64,000 nucleotides of DNA from Spirochaetia bacterium (GCA_963662795.1 OY759746.1:2880001-2944000), one strand, 5' to 3'; positions 1-64,000 are shown, counted from the stretch's first letter. Notes: a model not told the origin generated them from the sequence alone. Program-made: numbers and translations.

Positions 1-205
1 CATTTGCAGCGTTTCTTGATGCCTGTTCAAGACCTCTGATCTGTGCCCTCATTTTTTCCGAAACAGCAAGACCGGAAGCATCATCCCCTGCTTTTGTAAT
101 TCTCAGGCCGGATGAAAGTTTTTCCATGTTTTTTGTAATGCTGCCGTTTGTAACACCCAGCTGCCTTTGTGAGAACATAGCGCTCATGTTGTGATTAATT
201 ATCAT
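1..205 (-). CDS. flaB: Flagellar filament core protein FlaB (N-terminal part, runs off window start)
   Basis: Not in ORF track. Manual translation from ATG at 205 gives [68 protein letters not shown], a spirochaete flagellin N-terminus. GGAGG RBS at 211-215. Confidence 0.97.
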
Positions 206-226
206 TTTTTCCTCCATGATTTAAAA

Positions 227-244
227 TCAGGCGTCCTTGCCTGA
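227..244 (-). promoter_or_regulatory. CsrA-type GGA hairpin in flaB leader
   Basis: Minus strand UCAGGC-AAGGAC-GCCUGA: perfect 6-bp stem with GGA in the loop, about 12 nt before the AUGGAGG RBS, which carries a second GGA. Confidence 0.65.
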
Positions 245-261
245 AATTTTTAAAAAAATGT

Positions 262-287
262 TAAAGACCCTAAATTATTGCCGATAA
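262..287 (+). promoter_or_regulatory. Sigma28-like promoter pointing away from flaB
   Basis: TAAA(262-265)-N14-GCCGATAA(280-287). The -10 is perfect; the spacer is 1 nt shorter than the enteric consensus. Confidence 0.45.
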
Positions 288-343
288 TAGTAATGATAAA
301 GGGTAGGTCTGTCTTATCAGCAGGCCAACATTTTCTTAATCTT

Positions 344-371
344 TAATCGGCCTTAAACTTTATAATCTTTA
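344..371 (-). promoter_or_regulatory. Sigma28-like promoter of flaB
   Basis: Minus strand TAAA-N16-GCCGATTA about 140 nt upstream of the flaB ATG. Confidence 0.55.
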
Positions 372-423
372 ACTCAGAGGATAAAAATTTCTGATTTTTT
401 CAGGAGTTTTTTTGGAAGTGATC

Positions 424-1527
424 TTAATTCCGGTTATTTATTATTTCGATATATTTTTTTGCTATTTCATCACTGCTGTCATATTCAAGAGCGGAAAGGA
501 AAAATGCCATTGCATTGGCCGTATCGCCGTTTTTATAGTGAAAAATGCCGAGATTCGATATTATTTTTGTGTTTTCCGGTTCCAGCTTAAGCGCCTTTAG
601 CAGATATTTTTCCGCTTCCTTAAGTCTTCCTGTTTCTATGCTGCATAATGCAATCTCGTTTAGTACATCTGCGGTTGTTTCACCTAATTCCAGAACTTTG
701 GTAAAAGCATTGTAGCCTTCCTCAAATCTGGAAGATCTTCTGCATGCCCATCCAAGCAGAAACCATGCGTTCCAGACTTCAGGAGATTTTTCAAGAAAAT
801 CAGATATAATTTTGATGGCTTCATCCTCACGGCAGAGTTGTATCATGTCATGTGCCTGTTTGAATTTTGAATCGAGCCAGTCGTTTGATTCAATCTGACT
901 GATTATTGATAGTGCTTCATCTCTCTTGTCCCTGTTGTCCTCTGTCTCTTCGCTTAAATCAAGAAAGGCGGAATAGTGATTTTTGGCTTTGTCGTAATTC
1001 TGCCGGTTCATGAAGAACCGGGCCGCGAAATAATGAACAATATCAGAAGATGGATCAATTTCGAGTGCTTTTTTATAGCTTTCAAAAGCAAGATCAAGAT
1101 ATTTACGGTTTTCATCACTGGCAGAGGCTGATGAAGCTTCAGATCGGTGTTCATACAGCATGGCCATGTTTATAATATTGGTTGTGTTATCCGGTTCAAG
1201 CCCTTCAACCGCAAGGAATATTTCTTCAGCTGTAGTGAAATCATTATTTGTCGCTTTTTCAACTCCGGCATCAATAAGCTGGCTTGCAAGCTCAGGTTTT
1301 ACCGCTGCTATGAAATTCCTGTAATAATCGAGATTCTCAAGATCCCTGTGAAATGCCAGTATCTTAAGCATTGCAGCGATTATTTTTTCCCATGTCAAAT
1401 CTTCAAGAGATCCTTTTTCTATAGATCCGGTTTTTTCAACAGGAAGGGGAATTTCAGGATTTATTTTGAAACCGTTGATTTCAGTTGCAAATTTTTCGGG
1501 TATTTTGATAAATATTATCTCATTCAA
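424..1527 (-). CDS. Tetratricopeptide repeat protein
   Basis: Multiple TPR motifs (AWFLLGWACRR, EAEKYLLKALKLEPEN, ALEIDPSS). Likely start is TTG at 1527 after GGAG, overlapping the upstream stop; the ORF track extends it to 1620. Confidence 0.85.
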   Translation of the reverse strand: MNEIIFIKIPEKFATEINGFKINPEIPLPVEKTGSIEKGSLEDLTWEKIIAAMLKILAFHRDLENLDYYRNFIAAVKPELASQLIDAGVEKATNNDFTTAEEIFLAVEGLEPDNTTNIINMAMLYEHRSEASSASASDENRKYLDLAFESYKKALEIDPSSDIVHYFAARFFMNRQNYDKAKNHYSAFLDLSEETEDNRDKRDEALSIISQIESNDWLDSKFKQAHDMIQLCREDEAIKIISDFLEKSPEVWNAWFLLGWACRRSSRFEEGYNAFTKVLELGETTADVLNEIALCSIETGRLKEAEKYLLKALKLEPENTKIISNLGIFHYKNGDTANAMAFFLSALEYDSSDEIAKKYIEIINNRN

Positions 1528-2476
1528 TCGTCTTCTCCGGTAAAACAGCTGCCGGTGCATTGTCTGCTTCATCGGCATCAGTCGGTTTAGATTCAGAAGC
1601 AGCGGCAGCTGTTTCAGCATATACTGATTCAGGGCCTGAAACAGATTCGCTGCCGCCTTTCTCCGTAACGGAAGAAGGCGCTTCTTTTAAAGTTTTTACA
1701 TAGTTTTCTATACTGATTTTAAAGCTTACAGGAATTGTTTCCCCTGAAAATTCAATTCCGATGAGCACAACATCGTTTCTTCCCGGAATATTATCAACTC
1801 TCGCGATTCTTCCGGAAATCTGCCAATTGCTGCTTCCTGAATTGAATTTTATAATAATTGATTTATTTAAATGAAATTTAAAAGCCTTGACTCCTATTGT
1901 CATAATTCCGGAAGTGGAAATATCTACAAGTATTACTTTCCTCGGTATATTTTCAATTACAAGATTTACTTCTCTTGAATTGAGTCCAAGTAATTTATAG
2001 TTGGTCTGATTGACAATAATTCTGAGATCCTTTCTTTTTTGAAAGTTGATGTTTGCTTCAAGAAGCTGTCCCAGATTGATTATAAGGTCATCCGGCGGCC
2101 GCTGTGTATATGACAAAAATGCATAGTTCAGGTCTGAGTCAGGGGTAGTATAGGCACTGTAGCCTGTTACTCTTGCGTTTACAAAGAATGAGATTATGTC
2201 ATTTTTACCCGGTACATTAAAACACAATCTGAGTGATACAAGATTTCCTGATTCCCTTATCAGCGAGATGAAATTATCACCTGTGTTGACTATGATTCTG
2301 CTCTTTTTCATTGATGTTGAATAGAGCAGGCATTTCCTGTGAACTCCGCCGCATCTTACATATATCTCTTTCTGGTTAAGATGTGTCGCAGCGACAATAT
2401 CTTTTGTAAAAGTAATATCAATATCATTGTAGAGTTCATATAGTTTTGATATCTGGAGACTGGTTAGTATGGCCAT
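1520..2476 (-). CDS. plzA: PilZ-domain c-di-GMP receptor, PlzA-like
   Basis: RxxxR (RKDLR) and DxSxxG (DISTSG) motifs after a spirochaete-type N-terminal domain (...YTQRPPDDLI); acidic low-complexity tail. Confidence 0.8.
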   Translation of the reverse strand: MAILTSLQISKLYELYNDIDITFTKDIVAATHLNQKEIYVRCGGVHRKCLLYSTSMKKSRIIVNTGDNFISLIRESGNLVSLRLCFNVPGKNDIISFFVNARVTGYSAYTTPDSDLNYAFLSYTQRPPDDLIINLGQLLEANINFQKRKDLRIIVNQTNYKLLGLNSREVNLVIENIPRKVILVDISTSGIMTIGVKAFKFHLNKSIIIKFNSGSSNWQISGRIARVDNIPGRNDVVLIGIEFSGETIPVSFKISIENYVKTLKEAPSSVTEKGGSESVSGPESVYAETAAAASESKPTDADEADNAPAAVLPEKTIE

Positions 2477-2521
2477 ATTTTCAATTAATGATATGATTTT
2501 ATTATTGTTGATGTCAATAAA

Positions 2522-2556
2522 AATAAAGCAGGTCTACATCAATAGCCTGCTTTATT
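2522..2556 (-). terminator. Probable intrinsic terminator
   Basis: Inverted repeat AATAAAGCAGG...CCTGCTTTATT downstream of the HEAT-repeat gene. Confidence 0.5.
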
Positions 2557-2646
2557 ATTTCCCGGTATACCCTGTAATTTAAATATCCTGAATAAATGAC
2601 ACTGGCCGAAGCGGATCTGAGGCGCGAGGCTGGAAATTCCCTTTTC

Positions 2647-3840
2647 TTATTTGAGTTTCGCTGCTGCTGCCTGGGCTGCTGTTAGTACGGCAGTTGACCA
2701 GTTAATGGTATTTACTACCATTATTTCTTCCAAAGCAGCCTTATTCCCGGTATTTCCAAGTGCGTTGATAACTGCAATAACTGCCCTTCTGTCAATAGAT
2801 TGAGTAATTCCGGCAGACTGCCTGTCGTTCTGATCCCTTAAAAAAGCGCTTAATGCAGCTACAGCCTCATCGCTTTTATAGGTACCCAGTGTTGAAATTG
2901 CTGTGAGCTTCTCATTTATGTCATAATTGCTGAAAATCATTTCTTTCAGATATGGAACTGCTTCCGGAGGCTTTACAGACGAGGCTCCTATCATGCTGCA
3001 TGACAGGAGTCTGATGTTTGAGAGTTCTGTCTGTTCGGCAATATTGCCGGGCTTGTTGGTTATACCCTGGTCAAGCGCCCCTGCTGCAAAAACTGCTTTT
3101 TTGTCATCAGGTGCCGCAGAATTGTTTTCAGCTTCAAGCGCAAGATATTTGTTTTTGAAATCTGAATCTTTATTGATGATTCCGGTCAGTATTTCAGAAG
3201 GATCATCCGCTATAATTCCAAGAGCTTCTTTTGCCCTTTCCCTTACTCCTGATAATGGAGAATACCAGCCTGAAGAAGCGTAAAATACAGATTCATAGGT
3301 TTCTTCAGCTTTAAGTTTTTCAAATGCTGTAACAAGGGCATATGCCAAAGTTTCGTTTTCCCTCATGTTTGCATTACCGTAGAGGCGCATATTGATATTC
3401 CTGAGCATCAGGACAAGTTCCCCGGTATATTTCGTTGAACCGATTTTCCCAAGTGCTGTTATTGCCTCTCCCCTGATAATCAGGTTATCGCTGTTTATAA
3501 GAGCGTTGTAAATCTGGTCCTCAGCTTCAAGCGCTTTTAGTTCACCCAGTTTTTTTATGCTTATTTTTTGCAGCTTGTCATAAAGTCTTTTTTCGCTGAT
3601 ATCTGATATGCTGCTTCTGATAGTGTTGGTTTCTGTTAGTGATTGCATAATTACCGGGATAAGCTCGCGGCCGTCCTGCTCCGCTATGTTCTGCATTATG
3701 CTTAATTTATATTCAATCGTATTGAGCCTGTTATAAAGCCTTGTCCACATTGCCGTGTTCTCGTCTCCATAAACGGAAACTCCGATAAAAAACAGGACTG
3801 CTAAAACTGATAATTTTTTCATGGTATTTTCTCTGTTCAT
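2647..3840 (-). CDS. Exported HEAT-repeat protein
   Basis: Signal peptide (MKKLSVLAVLFFIGVSVYG; alternative start 3822) and HEAT-like repeats (RGEAITALGKIG, AVINALGNTGNKAA). Confidence 0.75.
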   Translation of the reverse strand: MNRENTMKKLSVLAVLFFIGVSVYGDENTAMWTRLYNRLNTIEYKLSIMQNIAEQDGRELIPVIMQSLTETNTIRSSISDISEKRLYDKLQKISIKKLGELKALEAEDQIYNALINSDNLIIRGEAITALGKIGSTKYTGELVLMLRNINMRLYGNANMRENETLAYALVTAFEKLKAEETYESVFYASSGWYSPLSGVRERAKEALGIIADDPSEILTGIINKDSDFKNKYLALEAENNSAAPDDKKAVFAAGALDQGITNKPGNIAEQTELSNIRLLSCSMIGASSVKPPEAVPYLKEMIFSNYDINEKLTAISTLGTYKSDEAVAALSAFLRDQNDRQSAGITQSIDRRAVIAVINALGNTGNKAALEEIMVVNTINWSTAVLTAAQAAAAKLK

Positions 3841-3842
3841 TA

Positions 3843-4727
3843 TTATTTCCCTGGTTTGATTTCTTTTTCAATAAATGCAAATACTTTTTCAACAGTTTCT
3901 ACAACAGTGCCGTCCGGAGTTTTGATTATGCTTTTTTCTGTTCTCTTTCCCTCTTTTTCAGAATATTCATAAATTATTTCATTTATAACACTCTTTTCGC
4001 CTTTGTAGATAGTTTCAGAGGCAATAAGGTTATCTTTGTTATATTCGTAGACTGCGCCGGATGTTTTTTTCCCTGATTTGCTGTAATGACTCATTTCTGT
4101 CATCAGCTCATTGCTGTATTTGTAGAGAAAGTACTCTTCAAGTGTTCCTGCCGGGGAGTAGCTGTTTGTTCTGATGTTATTACCGTTTTCATAAATATAT
4201 TCATTATATCCAAGCAGCACATCTGCTGAATCATATATTTCCCATTTTGATTTCAGGGAGTTGTTTCCTTCATATTTGTAAACAGATCTTGAAATCTGTT
4301 TCCCTGTATTATCATACAGAATTGTCGCTGTAACATTCCCTGTTTTATCATAGGTAATCATCTTCATTTTAAGAAGAATGTTTTCCCTGTCAAACCAGGA
4401 GAACAAAACCCTGTCACTGCTGTATTCTGCAGAAGATGTTTCAAGTACAACTCCTGAATTGTCGTAAGTTATTGATTTGATCAGGCGGTCGCTCCCATCT
4501 TCATAGGTGTTGACTGTTTTTGTATCAATATAATCATTCCGCTGATATTTTATTTCACTAAGCAGAACCGGAATCCTGATTATTACCGGACCTGTTGATG
4601 TATTTTCCTGCTTTATCTGCGGGACTTTGTCATCAGTCTTGACTGATGGGGCAGGGGTTCCTGCGCATCCGGAAAAAACTGCAAGAATAATAAAAAAAGT
4701 AATTAATAGTGCCAAAGTTTTTTTCAT
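3843..4727 (-). CDS. Lipoprotein with YD/RHS-like beta repeats
   Basis: Lipobox AVFSG-C; repeated YxYxxxG motifs (TYDKTGN, YIYENGN, YEYNKDN). Confidence 0.7.
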   Translation of the reverse strand: MKKTLALLITFFIILAVFSGCAGTPAPSVKTDDKVPQIKQENTSTGPVIIRIPVLLSEIKYQRNDYIDTKTVNTYEDGSDRLIKSITYDNSGVVLETSSAEYSSDRVLFSWFDRENILLKMKMITYDKTGNVTATILYDNTGKQISRSVYKYEGNNSLKSKWEIYDSADVLLGYNEYIYENGNNIRTNSYSPAGTLEEYFLYKYSNELMTEMSHYSKSGKKTSGAVYEYNKDNLIASETIYKGEKSVINEIIYEYSEKEGKRTEKSIIKTPDGTVVETVEKVFAFIEKEIKPGK

Positions 4728-4818
4728 GTCATAACTCCTGTTTGAAGTATAAAGTTTTGCGGTAAAATATTAAATACGATTTTAAATAAGATGAAGCTTA
4801 AATCCATCAGAAAAAAGA

Positions 4819-4991
4819 AAACCCCCGCGGAGCCGCTTGGCGAAAATCTCTTGAACTCATATGTTCAAGTGGGTTTCGTTTGCGGGAAATTCTGATTTGC
4901 AAGAAGCAATTCAATTCAAACCCGGCACAAGGAATCCCCTTTTTATGGTTTGTCCCAAGAGATTTAACACACCGCCCGGTTTCCGCAGGTT
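4819..4991 (-). ncRNA. ssrS: 6S RNA
   Basis: Directly downstream of zapA (conserved synteny). About 170-nt rod: 5' CCUGCGG..CCG pairs with 3' CGG..CCGCGGGGG, and AAAUCUCUUG pairs with CAAGAGAUUU. Typical central-bulge hairpin CUUGAAC-AUAUGA-GUUCAAG at 4850-4869, followed by a U-tract. Confidence 0.85.
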
Positions 4992-5286
4992 AATCATCTT
5001 CAAGTACACTCTCTATACAGGTAATAATCCTTTCTGTCAATTCTGTAAACTCACTTTCAATGATTTGATTGTTACCTGAATTTCTTTCTTTGTAAAGTTC
5101 ATCAATAAGATATACTGATGTAAGAAGAGCTATTCTGAGAGGATCTTTCATTCCTGTTGTGGTTTCAACCTTGCTGATTATTTTTTCAAGGTAATCAAGT
5201 ATTTCCTTCATATATACAGGATCTTCATCAACCTGTATTCTGAAGGAAGTACCTAATACCTTTATCTCAACAAGGTTGCTTCCCAT
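4990..5286 (-). CDS. zapA: Cell division protein ZapA
   Basis: VEIKVLGTSFRI...YMKEILDYL...RIALLTSVYLIDEL ZapA pattern; adjacent to 6S RNA. Confidence 0.88.
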   Translation of the reverse strand: MGSNLVEIKVLGTSFRIQVDEDPVYMKEILDYLEKIISKVETTTGMKDPLRIALLTSVYLIDELYKERNSGNNQIIESEFTELTERIITCIESVLEDD

Positions 5287-5288
5287 AA

Positions 5289-5744
5289 TTAAAAAATATC
5301 TAACTGCGCGCTGCTTTCCGGATATGCGGATTCAGACTCTTCTTCAGAGTTATCATCCTCATTTTCTGAAATATCACCGGCCGGATTGGTTTCAGCCGGA
5401 GGGGATGCCTTGAAATTCTCAAACAGTGAATTCTTTTCAGGTTCATCTGCTTCAGAATCTGTTGAATCGCTGGCGTCGTTCCCTGGAGTACTGTCAGATT
5501 TTTCATCAGAGACTGAAATATTATCAAGGTCTTCCAGCTGTCTTATAGCTTTTACAATACCTTCTTCAATTTCACTCTGATTACTTCTGAAATCAGATAT
5601 TATCGCTTCGAGTTCATCAGTTCTGCTGTTTGCCGATTTAAGCTCTGATTTAAGTATGTTGTTTTCTTCTTTCAGAGCTTTAATCAGTTCTACAGCTTTA
5701 AAGACTTTATCTTCAAGTCTTTTGATCTGTTCCAGGGATAACAT
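5289..5744 (-). CDS. ZapB-like coiled-coil cell division protein
   Basis: LEQIKRLEDKVFKAVELIKALKEEN coiled coil, acidic tail ending QLDIF; located between rplT and zapA. Confidence 0.7.
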   Translation of the reverse strand: MLSLEQIKRLEDKVFKAVELIKALKEENNILKSELKSANSRTDELEAIISDFRSNQSEIEEGIVKAIRQLEDLDNISVSDEKSDSTPGNDASDSTDSEADEPEKNSLFENFKASPPAETNPAGDISENEDDNSEEESESAYPESSAQLDIF

Positions 5745-5746
5745 GA

Positions 5747-6106
5747 TCAGGCTCCCATTGCCTGTTTGGCTTTCTCTACAAGCATAACAAAAGCGGCTTT
5801 GTCTTCAATCGCCATGTTTGAAAGCGCTTTTCTGTTAATTTCCACTCCTGCCTTGTTAAGTCCGCAGATAAGCTTTGAATATGTAAATTCCTGGTTTCTG
5901 CATTCAGCAGAAATACGGGTAATCCAGAGTCTTCTGAAATCCCTTCTTCTTGTTTTCCTGTGATCATAGGAACTCTGGAGGGCCTTCATTACCGCATCTT
6001 TTGCGGTTCTGAAGAGCAGACTTCTTCTTCCCCTGAATCCTTTGGCATGTTTTAAAATCTTTTTTCTTCTGTCGTGCCTTCGTGTTCCATCGACTGCTCT
6101 GGGCAT
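5747..6106 (-). CDS. rplT: 50S ribosomal protein L20
   Basis: MPRAVDG...KKILKHAKGFRGRRS...DFRRLWITRI. Confidence 0.98.
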   Translation of the reverse strand: MPRAVDGTRRHDRRKKILKHAKGFRGRRSLLFRTAKDAVMKALQSSYDHRKTRRRDFRRLWITRISAECRNQEFTYSKLICGLNKAGVEINRKALSNMAIEDKAAFVMLVEKAKQAMGA

Positions 6107-6136
6107 TTTATTCTCCTTCTACTTCTACTACTTCAA

Positions 6137-6334
6137 TTACTTGTAAGGCATTACTGCTTTGAGTCTTGCTGTTTCAGGTTTGGAAAGTATTGCGCCTTTC
6201 CTGAGACCTCTTTTTCGTTTTGAATTCTTTTTGGTCAGAATGTGTCTCAGTCCCTGTTTCTTGTACTTTACTTTTCCGCTGCCTGTAAAAGAAAATCTTT
6301 TTGCAGCGCTTTTTCTGGTTTTCATCTTTGGCAT
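6137..6334 (-). CDS. rpmI: 50S ribosomal protein L35
   Basis: [21 protein letters not shown]...RHILTKK. Confidence 0.98.
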
Positions 6335-6347
6335 AGAGCCTACTCCT

Positions 6348-6872
6348 CTATTTTTTCCCTTTCGGATTTAGTATCATTGACATAAAGCGTCCTTCCATCA
6401 TCGGCGGTCTATCCATGACAAATTCGCCTTCAAGAAGATCAAGCATTTTAAGAAGCACGTCTCTGCCGAATTCCGTGTGGGCAAGCTGCCGTCCTTTAAA
6501 ACGGATTGTAACTTTTACCTTGTTGCCTTCATCAAGAAACTCTTTAACATGTTTTGTTTTAAAAGCAAGATCATGTGTTTCTATCAACGGCTGCATTCTG
6601 ACTTCCTTGATTTTAATCAGTTTCTGTTTTTTTCTCGCTTCTTTCAGCTTTTTTTCCTGATCAAAACGGAATTTACCGTAATCAAGTATCTTGCATACCG
6701 GAGGCACAGCCTGAGGGGCAACCTCAATAAGGTCAAGTCCGGCTTCTTTAGCCATTGCCAGAGCTTCTGTTATTGAAACAACACCCTGTTGTTCACCATC
6801 ATCACTAAGAAGTCTGACCTCTTTTACACGTATAGCTTCGTTAATTCTTAAATCTTTTTCTTTTGCGGCCAA
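6348..6872 (-). CDS. infC: Translation initiation factor IF-3
   Basis: [13 protein letters not shown]...[12 protein letters not shown]...[11 protein letters not shown]; non-AUG (TTG) start. Confidence 0.98.
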
Positions 6873-6990
6873 TCACACCTACCTATCAATTAAATATTTC
6901 ATGAAAATATATCATTGAAAAAAAAAAGAGTCAAACGGTAACATAATAGATAGTTGCAAAAACAGGTAATAGATAATAAAATCTGTGTCC

Positions 6991-7635
6991 ATGACACTAT
7001 TTTCAATACTGCTTTTTCCGCTTTCATCTCTATGGTTAATTTCAGGAAAACCTGAAACAGACAGGCTTAAACAGATATGGAATGATTTCAGGGATTACTA
7101 TCTTCACGGCATATTCTATTTTATCCCTGCTATTTTAATTGTTAACCTTCTTACCGGTTTTTTAAACAGGACATATTCACTGGCAAACATTTATTTGTAC
7201 CACTTTTTTACAGATTTTTTTTATTTTCAGCTGATTTCAACAGCCTTCTGCCTCTTTAATTTTCGCAATATGATGTATGCAGGGCCTGATGAGAAAATGA
7301 AACACTATTTTTTATTTTTCTCGGGATTTTTTACAGCTCTTACTGTTTATTCAGCACTGCACAATAACAGTTATGGTGATATTTATTCTTATTTTATCCT
7401 GCCTGCCGCCTGGCTATTAATGGCCGGCTTTACAGTTTTTTTTCTTGTTTACAGGGAAATGGAAAGCGGTATTGTTAAGGGATTATTCATCAGCGGCTTA
7501 TTCCTGTTTCCGGCTGCTGCGGCATTAATACCTTTTTTCTTCTATATTAGACAATACGCCGCATCAGGTTTAATACAATTTCTGCTTGTACTATGCGGAT
7601 ATTTTCTGGTGAAAATTAACAGGGTCGACTTATAG
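6991..7635 (+). CDS. Hypothetical polytopic membrane protein
   Basis: About 7 hydrophobic segments. TTGCAA-N17-TAAAAT promoter (6954-6982) ends 8 nt before ATG 6991; ORF track start is 6985. Confidence 0.7.
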   Translation: MTLFSILLFPLSSLWLISGKPETDRLKQIWNDFRDYYLHGIFYFIPAILIVNLLTGFLNRTYSLANIYLYHFFTDFFYFQLISTAFCLFNFRNMMYAGPDEKMKHYFLFFSGFFTALTVYSALHNNSYGDIYSYFILPAAWLLMAGFTVFFLVYREMESGIVKGLFISGLFLFPAAAALIPFFFYIRQYAASGLIQFLLVLCGYFLVKINRVDL

Positions 7636-7852
7636 GCAGATGAAAAATATCCGAACCTGAGCGGCTGCCTTGCTTCATTCAATTGAAATTTTGTAAAACC
7701 GTTCATAAGCCCATTTACTTGACATCGGTAATACTCTTAATTACTATTGGTAATATATATTTATCAGTACAGGCGACGGAACAGGCAGCCAGGCTGAAAA
7801 TATTTTTAAAAACATATTTTTTTACCCATAAAAAATATTCAGGAGGAAAATC

Positions 7853-9136
7853 ATGGGAAATTATAATAAAGATTTCGAGAAAGCGCTCGAAATCGGACGT
7901 CCACCCAATATCAAAAAGCTTTTTCCCAATTCAAAAGCTCTTATTGTAAGCGGTAAAGTCATTGACAGGGCAATGCTTGGCAAAGGGAAGGCAATGACTA
8001 TTGCCGCAAACGGAAGAAGCAGTTTTGTTATTAAAGGGGCCCTGATGGCTGCCCAGAAGGCAAATGCCGGAATAATTATTGAAATCGCGAAGTCCGAAGG
8101 CGGCGCATCTTCTTACTGTCCTGTAAGTTACTGGAATATGGCTATGTATGTAGATTCACTCTGCAATGAGCTTGGAATCACTGTTCCTGTTGCTGTCCAT
8201 GCGGACCACTATGGAATCAAGGACGACAAGGATATTGAAGCTGCAAGAACAGAAATCCCCAGTATGTTTGATGCAGGTATTACTTCCATTGCAGTTGATG
8301 CATCACATCTTCCTGATGATAAAAATCTTCTTGCAAATCTTGAGCTCAACAAATATATTCCCTCATGGGCAGGTCTTGAAACTGAAGTCGGAGAAATAAA
8401 AGGGTCAACCGGCCTTTCAACACTCAAGGAAGCCTCTTTCCTTATCGCAGGGCTTAACGCACATGGTATTTTCCCTGACTGGATTGCGCTTAATAACGGT
8501 ACAACACACGGTATTGAGGCAAGCGATGCAGGTATTCAGGTGGAGCTTACTGCGGATATCCACAAAGGGCTTGAAAAATACGGCATTTCCGGCGCCCAGC
8601 ACGGTACATCCGGCAACAGCTCTGAAAGATTAAGGGCAATTGCGCAGAATACCCATACAACCAAGGCAAATGTTGCAACAGCTCTCCAGATGATCTCCTG
8701 GGGTCTTGAAGTAAATGATTACGGCAACGCAATACTTGATTCTAACGGCAATTTCATAAAAGTCAAAAATGAAGGGCTTACTGAAGAGATGTGGAAAAAA
8801 GTAGTTGCCTATGCTGATGAAAAAGGGTGGAAAAAAGGCGATTACAAAAAACTCAACCTTCCTTTTGAAAACAAATTCTGCGGACAGCCTGCAGATGTAA
8901 GGGACAGAATGGCAAAAAGGGTAGAGGATTTTGTCTATGGCATACTTGTAAGTGTATTCAATGCCAAAGACACTGCTCCACTTGCAATTGAGGCTATTCT
9001 TAAGGCCGGTTCATACGATCTTGGGCCTAAAGGAAAGAAAATCGAGAATCCGGCAGACTGGACACCCGCTAAAATTGCTGAAAAAGCTAAATTGCTCGAC
9101 GGTGATAAAGGCACAGCCGGTAATTTTGACGACTGA
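7853..9136 (+). CDS. fba: Class II fructose-bisphosphate aldolase family protein
   Basis: VHADH, ETEVGEI, GTTHG, QHGTSG and KANVAT metal/substrate motifs; AGGAGG RBS; TTGACA-N17-TACTAT promoter upstream. Confidence 0.88.
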   Translation: MGNYNKDFEKALEIGRPPNIKKLFPNSKALIVSGKVIDRAMLGKGKAMTIAANGRSSFVIKGALMAAQKANAGIIIEIAKSEGGASSYCPVSYWNMAMYVDSLCNELGITVPVAVHADHYGIKDDKDIEAARTEIPSMFDAGITSIAVDASHLPDDKNLLANLELNKYIPSWAGLETEVGEIKGSTGLSTLKEASFLIAGLNAHGIFPDWIALNNGTTHGIEASDAGIQVELTADIHKGLEKYGISGAQHGTSGNSSERLRAIAQNTHTTKANVATALQMISWGLEVNDYGNAILDSNGNFIKVKNEGLTEEMWKKVVAYADEKGWKKGDYKKLNLPFENKFCGQPADVRDRMAKRVEDFVYGILVSVFNAKDTAPLAIEAILKAGSYDLGPKGKKIENPADWTPAKIAEKAKLLDGDKGTAGNFDD

Positions 9137-9148
9137 TTCCAATAAATC

Positions 9149-9176
9149 ATGCCCCTCATCGAGGGGCATTTTTCTT
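9149..9176 (+). terminator. Intrinsic terminator after fba
   Basis: ATGCCCCTC-atc-GAGGGGCAT followed by a T-tract. Confidence 0.8.
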
Positions 9177-9192
9177 TCACAGCTGGAAGTCC

Positions 9193-10170
9193 ATGTCTGA
9201 AAAAACACTTTATAGCCGGATTAAAGAAATACGCAGGATAAAATCAATATTTACGTCAGTTTCAGCCCTTCCTTTTCTGGTATTGCTTATATCTCTTATA
9301 ACAGTTGCTGCAGCATATTACCTCTCATCTGAGCAGGTCTATTTTATATATGATCCTTATACAATTGAAACATCAGGTATGGGATTAAAAGATATAAGAA
9401 AAAAAGGGATCAGGGAGCGGGTCGATTTTACATTTTTTGAAACAACTTACAGTGAGTTTGACAAATTCTATAGTGTTTTTTCCCGCCGGGATGACGGTAA
9501 AAAAAGGATTGTCCTTACATCGCATCTTTATTCGATGATTAAAAATGAAGAAACTTATGCTTCTTTTTTAAAAAACAGAAGAGTTTATTTATTCGGGCCA
9601 CTTTTTGATTATAATACTGATGAGGAATCAGGTATCAGCGTTTCCCCGGAATTTTCAGAAAAAAAGGGGTTATCAGGTATCTGGAGCGGTATTGAAAAAG
9701 TTTTTTTCCTTCTTCCGCAGGATGTTTATGGAAAAGAAGAAAATACTGAACCTGAAAAACAGCTGATTTCCTGGTTGAAAGAGAGTTTTATTGCAGTTAA
9801 CCCTGAAGGAAAGACATATTTCCAATTACTGGATGAAGACATTATAGCACAGGCAGATCTTCCTCACAGGTCTGAAAGAGACTTATCAGCTCTTTCTGTG
9901 TTGTGCATAAGGTCCTTAAACAGCAATTCAGGAAGTCTGATTGAAAATTATCACGCTAATATGATGATTTTCGATTTTATCAACATAAAAAACCTCCCGA
10001 CTCCCATTAAACCGGCAGCCCCTTTAAAGACAGCTATTGCAGGATTATTGAGCTATGATTATAATCTTTCCCTGCAAAGGATTATTTTTCCTGTAAAAGG
10101 GGCAATTATGTCAGGTATGGTAAATTATCATCCTGTTTTTACATTGAGGGTTATCGGTCAAAAAAAATAA
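9193..10170 (+). CDS. Hypothetical membrane-anchored protein
   Basis: 325-aa ORF with one N-terminal transmembrane helix; no motif recognised. Confidence 0.6.
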   Translation: MSEKTLYSRIKEIRRIKSIFTSVSALPFLVLLISLITVAAAYYLSSEQVYFIYDPYTIETSGMGLKDIRKKGIRERVDFTFFETTYSEFDKFYSVFSRRDDGKKRIVLTSHLYSMIKNEETYASFLKNRRVYLFGPLFDYNTDEESGISVSPEFSEKKGLSGIWSGIEKVFFLLPQDVYGKEENTEPEKQLISWLKESFIAVNPEGKTYFQLLDEDIIAQADLPHRSERDLSALSVLCIRSLNSNSGSLIENYHANMMIFDFINIKNLPTPIKPAAPLKTAIAGLLSYDYNLSLQRIIFPVKGAIMSGMVNYHPVFTLRVIGQKK

Positions 10171-10175
10171 AATAT

Positions 10176-10204
10176 TTGACAAAGAATCCTGTAAGAAATA
10201 TAAT
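10176..10204 (+). promoter_or_regulatory. Sigma70 promoter of the flaA pair
   Basis: Perfect TTGACA-N17-TATAAT. Confidence 0.85.
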
Positions 10205-10246
10205 CAAATCTAAGTAAGATATAAGCGGTATTTTTCGCAAAAGGAG

Positions 10247-10981
10247 ATGGTAATGACACGAGCCGGCCTGATTTTTGGCTTATTTATTTTGATGTCTGTG
10301 CTACTCGCTTTACCGGTTACGGCTGATGAAGAAACAGAAAACTTGGTTTCAAGCATTCTGGATGATTTTGATAACCCGGATCAGAGCAAGTGGATAATAG
10401 TTGGTAGTAAGTTTACTACCGAAGGATACCCTAAAACAGCTTATCCAGTTACCTGGCCAGCGGCGTTATACGGGTCCAACAAGGAAGGCAAGGAATACAA
10501 GGTTTTGGGGATTAACGGAAAGTTTGACCGGATGGGATATAATTATATAGAATTGATACCTGACAGAAAGAACGAGAAAGGCGAATATACAGGTATTCCT
10601 ATTCCCGGAAGATGCAAGGTCCTTGACCTGTGGACATGGGGATCAAACTATGATTATTATCTTGAAGCTCATTTAACCGATTACAGGGGAGTAACACACG
10701 TTCTTCCGCTCGGTAATCTTAATTATGAAGGCTGGAAAAATCTGAAAGTTCAAATACCCGGGTACATCCCCCAGGGAAGGACATATATTCCTAAATTAAA
10801 ACAGCTCAGCCTTGTTAAACTTGTAATGTGGACAAGACCTGCTGAGAGGGTAGATGATTTTTATATCTATTTTGATCAGATCAAGGTTCTTACAGATGTA
10901 TTTATATCCCGGTTTGACGGTGATGATCTGTCCCAGCCAGAAACTGTTCAGGAAATCTGGGCTGATGCGGGAGGAAAATGA
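10247..10981 (+). CDS. flaA: Flagellar filament outer layer (sheath) protein FlaA family
   Basis: Signal peptide; LDLWTWGSNYDYYLE...LGNLNYEGWKNL...FYIYFDQIKVLTD FlaA pattern. Confidence 0.9.
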   Translation: MVMTRAGLIFGLFILMSVLLALPVTADEETENLVSSILDDFDNPDQSKWIIVGSKFTTEGYPKTAYPVTWPAALYGSNKEGKEYKVLGINGKFDRMGYNYIELIPDRKNEKGEYTGIPIPGRCKVLDLWTWGSNYDYYLEAHLTDYRGVTHVLPLGNLNYEGWKNLKVQIPGYIPQGRTYIPKLKQLSLVKLVMWTRPAERVDDFYIYFDQIKVLTDVFISRFDGDDLSQPETVQEIWADAGGK

Positions 10982-11697
10982 TGAAAAAAATAATGATTGC
11001 ATTGATATTGGTACTTGTTTTTTCAGGATCAGCAGCGATTTTTGCCCAGACACGGGAAGCCGGAGAACCTGTTCCGGAAAACATCGGTGTTGACTCTGCC
11101 CAGCAGAAACTCAAGGAAGTTTCCATTACCAAGTTTGAAGATCCAGCTTTTTTCTATACATCAATGTCCCGTGACGAGGGATTTGTTATTACAAGAAAAC
11201 TTCCAGGCTCACCTCTTGAAAAAGCTCCGATAGAAGATGAGGAACAGCTTGGAATTAATGAAGAAGATAAATATGTTCTGGGTTTAAAGGTTCATTATGA
11301 CAGAAGGGGTGTCAATTCCTTCGCTGTAATGCCGGTAAAACCTCTTCCTATACCTGGAGTAACAAAAACCATCTCAGTATGGGTTGCCGGAAGAAACAAC
11401 AATCATGTTTTAAGTATTATTCTGCTTGATTTTTTCAATAATCCGCAAGAGCTTGTTGTAGGTAAAATGAATTTCTCAGGCTGGAAAAAACTTACTGTAG
11501 CTGTTCCTCCGAATATTATTCAGAGGGATTTTCACTATGCAAATGTAAACGGGATAAAATTCGCAGGTTTCAGGGTAGACTGTGATCCGGTCGATACCTA
11601 TGGAGTTTACTATGCGTATTTTGATGATCTCAGGGTTGTAACTGACCTCTTTTCGGAAGAGAGCAGGGATATTGATGATATGGCAGACGGCTGGTGA
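10978..11697 (+). CDS. flaA: Flagellar filament outer layer protein FlaA family (second paralogue)
   Basis: Signal peptide; PIPGVTKTISVWVAGRN...KMNFSGWKKL...YFDDLRVVTD; overlaps the upstream flaA stop. Confidence 0.9.
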   Translation: MMKKIMIALILVLVFSGSAAIFAQTREAGEPVPENIGVDSAQQKLKEVSITKFEDPAFFYTSMSRDEGFVITRKLPGSPLEKAPIEDEEQLGINEEDKYVLGLKVHYDRRGVNSFAVMPVKPLPIPGVTKTISVWVAGRNNNHVLSIILLDFFNNPQELVVGKMNFSGWKKLTVAVPPNIIQRDFHYANVNGIKFAGFRVDCDPVDTYGVYYAYFDDLRVVTDLFSEESRDIDDMADGW

Positions 11698-11752
11698 TAA
11701 GCTGTAAAACAAGGATCGGGCTGATTTAATATCGCCCGGCATAAAAAAGGGG

Positions 11753-11790
11753 GGCTGTCCAGATGCATTAGCATGGACAGCTTTTTTTTG
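11753..11790 (+). terminator. Intrinsic terminator after flaA genes
   Basis: GGCTGTCCA...TGGACAGCT followed by a T-tract. Confidence 0.7.
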
Positions 11791-11875
11791 TTTTCCGCAC
11801 AGTATGGCATTAACTTTTTATTAGTGATATATTGGGTTTAGTGTTGACATTGAGTTTATTTACTGGAGAAATCAA

Positions 11876-12253
11876 GTGCAGATTGATATTGGGGCAGGAA
11901 CAGTGATTGGAGCAAATTCTGTTTTTGAAGGCAGATTCGCTGTAAAAGGTAATCTCAGAATAGATGGAAGATTTGAAGGGACCGCCCTTCGTGTTGACCA
12001 GCTTCAGGTAGGCCCTGAAGGAAAAGTTAAGGCAGACATAACAGCTACCAATGTTGTAGTTGAGGGTATTGTAATCGGCAATATTACTGCCACGACAAGA
12101 ATATTACTTCTTTCAACGGCAAGGGTATTGGGAGACTTAAGGACTCCTGAACTTATCATACAGGACGGTGTTGTTCTTGAAGGAAAATGCACCATCAGCA
12201 GGATGGAGCTTGACAGTACAAAGGATTATATCGAAAAACTTTATAAGAAATAG
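11876..12253 (+). CDS. Bactofilin (polymer-forming cytoskeletal protein)
   Basis: TVIGANSVFEG...LRIDGRFEG...VVVEGIVIGNI...LIIQDGVVLEGKC beta-helix pattern; GTG start with GGAG RBS. Confidence 0.9.
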   Translation: MQIDIGAGTVIGANSVFEGRFAVKGNLRIDGRFEGTALRVDQLQVGPEGKVKADITATNVVVEGIVIGNITATTRILLLSTARVLGDLRTPELIIQDGVVLEGKCTISRMELDSTKDYIEKLYKK

Positions 12254-13460
12254 GGTTTTTAAATCCCTAAGGACTTCGGCTTTTTTCCTTTTATTTATTA
12301 TTGCAGCTTTGCCGGTTAAAGCGCAGCAGCTTGTTTTCAGCCCCTCCGCAGCCGGTGTTTATAAGAAAAGAACTGTATATAACCTTAGAATAAAGGAAAA
12401 CAGCACTTATAAAGGTTCTGTATACAGAGAGGTCAGGGAAAAATACTCACTTGTCTCGGAAGAAAATAATATAAAAACATTTGAAGGCAATACTTTCGTT
12501 TTTGAAGAACTTAAAAATGAAGGAAGAGATAAAGCCGGAAAGATTGATGATACGATTGAAGGCAGCTTTATTCTCTCTCCTGACGGGTCAATAAAAAGGG
12601 GAGCCGGCAGCAGTTTCCCTTTTTTAACCGGCTTTCCTGTTTATCCGGCTGATACATCGCTGAAACAGGATCAGATGTGGACTTCCACGGGCGATATTCT
12701 GACCGATCCGCTTAAAAAAGGAATTTACACAAGAGTCAGGTTTATCTGCCAGTATAAATATGACGGATTAACACGTTTCAAGGGGCTTGATGTTCATCAG
12801 GTTTCGGCGCAGTATGCCGTCCGCTATAAAAAGGGGGATGACCCGGAAGGTGATAAAGCGCTGATTGATATATCCGGCAGCCATAAGGCTGTAATCTATC
12901 TCACTGCCCTTGAAGGACTCCCTTATTTTATACAGGATAATATTGATGAGACATACCGCTATTCTGACCTCACTTACAGCCAGAAAGGGTTTTCGCATAC
13001 CTGGTACACCGATGTTATTCCGATGAAAAGGGGTGATGTCAAGGAAGAGATTTTCCGGGCCATGACAGACAGCGGACTTGAAAGTGACGGTTATTCAGTT
13101 GAGGAGAAAAGAGAAGGAGTATCCCTTACAGTCAATAAAATTCACTTTGTCCCTGACAGCGATCAGCTCCTGCCGGGAGAGGATAAAAAAATCCGGACCA
13201 TTGCAGGTGTGCTGCTTAAAATCCCGGAAAGAAGTTTTCTTGTTACAGGCCATACTGCCGATGTGGGAAGCGCTGAAAGCCAGCTTGAACTTTCTGTCAG
13301 CAGGGCCCAAAAGATTGCGCAGATGCTCGTTTTATACGGCATAGGGCCTGATAAACTGATATATAAAGGAATGGGGGGAAAAGAGCCTGTTTCAGACAAC
13401 AGCAGCGAAGAGGGAAGGGCAAAAAACCGGCGTGTCGAAATTATCATCCTTGAAGATTAA
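12168..13460 (+). CDS. OmpA-family peptidoglycan-binding protein
   Basis: C-terminal IHFVPDS...TGHTAD...LSVSRA...GRAKNRRVEI OmpA domain and signal-peptide-like segment. The true start is probably downstream of 12168. Confidence 0.85.
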   Translation: MLFLKENAPSAGWSLTVQRIISKNFIRNRVFKSLRTSAFFLLFIIAALPVKAQQLVFSPSAAGVYKKRTVYNLRIKENSTYKGSVYREVREKYSLVSEENNIKTFEGNTFVFEELKNEGRDKAGKIDDTIEGSFILSPDGSIKRGAGSSFPFLTGFPVYPADTSLKQDQMWTSTGDILTDPLKKGIYTRVRFICQYKYDGLTRFKGLDVHQVSAQYAVRYKKGDDPEGDKALIDISGSHKAVIYLTALEGLPYFIQDNIDETYRYSDLTYSQKGFSHTWYTDVIPMKRGDVKEEIFRAMTDSGLESDGYSVEEKREGVSLTVNKIHFVPDSDQLLPGEDKKIRTIAGVLLKIPERSFLVTGHTADVGSAESQLELSVSRAQKIAQMLVLYGIGPDKLIYKGMGGKEPVSDNSSEEGRAKNRRVEIIILED

Positions 13461-13497
13461 AAAAGGGGGAGAGTCGTTTGAAAACGGCTTCTCCCCG
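13461..13497. terminator. Bidirectional terminator between OmpA gene and eno
   Basis: GGGGAGAGTCGTT...AACGGCTTCTCCCC hairpin between convergent genes. Confidence 0.7.
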
Positions 13498-13516
13498 TGT
13501 ATGAAATACTTATCTG

Positions 13517-14893
<1,377 letters not shown>

Positions 14894-15011
14894 TTAATGA
14901 TATTCCCCCCTCGCCGCTGTATGATATATCCTGTATCTCCCGGGATTTGAAGCAGATTTCCGCTTTCCCTGTATATTACATAGTATAGTAGTAAACTGGA
15001 GGAAAGGGATT

Positions 15012-15395
15012 ATGGGAGAAGCTTTAATGAAGGAAGAGCAGCTTGAGGCTATAGGAGATTATATCAAAAAGCACATAGCGGACTGGATAAAGGAATACAA
15101 TGTCCTGCCTTTCCCTACAGGAGGAGCTGCGCCTCAGGCTGAAGTACGTGGATTTGATATTTCCCTTACTGAAAGGATTATCAGGGTAGAAGAAGCCATT
15201 AAGCATCAGGGTGAACTTATTGAAAAGATACTCCACCAGATGGACAAGCGGTTTGAGCAGATTGACAGGAGATTTGAACAGGTAGACAAGAGATTCGAAG
15301 ATATGAATAAACGGGTCATCCAGATGTTTATTTACCTGACGACTATATTTATCGTGATAGGAACGCTTGTTTCCGTATTCGGTTTAGTGAAATAA
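15012..15395 (+). CDS. Small coiled-coil repeat protein with C-terminal membrane anchor (Bdr/DUF1640-like architecture)
   Basis: LTERIIRVEE, then heptads MDKRFEQ-IDRRFEQ-VDKRFED-MNKR, then a hydrophobic C-terminus. Confidence 0.75.
   Translation: MGEALMKEEQLEAIGDYIKKHIADWIKEYNVLPFPTGGAAPQAEVRGFDISLTERIIRVEEAIKHQGELIEKILHQMDKRFEQIDRRFEQVDKRFEDMNKRVIQMFIYLTTIFIVIGTLVSVFGLVK
15240..15314 (+). repeat. Degenerate 21-nt tandem repeat (3.5 copies) encoding xDKRFEx heptads
   Basis: atggacaagcggtttgagcag / attgacaggagatttgaacag / gtagacaagagattcgaagat / atgaataaacgg. Confidence 0.75.
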
Positions 15396-15396
15396 A

Positions 15397-15815
15397 TTAT
15401 AGCCCTTCAGGGTAATTTTTTATCTTTTCCCACATTCTTAACCCATTGATATTGAAGAAGTGTGTGTCAAAAGTAATTAACTTGGCACCTGTTTCTATTG
15501 CGTGGGCGGCTTTCCAGATATCGTTCAGCGGTATCATTTTGCCCTTTCTGCTTAATTCAGATTTGATTTCTCCGAATATTTCTGATGTCCCAATAGTGAC
15601 GTTAATTATTGTTACACTTTCTTTACCCAGGAAAGTTTTAAGTTCATTTTTATTTTCTGAGAATTTTTTTTGCCCCCGCTGAATCCGGCAAAAAGCTCTC
15701 CAGGCATAACAGTAGAAATATAAATAATTTCTGATTCTGCAATCTAATCAAAAACCAGCTGATTTCCAGTCATGAAATTGCTGTAGGCATTTGTATCAAG
15801 CAGTATTTTTGTCAT
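15397..15815 (-). pseudogene. vapC: VapC/PIN toxin pseudogene
   Basis: MTKILLDTNAYS... has an in-frame TAG at 15744-15746, continues ...GELFAGF..., shifts frame at the A8 run (15664-15671), then reads ...KGKMIPLNDIWKAAHAIETGAKLITFDTHF...; PIN acidic motifs are recognisable. Confidence 0.88.
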
Positions 15816-15820
15816 TATTG

Positions 15821-15976
15821 CTAATCTGCCCCGTTCACTTTTTCCAAATCAGATAATAATGTGTCATGCAGTATTTGTTTAACAGTGCGGTTCTGGCTCA
15901 AGCCGTATTCTTTAGATTTTTCGGATATTTTTTTATCGAGATTGCTGTCAATACCATGAATTGTTATTGATTTCAT
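15821..15976 (-). pseudogene. Ribbon-helix-helix antitoxin (VapB/FitA-like), probably truncated
   Basis: MKSITIHGIDSNLDKKISEKSKEYGLSQNRTVKQILHDTLLSDLEKVNGAD* with GGGAGG RBS. The TAG lies two codons before a TAATG overlap with the vapC start. Confidence 0.7.
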
Positions 15977-16032
15977 TTGAATCCTCCCGTGAACCACTTT
16001 TTAATCATATTATAGTTCATAATAAGTATGTT

Positions 16033-16713
16033 TTATTCCCTCATCAAGCCGTATTCCTTAAGGACAGGTGCGATATCTGTTATGTAGCGAACTGATTTTA
16101 TGCCGGGGCTGGGCTGCCTGTTTTCTCCTTTCTCGCAGATGAGGATAGAGTTGCCCCCGATTGAACGGAAGACTTCTGTAAAGCGGGGAATATCGTCAAT
16201 AAACAGGACTTCTGACGGAGAGATCTTTAAAAAATCAAGTGCATTCTCAAAGGCTGAAAGGTTCGGTTTCCCCCTGTAATTGTTGAATACAAGGTCAAAA
16301 ATATTTTCGAAATATCCACTTATTTCAAGGTATTCAGTAACATTAAGGGCATGCTGTGCCCATGAGTTTGTAAGGATTGAGCACGGAACAGTAACCTTTG
16401 AAAGCATTTCGGCAAGAAGGGGGTTTTGGGGGAAAAAACCGGTGAAATCTGTCGGATGTACTGCCATGAAGAATGCCTCGATACCCTCATCTTTAAGCCC
16501 TTTGCCCCGCCTCAGCCAGTCAAGCGTTGAATCATAGCTCCTGTCCCGTCCCGCCCTTAAGCGTGAGGCCTCTTTTACCGTAACATTAAGGAATCCGGCA
16601 GTGAAAATGTTCATTCTCCTTATCATTTCGGCTTCAATACGGGAAGAGGCCGGATACAGGGTCTGGTCAGCGTCAAAGAGTATATATTTAATCATATAAA
16701 GGGATTTGAGCAT
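16033..16713 (-). CDS. HAD-superfamily hydrolase (pyrimidine 5'-nucleotidase-like)
   Basis: LFDADQTLY motif I, ILTNS, GKP and LFIDD motifs; start may be 16695. Confidence 0.85.
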   Translation of the reverse strand: MLKSLYMIKYILFDADQTLYPASSRIEAEMIRRMNIFTAGFLNVTVKEASRLRAGRDRSYDSTLDWLRRGKGLKDEGIEAFFMAVHPTDFTGFFPQNPLLAEMLSKVTVPCSILTNSWAQHALNVTEYLEISGYFENIFDLVFNNYRGKPNLSAFENALDFLKISPSEVLFIDDIPRFTEVFRSIGGNSILICEKGENRQPSPGIKSVRYITDIAPVLKEYGLMRE

Positions 16714-16780
16714 TAAAAAGGCAATAATTCAACAATTTACGGCAATAATTTTGCTTAAATTATTATTTTTTTAATTTTTC

Positions 16781-16809
16781 TTGACTTTAAAAATTAACAT
16801 TGATATAAT
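16781..16809 (+). promoter_or_regulatory. Sigma70 promoter of outer-membrane protein gene
   Basis: TTGACT-N17-TATAAT. Confidence 0.75.
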
Positions 16810-16882
16810 TTTTTTCGATAGATATTAAGGGAGTTTATTCAGGCTGTGAGCTTGAATCCCAATTATTAAAAGGAGAAGTAAG

Positions 16883-18034
16883 ATGAAAAAATATTTCGTT
16901 CTTGCACTTGCTCTAATTGCTTTCGCAGTTGCTCCTGTAATGGCTGAAGTTGCTATTTCCGGTGAATACGATTTTTCAGCAGCATGGAATACTGGCGATC
17001 AGGAGTATGCTTCTAAGACAGACAAGATGGAATTTGATGTAAAGGCTGTTATGGATGACTACAACACTTTCAAGTTCGAATTGGAAGAAGGCGGTCTGGA
17101 TTTAGCTGAAGGTAAAAATTCTATTCTTGATGAACCGCTTACACTTAACTATGCTCATGTTATTACAGACTGGGGCAAATATTTCGGAACAGCAGACAAG
17201 GGTTTCGGAATTGTATCAAGTGTTGGTCTTTACAACTACGGATATTCAGAAACTGTAGATTTTACAGGCTATGAACTTGAATATTCAGATGCTGCATACC
17301 TCACAAAAAATGATGCAATGAGACTTGATTTCGACATCATGGGTATTGTAAAACCTTATTTTGCTATGAATTTTGACACATACTCAGATAATGGTACTAG
17401 CTGGCTGATTGGATCAACAGTTGATTACGCACCAGTATTTGTAGAAGTATATTACATGTCAGATGGCGATTTTACAGATGTTGACGGCAAAGAAGTTCTT
17501 AACAGCATGTTCGGCCTTGAAGCTATGTATACCGGCGAAGTTGCTGACGGTGTTGAACTTACAGCAGGTGGTTATTTCAGAATGACAAAAAGCTATGCTG
17601 AAATTGATGAAGACGCAATGCTTGACGAATCATGGTCAAAGTACGGCGTAGCTGCTGGAGTAAGCGCATACGGCGCGACAGTTAACCTTGGCCTGAACGG
17701 TTTATTCCTTGGTTCAGACGCTGCTGATGTTATGGACGGAAGCTATGCTCTTGCAAACCTCGGCCTTGACGCAACATACGCTGTTCTTGAATGGCTTGAT
17801 GTAAATGCAGGTATGCTCTTTGCAATGGGCGACTATGCAACAGATTTCACAAATGATGAATCATTCCTCGGAATGGAATTCGGCGTTGCTGTAAAACCTG
17901 GAAAAGGCATTTACAGACTCGGTTATATTTCTATGAACGAAGATGCTCTGGGTGCTTATTCACCTCTTTTTGCTGATGCAACACCTGCATCCATGAAGGG
18001 CGGTATCTACTTCAAAACAGAAGTTAACTACTAA
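16883..18034 (+). CDS. Putative major outer-membrane beta-barrel protein/porin
   Basis: Signal peptide (…APVMA/EV), Gly/aromatic-rich amphipathic strands, terminal YFKTEVNY beta-signal, strong RBS, own promoter and terminator. Confidence 0.7.
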   Translation: MKKYFVLALALIAFAVAPVMAEVAISGEYDFSAAWNTGDQEYASKTDKMEFDVKAVMDDYNTFKFELEEGGLDLAEGKNSILDEPLTLNYAHVITDWGKYFGTADKGFGIVSSVGLYNYGYSETVDFTGYELEYSDAAYLTKNDAMRLDFDIMGIVKPYFAMNFDTYSDNGTSWLIGSTVDYAPVFVEVYYMSDGDFTDVDGKEVLNSMFGLEAMYTGEVADGVELTAGGYFRMTKSYAEIDEDAMLDESWSKYGVAAGVSAYGATVNLGLNGLFLGSDAADVMDGSYALANLGLDATYAVLEWLDVNAGMLFAMGDYATDFTNDESFLGMEFGVAVKPGKGIYRLGYISMNEDALGAYSPLFADATPASMKGGIYFKTEVNY

Positions 18035-18053
18035 GATTGTTTGTTAATTTAAT

Positions 18054-18087
18054 AAAAAGGTTGCATTCTTCGGGTGCAGCCTTTTTT
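18054..18087 (+). terminator. Intrinsic terminator (likely bidirectional)
   Basis: AAAAAGGTTGCATTC-TTCG-GGTGCAGCCTTTTTT. Confidence 0.85.
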
Positions 18088-18114
18088 GTTTTTTAAATCT
18101 GAGTAAAACTTAAT

Positions 18115-18759
18115 TTATCTTCTTCTGTTTCTTTTATTCAGTCTGAAATCGTAGTTGAATTTTAACTCTCCGGCCTCAAGGTTGTCCTGGGTTAAAAATG
18201 TGAGAGTAAGTTCTCCATTTCCCTTATCTTTCATTGCTCCCATAAATACAAGGTATCCTTTCGCCTCGCTGTTCCCTTCAATATTTTTTACATCCCCGAG
18301 CATGAACATTTTTGCAATACGCTCCTGTTTAATTCTGTTACTTCCCTTTTCTGTAAGTTCTTCGATCTGCATTTCCATTGCGGATTTTGACATCGGCCTG
18401 TATCTTTTGTCGTTGTAATAAAACTCAACATCCCGGATATCAAGCTTTAAAGGGGCTCCATCATTGTTTAGGATTTTAAGCTCGAAGATAATAGCGTACT
18501 GTGGTGTGAAAATATAGGGAGGGGCTAGAAACGGGTTACCGTCTTTACCGTGCCTTGTTTCAATAGCGGCTCTGTCAAGGTAGCGGCATTCTACTATTAT
18601 TCCGTTATTCTCGCTTCTTTGCAGGGCAGGATTTTCTGCGACATGGTAAACGGCCGAGGACTGGCAGGATACAAGCATCGCAAAACTATAGATAAGAAGT
18701 GCGGCTGTAAGTAACAAATTGACTGTTCTTTTTTTCCCCTCTGAAAAGTATTTATTCAT
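18115..18759 (-). CDS. Hypothetical lipoprotein
   Basis: Lipobox MLVS-C after a hydrophobic stretch; beta-rich Ig-like body. Confidence 0.65.
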   Translation of the reverse strand: MNKYFSEGKKRTVNLLLTAALLIYSFAMLVSCQSSAVYHVAENPALQRSENNGIIVECRYLDRAAIETRHGKDGNPFLAPPYIFTPQYAIIFELKILNNDGAPLKLDIRDVEFYYNDKRYRPMSKSAMEMQIEELTEKGSNRIKQERIAKMFMLGDVKNIEGNSEAKGYLVFMGAMKDKGNGELTLTFLTQDNLEAGELKFNYDFRLNKRNRRR

Positions 18760-18976
18760 TCATAACCTCTCTTGAATTATTTTTTTAACTTTATATTTAA
18801 TAAACTTTTTTGTCAAAGCGCCTTTTGCAGTGTAAAGAGAAAAAAAAGATAACATCAGGCGGTACATGGATAACAGACACAGGTATTAAAAATAAGCAGT
18901 TTTTTTGCCTTGAATTATGAATCAGGTCGTCTTTTTCTCCGGTTATTTTGAATATAAATAAAAACGGAGGGAAAAG

Positions 18977-19414
18977 ATGAATAATTTAAATTCCATACTT
19001 GTCGAGGGAAATCTGACAAGAGACCCTGTTTATTCTGAAACGACTAAAGGGAAAAGCGTCTGCTCGTTTAATATCGCTACCAACCGGTATTATAAACAGG
19101 AGGAGGAATTCCAGAATGAGGTCTCATACCTCGATGTAGAGACGTGGGCAAGGCTTGCAGACGCATGCAGGGACCATCTTGCGAAAGGAAGAGGCGTGAG
19201 GATTGTCGGCAGGGTAAAGCAGGACAGGTGGGTGGACCAGGAAGGAAAGAATAAATCACGGTTTAAAATCGTTGCCGAGCATGTTGAGTTCAAGCCCTGC
19301 AAAAAAAGCGAAGGAGAAGCAGGAGAGGATGATAGCGCGTTAACTGACGCGGCAGATGCTGAAGAAACTGCCGGAGCGGAAGCGCAGGAAGAGGTCCAGG
19401 CCATAGAAGTATAG
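18977..19414 (+). CDS. ssb: Single-stranded DNA-binding protein
   Basis: LNSILVEGNLTRDP...FNIATNR...KGRGVRIVGRVKQDRW...VAEHVEF; acidic tail without the usual DDIPF end. Confidence 0.93.
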   Translation: MNNLNSILVEGNLTRDPVYSETTKGKSVCSFNIATNRYYKQEEEFQNEVSYLDVETWARLADACRDHLAKGRGVRIVGRVKQDRWVDQEGKNKSRFKIVAEHVEFKPCKKSEGEAGEDDSALTDAADAEETAGAEAQEEVQAIEV

Positions 19415-19506
19415 GTTATATTTAAACTGGTTTCATATAACTCCGGTATTTAAACAAATACATAAAAAATACTGGAGTTTTTTTTTATTTAAAATATAAT
19501 GGGCTG

Positions 19507-20298
19507 ATGGCAAAAAGGATCAGCGAAGAAGAAGCGGAAAAAGCGATAGATAGAATTCGAAGGAAATATAACGATCTTATAGTTATGTATATGCTTGATC
19601 CCCGTCTAAAGAGGGCTTTTGAGCAAAGACTCTTTGAGATCAGACAAGGGGGCTTTGACATGGCAAGGTTTTTGCGTGATGAGATAGAATCCTTGCTTGA
19701 TATTGAAAAAAAAGAACGGGAAAAAATAAATAACGCTGCAAAGAAAAGCAGCGCGGAAAAACAGAAAAAAGCCAGGAAAAATGAGGGGGAGAAAAAGGAT
19801 TTTGCCGACCGTGTTCTTGAGCAGATCATGGCAAAGATAGAAAAGTACCCTGATATCCATATTCACGAGAACGCAAATCCCGAAATAAGAAAACTTATCG
19901 GAACATTGATTGATTTTGATTTAACCAGATGGACATATTTGGAAAAACTTTCAAAAAAATACCGTATCAACAGATATGATCCTGGATTCACCCGCGTTGA
20001 AAAAATGCTTGATAATTTTACAAGAATATACACGGATGATATCCCCGCGCGCATTGCAGGTTACAGGAGCATGCTTTATTCATCCCTTGCAAGGAACAAG
20101 GATATAGGCAAGGAAGAAAAACTTATCATTCTTGAATGCGCCTTTCTGGTTAAATCGCTGAAGGAAATTTTTTCCGCGCTCACATCGAATTCTGAATTGC
20201 TGCCTGATGAAAAAAAGAAACTTATTGACTCAATTGAATACCTTGACCGGATTACAGATGATTTCCGTCTTAAAGATCTTATGACGCTTGCAAAGTGA
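19507..20298 (+). CDS. Hypothetical helical protein
   Basis: 263-aa ORF; TATAAT ends 6 nt before the ATG. Confidence 0.7.
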   Translation: MAKRISEEEAEKAIDRIRRKYNDLIVMYMLDPRLKRAFEQRLFEIRQGGFDMARFLRDEIESLLDIEKKEREKINNAAKKSSAEKQKKARKNEGEKKDFADRVLEQIMAKIEKYPDIHIHENANPEIRKLIGTLIDFDLTRWTYLEKLSKKYRINRYDPGFTRVEKMLDNFTRIYTDDIPARIAGYRSMLYSSLARNKDIGKEEKLIILECAFLVKSLKEIFSALTSNSELLPDEKKKLIDSIEYLDRITDDFRLKDLMTLAK

Positions 20299-20339
20299 AA
20301 TGTTCATTTTGAATTTTTATTAAAACCCGGGAATTATTC

Positions 20340-21389
20340 TTAAGGGATATAAACTTCATCGTTATTGACGCTGCCGAATGTAAAACCGCTTGTTGGAACA
20401 ATATGCCAGTCTGTGTTTGTGTTTGAATCATCTGAAGCACTGTTTCTGCAGTTTGATCTTGTGGCTGTAGAGTCTTCAGGGTTAACGCATTCTTCCGGTG
20501 TTATCATCTCACCTGAGAACAGCCATGCCCCGGCCTCTGATATGCAGTCTGCCTTATGCAGCATTACATCAGATCCGAATCCCCTGTATTTTTCATCAGA
20601 AAGCGAGTTCCTGTTGCTGTAGACAGCAGCATCGATAATATTTCCTTCCGGTGCGGCATATACGGTAAGTGCGCCGTTATTGCCTGAAAGGCCGCTTCCT
20701 CCACTTATCCAGAAATCTCTCGCTGAAGGGGAAGCATCAAGCCCTCCGGAAGCGTCAGGTCCGTCCGGCGCGCCTGTTTCTCCTGTCTCATCAATTTCGA
20801 TCGGAAGATTCTGCGGTTTTGTGTGTATTACGACATATTCGCCTTCAGCAATTTCAAAAGAGGGAAAAATAAATTCCAGGTCATGTTCACAGCAGCACCC
20901 TGCGTAAAACACAGCCCCTGCCATATTTCCTGCAGTTTTAATATAAAGTTCCACCATATCAGGGTGGGTTGAGCTTCCGTTTGTTGTGAATTCGTTTATC
21001 AGGATATCAGGAACTCTCGGGTTAAAACCGTAGAAATTTGTGCTGAATGATAGTGTATTACCGTATTTATCTTTTACGCGTCCTTTAATAAAATACTCTA
21101 AACCGGGGATTTGCTCTTCAGACAGATAAATAATGATTGATGTTCCATTTGCTTCTGCAGAAATATTTCCCGGTGCTGGTTTTATTTCAAAATCTTTCTC
21201 CGGTTCCGGCGAAACAATTTCTTTTGAGAAATGGAATTCCACTCTTCTGCTTTCAATATTTGAAAAACCGATTATTTTAGGGGGAAGAATGTTGTCAGGC
21301 AGATCAGGATTCAGTATCTCAACCGGGGCGCATGACAAATGAATAATAGTTAGAAACCCGGCCGCGACTGAAAAAATCGGTCTATACAT
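20340..21389 (-). CDS. Lipoprotein with Ig-like and lamin-tail-like domain
   Basis: Lipobox IHLS-C; ILINEF...DMVELY...GEYVVIH...GLSGNNG lamin-tail-domain pattern. Confidence 0.7.
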   Translation of the reverse strand: MYRPIFSVAAGFLTIIHLSCAPVEILNPDLPDNILPPKIIGFSNIESRRVEFHFSKEIVSPEPEKDFEIKPAPGNISAEANGTSIIIYLSEEQIPGLEYFIKGRVKDKYGNTLSFSTNFYGFNPRVPDILINEFTTNGSSTHPDMVELYIKTAGNMAGAVFYAGCCCEHDLEFIFPSFEIAEGEYVVIHTKPQNLPIEIDETGETGAPDGPDASGGLDASPSARDFWISGGSGLSGNNGALTVYAAPEGNIIDAAVYSNRNSLSDEKYRGFGSDVMLHKADCISEAGAWLFSGEMITPEECVNPEDSTATRSNCRNSASDDSNTNTDWHIVPTSGFTFGSVNNDEVYIP

Positions 21390-21466
21390 ACTTTCCTCCT
21401 GACGATATATATATTAACATTGTTAATATATATTTTGATTCAGTATGATGCCGGAGGTTTTTTAAA

Positions 21467-22069
21467 ATGTCAGATGTTACCCTTTTTAACAAGTTCGGAA
21501 GAGTTGTCGAAAACGGCCAGCTTATATTCAGGGAAGGGGAAGAGGGCGACCAGATGTATATTATCCAGGAAGGCGCTGTAAAAATCTCTAAAAGCATTGG
21601 CGGACGGGAACATATGCTTGCAGTACTTAACAAGGGAGATTTTTTCGGGGAAATGGCAATTGTAAGCAGGATGAAAAGGACTGCAAACGCGACAGCTGTA
21701 GGGGAAGTACATCTTCTTGCCTTTAACAGGGAAGGATTTGTCCAGATGGTAGAAAAAAACGCGAAGATAGGGCTCAATATAATTGATAAACTCTGCAGAA
21801 GGCTTGAACAGGCGAATCAGCAGATTAAAATGCTTGTTAAAAAAGATATAAAAAGTCTTATTGCAATGAACCTTTATTATACTCTTCAGGGAGCAGGCGT
21901 AGATACTGATAACCTTTATTATGACCAGATAACAGGGAATATCGCAAAGAATATGGAACTGCCTGTGAAACTGGTACAGGAAAAATTCGATGATTTCCAG
22001 AATGAAAAGATTATATCAATAGCAGGAAATAAAATAACAATAAACAATATAGATAAATTGAAGGAATAG
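21467..22069 (+). CDS. Crp/Fnr-family cyclic-nucleotide-binding protein
   Basis: IFREGEEGDQMYIIQEGAV...GDFFGEMA...RTANA cNMP domain with a degenerate C-terminal HTH. Confidence 0.88.
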   Translation: MSDVTLFNKFGRVVENGQLIFREGEEGDQMYIIQEGAVKISKSIGGREHMLAVLNKGDFFGEMAIVSRMKRTANATAVGEVHLLAFNREGFVQMVEKNAKIGLNIIDKLCRRLEQANQQIKMLVKKDIKSLIAMNLYYTLQGAGVDTDNLYYDQITGNIAKNMELPVKLVQEKFDDFQNEKIISIAGNKITINNIDKLKE

Positions 22070-22113
22070 GGTTAGTATACCGTATACCATTATTCGGGAA
22101 GGGGATTTTTATT

Positions 22114-23937
22114 ATGTGCGGAATAGTAGGATACTGCGGAAGCAAACCGGCATCAGATATATTACTTGAAGGATTAAGGCGCCTTGAATACAGAGGCTAT
22201 GATTCTGCGGGAATATGTGTAGGTACTGCTTCAGGGTTTAATGTGATAAAAAAAACAGGCAAGATAAAGGACCTGAAAGCCGCAGTTCCATCTGAGCCTT
22301 TCGGAGCTAACGGAATAGGCCATACCAGATGGGCTACACACGGGGGTGTTACTGATGAAAACGCCCATCCTCATACAGACTGCAGCGGCAGAATTTCCCT
22401 GGTCCATAACGGGATAATTGAAAATTACACAAAATTAAAGGAAATACTTCTTGCAAAAGGGCATGTCTTTAAATCAGAAACAGACACGGAAGTAATTGTT
22501 CATCTGATTGAAGATTTATATGCCGGAGACCTGACTCAGGCTGTACGGGACGCTGTGCAGCGTGTAAAAGGAACTTATGGCATAGTAGTGATGCACGCTG
22601 ACCATCCTGATATGCTGGTCGGCGCCCGAAACGGATCACCTTTGATTATCGGCATAGGTGAAAATGAAATGTTTATCGGGTCTGATGTTACAGCAATGAT
22701 ATCCTATACCAAGCAGGTCGTTTACCTTGAGGATGGCGAGATTGTAACAATCACAAGGGATGCATACCGGATATCAGATCTCAACGACAGAAAAATAAAC
22801 AAGGATGTAAATGAGGTAAACTGGGAATTTGAATCGTTTGAAAAAGGGCTTTATGATCATTTCATGCTCAAGGAAATATATGAACAGAAGGAATCAATAA
22901 CCAGAGGGATGCTGGGCCGGCTCAACCTGGACCAGGCTACAGGGCATCTGGGCGGGCTTAACATGACAAGCAGTGAGCTCCTTAACATTGAACGGATAAT
23001 AATAGTTGCCGCAGGAACATCTTTTCACGCGGGACTTGTCGCAGCGTATCTTCTTGAATCTGTGGCAAGGATTCCCGCAAATGCGGAGCTCGCATCTGAA
23101 TTAAGATACAGAAATCCCATTATTCAGAAAAACGCGCTGTATTTTGTCGTGTCGCAGTCTGGCGAAACAGCAGATACGCTGTATGCCATGAGGGAACTTA
23201 AACGTAAGGGGGCAAAAGTGCTTGGCATATGCAACGTTGTAGGTTCTACAATTGCAAGGGAAACAGACGGCGGAGTCTATATTCACTCAGGGCCTGAAAT
23301 TGCTGTAGCCTCGACAAAGGCATTTACTTCCCAGCTTACAGCTCTTTATATTTTTACATTGCTGATCGCGAGGATGAGGGACATGTCTTTTGAGGCTGGC
23401 AGCGATTTTGTAAAACAGATGCAGACGCTTCCCGACATGATAAAACATACACTTGATAAATCCGGAGAGATTAAAAAACTTGCGGACAAATACAGTTTTG
23501 CGAAAAACTTCCTGTTTCTTGGAAGAGGCATCAACTATCCTGTTGCGCTGGAAGGTGCTTTAAAACTAAAAGAAATATCCTATATACACGCGGAAGGGTT
23601 CAGCGCCGCAGAGATAAAACACGGACCGATTGCCCTGATAAATGAGGAAACGCCGTCCCTTTTTCTTGTCCCTGACGACAGGCTGAGGGAGAAAGTTATT
23701 TCCAATATGAAGGAAGTAAAAGCCAGAAAAGGGCTTGTTATCGCAGTTTGTGTCGAAGGTGATGAGGAAGTCGCAAGGATAGCAGATGACGTAATTACTG
23801 TTCCTCATGCATATGAGTATATGTATCCTTTCGTAATGATCACGCCCCTGCAGCTTTTTGCCTATTACATGGCCTTAAAACTGGGACGGGACGTTGACCA
23901 GCCGAGGAACCTTGCAAAAAGTGTTACGGTTGAATAG
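22114..23937 (+). CDS. glmS: Glutamine--fructose-6-phosphate aminotransferase
   Basis: MCGIVG, EYRGYDSAG, GHTRWATHG, SQSGETADT, PRNLAKSVTVE. Confidence 0.99.
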   Translation: MCGIVGYCGSKPASDILLEGLRRLEYRGYDSAGICVGTASGFNVIKKTGKIKDLKAAVPSEPFGANGIGHTRWATHGGVTDENAHPHTDCSGRISLVHNGIIENYTKLKEILLAKGHVFKSETDTEVIVHLIEDLYAGDLTQAVRDAVQRVKGTYGIVVMHADHPDMLVGARNGSPLIIGIGENEMFIGSDVTAMISYTKQVVYLEDGEIVTITRDAYRISDLNDRKINKDVNEVNWEFESFEKGLYDHFMLKEIYEQKESITRGMLGRLNLDQATGHLGGLNMTSSELLNIERIIIVAAGTSFHAGLVAAYLLESVARIPANAELASELRYRNPIIQKNALYFVVSQSGETADTLYAMRELKRKGAKVLGICNVVGSTIARETDGGVYIHSGPEIAVASTKAFTSQLTALYIFTLLIARMRDMSFEAGSDFVKQMQTLPDMIKHTLDKSGEIKKLADKYSFAKNFLFLGRGINYPVALEGALKLKEISYIHAEGFSAAEIKHGPIALINEETPSLFLVPDDRLREKVISNMKEVKARKGLVIAVCVEGDEEVARIADDVITVPHAYEYMYPFVMITPLQLFAYYMALKLGRDVDQPRNLAKSVTVE

Positions 23938-24433
23938 ATTCAGGAAACTGATAAAATCCGGAATATTTTTTATATTTGCAGCCGCAATTTTTTTGTTTAT
24001 CCCGGAATATTCTCCCGCGCAGCAGAAAACCATTACAGCTTTTCTCGAATCAGGACCGTCCGCTCTTTCAGGTATGCCGGGGTTAGGTGTAAATGTCCTG
24101 AAAGGGTGGAAAGGAATATATCAGCTGCCGGCAGGGTCAGGGACAGCTGAAAAAGTTACAGTATATTTTTCAAAAACCTCAGTTCCGGTTTTTGAGAGCT
24201 GGAGTGAAGTAAAAACAGCATCGAACACTATCTTTAAAGCAGGGCAAAAGAATCTTTTTATATACCGTTATCTGGAAAACTGGACACTGTTTATCGAGTT
24301 TAATAATGATGATATTCCTCCGGGCGCTTTATTTTTTACAGATGCGCTTATACAGCAGATGATTTTTTTTGTAAGGGACGGCAGCAATTTTGTTAATTCT
24401 TCATTTCCAGCTGTTATAGAATATAAACCTTAA
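23894..24433 (+). CDS. Hypothetical exported protein
   Basis: Signal-peptide-like segment; real start probably TTG near 23930, overlapping the glmS stop. Confidence 0.55.
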   Translation: MTSRGTLQKVLRLNRFRKLIKSGIFFIFAAAIFLFIPEYSPAQQKTITAFLESGPSALSGMPGLGVNVLKGWKGIYQLPAGSGTAEKVTVYFSKTSVPVFESWSEVKTASNTIFKAGQKNLFIYRYLENWTLFIEFNNDDIPPGALFFTDALIQQMIFFVRDGSNFVNSSFPAVIEYKP

Positions 24434-24476
24434 CCGATCTTTTTAATTCATTTTAAAGTTAAGACAGATAAGTGCT

Positions 24477-24502
24477 TAAAACTCAATAATTTATCCCGAT
24501 AA
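24477..24502 (+). promoter_or_regulatory. Sigma28-like promoter of vWA gene
   Basis: TAAA-N14-CCCGATAA ending 6 nt before ATG 24509; no RBS. Confidence 0.5.
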
Positions 24503-24508
24503 TATAAT

Positions 24509-25630
24509 ATGAAAAAGTTAATTTACCTGATTCTTTTTTTTATCGGTGTATGCTATATCCACCCGCAGGATAAAAACCCTGTGGGAAGCCTTAAAATAAC
24601 TGCCGGAGATATTATTATTGAGGAACAGGCTGACGGGGGATATCATCTCTGGATAAAATCTAATGGCCGGACAGGATCGGTAATGATAACTGAATCGACA
24701 GCAGATCCGGAGAAAAAAAACGCGGTTTATGCGCTGCGCTCCGGTGTCTATAATACCGTTAACGGGGATGAAAAAAGAATTCTTGACGGAAAAGAGCTTG
24801 ATCCGGCAAGAGGGCTTTATTTTCTTATTGATTCCACGCCTGAAAACCATGAAAAACTGGGTCAGGCTTTTCATATTTTTATACCTTATATTACTGAATT
24901 TGGTTATCCCTGGAGCCGCAGCGGAGAAATCTATATAACTTCAGGTACATTTCTGAATATACGCAGCTTCACAAAGCAGTTTGGAGATTACAGCGGCGGT
25001 TTTCTGGATAATCCGTTTGTTCTTGATGTTATCCAGATCCCGGTAACTGTAAAACCGGCCGGCGATTATATGAAAGAAGCTGTAGAAAGTTTTTCCGAAA
25101 TTGCGGACAAGGGAAGCGGAGATATAATCTATTCAAGCGCAGATAACCTGCTTGCTGATATTGGAAAAGTAATCTCTTTATTCGACGCCCCTTCCATAGA
25201 TATTGTTTTTGCCATTGATACAACCGAGAGCATGAAAAATGATATTGATATACTGAAGAAAGGTTTTTTAAAACTGCTTGAAGAAAAACTGGAAGGGCAT
25301 GAAAAGGCAAGGGTAGGAGTTGTTTATTACAAGGATTACGGTGAAGAGTATTTAACAAAAACATTTCCCTTTACAGAGGACATACCGGCTGTCAAGGGGC
25401 TTGTCAACTCTGTAAAAGTGTGGGGAGGAAAGGATCGGCCCGAAGCTGTTTATGAGGCACTTTACGAATGTGTTTACGGCTATTCCTGGGAAGCTGATGA
25501 CAGGGTAGTCATCCTCATCGGTGATGCACCTGCCCATCCGAAGCCTCGCGGAAGTATTACAAAAGAAATGGTATTTGAAAAAGCAGCGGCGGAGAATGTC
25601 AGTCTTTATACAATAATCCTGCCGCCATGA
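24509..25630 (+). CDS. Exported von Willebrand factor A domain protein
   Basis: Signal peptide; DIVFAIDTTESM MIDAS, YKDY, GGKDRPEAVYEAL, ILIGDAPAH. Confidence 0.88.
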   Translation: MKKLIYLILFFIGVCYIHPQDKNPVGSLKITAGDIIIEEQADGGYHLWIKSNGRTGSVMITESTADPEKKNAVYALRSGVYNTVNGDEKRILDGKELDPARGLYFLIDSTPENHEKLGQAFHIFIPYITEFGYPWSRSGEIYITSGTFLNIRSFTKQFGDYSGGFLDNPFVLDVIQIPVTVKPAGDYMKEAVESFSEIADKGSGDIIYSSADNLLADIGKVISLFDAPSIDIVFAIDTTESMKNDIDILKKGFLKLLEEKLEGHEKARVGVVYYKDYGEEYLTKTFPFTEDIPAVKGLVNSVKVWGGKDRPEAVYEALYECVYGYSWEADDRVVILIGDAPAHPKPRGSITKEMVFEKAAAENVSLYTIILPP

Positions 25631-25697
25631 TGAATCTGCGGCTGAATACAGCTGCAGTGTATAATGTAAGTGAGGCAATTTCTGTTAACGGAAAATA

Positions 25698-26099
25698 TCA
25701 GTATTTGTTCGCTTCTTCCGCTTTTTCAAGTATTTTTTCTGAAAGTATTTTCGGCCATTCAGGATAATATACCCGCTCTTCTGTTTCATATCTGGCAAGG
25801 ATCTCTTTGAATCTTTTTATTGATTCACTGTAATTTTCCTGTTTGTAATGGATAAAAGCAATTTCATATTCAGCTTCAATAACTTTTCCCTTCATGTCCG
25901 GGTATTTTTTGATGAATTCCTGGTAATAAAACAGCGCTGCCTTATAGTTACCCCAGTCAACAACAGCGCTCTGTGCGTTTTTAAAATATTCCTCCGGCTG
26001 GAGATTTTCAGGAATACTTTTCGGTACACCCCTACAGCCTGAAAACAGGAATAATAAAACTGCAGATGTTAGAAGAAGATTGATTGTACGGGTTTTCAT
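25698..26099 (-). CDS. Small TPR lipoprotein (BamD-like fold)
   Basis: Lipobox LFSG-C; YQEFIKKYPD...EAEYEIAFIHYKQENY. Confidence 0.75.
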   Translation of the reverse strand: MKTRTINLLLTSAVLLFLFSGCRGVPKSIPENLQPEEYFKNAQSAVVDWGNYKAALFYYQEFIKKYPDMKGKVIEAEYEIAFIHYKQENYSESIKRFKEILARYETEERVYYPEWPKILSEKILEKAEEANKY

Positions 26100-26117
26100 T
26101 TTTCGCCTTGTTTATGT

Positions 26118-26423
26118 TTATTGATATAGTTCGTCTTTTATCGGGAGTGTGTTTTTGAGTTCCTTGATATATTCCTTAGGATCACCCATCGGCACATAAC
26201 TATCACAGGAGGAAAGACTTCGTCTCGCAACGGTAAAGTATTTGTAAAATTTTTCGCCGCCAAGTTTTTTAACCCATTTTCCGGCAGCACACCTGACTCT
26301 GAGGTAATATTGAGTTCCGCTGCCTTCAAGAGTTCGTACTATTCTGCAGTTGCTGCAGTTTGCACAGTAAATCTTGTCTGTTGAATATTCATCGTCCTGA
26401 CAGAAAGTATTATGATCTTCCAT
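26118..26423 (-). CDS. Small cysteine-rich hypothetical protein
   Basis: CANCSNC...RVRC...CDSY; AGGAGG RBS. Confidence 0.75.
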   Translation of the reverse strand: MEDHNTFCQDDEYSTDKIYCANCSNCRIVRTLEGSGTQYYLRVRCAAGKWVKKLGGEKFYKYFTVARRSLSSCDSYVPMGDPKEYIKELKNTLPIKDELYQ

Positions 26424-26485
26424 CAGTACCTCCTTTGTTTAAATGAGATAATACCATGATCGTCTTTTTACCGTCAATAGTTTAG

Positions 26486-27814
26486 TCAGAGCGTCTCCTC
26501 ATGTTCATCAATTATGCTCAAATAAACACTTTTGCCTTTTACAAAATCAAAACCGTCTATTTCTGTCATTGCCCTGCCGACATCTCCTTCTTTTGCCCTG
26601 TGCGTTGTTATGATAATCGGCACATAGTTATCGATGGAATCTTCCCCGTTCCTTTTTTGCAGAACGCTTGAAATACTTATGCTGTGCTGTCCGAAAGCTG
26701 AGGCGATTTTAGCCAGTACTCCCGGCTGGTCCTTTACCGTGATACGTATATAATATCTGCCGCTTTCCTCGCCCGGAGGCAGCATTACTGCAGGAGCAGT
26801 TATATCAGGCCAGATGGGCAGGCTTCCGAACGTATTTTGTGCAGTTCCCAGAAGAACGCTGATGATGTCAGATATTATCGCGGAAGCGGTAGGAGAACCT
26901 CCGGCTCCTCTGCCGTAATACATTGTATGTCCGACAGCATGGCTGTAAATGCTGATTGCGTTAAAAGGGCCGGAAATCCATGCCAGAGGATGCTCCTTGC
27001 TGATAAATGAAGGAGCTACCTTAACTGAAAGTTTTCCGTTAGATATTTTTGCCATGGCGATAAGTTTAATTATATAGCCTAGCTCTTTTCCGGAAGCAAC
27101 ATCAAAAAGATCAAGATTATCAATCCCCGAGACAGGGATCGAGTCAAGATTTACCTGCATTCCGAATGCAATTGAGCTGAGTATAGTCAGTTTGTGTGCC
27201 GAATCCATTCCTGAGACATCAAGAGTCGGATCAGCTTCAGCAAGCCCTCTTTCCTGTGCCCCGTTTAGTGCTTCCCTGTAGGTTATCCCGTTTGTAGTCA
27301 TTTCAGTAAGAATATAATTGCATGTACCGTTTACAATACCGTAAAGTGCCTCATTTTTATTCGCAATAAGGCCGTCGTATAATGCTCTGATGACAGGGAT
27401 GCCGCCTCCGCAGCTGGCTTCAAAGGAAACTGTTACATTGTTCTCCCTTGCAAGGGAAAAAAGTTCCACTCCGTAGTGGGCAAGCAGCGCTTTATTGGCA
27501 GTAACAAGATGCTTGCCTGCTTTTAATATCTTTTTTGCAGATTCACGCGCTATTGTAGTACCGCCCATCAGCTCCACTACTACGATTACGTCCTTGTCTG
27601 AAAGTACGGAATCAAGACCGCTTGTAAAAAGTCTGCTGTCAAGTCCAAGCTTTTTGGCATGAGTAAAGTTAATGTCTATAATATATTTAAGAAAAAAATC
27701 TATATTTGTCCTTTTTTTAAGGAAGTCAATATCATCCAGTAAAAGCTTTGCAGTTGCTCCGCCTACAGTTCCACATCCAAGAATTGCAACACCCTTTTTT
27801 TCCATAGTAATCAC
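26486..27814 (-). CDS. hom: Homoserine dehydrogenase with ACT domain
   Basis: ILGCGTVGG, VTANKA, FEASCGGGIP, GIVNGTCNYIL, AEADPTLDV, GRGAGGSPTASA, C-terminal DQPGVLAKI. Confidence 0.97.
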   Translation of the reverse strand: MITMEKKGVAILGCGTVGGATAKLLLDDIDFLKKRTNIDFFLKYIIDINFTHAKKLGLDSRLFTSGLDSVLSDKDVIVVVELMGGTTIARESAKKILKAGKHLVTANKALLAHYGVELFSLARENNVTVSFEASCGGGIPVIRALYDGLIANKNEALYGIVNGTCNYILTEMTTNGITYREALNGAQERGLAEADPTLDVSGMDSAHKLTILSSIAFGMQVNLDSIPVSGIDNLDLFDVASGKELGYIIKLIAMAKISNGKLSVKVAPSFISKEHPLAWISGPFNAISIYSHAVGHTMYYGRGAGGSPTASAIISDIISVLLGTAQNTFGSLPIWPDITAPAVMLPPGEESGRYYIRITVKDQPGVLAKIASAFGQHSISISSVLQKRNGEDSIDNYVPIIITTHRAKEGDVGRAMTEIDGFDFVKGKSVYLSIIDEHEETL

Positions 27815-27933
27815 CAGTATGCTCCTTTTTCGGGGTTATATTATTGTGAGGCCGGTAAATTGTCAATAATAAAGGCAGTATGACAGGGGGTATATCTTGG
27901 ATATCATCTTCCATTCTGTTAAGCTCAATTCCG

Positions 27934-28815
27934 ATGGATATTCTAGAATTTAATATAAACGAACTGCTTTGTGCGGACAGGCTGATGGATTTTTTCAGCA
28001 CTTATCAGGAAGATGGGCAGGTAATAAGCAATGGTTTATATGATCTTCCTTTTGTTGACGGCATAAATGTTATCTGGGGATTTCATGTTCTTGAAGCTGC
28101 CGCAAAGTCCGGTATGGAGAGAATTTACTGCAGGAATCTGAAAAGTAATAATCTGACTATGAAGGAAAAGCTTGAAACCGCGCTTATGACCGAAGGCAGG
28201 ACAGACCGCTATTCCTGGAGTGAAAAAGAAAAAATATATCTGTTTATTGAAAATATTCTCCACGGTGAGGCAGATGAGCGGCTGTTGCGTCTTGTTCAGA
28301 GCGGAGGGTCTTTTATCCCTTCTGTTCTTATCTATTCTTCTCTCCCTGATTTTATGAAAAATATTGTTGAAAAGGGGATGGCTGATCTTAAGACTGCAAG
28401 AAGCTGCGTCAATATACCTGAAAGAGCTTTTAAATTGATTGAAGAATATTTCTCTCATCTCTCATTCAGCAAAAGAAGGATCATGCTTGTAAATATATCC
28501 GAGATTATCAGCCGAAACACATTTGGTGAAAAGGAAGCTGTAAAACTCGCAAGAGAGATTATGGCTTCTGAAGAACCTTCATCAGAAGCTGAGAGAAGAA
28601 GATATCCGGGACTTACCGGCAGTTTCAGGCAATTTGATGCGTTTTGCGAGTTAAATCTTAAAAACACCGGGATAACACTAAAATCTCCCCCCTGGTTTGA
28701 AGGTGATGCCTATGCTGTCTCATTTTCCTTTAAAAGCGCGAAGCAGCTTGGAAAAATAATTGCTTCCCTGGAGAGGCTCAAGGAAAACTCTGATGAAATT
28801 TTCAGATTATTATAA
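27934..28815 (+). CDS. Degenerate ParB/Srx-like N-terminal domain protein
   Basis: VIWGFHVLEAAAKSGMERIYC and EGRTDRYSWSEK resemble ParB-N boxes but lack the GxRR arginines; C-terminal RYPGL...PPWFEG. The ORF can be extended to 27880. Confidence 0.55.
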   Translation: MDILEFNINELLCADRLMDFFSTYQEDGQVISNGLYDLPFVDGINVIWGFHVLEAAAKSGMERIYCRNLKSNNLTMKEKLETALMTEGRTDRYSWSEKEKIYLFIENILHGEADERLLRLVQSGGSFIPSVLIYSSLPDFMKNIVEKGMADLKTARSCVNIPERAFKLIEEYFSHLSFSKRRIMLVNISEIISRNTFGEKEAVKLAREIMASEEPSSEAERRRYPGLTGSFRQFDAFCELNLKNTGITLKSPPWFEGDAYAVSFSFKSAKQLGKIIASLERLKENSDEIFRLL

Positions 28816-29893
28816 AAATTATTATGAAAGCATTTTTGACCGGATCTATATTTCTGAAGATGTGCTGAACCTTCCTCCTGCTGTTCGGGCGTCTGAAAGG
28901 CTTGAGCTCCCTCTTTATGTCATTGCCACTGAAAAAGAGATATCCCCCGATCATCTTAACAGCAGAACACTTTATATAACAAAAAGGAAAGGGCAGACAG
29001 TCGGCAAATGCCCCGGTACAAGAGGGCATATCTGCTGTAATTATGTTACGATAGATCTTTACAACGGATGCACGCTCGGATGCAGTTACTGCATCATGAA
29101 AAGCTATTTAAACTTTGCACCGGTAACAGTATATGCAGATACAGAACCGGCGGTTGAAGAGCTTAAAAGAATTGCCCGTCTTAACAGGGACAGGATTGTA
29201 AGGGCGGGAACAGGCGAGACCGGGGACTCCCTTCAGTTTGATCCTCTTTTTGAAATGACAGAGGATTTTATCAGAGGGCTCTCCGGCATTGATAATATCT
29301 ATTTTGAAGCAAAGACAAAAACCTGCTTTGTCGATCATCTGCTTGATATTGAAAACAAGGGAAACGCTGTAATAAGTTTTTCTCTGAATCCCGAATCTGT
29401 TGTCGAGGCGGAAGAAACCGAAGCCTTTTCACTTGATGAGAGGCTTGATGCGGCATTAAAAGCTGTGTCTGCAGGATATAACCTTGCTTTTCATTTCGAT
29501 CCTGTTATCTGCGGAGAGGGATGGGAAGAGGAGTATCTTGAAACTGCAGATAAACTTTCACAGTTTCCCAAAGGGAAAATCAAATGGATAAGCCTTGGCA
29601 CATTCAGGTATCCCCCTGCGCTTAAAGATAAAATCGGGCAGAGGCCCTATCTTTTTGATGAATATGTTCCCTGCAGGGACGGCAAATACAGATATGTCCA
29701 GAAGCGCAGAAAAGAGGTTTACCGCCTGCTTTATGAAAAACTTACTCAGGTCTCCGGCGGCGCTTCGGTATATATGTGCATGGAAAGCAGCCCTGTCTGG
29801 AAGCATGCGGCAGGAGGTGTCCCTGGTGAGCTTGAAAATGTAAAATGGCTTTTTAAAAAAATCAAGGGTGTTTCGGGAAGGTTTTCTGTTTAA
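28793..29893 (+). CDS. Spore photoproduct lyase-like radical SAM protein
   Basis: CTLGCSYC cluster motif plus GTGETGDS, FEAKTK, SFSLNP, LDERLDAA, AFHFDPVI, DGKYRY and YMCME of SplB-like family; overlaps the upstream gene. Confidence 0.85.
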   Translation: MKFSDYYKNYYESIFDRIYISEDVLNLPPAVRASERLELPLYVIATEKEISPDHLNSRTLYITKRKGQTVGKCPGTRGHICCNYVTIDLYNGCTLGCSYCIMKSYLNFAPVTVYADTEPAVEELKRIARLNRDRIVRAGTGETGDSLQFDPLFEMTEDFIRGLSGIDNIYFEAKTKTCFVDHLLDIENKGNAVISFSLNPESVVEAEETEAFSLDERLDAALKAVSAGYNLAFHFDPVICGEGWEEEYLETADKLSQFPKGKIKWISLGTFRYPPALKDKIGQRPYLFDEYVPCRDGKYRYVQKRRKEVYRLLYEKLTQVSGGASVYMCMESSPVWKHAAGGVPGELENVKWLFKKIKGVSGRFSV

Positions 29894-29989
29894 CTGTTTC
29901 ACTTCCATGCCAACCACAGCATGTAAATACCCATATTAAAAGAATTAAAGTGGTAAAGTGGGACAGTAATAGCGGGATAGAAACAGCTC

Positions 29990-31246
29990 TTAAAATTCAG
30001 GATGAATTTTGTACCAGTCTTTGACAGCGGTATCAAGATCTGTCAATGTTTTTTCGTTTGCCGCTTCCCTGTAGAGCCATTTCTTTATTATTTCGTTCTT
30101 CAGCTGTTCCCATTCGACTGGAAGAGGGGATGGGAAGGAAAGCAAGTTCTGGGGCGGGATATGTCCTACAAGCAGCGGATAGTATTTCGGGAATACCTGC
30201 TCATTGACTGATTTAATTGATGAAAATCCGCTGCAGAGGCCGAAGGACCTGATCCTTTTTGTTTTGCCGGATTCCATTATCCTTTCCTGTGTGTCATGAT
30301 CAAAAAACCACTGGAAAAATATCCCTGCTCCATTTTTATTTGAAGCATGTCTTGGTATTCCCGCGTAGATTATGTCATCGCATACCGGTATTTTATCTTC
30401 ACTCGCAAGCCATCTGAAATTAAGACCGGCCCTTTTTTGCTGTGCGATGGCATAAAAATCCTTAAGATCTGTATATGCAAAAAAGATCCTCTGTTCGGCA
30501 ATCAGGTTCTCCGCTGGTTTGTAAAGATGTTTTTCTTCGAAACGGATATCATTCGCAATTCCGCCGTTTATGGTATTTATGAAATCCCGTGTCTGTTTGA
30601 GCGACTTTTCTATTCCCTCTTTGTTCCATGTTACCTTTTTATTGTCATTTCCCCTGAAATCAGCATTGTTCATCACAGCATTATAATAAAGCATGCTGCT
30701 GTTCCACCTCGGAGAAAAGGCTGAAACACCTTTGTTCCCGTCCTGATTAAATGTTTTGCTGATTTCAATAATATTTTCATTGGTAAGCACAAAGTTGCTG
30801 ATATTGTAGCTTACATCTCCCCTGCGGAACATGAGGGCCGGCAGGTTAAAGGAGACGGGAAGTAATAGCTGTTTTCCGTTTTTCGAACCTTTCTGCAGCA
30901 GCTGTTTGTAGAATGAATCCCTGTCTATCCTGTTTTTTTTGAATAGATGATTTATTCTGCTGAAATTATCTATCATCCGGGATGAATTAAGATATGTCCC
31001 GATAATGATATCAGGATGTTTTTTTGAGTTCAGCAGTTCTCTCGCGGGATTGGGCTTATATATAATTTCAACCTTTATACGGCTGTGTTCCGAGTTGAAA
31101 GATTCGACATAGGAGATAAGTTCAGGATTGTCTGTCCATAAAACTATTTTATGCTGTTCGGGACTTTGATATTTGTATAGAATCAGGGATGATATGACTG
31201 TAAAAGATATAATAAATAAAATAATTATAAACCTGTTGATTTTCAT
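29990..31246 (-). CDS. Extracellular solute-binding protein (ABC family 1-like)
   Basis: N-terminal membrane anchor; VESFNSEHSRIKVEI, HPDIII, LLLPVSFNLPALMF. Confidence 0.7.
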   Translation of the reverse strand: MKINRFIIILFIISFTVISSLILYKYQSPEQHKIVLWTDNPELISYVESFNSEHSRIKVEIIYKPNPARELLNSKKHPDIIIGTYLNSSRMIDNFSRINHLFKKNRIDRDSFYKQLLQKGSKNGKQLLLPVSFNLPALMFRRGDVSYNISNFVLTNENIIEISKTFNQDGNKGVSAFSPRWNSSMLYYNAVMNNADFRGNDNKKVTWNKEGIEKSLKQTRDFINTINGGIANDIRFEEKHLYKPAENLIAEQRIFFAYTDLKDFYAIAQQKRAGLNFRWLASEDKIPVCDDIIYAGIPRHASNKNGAGIFFQWFFDHDTQERIMESGKTKRIRSFGLCSGFSSIKSVNEQVFPKYYPLLVGHIPPQNLLSFPSPLPVEWEQLKNEIIKKWLYREAANEKTLTDLDTAVKDWYKIHPEF

Positions 31247-31276
31247 AGATGAAAATTCTATGTTACCGGGAATATA

Positions 31277-32209
31277 ATGTCAATTGGTATGGATAAAAAA
31301 TCACTTTTCTACAGCTATTCAGAATATCTCTCGGACAAATATTCCGCCAGGGTTTTCCGGGTTTCAGTGGATGGAGGATTTTCATGCCCGAACAGAAAGG
31401 ACAGACAGAGCCCGGGGTGTGTTTTCTGCGATGCCCACGGGGCAAGGGCTACATATATTGACAGAAGCACAGAGATAAAGGAACAGGTAGAAAGAGGTAC
31501 CGCTTTTCTTAAGAAAAGATACAGAGCAGAAATATTTCTGCTTTACCTTCAGGCATTTTCAGGAACATACGGCGATCCGGAATTGCTCAAAACTACATGG
31601 GATTATGCTCTTTCACTTGAAGACTTCAGGGAGCTGATTGTATCGACCAGACCAGACTGTATTGACCCGCTTAAGGCTGATCTGCTTGCCGGATATGTAA
31701 AAAGCGATTTTGATGTCTGGGTGGAGCTCGGTCTTCAAAGCAGTAATGACAGGACACTTGAAAAGATAAACAGGGGTCATACTACCCACGATTTCGAAAA
31801 AGCATTTGAACTTCTCCGCTCAAGAGGGATAAGGATTGCTGTTCACCTGATTTTTGGACTTCCGGATGAAAATTATGAGGATATGATGGAAAGTGTAAAA
31901 TATGTCTCCTCAATGAAGCCTGATGGAATTAAATTTCATAATCTGCATGTCGCATCAGGAACAGAGCTTGAAAACCGGTTTATGGCAGGGGATTTTTCAG
32001 TTCCATGTCTTAAAAGGCATATCAGGTATCTGGCAGGGGCAATAGAGCTTTTACCGCCGGAGACAGTTGTGATGCGCCTTACCTGCGATACTCCCATGTC
32101 AAGGCGGCTTGCTCCCAGACATGATCTGGCGAAGGGGGAAGTAATAAATGCCTTGCGTAAATTACTTGAGGAAAGAGAGACATATCAGGGAAAGTTTTAT
32201 AAAGATTGA
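31277..32209 (+). CDS. YhcC/TIGR01212-family radical SAM protein
   Basis: DGGFSCPNR...GCVFC, STRPDC, WVELGLQS, INRGH, HLIFGLP, GIKFHNLH. Confidence 0.9.
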   Translation: MSIGMDKKSLFYSYSEYLSDKYSARVFRVSVDGGFSCPNRKDRQSPGCVFCDAHGARATYIDRSTEIKEQVERGTAFLKKRYRAEIFLLYLQAFSGTYGDPELLKTTWDYALSLEDFRELIVSTRPDCIDPLKADLLAGYVKSDFDVWVELGLQSSNDRTLEKINRGHTTHDFEKAFELLRSRGIRIAVHLIFGLPDENYEDMMESVKYVSSMKPDGIKFHNLHVASGTELENRFMAGDFSVPCLKRHIRYLAGAIELLPPETVVMRLTCDTPMSRRLAPRHDLAKGEVINALRKLLEERETYQGKFYKD

Positions 32210-32241
32210 CAGGCAGACTTATTTATAATTATTATTAACAA

Positions 32242-33816
32242 ATGGATGAGAAATTTGTTGCTGACAATAATACAGGCCGTTCAGATATTGATGAAATAAA
32301 TGAAAATCGCTCTATCTGGGAAAGAATAGTAAATTTTTTCAGTGATAACAGCCCTGATGCAAAAAAAAGAAAACTTCTTAAAGATATTCAGAAAATACTT
32401 AAAAAACATAAATTCAAGTTTATCAATGTCAGAGTAGAAGAAGCACAGCCTGCGCTGGCCAAATTTTTTTATCAGATATACAGTGTCATTGCTGTCCCGT
32501 CAAGCCTCCTTTCCGGTCAGGAATCATCCCCTGCATTGAAATACCTGTTTATTGATTATGTGCTATCGGAAAAACAAAAAACACTGATCAGCCGGCTTCA
32601 TAAGGATAATATTGAAAAACGCCTCGCAAACGGAGACAGCAGTGAAGTTGAACAGATAAAAAAAGAACTTGCTGTTCTTCTTAAATCCATAAGCGACGAA
32701 CAAAAAGGGGATATTGCCCGTTTTTACAGGCAGTATCTGGTTTTTCTCAAACTCCTTAAATTTGATTATTATTTCTTCCTTAGAAAGTTTGATTCAGGGT
32801 TTGCTGAAATGGATTTCAAGTATAAACCCGCTTTTCAGCCGATAAATTGTGACTATATTGTAGACGATCTGATAGATTTATCATCCATCTTTCCGCTTAT
32901 TCTGCGCTATGATTCCTGGAAAGAAGTATTTGAAGTACTAAAGGTTTTCAAGGGGCAGGATATCCTTTCCCGCGACGACTGGAACAAGCTCCTCAAGATT
33001 ATCGGGAGTGTCAATAATTCCGAGGTTCTTACTTATATTATAAAGCTGATTACCCGGGACCCGTTCTATACTCCATCAGCAGAAGAAAAAGTGGATGATA
33101 TTATCGAGGAATATTTTGGAAAGCTTAAAACCTCAGTAACCATGACTATCCAGAAAGTTGCTACGGAAAAGAAGAATTCACACAAAGAGTCGGTTTTAAA
33201 CCAGATTTTCGGGACAATCGCGATCAGCAGAATGAAAAACTATACTGAAGCCAATAACGGTGTGTTCAGGGCGAAAATGCTTGGCGGATATCTCTATATT
33301 GAAATTATGAATTACATGAAAGCATTCATGCTTGATTATGTAAAAAAGGATTTAATGAGAATTGTCAATTTTCTTGTTGTAAAAGCTGAATGGAAAACAA
33401 ATATTTTCAGCAAGGAAATGTCTGATGCACTTGAGGAATTGATTACTGTTTCAGACAGGATACTGGAGTTTGATCAGTCTCTGTCAGCTGATGAGGATGT
33501 CGGAGCAAAGATGAACACATTTCTGAAACGGATGACATCTGATCCAAGATATAAGGGGGAGGTTAAAAAACTTCTTCACGATATCAACAGCCAGGTCCTT
33601 GTAATGGCCCAGGATACATACCGGAACCTTACAAAAATTGCGCAAAAACTTGCGGAAATACTGCCCGAGTTTGTAGAACCTCCAAAAATGGGGATAATAA
33701 TAAACCCGGCTTTTGTTAAATCGTCTTATGGAAATGATATTGAAGCTGATATAAAAACAATCTACAAACAGATTTACTATTTTTTAAGTCTTATAAAACT
33801 GATGCTAACCAAATAG
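32242..33816 (+). CDS. Spirochaete-conserved helical protein (DUF5312-like)
   Basis: 524 aa, FDYYFFLRKFD motif; TTGACA-N18-TATTAT promoter ends 6 nt before the ATG. Confidence 0.7.
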   Translation: MDEKFVADNNTGRSDIDEINENRSIWERIVNFFSDNSPDAKKRKLLKDIQKILKKHKFKFINVRVEEAQPALAKFFYQIYSVIAVPSSLLSGQESSPALKYLFIDYVLSEKQKTLISRLHKDNIEKRLANGDSSEVEQIKKELAVLLKSISDEQKGDIARFYRQYLVFLKLLKFDYYFFLRKFDSGFAEMDFKYKPAFQPINCDYIVDDLIDLSSIFPLILRYDSWKEVFEVLKVFKGQDILSRDDWNKLLKIIGSVNNSEVLTYIIKLITRDPFYTPSAEEKVDDIIEEYFGKLKTSVTMTIQKVATEKKNSHKESVLNQIFGTIAISRMKNYTEANNGVFRAKMLGGYLYIEIMNYMKAFMLDYVKKDLMRIVNFLVVKAEWKTNIFSKEMSDALEELITVSDRILEFDQSLSADEDVGAKMNTFLKRMTSDPRYKGEVKKLLHDINSQVLVMAQDTYRNLTKIAQKLAEILPEFVEPPKMGIIINPAFVKSSYGNDIEADIKTIYKQIYYFLSLIKLMLTK

Positions 33817-33818
33817 TA

Positions 33819-34385
33819 TTATACTACATGCCTGCCTATAAGGTTTAAAAACTCCTGTCTTGTAGCAAGACTTGTCTGAAAGCTTCCAAGGACTGATGAG
33901 GTTGTCATCAGGGAGTTCTGTTTTTCAACCCCCCGCATCATCATGCAGAGATGACGGCATTCCATTACAACTCCTACTCCGTCTGCATTTACACAGTTCC
34001 TTATTTCTTTTGCTATCTGCGCAGTAAGCCTTTCCTGTATCTGCAGCCGTCTCGCATAGGTTTCCACAATCCTTGCTATTTTACTGACCCCGATTACCTG
34101 TTTATCAGCAATATAGCCGATATGGCATTTGCCGTAAAAAGGGAGCATGTGATGCTCACAGAGGCTGTAAACCTCAATATCCCGCAGTATTATCATATTG
34201 TTTGCTTCTGAAGAAAATACTGCGCCGTTCACAACATCATCGATATTTTCATGGTAGCCCTTTGTAAGGAATGCGATTGCATCAGTAAAGCGCTCCGGTG
34301 TTTTTAAAAGACCTTCGCGGTCAGGATCCTCTCCTATTTCAATAAGCAGCTGATGTATCAGTTCTTTGACTCGTTCTTTGTCCAT
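33819..34385 (-). CDS. folE: GTP cyclohydrolase I
   Basis: IGEDPDREGLLKTPER, SLCEHHMLPF, ARRLQIQERLT, HLCMMMRGV. Confidence 0.98.
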   Translation of the reverse strand: MDKERVKELIHQLLIEIGEDPDREGLLKTPERFTDAIAFLTKGYHENIDDVVNGAVFSSEANNMIILRDIEVYSLCEHHMLPFYGKCHIGYIADKQVIGVSKIARIVETYARRLQIQERLTAQIAKEIRNCVNADGVGVVMECRHLCMMMRGVEKQNSLMTTSSVLGSFQTSLATRQEFLNLIGRHVV

Positions 34386-34487
34386 GGATGCAATAATAAC
34401 AGCAATAATTTATTATTAGAAGTACTTTTTTGATACTTGATTGACCCTGCTTGATTCAGGACGGTTAAAACCTTAAAACCCAAGGGC

Positions 34488-35414
34488 TTAATTGTTTTTT
34501 GATTCAAATGCTTTTATGAAAAGCAGAAGTATCCTGTTGACTGAAATGCAGGAGGACAGGTCCTTTTCCAGTATTTTATCTATATATCCGTTTATATCTT
34601 CTATTTCTGTTTTTCTTCCGGAAAGAATATCCTGCAGCATGGAAGATTTATTTGCAGCAGTATTTTCTGCGACACTCAGAACCGACCGGTAGACAGCTTC
34701 TTCTTCAAGCCTGATATTCCTTAAAGCTGCGGCTGTGCAGACCTCTTTTACTGTCATTCGGATAATATTCTTCAGGTGAGAATTTTCAGCTGTAAATCCG
34801 TTACTGCATCCTGTGATAGCGGTTAGAGGATTAATCGCGGCATTTACCGCAAGTTTTTTCCAGATAAGCTTATCCGGATTATCTGTATAAGCAGCTTTTA
34901 AACCTGCCGTGCTAAGGGCTTTAATAAGCGGCATCAGCTTTTCTTTCTGCCCGGTACTGCCCGTCATCCCGATTTTCGTCTTCCCTTTTCCTCCGTGGAC
35001 TATACGGGAAGGCTCAAGGAAAAACGCTCCTTCCGTAGTTGTCCCGGAAGCAGTCCTTTCCCTGCCGAAAAAGCGTGAAATAGCCTCTGCATTGCCGGAT
35101 CCGTTTTGAAAAGTAACAGCAATGGAATTTTTACCGGCAAAACCTGAAACAGTTTCCGCCGCTTCCAGTGTGGAGTAGGATTTTACACAGAAGAGGTAAA
35201 AATCAGCACCCCTTAAGTCAGAAGAAAGAACTCCAGCCGGGTGAGAATGCAGTATTACGGCCCCTGAAGGAGAAAGAACTGTTATCCCGTTATCCCTTAT
35301 TGCTTCTGCCCGCGGCCTGTCTTTATCTGTAATCAGGACATTATAACCTGCCTTTGCAAGGTATGCCGCAAAAAGCGACCCCGCAGCGCCGGCTCCTATA
35401 ATTGCTATAGTCAT
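34488..35414 (-). CDS. panE: Ketopantoate reductase
   Basis: IIGAGAAGS, CVKSY, FQNG, WKKLAVNAAINPLTA, NKSSMLQD...KTEIEDING. Confidence 0.95.
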   Translation of the reverse strand: MTIAIIGAGAAGSLFAAYLAKAGYNVLITDKDRPRAEAIRDNGITVLSPSGAVILHSHPAGVLSSDLRGADFYLFCVKSYSTLEAAETVSGFAGKNSIAVTFQNGSGNAEAISRFFGRERTASGTTTEGAFFLEPSRIVHGGKGKTKIGMTGSTGQKEKLMPLIKALSTAGLKAAYTDNPDKLIWKKLAVNAAINPLTAITGCSNGFTAENSHLKNIIRMTVKEVCTAAALRNIRLEEEAVYRSVLSVAENTAANKSSMLQDILSGRKTEIEDINGYIDKILEKDLSSCISVNRILLLFIKAFESKNN

Positions 35415-35495
35415 ATAACATACTATAGCAGATATGATTTTACTGGAAAACTATCTGTTGAATAAATGAATGATTTATTGGATAATCTGTTTTGT

Positions 35496-36449
35496 ATGAA
35501 ACGGGTAACTGCATTTTCTCCCGGGCATGTAACCGGGCTTTTTTATATGAGAGACCTTGAAGATGACCCTCTTTACTGCGGGTCTCTCGGCGCCGGATTT
35601 TCCATTGTCAAGGGAGCACAGACAGCCGTGAGCCTCTTCAGCCGGAAACAAAAAGTAAATGATATATCAATAAACAGCATAAAAAGTTCTGATACCCCGG
35701 TAAGCGTTAAAATACTGGAGCTCTTTTTTAATAAAACCGGTATTGCCGGCGAAGGACTCAAGGTAGAGCATAAAATAGAAACTCCCCAGGGAGCAGGATT
35801 CGGTTCAAGCGGAGCAGGCGCTCTCAGCCTTGTGTTTGCCCTGAACAGACTTTACGGTGACCCTTTAAGCGGCCTGCAGGCTTCGCAGATAGCCCATTCT
35901 GCTGAAGTGCTGTGTAAAACCGGCCTCGGCACTGTAATGGGTGAGACACTCGGCGGGGTAAAAATACTTGTCAAACCCGGAGCCCCCGGGATTGGCGCGA
36001 CAGTTTCAATTCCATATCCTGAAGGACTTTATGCGATGTTTGTCGTATACGGTCCTCTTTCAACCCGGGATGCGCTTTCCGACCCTGATATAAGAAGGAA
36101 AATCACCGGGGGAGGGAAGAAATATCACTCGCTGATTAAAAAAACTCCTGATTTTGCCAGTTTTTTAAAATACTCAAGGGAATTTGCCGAGAGCACGGGA
36201 ATAATTCCTGTCAGCGTCAGAAAGATAATGGATAAACTCGATAAAAACAAAATCAACTGCAGTATGCTGATGTTCGGAGAAGGCACTTTTTCCATTTTTT
36301 CAAAAAGCGATTTACCGGTTATAAAAAAAATTGCCGAGGGAATAATCGAAGAACTTAAGATTGAAAGCCCTGCGAATTTTATAAAAAAACCGTATCTTTT
36401 TTTCTCAAATATTGCAAAGGGAGGAGTAAGCATTGTCAGCGAGGATTAA
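35496..36449 (+). CDS. pok: Pantoate kinase (archaeal type, GHMP kinase fold)
   Basis: AFSPGHVTGLF, GSLGAG, PQGAGFGSSGAGAL GHMP ATP loop, AHSAEV...TGLG, KPGAPGIG, SMLMFGE; directly upstream of PPS. ORF extends to 35466. Confidence 0.88.
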   Translation: MKRVTAFSPGHVTGLFYMRDLEDDPLYCGSLGAGFSIVKGAQTAVSLFSRKQKVNDISINSIKSSDTPVSVKILELFFNKTGIAGEGLKVEHKIETPQGAGFGSSGAGALSLVFALNRLYGDPLSGLQASQIAHSAEVLCKTGLGTVMGETLGGVKILVKPGAPGIGATVSIPYPEGLYAMFVVYGPLSTRDALSDPDIRRKITGGGKKYHSLIKKTPDFASFLKYSREFAESTGIIPVSVRKIMDKLDKNKINCSMLMFGEGTFSIFSKSDLPVIKKIAEGIIEELKIESPANFIKKPYLFFSNIAKGGVSIVSED

Positions 36450-37221
36450 TATTCCTGAAAACCATCCAAGGTATAAAGCAATGATGATAAGGGAAAGCCT
36501 TATAAGGGGCTGTGAGGAAAAGATTGTCGCGCCTGCAGGGCTTATTGCCCAGGGAAGGGGGGAGGCGTTTGACTACCTTTTGGGAGAACAGACTGCGGAT
36601 TTTGCTATCCAGGCTATAAACGCCGCGGCAGCCGCGTTTCTTCTGGCAGAGCATCCGGTAATTTCTGTTAACGGAAATACCGCTGTACTTGTCCCTGAAG
36701 AGTTTGTAAGGCTTTCCCGGGTGTCTGGCGCTCCGCTTGAGATAAATCTTTTTTACCGGCAGCCGGGGCGGGAAGAGGCAATCCTTAAAGTACTCCGCAG
36801 GGCAGGAGCGGAAAAGGTTCTGGGCGTAAGCGGAAAAAGTGAGATTATTAAAGAACTTACAAGCGACAGGAGGATAGTTGACCCTGAAGGGATATTCAAG
36901 GCGGATATGGTTTTTGTCCCTCTTGAAGACGGGGACAGGACAGAGGCTCTTGTCGCTCTCGGTAAAAGAGTTGTTACTGTTGACTTAAATCCCCTGTCAA
37001 GGACGCCTAACAGGGCACATGTTTCAATAATTGACAATATAACAAGAGCAGTTCCCCTTTTGTGCGAATATATTATAAAATACAAGGGTAAAAGCAGGGA
37101 TGAACTTGAAAACATTTACAGTTCCTTCAATAACATTGAGATGCTGAAAAAATCCCTTCTTTTTATTTCGGAAAGGCTGATTATGCTTTCCGGGGAGATG
37201 AAAACAGGAAATGGGAAATAA
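36433..37221 (+). CDS. pps: 4-phosphopantoate--beta-alanine ligase (phosphopantothenate synthetase, archaeal COG1701 type)
   Basis: IPENHPRY, GLIAQGRGEAFDYLLGE, PVISVNGN, EINLFYR, VPLEDGDRTEAL, VDLNPLSRT, IIDNITRA. Confidence 0.95.
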   Translation: MSARINIPENHPRYKAMMIRESLIRGCEEKIVAPAGLIAQGRGEAFDYLLGEQTADFAIQAINAAAAAFLLAEHPVISVNGNTAVLVPEEFVRLSRVSGAPLEINLFYRQPGREEAILKVLRRAGAEKVLGVSGKSEIIKELTSDRRIVDPEGIFKADMVFVPLEDGDRTEALVALGKRVVTVDLNPLSRTPNRAHVSIIDNITRAVPLLCEYIIKYKGKSRDELENIYSSFNNIEMLKKSLLFISERLIMLSGEMKTGNGK

Positions 37222-38485
37222 AAGACATCCTTCTTTTGATATAACAGGTTCGATTTCAGGCCGCCTTGCAGGTAAAAAGATTATACTCTGCGTTACAGGA
37301 AGTGTGGCGGCGGTAAGATCGCCTGACCTTGCAAGGCTTTTTATGAGGCACGGCGCAGACGTTTATCCCGTAATGAGCTCATCGGCATGCGGCATAATCC
37401 ACCCGGACCTGATGCACTGGGCTGCGGGAAGAAAACCGGTTACTGAGCTTACGGGAAGTATAGAGCATGTAGAGCTTGCCGGAAACACCGGTACAAGGGC
37501 AGACCTCCTCGTTGTCGCGCCGTGCACGGCAAACACAATCGGAAAGATGGCCGGCGGAATAGACGACACTCCGGTAACTACTTTTGCAACAACAGCCATA
37601 GGGGAAGGGATTCCCCTTATTGTGGTGCCGGCAATGCATGAGCCGATGTACCATCATCCCTTTGTTGAAGAGAACATTAAAAAGCTTGTTTCCGCGGGAA
37701 TCCGTGTTATGCAGCCCCGCCTTGAGGAGGGAAAGGCTAAAATTCCGGAGAACGAAGAGATACTTGGTGAAGTCCTGAAACTTCTTGCCCCGTCCGTGCA
37801 GATTCTCAGCGGGAAAAAAGTCCTTGTTACGGCAGGAAGGACTGTCGAATATATAGATCCTGTACGGGTAATCAGCAATAACTCAACCGGAAAGATGGGG
37901 GTTGCGCTTGCAGAGAAAGCTTGTGAAGCCGGAGCTGATGTTACGCTTATTGCAGGCAAAATTACTGTAAAGCCCGCATCCGGGATCAGGGTAATCCATG
38001 CTGAAACCGCACTTGAGATGGCAGGGGCTGTCGGGAAAGAACTTGACAGCGGAAGATATGATATCTTTGCCGCTGCCGCGGCTGTAGGAGACTGGCAGCC
38101 TGATGAAAAATCAGCGGTAAAGATATCCACTCATGACAATGATTCGCTTGTATTAAAGCTTAAACCTACCCCCAAAATTATTGACAGGATAAAGAAAAAA
38201 TATCCGTCAGTTTTTCTTCTTGCGTTCCGTGCGCTTTATGCCCTGAAGGAATCAGACCTGCTTGATAACGCAAGATGGAGAATGGAAAAAGCCGGTGCGG
38301 ACATGATTGCTGTAAATGATGTTTCCAAAAAAGGAGCGGGGTTTGAATCTGAAACAAATGAAATGTATATTATTACAAAAGAGGGAATACTCGAGAAGAT
38401 CCCCATGGCTTCAAAACATGAGGTAGCAGCGGATATAGTAAGGATAATAGCGCGGGAGATATCGGCTGGAAAACCTGTAGCGTAA
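37211..38485 (+). CDS. coaBC: Bifunctional phosphopantothenoylcysteine decarboxylase/ligase
   Basis: VTGSVAA, VVAPCTANTIGK, VPAMH, VLVTAG...IDPVRVISNNSTGKMG, AAAVGDW; archaeal-style HPSFDITGS N-terminus. Confidence 0.95.
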   Translation: MGNKRHPSFDITGSISGRLAGKKIILCVTGSVAAVRSPDLARLFMRHGADVYPVMSSSACGIIHPDLMHWAAGRKPVTELTGSIEHVELAGNTGTRADLLVVAPCTANTIGKMAGGIDDTPVTTFATTAIGEGIPLIVVPAMHEPMYHHPFVEENIKKLVSAGIRVMQPRLEEGKAKIPENEEILGEVLKLLAPSVQILSGKKVLVTAGRTVEYIDPVRVISNNSTGKMGVALAEKACEAGADVTLIAGKITVKPASGIRVIHAETALEMAGAVGKELDSGRYDIFAAAAAVGDWQPDEKSAVKISTHDNDSLVLKLKPTPKIIDRIKKKYPSVFLLAFRALYALKESDLLDNARWRMEKAGADMIAVNDVSKKGAGFESETNEMYIITKEGILEKIPMASKHEVAADIVRIIAREISAGKPVA

Positions 38486-38528
38486 AAATACGGCTGCTAA
38501 AAAATTTGATCCAAGGAATATAAAAGAT

Positions 38529-39383
38529 ATGAAAAACAGGGATAAGAAAAAATATCTTACAGATGATTATCTGGAAATGAAGAAGAAAAAAGAAAAGATA
38601 ACAATGCTCACCGCCTACTCATATCCTCAGGCTCTTGTGGCTGAAGAAGCGGGAATTGACTGTATACTAGTCGGTGATTCTCTTGGAATGGTTGAACTCG
38701 GTTACAGCAGTACAGTTCCTGTGACAATGGAAGATATGCTTCTCCATTTAAAGGCTGTTGTCCGCGGAGCGCCCCATACACACATAATCGTTGACATGCC
38801 TTTCATGAGCTACAATATATCAATTGAACAGGCAATTGCAAACGCAGGGGTTCTTTATCAGGGCGGCGGGGCAGATTCCGTAAAACTGGAAGGGGGCCAA
38901 AACAGCGCAAAAGTTATTAACGCTGTCTGCAGAGCAGGAATACCGGTATGTGCCCATATCGGACTTACACCCCAGACTGCATCCCTGCTTGGAGGATACA
39001 AGGTTCAGGGTAAAACACTTGATGCTGCCAAAAAACTTGTAGATGATGCCCTTGCGGTTGAAGATGCGGGCGCTTTCATGATAGTACTTGAAGCAATACC
39101 TATGAATCTTGCAGCAGTAATTACTGAAAAACTCGCAATTCCGACTGTTGGAATAGGGGGCGGGGTAAATTGTGACGGACAGGTGCTGGTTTTCCACGAT
39201 TTGATGGGACTTTACAAACAATTTACACCTAAATTTGTGAAAGTATACGCACAGATTCATGATGTCATGAAAAATGCCATAAAGAATTACGCAGAGGATG
39301 TCAGGGCAGGCAGGTTTCCTGCTGAAGAACACTCATTTACCATGAAAGATGATATAATTGAGAAGCTGTTAAAGATTTTATAA
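38529..39383 (+). CDS. panB: 3-methyl-2-oxobutanoate hydroxymethyltransferase
   Basis: ITMLTAY, ILVGDSLGM, VDMPFMSY, VKLEGG, HIGLTPQ, DGQVLVFHD. Confidence 0.98.
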   Translation: MKNRDKKKYLTDDYLEMKKKKEKITMLTAYSYPQALVAEEAGIDCILVGDSLGMVELGYSSTVPVTMEDMLLHLKAVVRGAPHTHIIVDMPFMSYNISIEQAIANAGVLYQGGGADSVKLEGGQNSAKVINAVCRAGIPVCAHIGLTPQTASLLGGYKVQGKTLDAAKKLVDDALAVEDAGAFMIVLEAIPMNLAAVITEKLAIPTVGIGGGVNCDGQVLVFHDLMGLYKQFTPKFVKVYAQIHDVMKNAIKNYAEDVRAGRFPAEEHSFTMKDDIIEKLLKIL

Positions 39384-39434
39384 TTTAGATTCGGCTGAAT
39401 ATGCAAAATCAGGATTAAACACCACGGAGAATAT

Positions 39435-40337
39435 ATGCCTGCAAAAATAATAAGCGGATATGAGGTGAGAGAGGAAATTCTCTCCCTGGTACGGAAGGAA
39501 ACAGAAGAAATCAGGGAAAAATACGGTAAGGTACCCGGACTTGCAACAATCCTTGTCGGAGATGATCCGGGATCTGTATCCTATGTCAGGCTTAAAATAC
39601 AGACAGCCGGCAGTCTCGGTTTCAGGGAAGTGCAGGTTAATCTATCTGAAAACACTACCGAGAAAGAACTTCTTGATATAATTGAAAAATACAACTGCGA
39701 TGATAACATCCATGGAATACTTGTGCAGCTTCCTCTTCCTCATCACATAAATGAAAAAAAAATTATCTATTCCATAAATCCTGACAAGGATGTTGACTGC
39801 TTTCACCCGATAAATGTCGGTAAAATGGTTTTAGGGTGCAGTGAATCAAGATTTAATCCGTGTACTCCGGCAGGAATAATTGAACTTATCAGGAAAACAG
39901 GAATTCCCCTATCCGGAGCTGAAGTAGCTGTAATCGGGAGATCCAATATTGTAGGGAAACCCCTCGCAAACATGCTTATCCAGAAGGCGCATAACTCTAC
40001 AGTTACAGTGCTTCATACCGGATCAAAAGATCTTGAATATCACTGCAGAAGAGCGGATATTGTTGTCGCTGCAGCCGGATGCCCCGGACTTGTTAAACCG
40101 CAGTGGATAAAACCGGGCGCCTGCGTGATTGATGTCGGTACAAACAGGATCGGCGATAAGATAAGCAAAAAAACAGGAAAAAAGATTGCGATTTTAAGAG
40201 GTGATGTCGATTTCGAAGAGGTTTCAAAGATTGCAGGCTATATAACACCTGTTCCAGGCGGTGTCGGCCCCATGACAATAACAATGCTGATGAAAAATAC
40301 ACTTGAATCACTCAAACATACACTCGGTCTTGTTTAG
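39435..40337 (+). CDS. folD: Methylenetetrahydrofolate dehydrogenase/cyclohydrolase
   Basis: PGLATILVG, HGILVQLPLP, KDVDCFHP, PCTPAG, GRSNIVGKP, TPVPGGVGPMT. Confidence 0.98.
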   Translation: MPAKIISGYEVREEILSLVRKETEEIREKYGKVPGLATILVGDDPGSVSYVRLKIQTAGSLGFREVQVNLSENTTEKELLDIIEKYNCDDNIHGILVQLPLPHHINEKKIIYSINPDKDVDCFHPINVGKMVLGCSESRFNPCTPAGIIELIRKTGIPLSGAEVAVIGRSNIVGKPLANMLIQKAHNSTVTVLHTGSKDLEYHCRRADIVVAAAGCPGLVKPQWIKPGACVIDVGTNRIGDKISKKTGKKIAILRGDVDFEEVSKIAGYITPVPGGVGPMTITMLMKNTLESLKHTLGLV

Positions 40338-40343
40338 GTGTTT

Positions 40344-40370
40344 TGATGCAGGAGATTCTCCCCTGCATCA
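40344..40370. terminator. Hairpin between convergent folD and beta-barrel gene
   Basis: TGATGCAGG-N9-CCTGCATCA. Confidence 0.65.
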
Positions 40371-40372
40371 GT

Positions 40373-40918
40373 TTAGAATACATATCTGATACCAATTGCC
40401 CCTGAGCCTGAAAATCCCGTATCCGGTGTTACCTCGAGACCTGCACCCACTTCAATATAAACGTTAAGCGGTTCGTCTGCGAATGTATGTTCAAGCCTTA
40501 AAACCCCCAGAACATCTGTTCTTAATTTATCACCTGTCCTTAAATAAACAGCCGGGCCGAAAGAAAGGGGAAATACATTATCCTTAATTACAATATCTGC
40601 AAGAGTGAAAAGGGCGTTTCCGCCCAGTGCCAGCTCATCAAAAGAATACAAACCAAGCACCGCGTTGAATTCGATCAGGTTTGTCATCTGGTATCCGAAT
40701 GTGATTCCGGTCGGATAGCCGAGTGACAGTCCTATTTTACCTTTTCCTTCAAGCTTTTCCTCAAGCTTATCAAGATTTATATCTTTATTGCTTTTTCCCG
40801 CTTCCAGCTTCCCAGGCTGGATATTAGCGTCCTGACTACGGTAGCTGCTTTCGGCATATACTGCTGTCAGCGACGCTGTTAAAAGAAATATTATCATAAG
40901 TAAAGCGGATTTTTTCAT
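40373..40918 (-). CDS. Small outer-membrane beta-barrel protein (DUF3996-like)
   Basis: Signal peptide; IGLSLGYPTGITF...PLNVYIEVG...GAIGIRYVF with terminal Phe. Confidence 0.7.
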   Translation of the reverse strand: MKKSALLMIIFLLTASLTAVYAESSYRSQDANIQPGKLEAGKSNKDINLDKLEEKLEGKGKIGLSLGYPTGITFGYQMTNLIEFNAVLGLYSFDELALGGNALFTLADIVIKDNVFPLSFGPAVYLRTGDKLRTDVLGVLRLEHTFADEPLNVYIEVGAGLEVTPDTGFSGSGAIGIRYVF

Positions 40919-40990
40919 AGTTAAACTCCAATTTATCTCCAGTCGTATTGCCTTAAAGATAACTGTTTTTTAATTAATTCTCAATTACTT

Positions 40991-41623
40991 TCAGTTTCTG
41001 TCTGCGGTCAAAATTTCAAACAGTAATTTAAGAGGAATCCGCCCGTCTGTGTCTTTACCGGGCTGATAATGATTTTTATCGCTGAAATCCTTGTTTATTC
41101 TGTAAAGCGAAGAGTTTACCATGTCAAGGTCTATGGCAAATTCAGTGTCAAATTCAAAATCATCATCAACTGCGGTAAAATTAAGCCCGCAGACAGCTAG
41201 TGTATAATTTTCAGGGTATTCAGAATAATACAGAAGCGGAAGCCCCTGGGTCCTGCATATAACAGGCCTGTGCCGGTATATCGAACAGGCAGAGTTGTTG
41301 AGGAAGATGCAGCTTTCAGGTTCCGTATCGATGTTTCCATCCGGTTCAGATGAAGCATATTCTGTTTTTACGCTTCTGCTGGCAGTGCATCGGCCGGAAA
41401 AGCCATCGAAAAGACCGGGAGGCAGTTTTTTATCCTCAAGTTCTTTTTTTATGGCATAAAATTCAACAGGCATCAGGGAAATTGGTATGCAGCAGGAGGA
41501 ACAGCCTGACCGGCATATAATATTGTCAGCGTAATATGCAGTAATTACTGCGGCTTTACTGTCAATTTTATCCCGCAGTGCAAAATAGTCATGAAAATAA
41601 TTGTTCTTCAGACAATACTCCAC
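40991..41623 (-). CDS. YkgJ-family cysteine-cluster protein
   Basis: CRSGCSSCC...CIFL...CSIYRHRPVICR. Confidence 0.9.
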   Translation of the reverse strand: MEYCLKNNYFHDYFALRDKIDSKAAVITAYYADNIICRSGCSSCCIPISLMPVEFYAIKKELEDKKLPPGLFDGFSGRCTASRSVKTEYASSEPDGNIDTEPESCIFLNNSACSIYRHRPVICRTQGLPLLYYSEYPENYTLAVCGLNFTAVDDDFEFDTEFAIDLDMVNSSLYRINKDFSDKNHYQPGKDTDGRIPLKLLFEILTADRN

Positions 41624-42642
41624 TGCGCATCCTCACCGGCCATGAATGGAATAACGCTTCCCCTGTTTCCGGGAATTTTAAAGCTCTTTTTTTCAAGCGT
41701 TATTGTTCCTTTATTAAGGCCCAGGCTGTAGAATTCCGCCCCGAAAAGTGATGTGAATTTTTCCATAAGGTCAAGCGATCCGTTATTATCGAAAAAAGAA
41801 GCAAGCAGAGGCAGCGCACAGGGAGCCGTATATATACCTGCGTTTCCGTTTATTTTAAGTTTTGATATTTCAGGGTGGGGTGCGCTGTCAGAACCGAAGA
41901 AGAATTTACTGTTTCCCGACAGTGCTGATTTTCTTACCGCATCCCTGTCCTGAGGTGTTTTTACAACAGGCTTGCAGAAATTATGGGGATTTATACCTCC
42001 TCCGATAAGGTCATCCAGCGTGAGATATAAATGGTGGACTGTTATTGTTGCGGCCAGATTTGGTGGTCCGGAAAGTACAAAATCCACTCCTTCCTTACTT
42101 GAAACATGCTCAAGAACAACCTTGAGTGAAGGATAGTTTTGAAGTATTGCGCCGAGTTCAGTCAGATAGTCCTTTTCCCTTTCAAGAACAAAGGAATCAG
42201 GCACTTCTCCATGAATGGAAAGAACAATTCCCTTTTTTTCCATAAATGAGAGGGCTTCCCGTATCTGTTTCCACGATTTAACGCCGTCCTCTGCGTTTGT
42301 TGTGCTTCCCTCAGGATAGAGCTTCCCGGCCACGGCTCCGGCCTCTAAAAGGGCCTCTAAAACATCTTCTTTCATATCCGGGTAAAGCTTGAAAGTCATG
42401 AGAGGGGTAAAATCCGGTTCCCCGGGCAACTCTTTAAGCGCTTCTTCAATTTCACCCAAATAGGCTGTAAGTCTCTGAGCGCTGTTAACAGGCGGGAGAA
42501 TGTTCGGCATTACAAGCGCTCTGGCAAACCCGCCGGCAGTATCCGCGATACAGTTTTTTAGAAGTTCCCCCTGCCTCAGGTGAAGATGCATGTCATCCGG
42601 CTTGCGTATTGAAATCCTCTCTTTTGTCCGGGCTGTCATCAT
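41608..42642 (-). CDS. pyrC: Dihydroorotase (homodimeric type)
   Basis: PDDMHLHLR, VMPN, KLYPEGSTTN, IHGEV, LEHV, ATITVHHL, FCKPV, GSDSAPH. Confidence 0.96.
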   Translation of the reverse strand: MMTARTKERISIRKPDDMHLHLRQGELLKNCIADTAGGFARALVMPNILPPVNSAQRLTAYLGEIEEALKELPGEPDFTPLMTFKLYPDMKEDVLEALLEAGAVAGKLYPEGSTTNAEDGVKSWKQIREALSFMEKKGIVLSIHGEVPDSFVLEREKDYLTELGAILQNYPSLKVVLEHVSSKEGVDFVLSGPPNLAATITVHHLYLTLDDLIGGGINPHNFCKPVVKTPQDRDAVRKSALSGNSKFFFGSDSAPHPEISKLKINGNAGIYTAPCALPLLASFFDNNGSLDLMEKFTSLFGAEFYSLGLNKGTITLEKKSFKIPGNRGSVIPFMAGEDAQWSIV

Positions 42643-42699
42643 GGTTGCAGTATAGACTTAAAAAAAATAAAAATAAAGCAATTCTTTTTGCAGAAGCGG

Positions 42700-42763
42700 T
42701 TGACACTTGAAAGATCCTGAGGTATATATTTCTATACATAGAAACGTTACTACGTGTAGAAAC
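42700..42763 (+). promoter_or_regulatory. trp operon promoter with tandem 18-bp palindromic operators
   Basis: TTGACA (42700-05) and a TATATATT -10 region (42723-30), then ATTTCTATACATAGAAAC (42728-45) and GTTACTACGTGTAGAAAC (42746-63). Confidence 0.7.
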
Positions 42764-42791
42764 CATTAATCAACAGCAACAGGAGGAGCCA

Positions 42792-44210
42792 ATGCCGGCC
42801 CGTGAAGATACTGTTCTTAAAATTATTTCCGGAGAAAATTATACTCCGTGCGGTCTTGCGGAAAAACTGGGCGCCCGCGTAGTGCTTGAATCCGCATCCT
42901 ACATGAAAGGAAAATCGCGGCACTCGCTTCTTCTTATAGATGAAGCATTCAGGCTTGTACAGCATGACGATGAAATATCAATAATAAAAACAAATTCGTC
43001 ACCGGAAAGAAAAGCTGTTTTAATGCCGGAATTCCGCGACATTCTTGATGCTGCAGGGTATTTTGCAAAACAGCATGCAGCGCTTGAATTCCCTTTTCCG
43101 GCCGGCGGGATAGGCTATCTTTCATACGAATTTGTAAAAAACTGCGACAAGGTTCAGTTCAGAAACCGTTCCGGGGAAAAAACAATACTTCCTGAAATAC
43201 CTGAAGCATCGCTGCTTTTCGGGCATGTTTTTTTGATTTTTGACCACTATACAGATCTTATCTACCTGCTTGGCATTAACTATGAAGAGGCCGTAATTGA
43301 CCTTGTGTCCAGGATCGCAGGTGTCGAAAAAAGGATAAAAGACCTTGATTTTAACTATCTTGTTGACCGGGATGAAAAATATGAGTGTTCTGTTGTTTAT
43401 AATCCGCCTGCAGAAGAGTTTATGGACAATGTCGTTAAGATAAAGGATGAAATAAAAAAGGGTAATCTCCTTCAGTGTGTTGTATCAAGAAAACTTGGAA
43501 TCAAAACTGATATGCCCCCGTTCAAGGCATATAAGAAACTGAAATCAGCATCCCCCTCTCCCTATATGTTTTTTCTCGACTTTACAGATTTTCAGCTGTT
43601 CGGCTCGTCTCCTGAAGTGCATCTGCTTGTAAATGAAGATAAGGCAACAATGAGGCCTATTGCGGGGACAAGGAGGAGAGGAAGTGATCAGGAGGAAGAT
43701 ACTGCGCTTGAGAAAGAACTTCTTGAAGATGAAAAAGAGGGATGTGAGCATCTTATGCTTGTAGACCTTGCCAGAAATGATCTTGGAAGGGTCTGCCGTG
43801 CGGGGTCCGTAAAGGTCGCCGAATCAAGAACAATAGAAAGATATTCCCATGTGATGCATATTGTTTCGCAGGTCGGGGGTGAGCTTGGGGACGGGGTAAC
43901 AGGTGCTCAGGCCCTGAGGGCGACTTTTCCCGCGGGAACTGTATCAGGCGCGCCCAAGCTTAAGGCAATAGAGATAATTGACCGCCTTGAAAAGGAAAAG
44001 AGAGGCTTTTATGCCGGAATTGTCGGTTATTTTGAACCCGGCGGCAATCTCAACTCATGTATAAATATAAGGAGCGGCATGAAAGCCGGGAATATTCTTA
44101 CCCTGCAGTCCGGCGCCGGAATAGTCGCGGATTCCGTACCAGAGAGGGAATACGAAGAGACCTGTGAAAAAATGCGGGCAATTGCAAAAGTACTTGGACT
44201 GGAGGTCTAG
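42792..44210 (+). CDS. trpE: Anthranilate synthase component I
   Basis: VVLESA, PSPYMF, GSSPE, PIAGTRRRG, EHLMLVDLARND, FPAGTVSGAPK. Confidence 0.97.
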   Translation: MPAREDTVLKIISGENYTPCGLAEKLGARVVLESASYMKGKSRHSLLLIDEAFRLVQHDDEISIIKTNSSPERKAVLMPEFRDILDAAGYFAKQHAALEFPFPAGGIGYLSYEFVKNCDKVQFRNRSGEKTILPEIPEASLLFGHVFLIFDHYTDLIYLLGINYEEAVIDLVSRIAGVEKRIKDLDFNYLVDRDEKYECSVVYNPPAEEFMDNVVKIKDEIKKGNLLQCVVSRKLGIKTDMPPFKAYKKLKSASPSPYMFFLDFTDFQLFGSSPEVHLLVNEDKATMRPIAGTRRRGSDQEEDTALEKELLEDEKEGCEHLMLVDLARNDLGRVCRAGSVKVAESRTIERYSHVMHIVSQVGGELGDGVTGAQALRATFPAGTVSGAPKLKAIEIIDRLEKEKRGFYAGIVGYFEPGGNLNSCINIRSGMKAGNILTLQSGAGIVADSVPEREYEETCEKMRAIAKVLGLEV

Positions 44211-44213
44211 AAA

Positions 44214-45830
44214 ATGTACCTGATTATTGATAATTACGATTCTTTTACATATAACCTTTATCAGTATCTGTGTCAGATAACGGCCAAAAAAGTCGAGGTC
44301 AGGAGAAATGATGAGATTACTGTTGAAGGAATAAAGGAACTTTCTCCCGAAGGTATTATCATCTCTCCCGGCCCCGGGCGGCCCGAGGAAAGCGGCATCA
44401 TCATAGACTGCATAAAAGAGTTTGCAGGAAAAATACCTATACTAGGGGTATGCCTCGGGCATCAGGCTATAGGGGCCGCCTTCGGGGGCGATATAATTCT
44501 GTCGTCTAAAATCTATCACGGCAAAACAGATAAAATAACCAATGACGGCAAAGGGGTTTTTAGAAACCTCTCCCCGGTTCTCGATATGGTCAGGTATCAT
44601 TCGCTTGTTATTGACTCATGTAAACTGCCTGCTGAACTTGAAATTACAGCAACTTCGAGCGACGGTGAGATAATGGGTGTAAGGCATAAATTGTATGATG
44701 TTGAGGGGGTCCAGTTCCATCCTGAATCCTATGGTTCTGAATCGGGGATCCAGCTCCTTAAAAATTTTATAAATTACAGAAGGGAATCCTGCACACCCAA
44801 AAAAATTCTTACTTCAATCATGAAACATAAAAATCTTATTTTTGATGAAGCCTCGGATTTTATGGAAGAGCTGACCGAAGGAAATCTGAGCGAGGCAGTT
44901 ATTGCAGGTTTTCTTACTGCCCTTAACACGAAAGGAATATCGGCTGAAGAGATTGCAGGATGCGCTTCCGTCCTTAAAAGAAAAAAGAAATCCATCAGAA
45001 TTGAAGGAAAGGTAATTGATACATGCGGAACCGGAGGAGACGAACTCGGGACTTTCAACATATCTTCCCTCGCCGCGATTGCGGCCGCATCCTGCGGAGC
45101 CAAAGTAGCAAAACACGGAAACAGGGCAGTAAGCTCGCTTACAGGCAGCGCTGATTTTTACCGTGAGCTCGGGGTTCCTGTTGACATTACTCCGGGTGAA
45201 GCGGAAAAAATGATTGATGAGGAGGGGTTTGCTTTTCTTTTTGCCCCTTTTTATCACAGCGCAATGAGGTTCGCGGGACCGGTGCGGCAGAAGCTTGGTT
45301 TTAAGACAATAATGAATCTTCTCGGACCGCTTGTGAATCCAGCGGATACAAAATACCAGCTCATAGGGGTTTATGATCCCTCTCTTTGCAGGACGATGGC
45401 GGAAGCCGCAAAAATACTCGGAGCAGAGCGGGTAATGATTGTTCACGGGCTTGACGGACAGGATGAAATATCTGTTACAGGAGGCACCAGGATTGTAACA
45501 ATAGATGAAAAAGGCAATGAGGATATCTTTACTTTTGATCCGCTTCAGAACGGGCTGAAAATTCATGATATCTCAGGGCTTAAAGGGGGAAATGCTGCGG
45601 TTAACGCATCTATCGCGCTTGAAGTAGTGAACAACAGGGGATACGGGGCTGTAAAGGAATCTGTTTCACTTAACGGGGGGGCGGCCCTTTACGTCTGCGG
45701 TATTGCAGGAAGCATTATGGAAGGTTACGGTATTGTAAAGGAAAGTATTGAAAGCGGACGGGTCAGGGAAAAACTTGAAAGTCTTATAAGCATGAACAGG
45801 ATGCTTCCGGAAAAAGGTAAAAATAAGTGA
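44214..45830 (+). CDS. trpGD: Fused anthranilate synthase component II / anthranilate phosphoribosyltransferase
   Basis: IDNYDSFTYNL, LGVCLGHQ, VQFHPES, then DTCGTGGD, FNISS, KHGNR, NLLGPL. Confidence 0.96.
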   Translation: MYLIIDNYDSFTYNLYQYLCQITAKKVEVRRNDEITVEGIKELSPEGIIISPGPGRPEESGIIIDCIKEFAGKIPILGVCLGHQAIGAAFGGDIILSSKIYHGKTDKITNDGKGVFRNLSPVLDMVRYHSLVIDSCKLPAELEITATSSDGEIMGVRHKLYDVEGVQFHPESYGSESGIQLLKNFINYRRESCTPKKILTSIMKHKNLIFDEASDFMEELTEGNLSEAVIAGFLTALNTKGISAEEIAGCASVLKRKKKSIRIEGKVIDTCGTGGDELGTFNISSLAAIAAASCGAKVAKHGNRAVSSLTGSADFYRELGVPVDITPGEAEKMIDEEGFAFLFAPFYHSAMRFAGPVRQKLGFKTIMNLLGPLVNPADTKYQLIGVYDPSLCRTMAEAAKILGAERVMIVHGLDGQDEISVTGGTRIVTIDEKGNEDIFTFDPLQNGLKIHDISGLKGGNAAVNASIALEVVNNRGYGAVKESVSLNGGAALYVCGIAGSIMEGYGIVKESIESGRVREKLESLISMNRMLPEKGKNK

Positions 45831-47410
45831 ACATTCTGGAAGAAATTGTCGTGCGCCGGAAAATCAGGGTTTCGGTGAAAGGGGCGTCCCAGGGAATAAG
45901 ACTGCCTGAAAAAAGGGAGGTCCCGCTTGTTCCCTTTGCAGCCGGAAACACATTTATCTCAGACCGGAAGGGGGGAAATCCCGGTGGGATATCTGACAAT
46001 GCTTCCGGCAAGAGGTGCTTTGTAATTGCGGAGGTGAAGGGGAAATCTCCTTCCGCCGGTATTATAAGCAGCGCTTTTAACCCTGTTTCAATAGCGGCTC
46101 ATTACGCGAAGGCCGGGATAAGTGAAATATCTGTCCTTACAGAGGAAGAATACTTCGGCGGGTCTTTGCAGTATCTGGCAGATATAAAAAAAGCATTTCC
46201 GAAAATTGCTGTGCTGAGAAAGGATTTTCTCCTTACAAATGAAGATATTGATATCTCCTGGAGGGCAGGGGCGGATGCTGTTCTCCTTATTTCCTCCATA
46301 CTTGATAAAGAGACGCTTGGATGTCTTTTGAGAAGAGCTTCAGAGCTGGGGCTCACTGTGCTTGTAGAGGTGCATTCATTATCTGATATAGAAAAAATAA
46401 AGGAGTTAAAACCTCCTGTTGTGGGAATTAACTCACGTAACCTTGAAAACTTCAGGGTTGACAAGGCACTTCCCATGATGCTGGCCGGCTGTATTGACTG
46501 GGACGCGTCCCTGGTTTTTGAATCAGGCATAAAAAATGCGGAGGATGCGGATTATGCGTATCAGGGCGGATTCAGCGGCGTACTCTGCGGAGAGGCCCTC
46601 GTGAAAGATAAAACTCTTGCTCATCAGATGCAGGAGCTTGCCCGCCGTCGTACGGCATATAATGAATCAGACGGCGTCAACGTAAAAAGGGGAAGTGAGT
46701 TTTTCTGGAGAAGACTTTATAAAAACTGCATAGTGTCTGCCGGCGGGAACAGCGGCAGGATAAACAGACCTTTAATAAAGATCTGCGGGATTACCAATAC
46801 AGGTGACGCAAATGCTTCAGCTGATATGGGGGCAGATATGATTGGATTTGTATTTGCCGATTCACCCCGCCGGGCAGGAACCGGTCTGCCGGAAAAATTA
46901 TCATCGCTTGATATATTAAAGACAGCAGTTGTAAGAAATCCCGATACTGTTCTGATCGAATATCTGAAAAGCCTTTATGCCTACGGATTTATAGACGCAG
47001 TACAGTACCACGGCTCAGAATCTCCTGCTTTCTGCCGTGATGCCGGAATCCCTTATTACAAGTCCATGAGTTTTATGAACGTAAATAATAACACAAAATA
47101 CCATAAAGACGGCAGCGGGGAACTCCCTGATTATTCTCTTGTTTACGGCTGCCCGAGATTTCTTACAGATTCAGCTATCGGTGGAAGAGAAGGCGGCACA
47201 GGGGTAGCTGTTGAAAGCCATATAGTAGACGCAGTAAGAAAACGGGAACCCCTATGGCTTGCAGGGGGGCTGTCTGATGAAAATATTAAATCTGTAATTG
47301 AATGTTACAGCCCTGAGCTTGTTGACGCCTCGAGCAGACTTGAAGAATATCACGGAAAAAAAGATCTTAAAAAGCTTGAAAGTTTTATCAGGCAAATCAA
47401 AAGCTTTTAA
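45827..47410 (+). CDS. trpCF: Fused indole-3-glycerol-phosphate synthase / phosphoribosylanthranilate isomerase
   Basis: IAEVKGKSPSAG, ISVLTE, LRKDF, GINSRNL, FESGI, then IKICGIT, GGTG, WLAGGL, VDASS. Confidence 0.95.
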   Translation: MNILEEIVVRRKIRVSVKGASQGIRLPEKREVPLVPFAAGNTFISDRKGGNPGGISDNASGKRCFVIAEVKGKSPSAGIISSAFNPVSIAAHYAKAGISEISVLTEEEYFGGSLQYLADIKKAFPKIAVLRKDFLLTNEDIDISWRAGADAVLLISSILDKETLGCLLRRASELGLTVLVEVHSLSDIEKIKELKPPVVGINSRNLENFRVDKALPMMLAGCIDWDASLVFESGIKNAEDADYAYQGGFSGVLCGEALVKDKTLAHQMQELARRRTAYNESDGVNVKRGSEFFWRRLYKNCIVSAGGNSGRINRPLIKICGITNTGDANASADMGADMIGFVFADSPRRAGTGLPEKLSSLDILKTAVVRNPDTVLIEYLKSLYAYGFIDAVQYHGSESPAFCRDAGIPYYKSMSFMNVNNNTKYHKDGSGELPDYSLVYGCPRFLTDSAIGGREGGTGVAVESHIVDAVRKREPLWLAGGLSDENIKSVIECYSPELVDASSRLEEYHGKKDLKKLESFIRQIKSF

Positions 47411-47440
47411 TTATTCATTAATTTGAGATACGGGGGGAAG

Positions 47441-48673
47441 ATGAATACCTATAACAATTATTTCGGTAAATACGGCGGACGGTATGTTCCTGAAGTTCTG
47501 CGCGGAACACTTGATGAACTTGAAAAGGCTTATACTGATGCCATTAATGATCAGTCGTTTATGGACGAGTTTGCTTATCTTTCAAAAACATTTACGGGAC
47601 GTCCTACTCCACTTATGAGGGCAGATAATATTTCCAGGAAAATAGGAGGAGGGTCGATTTACGTGAAACTTGAAGGATTGGCAAATACCGGCGCCCATAA
47701 AATCAATAACGCGCTAGGACAGGCTCTTCTTGCAAAGAGAATGGGTAAAAAGAGGATAATTGCGGAAACCGGAGCAGGGCAGCATGGTGTTGCGACAGCG
47801 TCAGTATGTGCGAAACTTTCCCTTGACTGTGTAATCTATATGGGCAAGGTTGATATCGCCCGGCAGAGGCCGAACGTGTTCTGCATGGAAATGTTCGGTG
47901 CAGAGGTCAGACCTGTAAAAAGCGGCTCCTGCACACTCAAGGATGCGGTAAATGAGGCAATGCGCGACTGGGCATGGAATCCTCTTGATACTTACTACTT
48001 AATGGGTTCAGTGCTCGGCCCTTCTCCTTTTCCCGACATGGTTAGGGAATTTCAGTCTGTAATCGGCCGCGAGGTTGTAAAGCAGGCTGAAGAAGAATCT
48101 CTCGATGTAAAGGCGCTAATTGCTTGTGTCGGAGGCGGTTCCAATTCCATGGGCTTTTTCTCTCCGTTTCTTGAGAAAGATACCCCCCGTCTTATCGGTG
48201 TTGAGGCCGGCGGCAGGGGAAGAGGAACTGGAGAACATGCCGCAAGAATGTCGGGAGAAGGGAAGGAAGGGATAGTACAGGGATATAAAAGCAGATTTCT
48301 CCTTGATGATGACGGTCAGGTTCTGTCTACACATTCAATATCGGCAGGGCTTGATTACCCTGGAATTGGACCGCAGCTGGCCATGCTTGGAGAATCCGGA
48401 AGGATCGAATTTACAAGCGCGACTGACTTGGAAGCACTTGAAGCTTTGAAGTTGTTTGCAAGGGAAGAGGGCCTTCTTTTTGCTCTTGAATCAGCCCATG
48501 CAGCATCAGCTGCGCTTAAAATAGCAAAAGAGTATAAAAACAGCGAAGCTGTAATTGTAAATATGTCGGGAAGGGGAGATAAGGATATCTTTATTTCAGC
48601 GATGGAGCTTGACAGGAAAAACTGGGGCGGATTTCTGGAAAGTGAAATAAAAAGGGGAGCAGCAATAAAATGA
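47441..48673 (+). CDS. trpB: Tryptophan synthase beta chain
   Basis: TGAHKINN, AETGAGQHG, CVGGGSN, SISAGLDYPGIGP, NMSGRGDKD; ORF track start is 47423. Confidence 0.98.
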   Translation: MNTYNNYFGKYGGRYVPEVLRGTLDELEKAYTDAINDQSFMDEFAYLSKTFTGRPTPLMRADNISRKIGGGSIYVKLEGLANTGAHKINNALGQALLAKRMGKKRIIAETGAGQHGVATASVCAKLSLDCVIYMGKVDIARQRPNVFCMEMFGAEVRPVKSGSCTLKDAVNEAMRDWAWNPLDTYYLMGSVLGPSPFPDMVREFQSVIGREVVKQAEEESLDVKALIACVGGGSNSMGFFSPFLEKDTPRLIGVEAGGRGRGTGEHAARMSGEGKEGIVQGYKSRFLLDDDGQVLSTHSISAGLDYPGIGPQLAMLGESGRIEFTSATDLEALEALKLFAREEGLLFALESAHAASAALKIAKEYKNSEAVIVNMSGRGDKDIFISAMELDRKNWGGFLESEIKRGAAIK

Positions 48674-49416
48674 AGGAAAAAAATAACAAAATTATGACCC
48701 ACCTTGTGGCAGGATATCCTGATATTGATACTTCTTTCGAAATTGCCAAAATACTTGTACGAAGCGGTGTTTCCGCGCTTGAAATTCAGTTCCCGTTTTC
48801 AGATCCGACGGCTGACGGCCCTGCAATTGAAAAAGCCTGCTCAATTGCTCTTGAAAAGGGATTCAAAGTCGATGACGGATTTTCTCTTGTCAGTAAAATA
48901 ACTTCCTTTTCAGATATTCCTGTATTTATCATGACTTACGGAAGCATTGTATTTGCGCGCGGTATTGAGAAATTTGTAAAGGATTCTGCCTCTTCCGGAG
49001 CAGAGGGAGTAATAGTGCCGGATATGCTTTTTGACTATGATGAAGGTCTTGGAAGAATATGCAGAAGCCATAATATTGAATGTGTGCCTGTAATAGTCCC
49101 TTCCATGAAGAATGAGAGGATAAAAAAAGTTGCTGAACTCGGCAGTGGATATATCTATGCAGCACTTAGAAGCGGCACAACAGGGGTAAAGACAGTTATT
49201 GATCATTCATGTATCTCATTTCTTGAAAACCTTAAAAATAGCGGATCAAAAGTAATGGCAGGATTCGGGCTTAGAAGCAAAGACCAGATCAGTCAGCTTG
49301 AAGGTCTTGCGGATTACTATATCGTCGGCTCCGCTATTGTCGGCATGATAGATACCATTGCAGATGAAAAGGGCAGTTACGATAAAATTGGAGATTATAT
49401 AAAAACACTTCTGTAG
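48670..49416 (+). CDS. trpA: Tryptophan synthase alpha chain
   Basis: EIQFPFSDPTADGP, IVPD, GTTG, AGFGL, IVGSAIV. Confidence 0.96.
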   Translation: MKEKNNKIMTHLVAGYPDIDTSFEIAKILVRSGVSALEIQFPFSDPTADGPAIEKACSIALEKGFKVDDGFSLVSKITSFSDIPVFIMTYGSIVFARGIEKFVKDSASSGAEGVIVPDMLFDYDEGLGRICRSHNIECVPVIVPSMKNERIKKVAELGSGYIYAALRSGTTGVKTVIDHSCISFLENLKNSGSKVMAGFGLRSKDQISQLEGLADYYIVGSAIVGMIDTIADEKGSYDKIGDYIKTLL

Positions 49417-49522
49417 CTGCTTATAATCCGGCAGAAATAAACATCCGGTCTGCCGTATGCTGACTTTAAAAAAAAATAAATATTCTGCTTGACTTATTAT
49501 AAGTAAATAACTATTATAATTA

Positions 49523-49543
49523 TAATAATGATTACTAATATTG
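49523..49543 (+). promoter_or_regulatory. Putative Fur/PerR box overlapping the perR start codon
   Basis: TAATAATGATTACTAATATTG, similar to the perfect palindrome at 49944; lies just downstream of a TTGACT-N17-TATTAT promoter. Confidence 0.55.
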
Positions 49544-49926
49544 GAACAGTAAAATATAAAAAAAGCAGACAGAGACAAAGGATCCTTGAGATACTTCAGG
49601 GGACAAATACTCATCCGACTGCAGACTGGATTTACGATTTAGCCAAAAAGGATATTAAAAATCTCAGCCTCGGGACAGTCTACAGAAATCTTAATATCCT
49701 TGTTGATCAGGGTCTTGCCAAAAGGCTTGATTTTGGCAGCACATATGATCATTTTGATGCGGTTGTTGAAAATCATTATCATCTGATATGTGAAAAATGC
49801 GGCATAATAGTTGACCTTAAAATGGAAACTGACGAAAGTCTTGTGAAGGAAGCATCAAAAAAAACATCCTTTAAAATAAGGGATCACAGGGTTGAATTCT
49901 TTGGACTTTGTAAAAAGTGCCAGTAG
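49528..49926 (+). CDS. perR: Fur-family regulator, PerR-like
   Basis: QRQRIL, HPTADWIY, SLGTVYRNL, HYHLICEKCG...D, CKKC; upstream of peroxiredoxin. Confidence 0.85.
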   Translation: MITNIGTVKYKKSRQRQRILEILQGTNTHPTADWIYDLAKKDIKNLSLGTVYRNLNILVDQGLAKRLDFGSTYDHFDAVVENHYHLICEKCGIIVDLKMETDESLVKEASKKTSFKIRDHRVEFFGLCKKCQ

Positions 49927-49943
49927 TTTTTTTATCTAAAAAC

Positions 49944-49964
49944 TAATAATCGTTACGATTATTA
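49944..49964. promoter_or_regulatory. Putative PerR operator
   Basis: Perfect 10-1-10 palindrome TAATAATCGT-T-ACGATTATTA just upstream of the peroxiredoxin RBS. Confidence 0.65.
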
Positions 49965-49993
49965 ATATAGTAAATTAAAATAAGGAGTAAAAA

Positions 49994-50677
49994 ATGGAAG
50001 AACAGGTTGTTGAACAGTACAGGATGCCATTAATCGGAGATTCTGCACCGGAATTCAAGGCAAAAACTACCCAGGGAGAAATTAATTTCCCCTCAGATTA
50101 CAAGGATAAATGGGTTATTCTATTCAGTCATCCGGCGGATTTTACCCCGGTATGTACAACAGAGTTCATGACTTTTGCATACATGCAGGAGGACTTTAAA
50201 AAACTGAATACAGAGCTTATCGGGCTTTCAATAGACAGCCTATACGCTCATATAGCATGGCTCAGGACAATAAAGGAGAAAATTGAATTTAAAGGGATGA
50301 AAAATATCGAGGTCAATTTTCCATTGATAGAAGACCTTACAATGGAAGTCGCAAAGAAATACGGTATGGTTCAGCCTAATGCCTCAACAACCCAGGCAGT
50401 CAGAGCTGTCTTTATTATCGATCCAAAAGCAAAAATCCGGGCAGTAATATACTATCCCCTTTCAAACGGAAGGAACATGGATGAAATAAAAAGACTTATT
50501 ATTGCTCTTCAGAAATCAGACAGGGAAGGGATTGCAACACCTGCTAACTGGCAGCCCGGCGATGATGTAATAATTCCGCCCCCCGGTTCATGCGGTTCAG
50601 CAAAAGAAAGGGTAGAGAAGAAGGAAGAAGGGAAATACTGCCTTGACTGGTTTATGTGTTTCAAAAAAGGTAAATAA
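49994..50677 (+). CDS. Peroxiredoxin (Prx6 class with extra C-terminal cysteines)
   Basis: FSHPADFTPVCTTE, YYPLSNGRN, ATPANW; C-terminal CLDWFMC. Confidence 0.95.
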   Translation: MEEQVVEQYRMPLIGDSAPEFKAKTTQGEINFPSDYKDKWVILFSHPADFTPVCTTEFMTFAYMQEDFKKLNTELIGLSIDSLYAHIAWLRTIKEKIEFKGMKNIEVNFPLIEDLTMEVAKKYGMVQPNASTTQAVRAVFIIDPKAKIRAVIYYPLSNGRNMDEIKRLIIALQKSDREGIATPANWQPGDDVIIPPPGSCGSAKERVEKKEEGKYCLDWFMCFKKGK

Positions 50678-50728
50678 TTAATTTTAAAATAGTTAAATAT
50701 TTAAAAAAGTATATATTATAAATTTATA

Positions 50729-50762
50729 AAGAAAAGCAGGGAGATTTTTCCCTGCTTTTCTT
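50729..50762. terminator. Bidirectional terminator
   Basis: AAGAAAAGCAGGGA-N6-TCCCTGCTTTTCTT between convergent prx and fhs. Confidence 0.8.
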
Positions 50763-50917
50763 GTTAATAATTGAAGTTAATTTAAGACATTAAGAATAAA
50801 GTGTCCCCGGAAATAAAAAATTTCCTTAACACTTAAAATATTTATTCTGACGGCATTCCCGGCTGACCCCGTCCCGGCTTCTCTCTGACGGCGGTTTATT
50901 CCGGATAAAACCCGGGA

Positions 50918-52684
50918 TCAGTAAAGCCCTTTTACTTTTCCTGTTTTTGTATCTATATCAATCCTTCTGAAAGCAGGGTCTGAAGCTGTACCAGGCATCA
51001 GTTTTATCTCACCGGCTACCGGCACCACAAATCCTGCCCCCCTGTAAACCATAATATCCCTGATGGGAAGGGTCCACCCGACAGGCCTGTTTTTAAGTTC
51101 AGGATCATGGGAAAGGCTCAGGTGGGTTTTTACCATGCATGAGGCAAGTTTTGAAAGAACCGGATCTTTTTCAATTTTTTCAGCTTTCTTCTTTGCTGCC
51201 TCTGTATAAGTTACTCCGTCAGCTCCGTATATCTCGGTGGCTACCTTGTATATCTTTTCACGAAGCGGTGCGTCATCATCATAGAGAAAACTGAAATTAT
51301 TTTTATCATTGCAGGCGTCTATTACAGCGTCAGCAAGTTCAATAGCTCCTTCCCCCCCATACTGCCAGTGCTTTGATACTGCACATCTTGCGCCTGCATC
51401 TGTACATGCTTTTTTTATTACGGCAATTTCTTCATCATCGTCTGTTGCAAAGTGATTTATGCATACGACAGGTGAAATGCCGCTTTTCTTTACCGCTTCA
51501 AGGTGGGCCATCAGGTTATCAAGTCCTTTTTCGACAAGGTGAGTATTTTTTTCTGTATAAGTACTGTCAAGAGGCTTACCCGGAACAACACGCGGGCCTC
51601 CTCCGTGCATCTTGAGGGCCCTTACCGTACACACAAGAACAGCGCAGTCGGGTGAAAGGTTGGAAAAACGGGATTTGAGGTTCCAGAATTTTTCAAAACC
51701 GATATCGGCTCCAAACCCGCTTTCAGTAACATGATAATCTGCAAGTTTTAAGCCGATCAGATCGGCAATTATTGAAGACTGTCCTATCGCGATATTTGCG
51801 AAAGGTCCTGCATGAACAAGGACAGGCTGGCCTTCAATAGTCTGCATAAGATTGGGGTTAATCGCTTTTGACATTATGGCAGTCATTGCTCCGTCTACTT
51901 CAAGATCTGCAGCTGTTACAGGGTTTCCGTGTTTGTCATAAGCTATAACCATTTTTGCGATTCGCCGCCTTAAATCCTCAAGGCTTACAGCGACGGCAAG
52001 TATTGCCATCAGCTCTGATGATACAGTTATCTGAAAACCGCTTTTCATCATGAAGCCGTCCATTTTTCCGCCTATCCCGATTATTATGTCGCGAAGTGCC
52101 TGCGCGGAAAGGTCGATGGCCCATCCCATTGCCGGGTTCCTTGGGTCTATATCAAGTCTTTTAAGATTCTTTTTCCCGAGCATTTCATCTGAATAATTAA
52201 ACTCATGCTGCATTCTTGAGGTAAGAGCTACCATGGCAAGGTTATGCGCGTTTGTAATCGCATCTATATCGCCGGTCAGGCCCAGGCTGAACTCTGTAAG
52301 CGGAATGCACTGCGCGAGGCCTCCTCCTGCCGCAGATCCTTTAACATTGAATGTCGGCCCTCCGGACGGCTGACGGATTGCGCCTATTACTTTTTTCCCT
52401 TTTTTCCCGAAACCCTCGACAAGACCCATAGTCGTTGTTGTTTTGCCTTCTCCAAGCGGGGTGGGGGTAATTGCTGTTACCTCTATATATTTACCGTTTT
52501 TTACATGTTCAAGTCTTTTAAGGATACTCATGTAATCCAGTTTACCGATATAGTGCCCGTAGGGAAGAAGCTCCATTTTCTCAAGCTCCATCTCCCCGGC
52601 AAGAGTATATACCGTCTTCATATTTTCCGCTGCTGCTTCTGCTATTTCCCAGTCTTTCATCGAGACGGGATCAAGTTTTCTCAT
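50918..52684 (-). CDS. fhs: Formate--tetrahydrofolate ligase
   Basis: [52 protein letters not shown]. Confidence 0.98.
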
Positions 52685-52798
52685 ATATATTGACTCCTGA
52701 ATTGTGCAAATAAGTTTTGGATGTAATTATAAACTAAAAGAGCGCCTTGCAACAACCATATAGAAAGATATTTGCTTTTTAAGCGGAAAAGAGTTTTA

Positions 52799-53664
52799 AT
52801 GGATAAATTACTGCTGATTGCAGATGATAACGAATCAGTACGCATATTGCTTGAATCAACTCTGAAAAAATGACAAATACAGTTGACCGGGCATTGAAAT
52901 TTGCGGAACTAAAGTATAATTCACGAGAGCAGGATAAACTTCTTTCCGCGAATCTTTGTATTGCATCGGAATTCCAAAAGGTACTCCTGAAATTTCCAAT
53001 GCCGGAAAGCTGTCATTTTGATGCGGAAATAACCCGTAAATTCGCAAATGACCTTTATTTCGGGGGAGATTATTACGATATCTTCAACCTCGGTAACGAA
53101 GAATACCTGTTTATGCTCGGCGATGTCGCAGGACACGGACTTAAGGCTTTTTTTTACAGCGATACTCTAGGCACTAATTTTTCCGGAATATATCAAAGAC
53201 AATTCTTCAATATCCCCTGCATTGTTTCTTGAATGGCTCAATAACAGGTTTTTTGCCGCATTCAGGAATAATCCCGATCTTTTTATTGCATTTTCCGCCG
53301 GCCTTTTTAAGGCAACAGAGAAAAAATAATTTCTGCCAACGCAGGGCAGCCTCCATTTATAATCTGCGCGAACGGGATTATATCAAAACACGCAAATCCT
53401 GAAATCGCGATAGGCGCTGACGCTGATATTGTCTACTCAGAAACTGAAGTTTTGGTAAGTGCGGAAGATCTTGTTCTTATGTGCACAGACGGATTATATC
53501 CGGCAGGGAAAGCTGACATATCACCCGTGATGGAGGATTTTGACAGGCTCATAGTAAAAAGCTGTAAATCTCCTGATTTTAACAGAATTTTAATGAATGC
53601 GGTAAACGAAAGAGGCAGGTTTTCAGAGGATGATGCAACCCTCATGAGCATAAGAGTGAAATAA
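52799..53664 (+). pseudogene. Receiver-domain/PP2C (RsbU/SpoIIE-type) phosphatase pseudogene
   Basis: MDKLLLIADDNESVRILL receiver start is cut after 24 aa. The PP2C part reads GGDYYD...GDVAGHG, shifts frame at T8 (53148-55), has TAG at 53168-70, shifts again at A6 (53321-26), then ANAGQPP...CTDGL...DDATL. Confidence 0.88.
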
Positions 53665-53675
53665 AACCTGAATAA

Positions 53676-54731
53676 TTATTCGGCGACAATCCTGTTCCGT
53701 CCCTGATTTTTTGCTTTATAAAGAGCTATATCAGCCCTTCTTACAGGATCCATAAAATCATCATTTTCCTGAATCATGGAAATTCCGGCGCTGAATGTTA
53801 CTGAAATAGTGTTGTTTAAAAACTTTTTTTCCCCGATAGATAATCTGATGCGCTCAACTATTATCCTGGCCTCAGAAATATCTGTACAGTAAATTATAAT
53901 CAGGAATTCCTCTCCGCCCCATCTGTAAAAAATGTCCCCTGTCCGCAAAGCTTCCTTAATCATCCTGCTGAGTTCGCTTAAAACCCTGTCACCGGTTTCA
54001 TGCCCCCATTTGTCATTAATCTCTTTAAAGTGGTCAATGTCTATCATGCAGAATGCCTTTTTGTTACACTCCGGTATTCCGGCAGTTGATTCAGAGAATT
54101 TACGCCGGTTGTAAGCGCCGGTCAGTGAATCCGTGTTTGCCTGTTTTTCAAGTTCACAGGAAAGCGTAATCTCCCTGTAGATAATCTTTGTAATAAAGTT
54201 AAGAGAAAGAATAAATATAATTCCGGTGTAAACTGCCTGATATATCTGATGCATTACATTAATGGTAATATATCCATGTGAGAGATATCCAAGATTAATA
54301 AAAATCTTTCCTCCAAATAACAATATGGCAAAAACATAGACCGTAATAAGCTGATATTTTCTTGTATGAACTGCACCGGCTGCAATAAGGACAAGAAACA
54401 TATGTACAAAAAACTGAATATCATTAAGCCTTAACATAAGTTCGAATGCTTTTAAATTTCCAAGTAAAATCATCAGGTTTATTGTCAGATTTATCTTTCC
54501 TTTTTTCAGCAGCAGGAAAATCACTGGTAAAAGGACAATAAAAAACAAATTGAAAAATAGTTCTTTTGTTTCAACGCCTACAGTAATCAATTTTAAAGCT
54601 ATTGTGGCAAGAATATATGGTGTTAGCAGGGATAGAAAAACAAAGGTGTATTCTGTCTTTCTCTGGAGAAGGTAATCTTTATTTTTTTCTGATGGTAAAA
54701 AATATTTAAATATTTTTTTCAAAGAAGCCAC
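53676..54731 (-). CDS. Membrane-bound diguanylate cyclase
   Basis: About 6 transmembrane helices, DSLTGAYNRR, IDIDHFKEINDKWGH, RxxD I-site (RTGD) and GGEEF. Confidence 0.95.
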   Translation of the reverse strand: MASLKKIFKYFLPSEKNKDYLLQRKTEYTFVFLSLLTPYILATIALKLITVGVETKELFFNLFFIVLLPVIFLLLKKGKINLTINLMILLGNLKAFELMLRLNDIQFFVHMFLVLIAAGAVHTRKYQLITVYVFAILLFGGKIFINLGYLSHGYITINVMHQIYQAVYTGIIFILSLNFITKIIYREITLSCELEKQANTDSLTGAYNRRKFSESTAGIPECNKKAFCMIDIDHFKEINDKWGHETGDRVLSELSRMIKEALRTGDIFYRWGGEEFLIIIYCTDISEARIIVERIRLSIGEKKFLNNTISVTFSAGISMIQENDDFMDPVRRADIALYKAKNQGRNRIVAE

Positions 54732-54872
54732 ACTATATAAAGTTTATTAAAGAATATTTATTCATGCCTTTTTAGTCAATAATAAGAATTATTTTATTAC
54801 TATATAAAGAATCACCTTCCCTTTCCGGATTCATACTTGACAGCTGTAAAAAGATAATCAAGAATTATTGTT

Positions 54873-55172
54873 ATGGAAAATAATGATTTTAAAAAATCAC
54901 TCAGACAGCTTAGCACAGCTCTGGCCTTGACTGATGATCAAAAACTTATTGAGGAATTTCTCGGGAGCATACTTACACCGAATGAAATATCGGAAGTTGC
55001 CGCCAGATGGGCTCTTGTCCTTCAAATATATGGCGGAAAAAGCCAGCGAAAAATTTCTGAAGACCTGGGATTAAGCCTTTGCAAGATTACCCGCGGGTCA
55101 AGAGAACTAAAGAAAGAGAATTCCCCTTTTAAAAAAATGATTGAAAAATGGATTGAGGCAGATAAAGCTTAG
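54873..55172 (+). CDS. trpR: Trp repressor family regulator
   Basis: ILTPNE...RW...SQRKISEDLGLSLCKITRGSRELK matches the TrpR HTH (ITRGS). Confidence 0.85.
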   Translation: MENNDFKKSLRQLSTALALTDDQKLIEEFLGSILTPNEISEVAARWALVLQIYGGKSQRKISEDLGLSLCKITRGSRELKKENSPFKKMIEKWIEADKA

Positions 55173-55195
55173 CAATTAAGAATACTCTTTAAAAG

Positions 55196-55978
55196 TTAAT
55201 TTAAAGCTGAATCAATCCAGTCAGAAATAAGAATAACTGCTTTTTTCTTTTCCGTTCCTTTGAAAATCATGTGTTTACTGCTTTGAAGCCTCTCTTCATC
55301 GAGGATTCCCGGATTGATTCTTTTTTTTATTATATCACCGGCTTTTACCGGTACTGTAGTATCTGATTTTGATAAAAGCAGAAAAGTCCTGCATTTCAAC
55401 GTCGAAAGCCTTTTTTTCGCCTCTCCCTGTAGTTTTAAAATCGCATATGCAGCTTTGGGCCAGTCGAAAGACCAGTATTCCTTTTTCAAAAATGCCTCAA
55501 AATCGTTTTTCGCTTCCGCTTTTTTCTTTCTTCTCATTTTTTTTATAAAAAGCATCATTATTGGAGAAAGATGGATCTTGATCCTTCTTTTATTGGTTAT
55601 AGCAGGAGCTACGAGAACAAGGGCATCGGGAGAGAAAACTGAAGCAGCAATTATTGCCAGCAGCCCTCCCATTGAAAAACCGGCAATAACAACTTTTTTA
55701 TACCTGCCGTTAAATTCCGCACAGGTATCAAATGCTTTTCTTAGCCAATCCTTTCCGTCAACAGTAAGAAAATCATCTCCTGATGTTCCGTGGCCCGGCA
55801 GCCGTGGCACGGAGACAGTATACCCCCTGCTGTTGAGTTCTCCGGCAAGAGGGGCAACATCATCAGGGCTGCCAAGATAGCCGTGAAAGATTATCACAAC
55901 CTCATCGCCCCCCTTGAGAAATAGCGGCATCGCTTTTTCATGTATAAAAACCGATTTTTTGATTCCGGGAGTCTCCAT
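55196..55978 (-). CDS. Alpha/beta hydrolase (carboxylesterase-like)
   Basis: FHGYLGSP, PRLPGHGT, GFSMGG nucleophile elbow, D and H triad positions; ORF extends to 56029. Confidence 0.9.
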   Translation of the reverse strand: METPGIKKSVFIHEKAMPLFLKGGDEVVIIFHGYLGSPDDVAPLAGELNSRGYTVSVPRLPGHGTSGDDFLTVDGKDWLRKAFDTCAEFNGRYKKVVIAGFSMGGLLAIIAASVFSPDALVLVAPAITNKRRIKIHLSPIMMLFIKKMRRKKKAEAKNDFEAFLKKEYWSFDWPKAAYAILKLQGEAKKRLSTLKCRTFLLLSKSDTTVPVKAGDIIKKRINPGILDEERLQSSKHMIFKGTEKKKAVILISDWIDSALN

Positions 55979-56057
55979 AATTACGGAAAATATAAATATT
56001 AACAGGATAAAAGTAAATCTGGTTGACATACCTTTTTTTGCCTATTATTTTGTTTTT

Positions 56058-56861
56058 ATGGAATTTAATAATAGCATTTTTGTTTTTCATCTTGTAAAAC
56101 CTGACGGCAGGGAAATATACCTTCATCCTTTTGAGGAATTTGATAAAATAATTGCAAAGGGGGGTACTTTTCAGGTAGAAGGAAAGTACGGAGAAGAACC
56201 TGTAATAGAAAGCATTACAGCTTTCAGGAATACGCTTTACAGGATTGTAGAAGAATCTGTCAATAACTGGATTACAGAATCCAGATTTATTCCCAGGTTT
56301 TTAAGTTCAGCAGCATTTTTTCTGCTTGTGTATTTTTTTCTTTCTTTCGTCATAAGGGATCCCATCCCGATGATTGATGAAATTGCCGGGGGGATTGCTG
56401 CAGCTGTTCTACTGTATCTTTTTTTGGGCAGAAAATACAAAAAAACAGGGACAGCTTCAAAATTAAGGGCACACTACAGGGGAATAATTGACAGGATTAT
56501 TTTCAGGGAAAGTAGTTTTGCCATTGCTTTTGAAAAAGTTCTCAAAGAAGCAGAAGGGAAGAATATTGAAGAGATGATCGCTGCAGTCAATAATTCGAAT
56601 CATTTCCAGCAGCTTGTCTCTGAAGAGAACAGGCTGGAACGTTCACAGCTTATTTCTTATATAGAGAGAGGCATAAAGAAACAGCTTACTTCAGGACAAA
56701 AAAAGGTGTTGAACAAAATCTTGCTTAAAGGATTTGAAAAAAGCAGTTCCAGCCTGAAAGATCTTGACCCTGTCTCCATGACAGGAGATATAGATATATA
56801 TATTGTTATTGTTTATCTCTCTCTTAAACAGGGCAGATATCAGCAGCTGATTTCAGAGTAG
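56058..56861 (+). CDS. Hypothetical membrane protein
   Basis: Two transmembrane helices around RDPIPMIDE; ORF track start 55914 overlaps the divergent gene. Confidence 0.7.
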   Translation: MEFNNSIFVFHLVKPDGREIYLHPFEEFDKIIAKGGTFQVEGKYGEEPVIESITAFRNTLYRIVEESVNNWITESRFIPRFLSSAAFFLLVYFFLSFVIRDPIPMIDEIAGGIAAAVLLYLFLGRKYKKTGTASKLRAHYRGIIDRIIFRESSFAIAFEKVLKEAEGKNIEEMIAAVNNSNHFQQLVSEENRLERSQLISYIERGIKKQLTSGQKKVLNKILLKGFEKSSSSLKDLDPVSMTGDIDIYIVIVYLSLKQGRYQQLISE

Positions 56862-56910
56862 GTAAAATAAAAGCCGGAAGTACTAAAAAATTAAACAGCA
56901 GGCAGACTTC

Positions 56911-58140
56911 TTATTCAACAGTCTGAATTGACTGCATCTCGTCAAGAAGTTCCATTGTCTTCCTTACCGTAATAAGATTTGCAACTGCCGGGGTAAAGCC
57001 GGGATCAAGCTCAATCGCTTTTTCCCAGTTGGCGGCAGCTTCTTCCAGATTGCCTTCAGAATATGCCATGAGCCCTTTTATGTAGTATCCGTCTACTTCT
57101 CTGGCAAGAAGATCTCTGCCCTGGTCCCCGAGATTAAGGGAAGAGGCAAGGCTGAATCTGTCAAGCCCGACCTGTGTTGTAAGGTCAAGCGTATAATTAA
57201 AATTAAAACTGATGTCTTCGAGATCAAGCCTGCTCCCGAGTGAAAATCTGGGATTTGAACCCCTGTACCTGAATCCGCTCTGGACAGAGAAAAAATCTGT
57301 AACAGTAACATCAACACCTGTCGCAAAGCTCATTTTTTCAGCCGGCTGTTCTGTCGGGTTCAGTGAAATCGGGTAAGTAATATCAAAAGCAAGTATCAGG
57401 GGGCGTACGGGTGAATAGGCAATTCCTGCTGCTGTTTCAAGCGGAAGGGGATCGTCCTGCGCATTAAGCCCGAGGTTTTTTAAAACAAGTCCAAAGGAAG
57501 TGTTTTTATCCCTTGAGCTGTAAAATTTGAGAAAATTAAATCGTGTAAGAGCGCCGAGATCCGCCATTACTGAATAGGCAGACTGGCCTGCATAAATATC
57601 CCGGGGTATGTTTCTATAGGCAAATTTGAGATTGCTTCCAACTGAGATTCCGTAATAATCATAATTGGAAAGGAAATTGTATGAAGTGTTAAGGATAACT
57701 ACGGATTCGGAATAATAGCCGCTTGACTGCCTTTCTCCCCAGGTATCATATTCTGTAAAAGGGACATAAAGGAATTTGGCACCTGCGCCGAAGCCTAAAT
57801 TATTCTTCCGTGATGTATAAACCACGCTTTCTATGTTTGTATCGGCAATCCAGTCATTGTGGTAGAAGGATAGCTCTGTATATTGAAGGCGGGCGCTTCC
57901 TGCCGGATTTGCTTCAATATAGCTTGCATCATCAGCCACTGCAGTAAATGCAGTACCCATTGCTTCAAAACGTCCTCCCATCGGAACTACAAGAGTTGGA
58001 AATGCAGTCAATCCTGTGTTGGGATCTGAAAGGGAATCAAGCATGCTGTCCGCATTATAGTAAAGATCGGATATATCCGCACTGTAGGTGAAATATAATG
58101 GGAAAACTAATAACAACAGTAACAATTTTCTTTTCAGCAT
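56911..58140 (-). CDS. UPF0164-family (FadL/PorV-like) outer-membrane protein with C-terminal TPR
   Basis: Signal peptide; GGRFEAMGTAFTAVADDASYIEANPAG hatch motif, beta-strand body, terminal TPR (AAANWEKAIELDP). Confidence 0.85.
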   Translation of the reverse strand: MLKRKLLLLLLVFPLYFTYSADISDLYYNADSMLDSLSDPNTGLTAFPTLVVPMGGRFEAMGTAFTAVADDASYIEANPAGSARLQYTELSFYHNDWIADTNIESVVYTSRKNNLGFGAGAKFLYVPFTEYDTWGERQSSGYYSESVVILNTSYNFLSNYDYYGISVGSNLKFAYRNIPRDIYAGQSAYSVMADLGALTRFNFLKFYSSRDKNTSFGLVLKNLGLNAQDDPLPLETAAGIAYSPVRPLILAFDITYPISLNPTEQPAEKMSFATGVDVTVTDFFSVQSGFRYRGSNPRFSLGSRLDLEDISFNFNYTLDLTTQVGLDRFSLASSLNLGDQGRDLLAREVDGYYIKGLMAYSEGNLEEAAANWEKAIELDPGFTPAVANLITVRKTMELLDEMQSIQTVE

Positions 58141-58324
58141 CTTGATTGTTCTTACCTATAATAATAGCAAAAAAAATTAAAAAAATCGAGTATTTCTTTT
58201 ATCGGAATAATTTTAACAAAGAATGAATTCTGTATACAGGTGTGAAACTTCAGTCAGTTTCAAATTGTTTTATCATTGCCTGTTCCATGTATACCTTTTC
58301 CCGGATGAGCATTTTCTCTGTGCT

Positions 58325-58350
58325 TCAAAATGTTTAATTAGTGCCGATAA
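58325..58350 (+). promoter_or_regulatory. Sigma28-like promoter
   Basis: TCAA-N14-GCCGATAA upstream of the large TPR gene. Confidence 0.45.
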
Positions 58351-58359
58351 TATGTTAGA

Positions 58360-61300
58360 TTGTATAATAAAGGTTGGGCTGCGGCTTTAAAAATGTTTAT
58401 AGACCAGAAAAAGTTGTTATTTTTTATCCTCTTTGCAGCTTTTCTTTTGGCCGGAGCATATTCCGGAGGAAAGAAGGAAGATGTATTGCCTGCAGCAAAA
58501 CAGCTTGTAGTGGAAAAAAAATACAGCGAAGCTGTCAAATTACTCGCAGAAGTTGTAAAAAATCAGCCTGAGCGCCTTGATGAAGTTGAATCGCTTATGG
58601 CTGTAATCAGAAGCGCAAGAAATCAGTACAATATTAACTACTCAAACCTTATTCAGCTGCTGAAAAAGGAGAACCTGACAGACCAGGATATTGCCGAAGC
58701 ATATAATCTGATAAATGAAATGGAGAAGATTGATGCAGCTCCTGACCAGGCTATAGTCAAGTCGTTTGAACAGGCAAGAAGAACGATTGTATTCCGGTAT
58801 AATGACCTGCAGTTCAGGGATATTATGGACAGGGCACTGGTCCTTCTTGATGAAAAAAAATACTGGGAAGCTCTTGCCCTTTACAGTTCTGCGGTCGGGC
58901 TTCACCGGGATTTCTTTGTGGAAGATTACACCGAAGAAGAGACAATTGCAGAAGCTGATGCCATGATTTCATCAATAAAAAACCTGATAAAGATACAGAT
59001 TGACAGAAAAAATGAATTTAATCTTGCAGTCATGAAAGCAGAGACGGAATCATCAAGAACTGATACCGGTACTCTCCGTCCCGGCGAATACAGTGATTTG
59101 ATAAGCATAATCGAAAGGATGGCTTTTATCAGGGAAGAGGCATCATCCGCAGCCATTGCTCTTGATCTAAAAAAGAACGAATTGCTGAAGGAAGGGGACT
59201 ACGATGTGCCTTATCTTTCAACCGTAAACAGGGTAATTACAGGAAGAAAAACGGTTGAAAAGGGTGAAGGAGTACTTGCTGCCATTGATTTTATCTGGAG
59301 CAATGCTGTAGATGAAAACTCCCTGCTGCTTTCATCTGCCGCAGATGATTTTTATAATAAGGGTGAGGCAGAATTTAAATCAGGCGCATATACAGAAGCG
59401 GAAAAGAGTTTATTCCTTGCCAGAGACAGAAGGCAAAACGAATATACCCTGATTGGCCTTAAAGGTTACAGCATAACCCCAGCAAATGGCCTTGAATTAT
59501 CTGAAAATGATGTCAGAAAAATATATAATTATATGCCTCAATATCTTGAATCGGAAAAGATGATGAAAGCGGGGGGGGATTATGCAACCCTTTCCCAGAT
59601 AATGCAGAGAATATCAGTAATCGAAAAAAACTATCCTGAAGAAAAAGAGTTTTCTAAACTGCTTACTTTCAGGGAACAGATAAAGGCTGACAATACAATT
59701 ATCTCCATAAACCGGAAGGCCTGGGAGGAAAATGAAGCTTCACTTTTAAAACTTGAAAGTAATTCATTTAAAGTGGCAGGACTGCTTGACCTTTCAATAC
59801 AGATGAAAGAACTGTTCGGGAATTACATGCAGAAATTTAATGATCTTGCAATTTCCGTAACAAGAACAGGTTTTGATCTGGTTTATAAACCGCTTTCGTC
59901 CGATCTGGAAACAGAAAAAGATAACGCGGGAAAAGGATTTGAAATGGTTGATGGTTCTGTTAAAACCATAGGAATCGGCGATACAGCCTACACCGCAAAT
60001 ATTAAGTATCCCGGGCAGGCGGTAGTCATTTTCAGGGATACGCTTGGAAATATCGCTGTTACTGAGGGAGAATTCAGGAATCTCAAGGCACTGATTACAG
60101 ATTTGGGAAGCAGCACCGTTTCCCATCCAATAATCGCGGAAAGCAGGAGCAATACGGATAATGCGTTATCGGAAATAGATTTGCTGAAGGGAAAGATTAA
60201 ACAGTATCAGCTAAGCGCTGAAGAACTGCTTACCCAGGCTGAAATATACAGGAACCAGGGCAACAGATATCTCGCAGAATCGAAGCTCAATCTTGACAGG
60301 CTTAATTTTAATCTTGCCAGGGAAAAACTGCAGCTTGCAAGGGAAGGCTATCTTAATTCACTTACCTATAATGAAGATCCCCAGCTGCGCAGTAATTCGG
60401 ACAGGGAAATTGCCGCAATTTCGGAACAAATAGTTCGTCTTCAGACAAGAGTGGTTGTCGAAACAGTAAGAAAAAACCTTGTTCTTGCAAGGGATTACTA
60501 TGCCAGGGAAAGATTCGGTGATGCTGAAAACCTGCTTATTAACTCCCAGACTATGTGGAGAACTGTAAATACAGAGGATAATCAGGAAATTGAATACTGG
60601 CTTAATCTTATCCAGACCGCCCTTTCTGTAAGATCCGGGAGATTTATCGCAGAAACAGACCCTCTGTATAATGAAATGACCCAGGTTCTGAATTTAGCGC
60701 GAAGTGATTACGCGAAAGCAGTCGCTGCAGATAAGGCCGGAAACAAGGCGGAAATGCTTAAGTCACTGGCATCTGCTGAAGAGAAACTGCGTTATGTAAA
60801 CATTCCTTTCCCCTTAAATCAGGAAGCAAGCGTTCTTTCCCTTAAAATCCTCAATCTGAAAGATAAGGAAAATTTCAATATCCTGTTTAAGGAGAAATAC
60901 GACCTCGCAGTACAAAGGATAGATGTTAATCCTTCTGAATCATATATAATGTTAAAAGACCTTCAGGTTATAAATCCTTCCTGGCCCGGAATTAATCAGA
61001 CAATATACAGAACAGAAATAAAACTGGGCATCAGAACTCCTCCTCCTGACCCTGCAAAAATCAGGGAAGCGGAAACCCTTTACCAGAGAGCATACGCAAT
61101 TGTCTTAAGCAATGTAAGAAGCAATTACCCGACTGCGCTCGAATATCTTAACAGGGCTTTCGAGATGAATCCTGACAGTACAAAAATTACGACCCTCAAG
61201 GACAGGGTCCAGTCTGAAATGGGCGGATCGACTCTTGTGGTTCTTTCCAGTTACGCACAGCAGCAGTACAGGCTGGCGGAGCAGGAATTTATAAATGGAA

Positions 61301-61407
61301 ATTACTATGCATCTCTTGCAATAGTTGAAAAACTGCTGCAGGATAAGAAAAATAAAAACTATTCACCCCTTGTCGAACTGAAGAGGAGGATTGACTCCAA
61401 AATATGA
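58360..61407 (+). CDS. Large exported helical/TPR protein
   Basis: 1015 aa, signal-like N-terminus (ATG at 58393 possible), dispersed TPR-like helices. Confidence 0.75.
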   Translation: MYNKGWAAALKMFIDQKKLLFFILFAAFLLAGAYSGGKKEDVLPAAKQLVVEKKYSEAVKLLAEVVKNQPERLDEVESLMAVIRSARNQYNINYSNLIQLLKKENLTDQDIAEAYNLINEMEKIDAAPDQAIVKSFEQARRTIVFRYNDLQFRDIMDRALVLLDEKKYWEALALYSSAVGLHRDFFVEDYTEEETIAEADAMISSIKNLIKIQIDRKNEFNLAVMKAETESSRTDTGTLRPGEYSDLISIIERMAFIREEASSAAIALDLKKNELLKEGDYDVPYLSTVNRVITGRKTVEKGEGVLAAIDFIWSNAVDENSLLLSSAADDFYNKGEAEFKSGAYTEAEKSLFLARDRRQNEYTLIGLKGYSITPANGLELSENDVRKIYNYMPQYLESEKMMKAGGDYATLSQIMQRISVIEKNYPEEKEFSKLLTFREQIKADNTIISINRKAWEENEASLLKLESNSFKVAGLLDLSIQMKELFGNYMQKFNDLAISVTRTGFDLVYKPLSSDLETEKDNAGKGFEMVDGSVKTIGIGDTAYTANIKYPGQAVVIFRDTLGNIAVTEGEFRNLKALITDLGSSTVSHPIIAESRSNTDNALSEIDLLKGKIKQYQLSAEELLTQAEIYRNQGNRYLAESKLNLDRLNFNLAREKLQLAREGYLNSLTYNEDPQLRSNSDREIAAISEQIVRLQTRVVVETVRKNLVLARDYYARERFGDAENLLINSQTMWRTVNTEDNQEIEYWLNLIQTALSVRSGRFIAETDPLYNEMTQVLNLARSDYAKAVAADKAGNKAEMLKSLASAEEKLRYVNIPFPLNQEASVLSLKILNLKDKENFNILFKEKYDLAVQRIDVNPSESYIMLKDLQVINPSWPGINQTIYRTEIKLGIRTPPPDPAKIREAETLYQRAYAIVLSNVRSNYPTALEYLNRAFEMNPDSTKITTLKDRVQSEMGGSTLVVLSSYAQQQYRLAEQEFINGNYYASLAIVEKLLQDKKNKNYSPLVELKRRIDSKI

Positions 61408-64000
61408 TTCCCGTCAAAAAATACTCATCAGTTGCGCTGTTCGCATCAGTACTTCTCTTTCTCCTTATTCCTTTATGTGTATCAGCGGTAGATATATACT
61501 GGGAAAACAGCGAAGTGCTGGTACCCGAGAACGGAAGATTTCACAGTGCAGCGTTCGGGGGAGGCAACACTGTAGTAATCTGGCATGAGTTTATCAAGCA
61601 GGGCCCTGAAAACGGGATAGTATATATTTCCCTTGCCTCATCGAAAAACGGGAAGGAATGGCTCCGCAATGAAAGGTTTGCCGGCCCTTTTAATTATAAC
61701 GGTGACGAAGTACCTGTTTGCTCACTTACCGTAAAAAATAACGGCGACATATATGTTTCTGTTTCTGCTGATGAAAATACAGTCAAGATTTATTCATCCG
61801 GCGACAATGGAAAAACCTTTAATGAGATTACCAGAAAAACATCATTCACAATGACTGTAGGGCCTCGTCTTTTTATAAAAGAGGACGGCACCTTTATAAT
61901 GTTTGTCACAAAGGAATCCGGCAATAATTTATCAATATTTTATGCACGGTCTGATACAGGAGAAACCTGGAGCGATTTTAGTCAGCTTGTACCCGAGCCG
62001 GGTCTTGAACTTAATTTTCTTCCCCAGTTTGTCTCAAAAGGGGGAGTTGAATATGTTGTATTCCAGTCTTTCCTTGTCCAGCGACGCTCTACATATCAGC
62101 TCTATCTTAAAAAAAGTACAGACGGGGGAAACTCCTGGAGTGAAGCAAAGAGGATTACGGATTTTGATGAGAGGATAAACGGAAGAACCGTAGAATCAGC
62201 CGATTTTGACAACCAGAGGCCGGATTTTAAAATTGATGACAGTACAATCCATCTTGCCTGGGAAAGAAGAAATATCAGCGAGGCAAATCCGCAGATTTAC
62301 TATGTTAAGCTTGATCTTGACGGAAATCCGAAAGAAGACCCTGAAAAGGTTTCAGCTGACGGTCGGACCTGTAATTACCCCAAAATTGCCAAATACAAGG
62401 GAAATATCTTTATCACATGGTTTGACAACAGGATGGGAGATTATCATGTGATTATTTCTGATTTTAACGGTATCCTCTGGCGGGACAAGGATATTTCACT
62501 GATGGAAGGGGATTCCATATTCAGCCAGCCTGTAGAAGCATACGGGTCTCTGTATATTTTATGGGAGAACATAAGAAATAATAAATCCCGGATTGTTATG
62601 CTTTCCCCGGATACAAGCGTTGAAAGTCCTGTTATAACTCCGCTGAATTTTCTGTCTTCAAGGAAATCTTCAGGAGACACGTACAGTTTCAGCTGGAACC
62701 TGCCGAATGACGCATCAGGTATTGCCGGTTTCAGTTATTCGGCAGGAAGAAGCAGATTCGGATCCCCGCCCAGAAAAATTACAAATACCTCAAGACAGCT
62801 TAAGGGGGATGTTGATATTGAAGAAGACGGACAGTGGTATATATATCTTGCGGCATCGGATTATGCCGGCAACTGGTCTGAAACTTCTGTAATTCCGGTT
62901 TACAGGGATACTGTTCCCCCGGGGCCTGTCTCTTTTGAGAAAATGGAAAAGGATGAGACAGGGTTTGTAAAATCCAATACTTTCAGGATCATGTGGCAGC
63001 CCCCTGCCGGCGAACCTGTCGAAGGCTTTGTTTATAACCTTCAGCTTATTGATGAAAATTACAGAAGAGATACAGAAGAGAGCGTTCTTCTTAAAAGGGT
63101 GAAGCCGCCTGAGAAAGAGAACAGAAATCCCTATCCGTATCTTGCCTACAGCAATCTTGATAATGGAATATGGGGTGTCTCGGTTTCCGCTGTTGATGAA
63201 GCCGGCAATATAAGCAAACCTTCCGCCAAATTATTTAAACTGAATAAGTATATACCGGTAACAATTATTTCTTCCATAGACCCTGTTGTGGACCAGCTGA
63301 ACAGGATTACCATCAGCATTAAAGGAAGAGGGTTTACCGCAGGGGGAAGTATAAGGACAATCCACCTTGACAGAGACGGGAAGGAACCGTGGGATTACAG
63401 TTTTTATCTCGCGGATAATTCCTATAAAATTGTCAACGATAGAACAATAACAGATTTTACTGTATCAGACATACTTGAAGGTGTTTACAGCATAGCGCTT
63501 GATCATCCGCGCAGGGGCCTTTATATAACAAAACCGGTTATAAAACTTGAACCTTCAGGTACGGTAAAGCTTGGATATTTCGTCAGCGGAAGGGAACCTG
63601 TCTGGAAGCCTGTAAGAAAAAAACTTTTTACATTCAACGCCGGTCTCGCCGGTATCTATCTTGTTCTGATAATATGCGCTCTTGCAGTTGCGGTTTCAGC
63701 TTACAGGCTGAGAGCGGTATGGACAGAAGGTCAGATGCTGAGAAAAGATATTGACGCTATTATGAAAGGGATACCTCTTTCCTACAGGGAAAGAAAAGAG
63801 AGGATTACTGTTATGAAAAGAAAAGGGATGGGGCTAAGGCTTAAGTTTACCCTGTTTGTAATATTTATAGTACTCGCTGTTGTAATAATGGTGGCGCTTC
63901 CTCTCGGAAGATTCATGCTTGAAACGCAAAGAAAAAATCTTGTTACTGCGCTGCGGCAGCAGTCGGAAGTATTACTTGAAAGTCTCACCTCCGGAGCAAG
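61404..64000 (+). CDS. Large membrane sensor-like protein: BNR/Asp-box propeller, FN3-like domains and transmembrane helices (partial, runs off window end)
   Basis: Not in ORF track (no stop in window). ATGA overlap at 61404; signal peptide; Asp-boxes SSKNGKEW, SSGDNGKTF, RSDTGETW, KSTDGGNSW; FN3-like DYAGNWS and VDEAGNIS; transmembrane segments near 63640-63700 and 63850-63905. Frame spot-checked, not read codon by codon. Confidence 0.85.
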   Translation, partial: MIPVKKYSSVALFASVLLFLLIPLCVSAVDIYWENSEVLVPENGRFHSAAFGGGNTVVIWHEFIKQGPENGIVYISLASSKNGKEWLRNERFAGPFNYNGDEVPVCSLTVKNNGDIYVSVSADENTVKIYSSGDNGKTFNEITRKTSFTMTVGPRLFIKEDGTFIMFVTKESGNNLSIFYARSDTGETWSDFSQLVPEPGLELNFLPQFVSKGGVEYVVFQSFLVQRRSTYQLYLKKSTDGGNSWSEAKRITDFDERINGRTVESADFDNQRPDFKIDDSTIHLAWERRNISEANPQIYYVKLDLDGNPKEDPEKVSADGRTCNYPKIAKYKGNIFITWFDNRMGDYHVIISDFNGILWRDKDISLMEGDSIFSQPVEAYGSLYILWENIRNNKSRIVMLSPDTSVESPVITPLNFLSSRKSSGDTYSFSWNLPNDASGIAGFSYSAGRSRFGSPPRKITNTSRQLKGDVDIEEDGQWYIYLAASDYAGNWSETSVIPVYRDTVPPGPVSFEKMEKDETGFVKSNTFRIMWQPPAGEPVEGFVYNLQLIDENYRRDTEESVLLKRVKPPEKENRNPYPYLAYSNLDNGIWGVSVSAVDEAGNISKPSAKLFKLNKYIPVTIISSIDPVVDQLNRITISIKGRGFTAGGSIRTIHLDRDGKEPWDYSFYLADNSYKIVNDRTITDFTVSDILEGVYSIALDHPRRGLYITKPVIKLEPSGTVKLGYFVSGREPVWKPVRKKLFTFNAGLAGIYLVLIICALAVAVSAYRLRAVWTEGQMLRKDIDAIMKGIPLSYRERKERITVMKRKGMGLRLKFTLFVIFIVLAVVIMVALPLGRFMLETQRKNLVTALRQQSEVLLESLTSGA

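Follow-up and report, generated by a model that had tools for sequence, protein, structure and literature searches.

How does a spirochaete come to encode the archaeal enzymes for the middle steps of coenzyme A biosynthesis, and does it depend on them? The question is raised by a five-gene cluster at positions 34488-39383 of the window, i.e. of the whole 64,000-nt stretch of Spirochaetia bacterium DNA that was analysed. The cluster has panE on the minus strand (34488..35414), divergent from the plus-strand genes pok (35466..36449), pps (36433..37221) and coaBC (37211..38485), which are followed on the same strand by panB (38529..39383). The coordinates thus agree with the overlapping operon and divergent panE described in an earlier note on this DNA. 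The TTG-initiated pps overlaps pok by 17 nt and coaBC by 11 nt, and the three genes are probably translated as a unit; they would presumably also be co-transcribed. The intergenic region between panE and pok (35415..35495) has promoter-like hexamers on both strands (35458-35486 on the plus and 35449-35422 on the minus strand), but the 18 sites of this kind in the region do not stand out clearly from the count in shuffled sequences (13.4, sd 3.1). Beside panE lies folE (GTP cyclohydrolase I; 33819..34385, minus strand; PF01227, 238.2 bits), and directly downstream of panB lies folD (39435..40337, plus strand; PF02882, 216.6 bits; PF00763, 127.5 bits). As PanB requires 5,10-methylene-THF, folD is a functional neighbour, and it lies outside the transferred block discussed below.

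Profile searches with the HMMs of the respective families place four of the five proteins above the family cut-offs. These are PanE (2-dehydropantoate 2-reductase, KPR; PF02558, 120.9 bits; PF08546, 99.4 bits; TIGR00745, 235.8 bits with a cut-off of 141.35), PanB (ketopantoate hydroxymethyltransferase; PF02548, 372.7 bits; TIGR00222, 347.7 bits, cut-off 207.55), the bifunctional PPCS/PPCDC CoaBC (TIGR00521, 374.1 bits, cut-off 219.7), and PPS, the predicted 4-phosphopantoate--beta-alanine ligase or phosphopantothenate synthetase (PF02006, 226.9 bits, cut-off 26.4; NF010324, 337.7 bits, cut-off 227). Only with the narrower archaeal equivalog model NF041123 does PPS score slightly below the cut-off (292.9 versus 300 bits). 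Its residues 5-255 align to residues 2-252 of the characterised Thermococcus kodakarensis enzyme (3wdk, 246.7 bits), which is nearly the full length, and of the 85 columns with 90% or higher conservation across 32 archaeal PPS, it has the identical residue in 77, with seven of the eight differences being conservative. All six signature motifs that had been listed for PPS are present. Among 14 control genomes, PF02006 matched the four archaea only, and it matched all 81 genomes of one archaeal phylum. PPS would be expected to ligate 4-phosphopantoate with beta-alanine.

With 146.1 bits against NF041122 (cut-off 500) and 139.7 bits against NF040725 (cut-off 380), the kinase PoK falls far short of the cut-offs curated for the two pantoate kinase models, which are lineage-specific equivalog models. 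They are still its best matches by more than 110 bits (mevalonate kinase follows with 27.1 bits), and the closest solved structure is the T. kodakarensis pantoate kinase 6jbc, again in a near full-length alignment (136.8 bits; next homoserine kinase, 28.3 bits). The PGHVTG motif and the GHMP loop are in place. Homologues align from residue 11 onwards, and the true start of pok is therefore probably the ATG at 35496. In the columns of at least 85% conservation, PoK matches the family consensus at 40 of 41 positions, including S105, H134 and E137. The sole exception is a leucine at residue 158, counted from M11, where 125 of 139 PoK homologues (about 90%) have an arginine. This column is aligned to R155 of Thermococcus, which we take to have a role in pantoate binding. 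Two residues upstream, the clade of the window has a lysine, so that a K-x-L replaces the E-x-R of this family-conserved motif; one spirochaete PoK (G159) keeps the arginine.

Whether the cell depends on these enzymes can be judged from the rest of its genome, a single contig of 3,931,449 bp with a completeness of 98.08 and an estimated contamination of 5.72. In profile searches, this 3.93-Mb genome gave no match for panC, coaX or panD, and none for type II PanK with either of two models, which were also silent in every control genome. The best match to the coaA model reached only 22.7 bits (cut-off 235) and was rejected as a pantothenate kinase, as the protein belongs to the uridine-kinase/PRK family. 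Outside the cluster, the genome does have coaD (181.5 bits) and coaE (92.2 bits). The absence of panC, coaX and a recognisable coaA, which had been noted for the cluster, thus holds for the whole genome, and of the two options left by the earlier note, that the archaeal route replaces or supplements the bacterial one, it is replacement that is indicated. As to the source of beta-alanine, the genome has neither PanD nor a group II PLP decarboxylase (PF00282). A gene group of a transporter, an amidohydrolase and a DHODH-like protein is a candidate lead on this source.

Together, the gene families and the missing panC, coaX and recognisable coaA support an archaeal PoK-then-PPS route in a spirochaete. 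PanB and PanE would convert 2-oxoisovalerate to pantoate, the GHMP kinase PoK would phosphorylate pantoate, PPS would join 4-phosphopantoate with beta-alanine to 4'-phosphopantothenate, the archaeal-type CoaBC would add cysteine and then decarboxylate, and the bacterial-type CoaD and CoaE would complete CoA. Overall, the canonical bacterial enzymes PanC and PanK (CoaA or CoaX) likewise make 4'-phosphopantothenate from pantoate, beta-alanine and two ATP, with the same PanB and PanE upstream and the same CoaD and CoaE downstream, but PoK and PPS belong to unrelated families and act in the reverse order, and free pantothenate is therefore not an intermediate of their route. We consider it likely, with a probability of roughly 85%, that this genome has no recognisable way from pantoate to 4'-phosphopantetheine other than through the cluster, that the steps follow the archaeal order, and that pok, pps and coaBC derive from an archaeal cluster and were then inherited vertically, replacing PanC and PanK. 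It can reasonably be inferred, as had been suggested, that such a cell bypasses free pantothenate and has lost PanK feedback, and any regulation of the pathway here is presumptive as well. In Thermococcus, feedback acts on KPR, i.e. on the PanE step.

What alternatives exist for this order of reactions? The same two proteins could in principle work in the bacterial order, with the PPS-family enzyme making pantothenate from pantoate and beta-alanine and the GHMP kinase then phosphorylating pantothenate, and in this case the loss of the conserved arginine would reflect a different kinase substrate. The clade-specific exchange of this arginine for leucine with the lysine two residues upstream, the scores of PoK below the curated cut-offs and the NCBIfam name of NF010324, “phosphopantothenate/pantothenate synthetase”, would all fit, and an early report is said to describe a Methanosarcina homologue as having pantothenate synthetase activity. 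However, the conserved columns are retained in both proteins (40/41 and 77/85), the arginine is still found in the G159 kinase, and the characterised enzymes of Thermococcus and Methanospirillum work in the order PoK then PPS (PMC6650551). A bacterial order thus appears improbable. The activities of PoK and PPS themselves are predicted from their sequences.

A further alternative would be that the cluster arose by chimeric assembly or came from an archaeon as contamination that was binned into a spirochaete genome. The estimated contamination given above and the GC content of the cluster (0.42-0.46), which lies inside the range of the window (0.36-0.46) and reaches its top, could be taken as hints in this direction. 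But the genome is a single contig, and two further contigs run across the region 33800-40400: one of 14,693 nt shows 0 differences, and the other, which is 79,696 nt long and comes from a second study, aligns without gaps and with 10 differences. The cluster also occurs in six Spirochaetia MAG loci (L012-L017), and in three of these the flanks extend to pyrC: in L012, L015 and L016, the gene order is kept from DUF5312 (mnmL in L012) through pyrC, with similar identities in cluster and flanks, and in L013, L014 and L017, parts of cluster and flanks are present as far as the contigs reach. In all six loci panE has kept its position (46-68% identity), as have folD in L012, L015, L016 and L017 (68-88%) and folE in L012, L014, L015 and L016 (79-94%). 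The proteins of the flanks share 87-94% identity with their counterparts in a MAG titled Spirochaetia bacterium, in line with the spirochaetal flanks described in the earlier note. As cluster and flanks recur in independent MAGs and a contig of a second study covers the cluster, the locus is not chimeric, and the explanation by chimera or contamination can practically be dismissed.

Where did the cluster come from? One answer is given by CoaBC, which by its sequence is archaeal-type. The window protein has 37-50% identity (196.8-365.5 bits) to proteins in 80 of 81 archaeal genomes, versus at most 37% identity and 191.7 bits in those other Spirochaetota genomes that matched. In a tree of CoaBC from one archaeal and one bacterial phylum, the 27-row clade of the window and 26 archaeal rows are separated from 29 other Spirochaetota rows by a branch of length 1.58 (SH-aLRT 100). 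The archaeal-style N-terminal extension noticed earlier is real: the HPSFDI of the window conforms to a pattern HP[ST]x[DW]I (HPxxDI) that is common to the six archaeal N-termini compared and missing in the five from other Spirochaetota. Moreover, the three genes also lie together in archaea of the sampled phylum, in the order coaBC-pok-pps. In 23 of 26 archaeal loci centred on coaBC, pok follows directly downstream, and pps is also visible in 9 of these 23; pok and pps are adjacent in 22 of 56 archaeal loci examined (16 coaBC-pok-pps, 6 pok-pps). CoaBC tree, identities, HPxxDI motif and archaeal clusters thus bear out the proposed inter-domain transfer, and sequence comparison supports the view that pok, pps and coaBC came from archaea as a three-gene set. 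This does not extend to panB, which appears bacterial-like or unresolved in origin, with no sign of archaeal ancestry; in the tree, the window PanB groups with three other Spirochaetota PanB (84/84), apart from the archaeal group. We propose that an ancestor within the class Spirochaetia took up an archaeal coaBC-pok-pps cluster, from which the pok-pps-coaBC block would stem, with vertical inheritance thereafter in the clade of the window, where the three genes would take the place of PanC and PanK.

Contrary to the rarity implied by the earlier note, the route is fairly common in the class Spirochaetia and marks a widespread clade: PPS is found in 55 of 301 sampled genomes and in 25 of 135 genera, the carriers include Spirochaeta thermophila DSM 6578, a named strain in culture, and annotation pipelines already give PoK and PPS names to such proteins. 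Trees with a widespread, already described bacterial clade had been named in the earlier note among the outcomes that would refute it, and half of this applies: widespread it is, a description exists for Poribacteria only, and our literature search found no paper on the PoK/PPS route in spirochaetes. None of the 22 panC-positive genomes of the class samples is among the 55 with PPS. In the PPS-rich families f1, f3, f62 and f79, panC is present in 0/6, 0/3, 0/6 and 0/5 genomes and coaX in 0/6, 0/3, 1/6 and 0/5. In the phylum sample of 301 genomes, panC occurs in 204 and coaX in 269, and the five PPS carriers have neither. Two genomes (G409 and G419) hold both PPS and coaX, which indicates that one kinase solution does not strictly preclude the other.

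Direction and number of the transfers can be deduced only indirectly, as the backbones of the PPS and PoK trees lack the resolution to distinguish one transfer from several or from inter-bacterial spread. A serious possibility, albeit one to which we give less than even odds, is that spirochaetes gained the archaeal-type genes on several independent occasions, or through spread from one bacterium to another, and not in a single old block transfer followed by losses. It would account for the patchy distribution of PPS within the class, where some families reach 15/17 or 6/6 and others 0/21, for the low identity (30-40%) of the window PoK to the PoK of loci L007-L010, for the Asgard-named PPS among the spirochaete rows of one tree, and for the PoK of G159, which is far from other spirochaete PoKs (branch length 2.06); the PanB of G159 is on a very long branch as well. 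In addition, G030 and G094 match the window CoaBC by a CoaC-sized piece only, located beside panB and about 5 kb from pok-pps, and the cluster architecture thus differs between spirochaete lineages. Against repeated gains, a larger PPS tree places all named or genome-derived spirochaete rows in one clade of 112 rows (SH-aLRT 95), the PoKs of the window clade and of f3 group together (support 89), and pok and pps are adjacent in all 10 spirochaete loci examined. A bolder version of the block transfer, which we put forward only tentatively, would be a single early uptake of the whole archaeal coaBC-pok-pps operon in Spirochaetia, from a donor nearer to Asgard than to the phylum of Methanosarcina, displacing the bacterial PanC, PanK and CoaBC.

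In comparison with known systems, the T. kodakarensis pathway has a CoaBC of the same type and KPR upstream. The spirochaete differs by its bacterial host, its gene order (pok-pps-coaBC instead of coaBC-pok-pps), the K-x-L of its PoK, the missing archaeal-type (group II PLP) aspartate decarboxylase, and by bacterial-type CoaD and CoaE in the last two steps, where PMC6650551 describes an unrelated archaeal DPCK. That source, from 2019, still treated PoK and PPS as exclusive to archaea, and the two were proposed as a domain-separating marker. Thomes and Lescure 2020 (PMC7883664) then reported archaeal PoK and PPS in Entoporibacteria, sponge symbionts among the uncultured Poribacteria, and proposed horizontal transfer, sister lineages having PanC and type III PanK. 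According to this study, Entoporibacteria resemble the spirochaete as bacteria with PoK and PPS, without PanC or PanK, and with a bacterial-type DPCK. They differ in that they lack a PanE-type KPR, for which KARI was proposed, whereas the spirochaete has PanE, and in that their CoaBC is listed as homologous to that of E. coli, whereas the spirochaete CoaBC is archaeal-type and linked to pok-pps. Coexistence of both routes is stated there as not described, in contrast to the two spirochaete genomes with PPS and coaX.

The biochemistry itself is not of a new kind, and bacterial PoK/PPS was already known from Poribacteria. Spirochaetota are a different phylum, and spirochaetes are the second and much larger bacterial group with this route; CoaBC is archaeal-type too, and relatives within the class have either the bacterial route or no route at all. 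Annotation and metabolic models are also affected: scoring by panC, coaA and coaX only would call these genomes pantothenate auxotrophs. As carriers include a named cultured strain, the enzymes are open to bench testing. If the single early uptake is true, the class would comprise three states (bacterial, archaeal, and salvage only) and thus offer a natural experiment on how an essential pathway is replaced, and the clade-specific change from E-x-R to K-x-L in PoK would mean that the pantoate-binding site was rebuilt. Spirochaetia are a usable system for studying how and why an essential cofactor pathway gets swapped.

The pan/coa genes of the window lie between folE (33819-34385, minus strand) and folD (39435-40337, plus strand), which form the left and right borders in the ORF list. 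They comprise panE (34488-35414, minus strand; TIGR00745, 235.8 bits) and, on the plus strand, a GHMP kinase gene that we assign as pok (35466-36449), the gene pps of a PF02006 protein (36433-37221), coaBC (37211-38485; TIGR00521, 374.1 bits) and panB (38529-39383; TIGR00222, 347.7 bits). The pps gene has a TTG start and overlaps the kinase gene by 17 nt, and coaBC in turn overlaps pps by 11 nt. Family assignment was based on Pfam and NCBIfam profiles, and in this HMM search, which the earlier note had proposed, PPS exceeded the cut-offs with PF02006 (226.9 bits) and NF010324 (337.7 versus 227 bits) and stayed slightly below that of the archaeal equivalog NF041123 (292.9 versus 300 bits). For the kinase, the two best models are both pantoate kinase equivalogs, which outscore every other family by more than 110 bits, but the scores of 146.1 and 139.7 bits are far below the cut-offs of 500 and 380. 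Searches against solved structures agree with these assignments, as residues 5-255 of PPS align at 246.7 bits with 3wdk, the enzyme of Thermococcus kodakarensis, and the best hit of the kinase is 6jbc, a pantoate kinase (136.8 bits), with homoserine kinase as runner-up at 28.3 bits. Since the PoK homologues found by HMMER in the full library begin to align at query residue 11, pok more likely starts at the ATG at 35496. The claim that a spirochaete carries an archaeal-type pok-pps-coaBC cluster together with panB and panE is thus confirmed by the ORF list, the profiles and the solved structures, and all eight motifs that had been listed for it are present.

Some further features of such clusters deserve mention. 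The 724-aa database protein P0277 combines PF02006 and both CoaBC domains in a single frame, so that a PPS-CoaBC fusion replaces what is an 11-nt overlap in the window; as it is known from one 4,692-bp contig, the fusion may be genuine or an artefact of a sequencing error at the stop codon. Genes folE and folD each flank the pan/coa genes in four of six related MAG loci. PanB uses 5,10-methylene-tetrahydrofolate, and folate supply and pantoate synthesis may therefore be coupled by this neighbourhood. Conserved flank genes in several of the related MAG loci also encode a 210-aa CxxCxxCC protein (40991-41623, minus strand; PF03692, 29.8 bits) and a 524-aa DUF5312 protein (32242-33816, plus strand; 27.0 bits).

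At the residue level, the window PPS was compared with 32 archaeal PPS, 30 of them from the phylum that holds a Methanosarcinaceae MAG, one named Lokiarchaeota and one named Thorarchaeota. Of the 85 columns with at least 90% conservation, 77 have the same residue in the window protein, and seven of the eight deviations are conservative, the eighth being a Lys for Gly at position 30. PoK, compared with 139 homologues (cluster representatives of 270-340 aa), has the consensus residue at 40 of 41 columns with at least 85% conservation, including one invariant Ser and one invariant His. The sole exception is residue 158 (numbered from M11), a Leu where 125 of the 139 homologues have Arg. In the alignment to 6jbc this column pairs with Thermococcus R155, a residue with a presumed role in pantoate binding. 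Leu158 is common to the six related MAG loci (L012-L017) and three database representatives, and genomes G030, G094 and G230 have Ser; among the spirochaete PoK examined, only that of genome G159 keeps the Arg. Of the 126 rows with Arg158, 103 have Glu156 and one has Lys or Arg in that position, whereas among the 24 rows that lack Arg158, 15 carry a Lys or Arg there; this covariation is overstated because 10 of these 24 rows are close relatives. It is possible that the basic side chain has been relocated from position 158 to 156. The column of Thermococcus D143 was considered as a lost catalytic residue and dropped, as Thr, which the window also has, is the commonest residue there (91/139). 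In a metatranscriptome contig of the public run X23, about 90% like the window, 30 extra bases at window position 36345 in the 3' part of pok would correspond to a 10-residue insertion in a relative's PoK.

Do these genes replace the bacterial route or supplement it? The earlier note had left both readings side by side. The window genome is a single contig of 3,931,449 bp (completeness 98.08, contamination 5.72), and in profile searches of it panC, coaX and panD had no match. The sole match to the coaA model, whose cut-off is 235, reached 22.7 bits and is a 392-aa protein (G000:C1:429495-430673, which is L001:967-2145, plus strand) whose C-terminal half reaches about 76 bits with uridine kinase/phosphoribulokinase models (PF00485, 76.4), under every NCBIfam cut-off, and whose N-terminal part of roughly 180 aa is without family match. 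As the Pfam family of this PRK/uridine-kinase domain also includes type I PanK, the protein is a possible salvage kinase. Two models for type II PanK matched neither the window genome nor any of 14 control genomes and are therefore uninformative. Elsewhere, the genome has coaD (181.5 bits) and coaE (92.2 bits), both of the bacterial type. With no match for panC, coaX or a true coaA, the archaeal-type genes would stand in for PanC and PanK, and the whole-genome check thus argues for replacement. Most likely, with a probability of roughly 0.85, the predicted activities follow the archaeal order of reactions, in which PoK would act before PPS and the products would feed the bacterial CoaD and CoaE. 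With regard to beta-alanine, the window genome also had no match for group II PLP decarboxylases, to which the archaeal type of aspartate decarboxylase belongs. A candidate source could be reductive pyrimidine breakdown, as three genes lie side by side (G000:C1:932818-936372, which is L127:445-3999, minus strand) that encode a PF03547 membrane transporter, a cyclic amidohydrolase with 237 bits to the dihydropyrimidinase model (cut-off 393) and a DHODH/PreA-like flavoprotein, the latter two at 932818-935253, all scores at this locus being below cut-off; otherwise the genome shows no source.

A chimeric assembly or contamination could in principle feign such a cluster, but is ruled out by the synteny of related MAGs and by public contigs. 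A PPS scan of species-representative genomes found six Spirochaetia/Spirochaetaceae MAG loci with 72-89% identity and one Methanosarcinaceae locus with 45%. Locus L012 has the full order of mnmL, DUF5312, folE and panE, followed by pok, pps, coaBC, panB, folD, an outer-membrane-like ORF, the CxxCxxCC protein and pyrC. In L015 and L016 the order is kept from DUF5312 through pyrC, minus the outer-membrane-like ORF, and L013, L014 and L017 are syntenic as far as their contigs extend. The identities of L012 are in the same range for flanks (61-94%) and cluster (68-89%), which is consistent with vertical descent within the window's clade. Continuity across the cluster borders, which the earlier note had wished to see confirmed, is given by a 14,693-nt contig of run X2, possibly the source sample itself, that spans 33800-40400 with 0 differences, and by one of 79,696 nt from run X4, which belongs to a different study and has another organism label, that spans the same interval with 10 differences and no gaps; stretches uncovered in runs X8 and X23 carry no meaning. 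No compositional sign of a recent transfer was seen, as the GC content of the cluster (0.42-0.46) is within the range of the window (0.36-0.46).

Among 301 genomes drawn evenly from the phylum, 5 carry PPS, all five in the window's class, and none of these carriers has panC or coaX, which occur in 204 and 269 of the 301 genomes. A denser sample of the class gave PPS in 55 of 301 genomes (42/226 of the high-quality ones; 25/135 genera). It is present in 10/19 genomes of the window's family, in 3/3 of family f3, 15/17 of f62 and 6/6 of f79, as well as in several other families, and was absent from f66 (0/21), f5 (0/21), f77 (0/12), f56 (0/11) and f82 (0/11) in this sample. In a class sample of 146 genomes, coaX occurs in 87 and panC in 22, and none of these 22 overlaps with the 55 PPS-positive genomes. 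PPS-rich families have coaX in 0/6 (f1), 0/3 (f3), 1/6 (f62) and 0/5 (f79) genomes and panC in 0/6, 0/3, 0/6 and 0/5, respectively. Of the PPS-free families, f60, f63, f66 and f5, for example, have coaX in 6/6 genomes, and panC is found in 5/6 of f60 and f73. Going by these family tallies, three states exist within the class, as some members have the bacterial route, others have the archaeal-type one, and a third set is left with salvage or with nothing recognisable. Two genomes, G409 (family f83; estimated contamination 5) and G419 (f62; 1), have PPS together with a type III PanK (coaX), both over cut-offs, and panC was not seen in the tally of either family. Genus g2 of the window's own family, with genomes of 1.2-1.8 Mb, has PPS in one of nine genomes and panC and coaX in 0/5 each in the samples searched, which suggests that it lost the pathway along with genome reduction. 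Database names on PPS relatives include MAGs of Spirochaetia and of Spirochaetales as well as Spirochaeta thermophila DSM 6578. The protein that NCBI assigns to this strain is identical to the PPS of G094, and one source still labels the strain's protein "protein of unknown function DUF137".

Where does the set come from? Of 14 control genomes, PF02006 hit just the four archaeal ones, and it was found in all 81 genomes sampled from the archaeal phylum; therefore archaea are the likelier donors. CoaBC belongs to this archaeal gene set as well. Among 121 Spirochaetota genomes, the window CoaBC was matched in 97 (its own included), the best match outside its own genome having 37% identity and 191.7 bits, and among 81 genomes of one archaeal phylum it was matched in 80, with 37-50% identity and 196.8-365.5 bits, the alignments mostly starting at query residue 2-6. 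A tree of 82 rows was calculated (the window, the six MAG loci, 29 other Spirochaetota, 26 archaea, and 20 database hits, i.e. every sixth of P0272-P0390 below 520 aa). A branch of length 1.58 with an SH-aLRT of 100 sets the 29 other Spirochaetota apart from the archaea and the window clade, and the archaeal side consists of the 26 archaeal rows (97) and a 27-row clade with the window (99), the latter being sister to the sampled archaeal phylum and not nested inside. The archaeal-style N-terminal extension described in the earlier note bears this out, as HP[ST]xDI occurs in the window clade and in the six archaeal CoaBC N-termini compared and is missing from the five compared from other Spirochaetota. 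In addition, pok lies directly downstream of coaBC in 23 of 26 coaBC-centred archaeal loci, and nine of these 23 show pps before the locus ends; the 56 archaeal loci overall comprise 16 with coaBC-pok-pps, 14 with coaBC-pok, 6 with pok-pps, 17 with pps alone and 3 with coaBC alone. In G094 (C1:242603-249302) and G030 (C1:269417-276113), the window CoaBC matches only a CoaC-sized ORF (35% over residues 21-169), which directly follows panB at a distance of about 5 kb from pok-pps, and no CoaB half was found there with this query.

The trees proposed in the earlier note thus place coaBC on the archaeal side, but do not do so for panB, which groups with other Spirochaetota. An archaeal origin of panB had been considered, since the best scores are ambiguous (Spirochaetota 316.6 bits and up to 53% identity, archaea 305.6 bits and 56%), and was rejected on the basis of a 28-row tree, in which the window clade joins three other Spirochaetota PanB at 84/84, and ten archaeal rows form a separate group at 90/87.

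The archaeal affinity of the set, as judged from sequence comparisons, does not extend to a donor lineage. In a PPS tree of 132 rows, most of them without taxon name, all named or genome-derived spirochaete rows are within one 112-row clade (SH-aLRT 95), and the rows named Lokiarchaeota and Thorarchaeota, like those of Methanosarcinaceae, fall outside. In a tree of 94 rows, 31 of them known archaeal, the archaeal phylum is one clade (98), and spirochaete and Asgard-named rows are on the same other side, with a backbone that lacks resolution. The two trees conflict on the position of the Asgard rows and point to no single donor lineage. The PoK tree (87 rows, most without taxon name) sets the archaeal phylum apart (99) and joins the window clade (99) to an f3 clade with a support of 89, and the PoK of G159 is found elsewhere on a branch of 2.06. 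In this genome (L007, contig C40), PanB is also on a very long branch (1.9), both away from other spirochaete copies, and PPS is ordinary. The PPS and PoK trees are compatible both with one transfer followed by losses and with several transfers.

The overlapping stop and start codons suggest that pok, pps and coaBC are translationally coupled, and the cluster may also be co-transcribed and subject to regulation. Promoter-like hexamers face both directions in the panE/pok intergenic region, at site counts that the promoter/terminator scan found not clearly above shuffles. In the metatranscriptome run X23, contigs from a relative (about 90-94% alike) match pok, pps, coaBC and panB, and one bridges the overlap of pok and pps; they do not show transcription in the window organism and are a weak hint of expression.

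How does this relate to what has been described? According to the 2019 mBio paper (PMC6650551), PoK and PPS are unique to archaea, and feedback control in Thermococcus is placed on KPR. Thomes and Lescure 2020 (PMC7883664) describe sponge symbionts among the Poribacteria that possess PoK and PPS and neither PanC nor PanK; their DPCK is bacterial, and a classical KPR is missing. There, the authors state that a coexistence of both routes had not been described so far, whereas G409 and G419 carry PPS together with coaX. This is the only paper concerning bacteria among the pantoate kinase and phosphopantoate papers found; in the same literature search, which largely did not reach subscription journals, no paper on PoK/PPS in spirochaetes was found, and nothing relevant by title or abstract on Spirochaeta thermophila and pantothenate. 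Annotation pipelines already name these proteins correctly. Beyond the Poribacteria case, the trait occurs in a fifth of a bacterial class, including a named cultured strain, the linked CoaBC is of the archaeal type, too, and a conserved motif is altered in the clade's PoK. The phenomenon of bacterial PoK/PPS as such is therefore known, having been published for Poribacteria, and the spirochaetes add another group to it.
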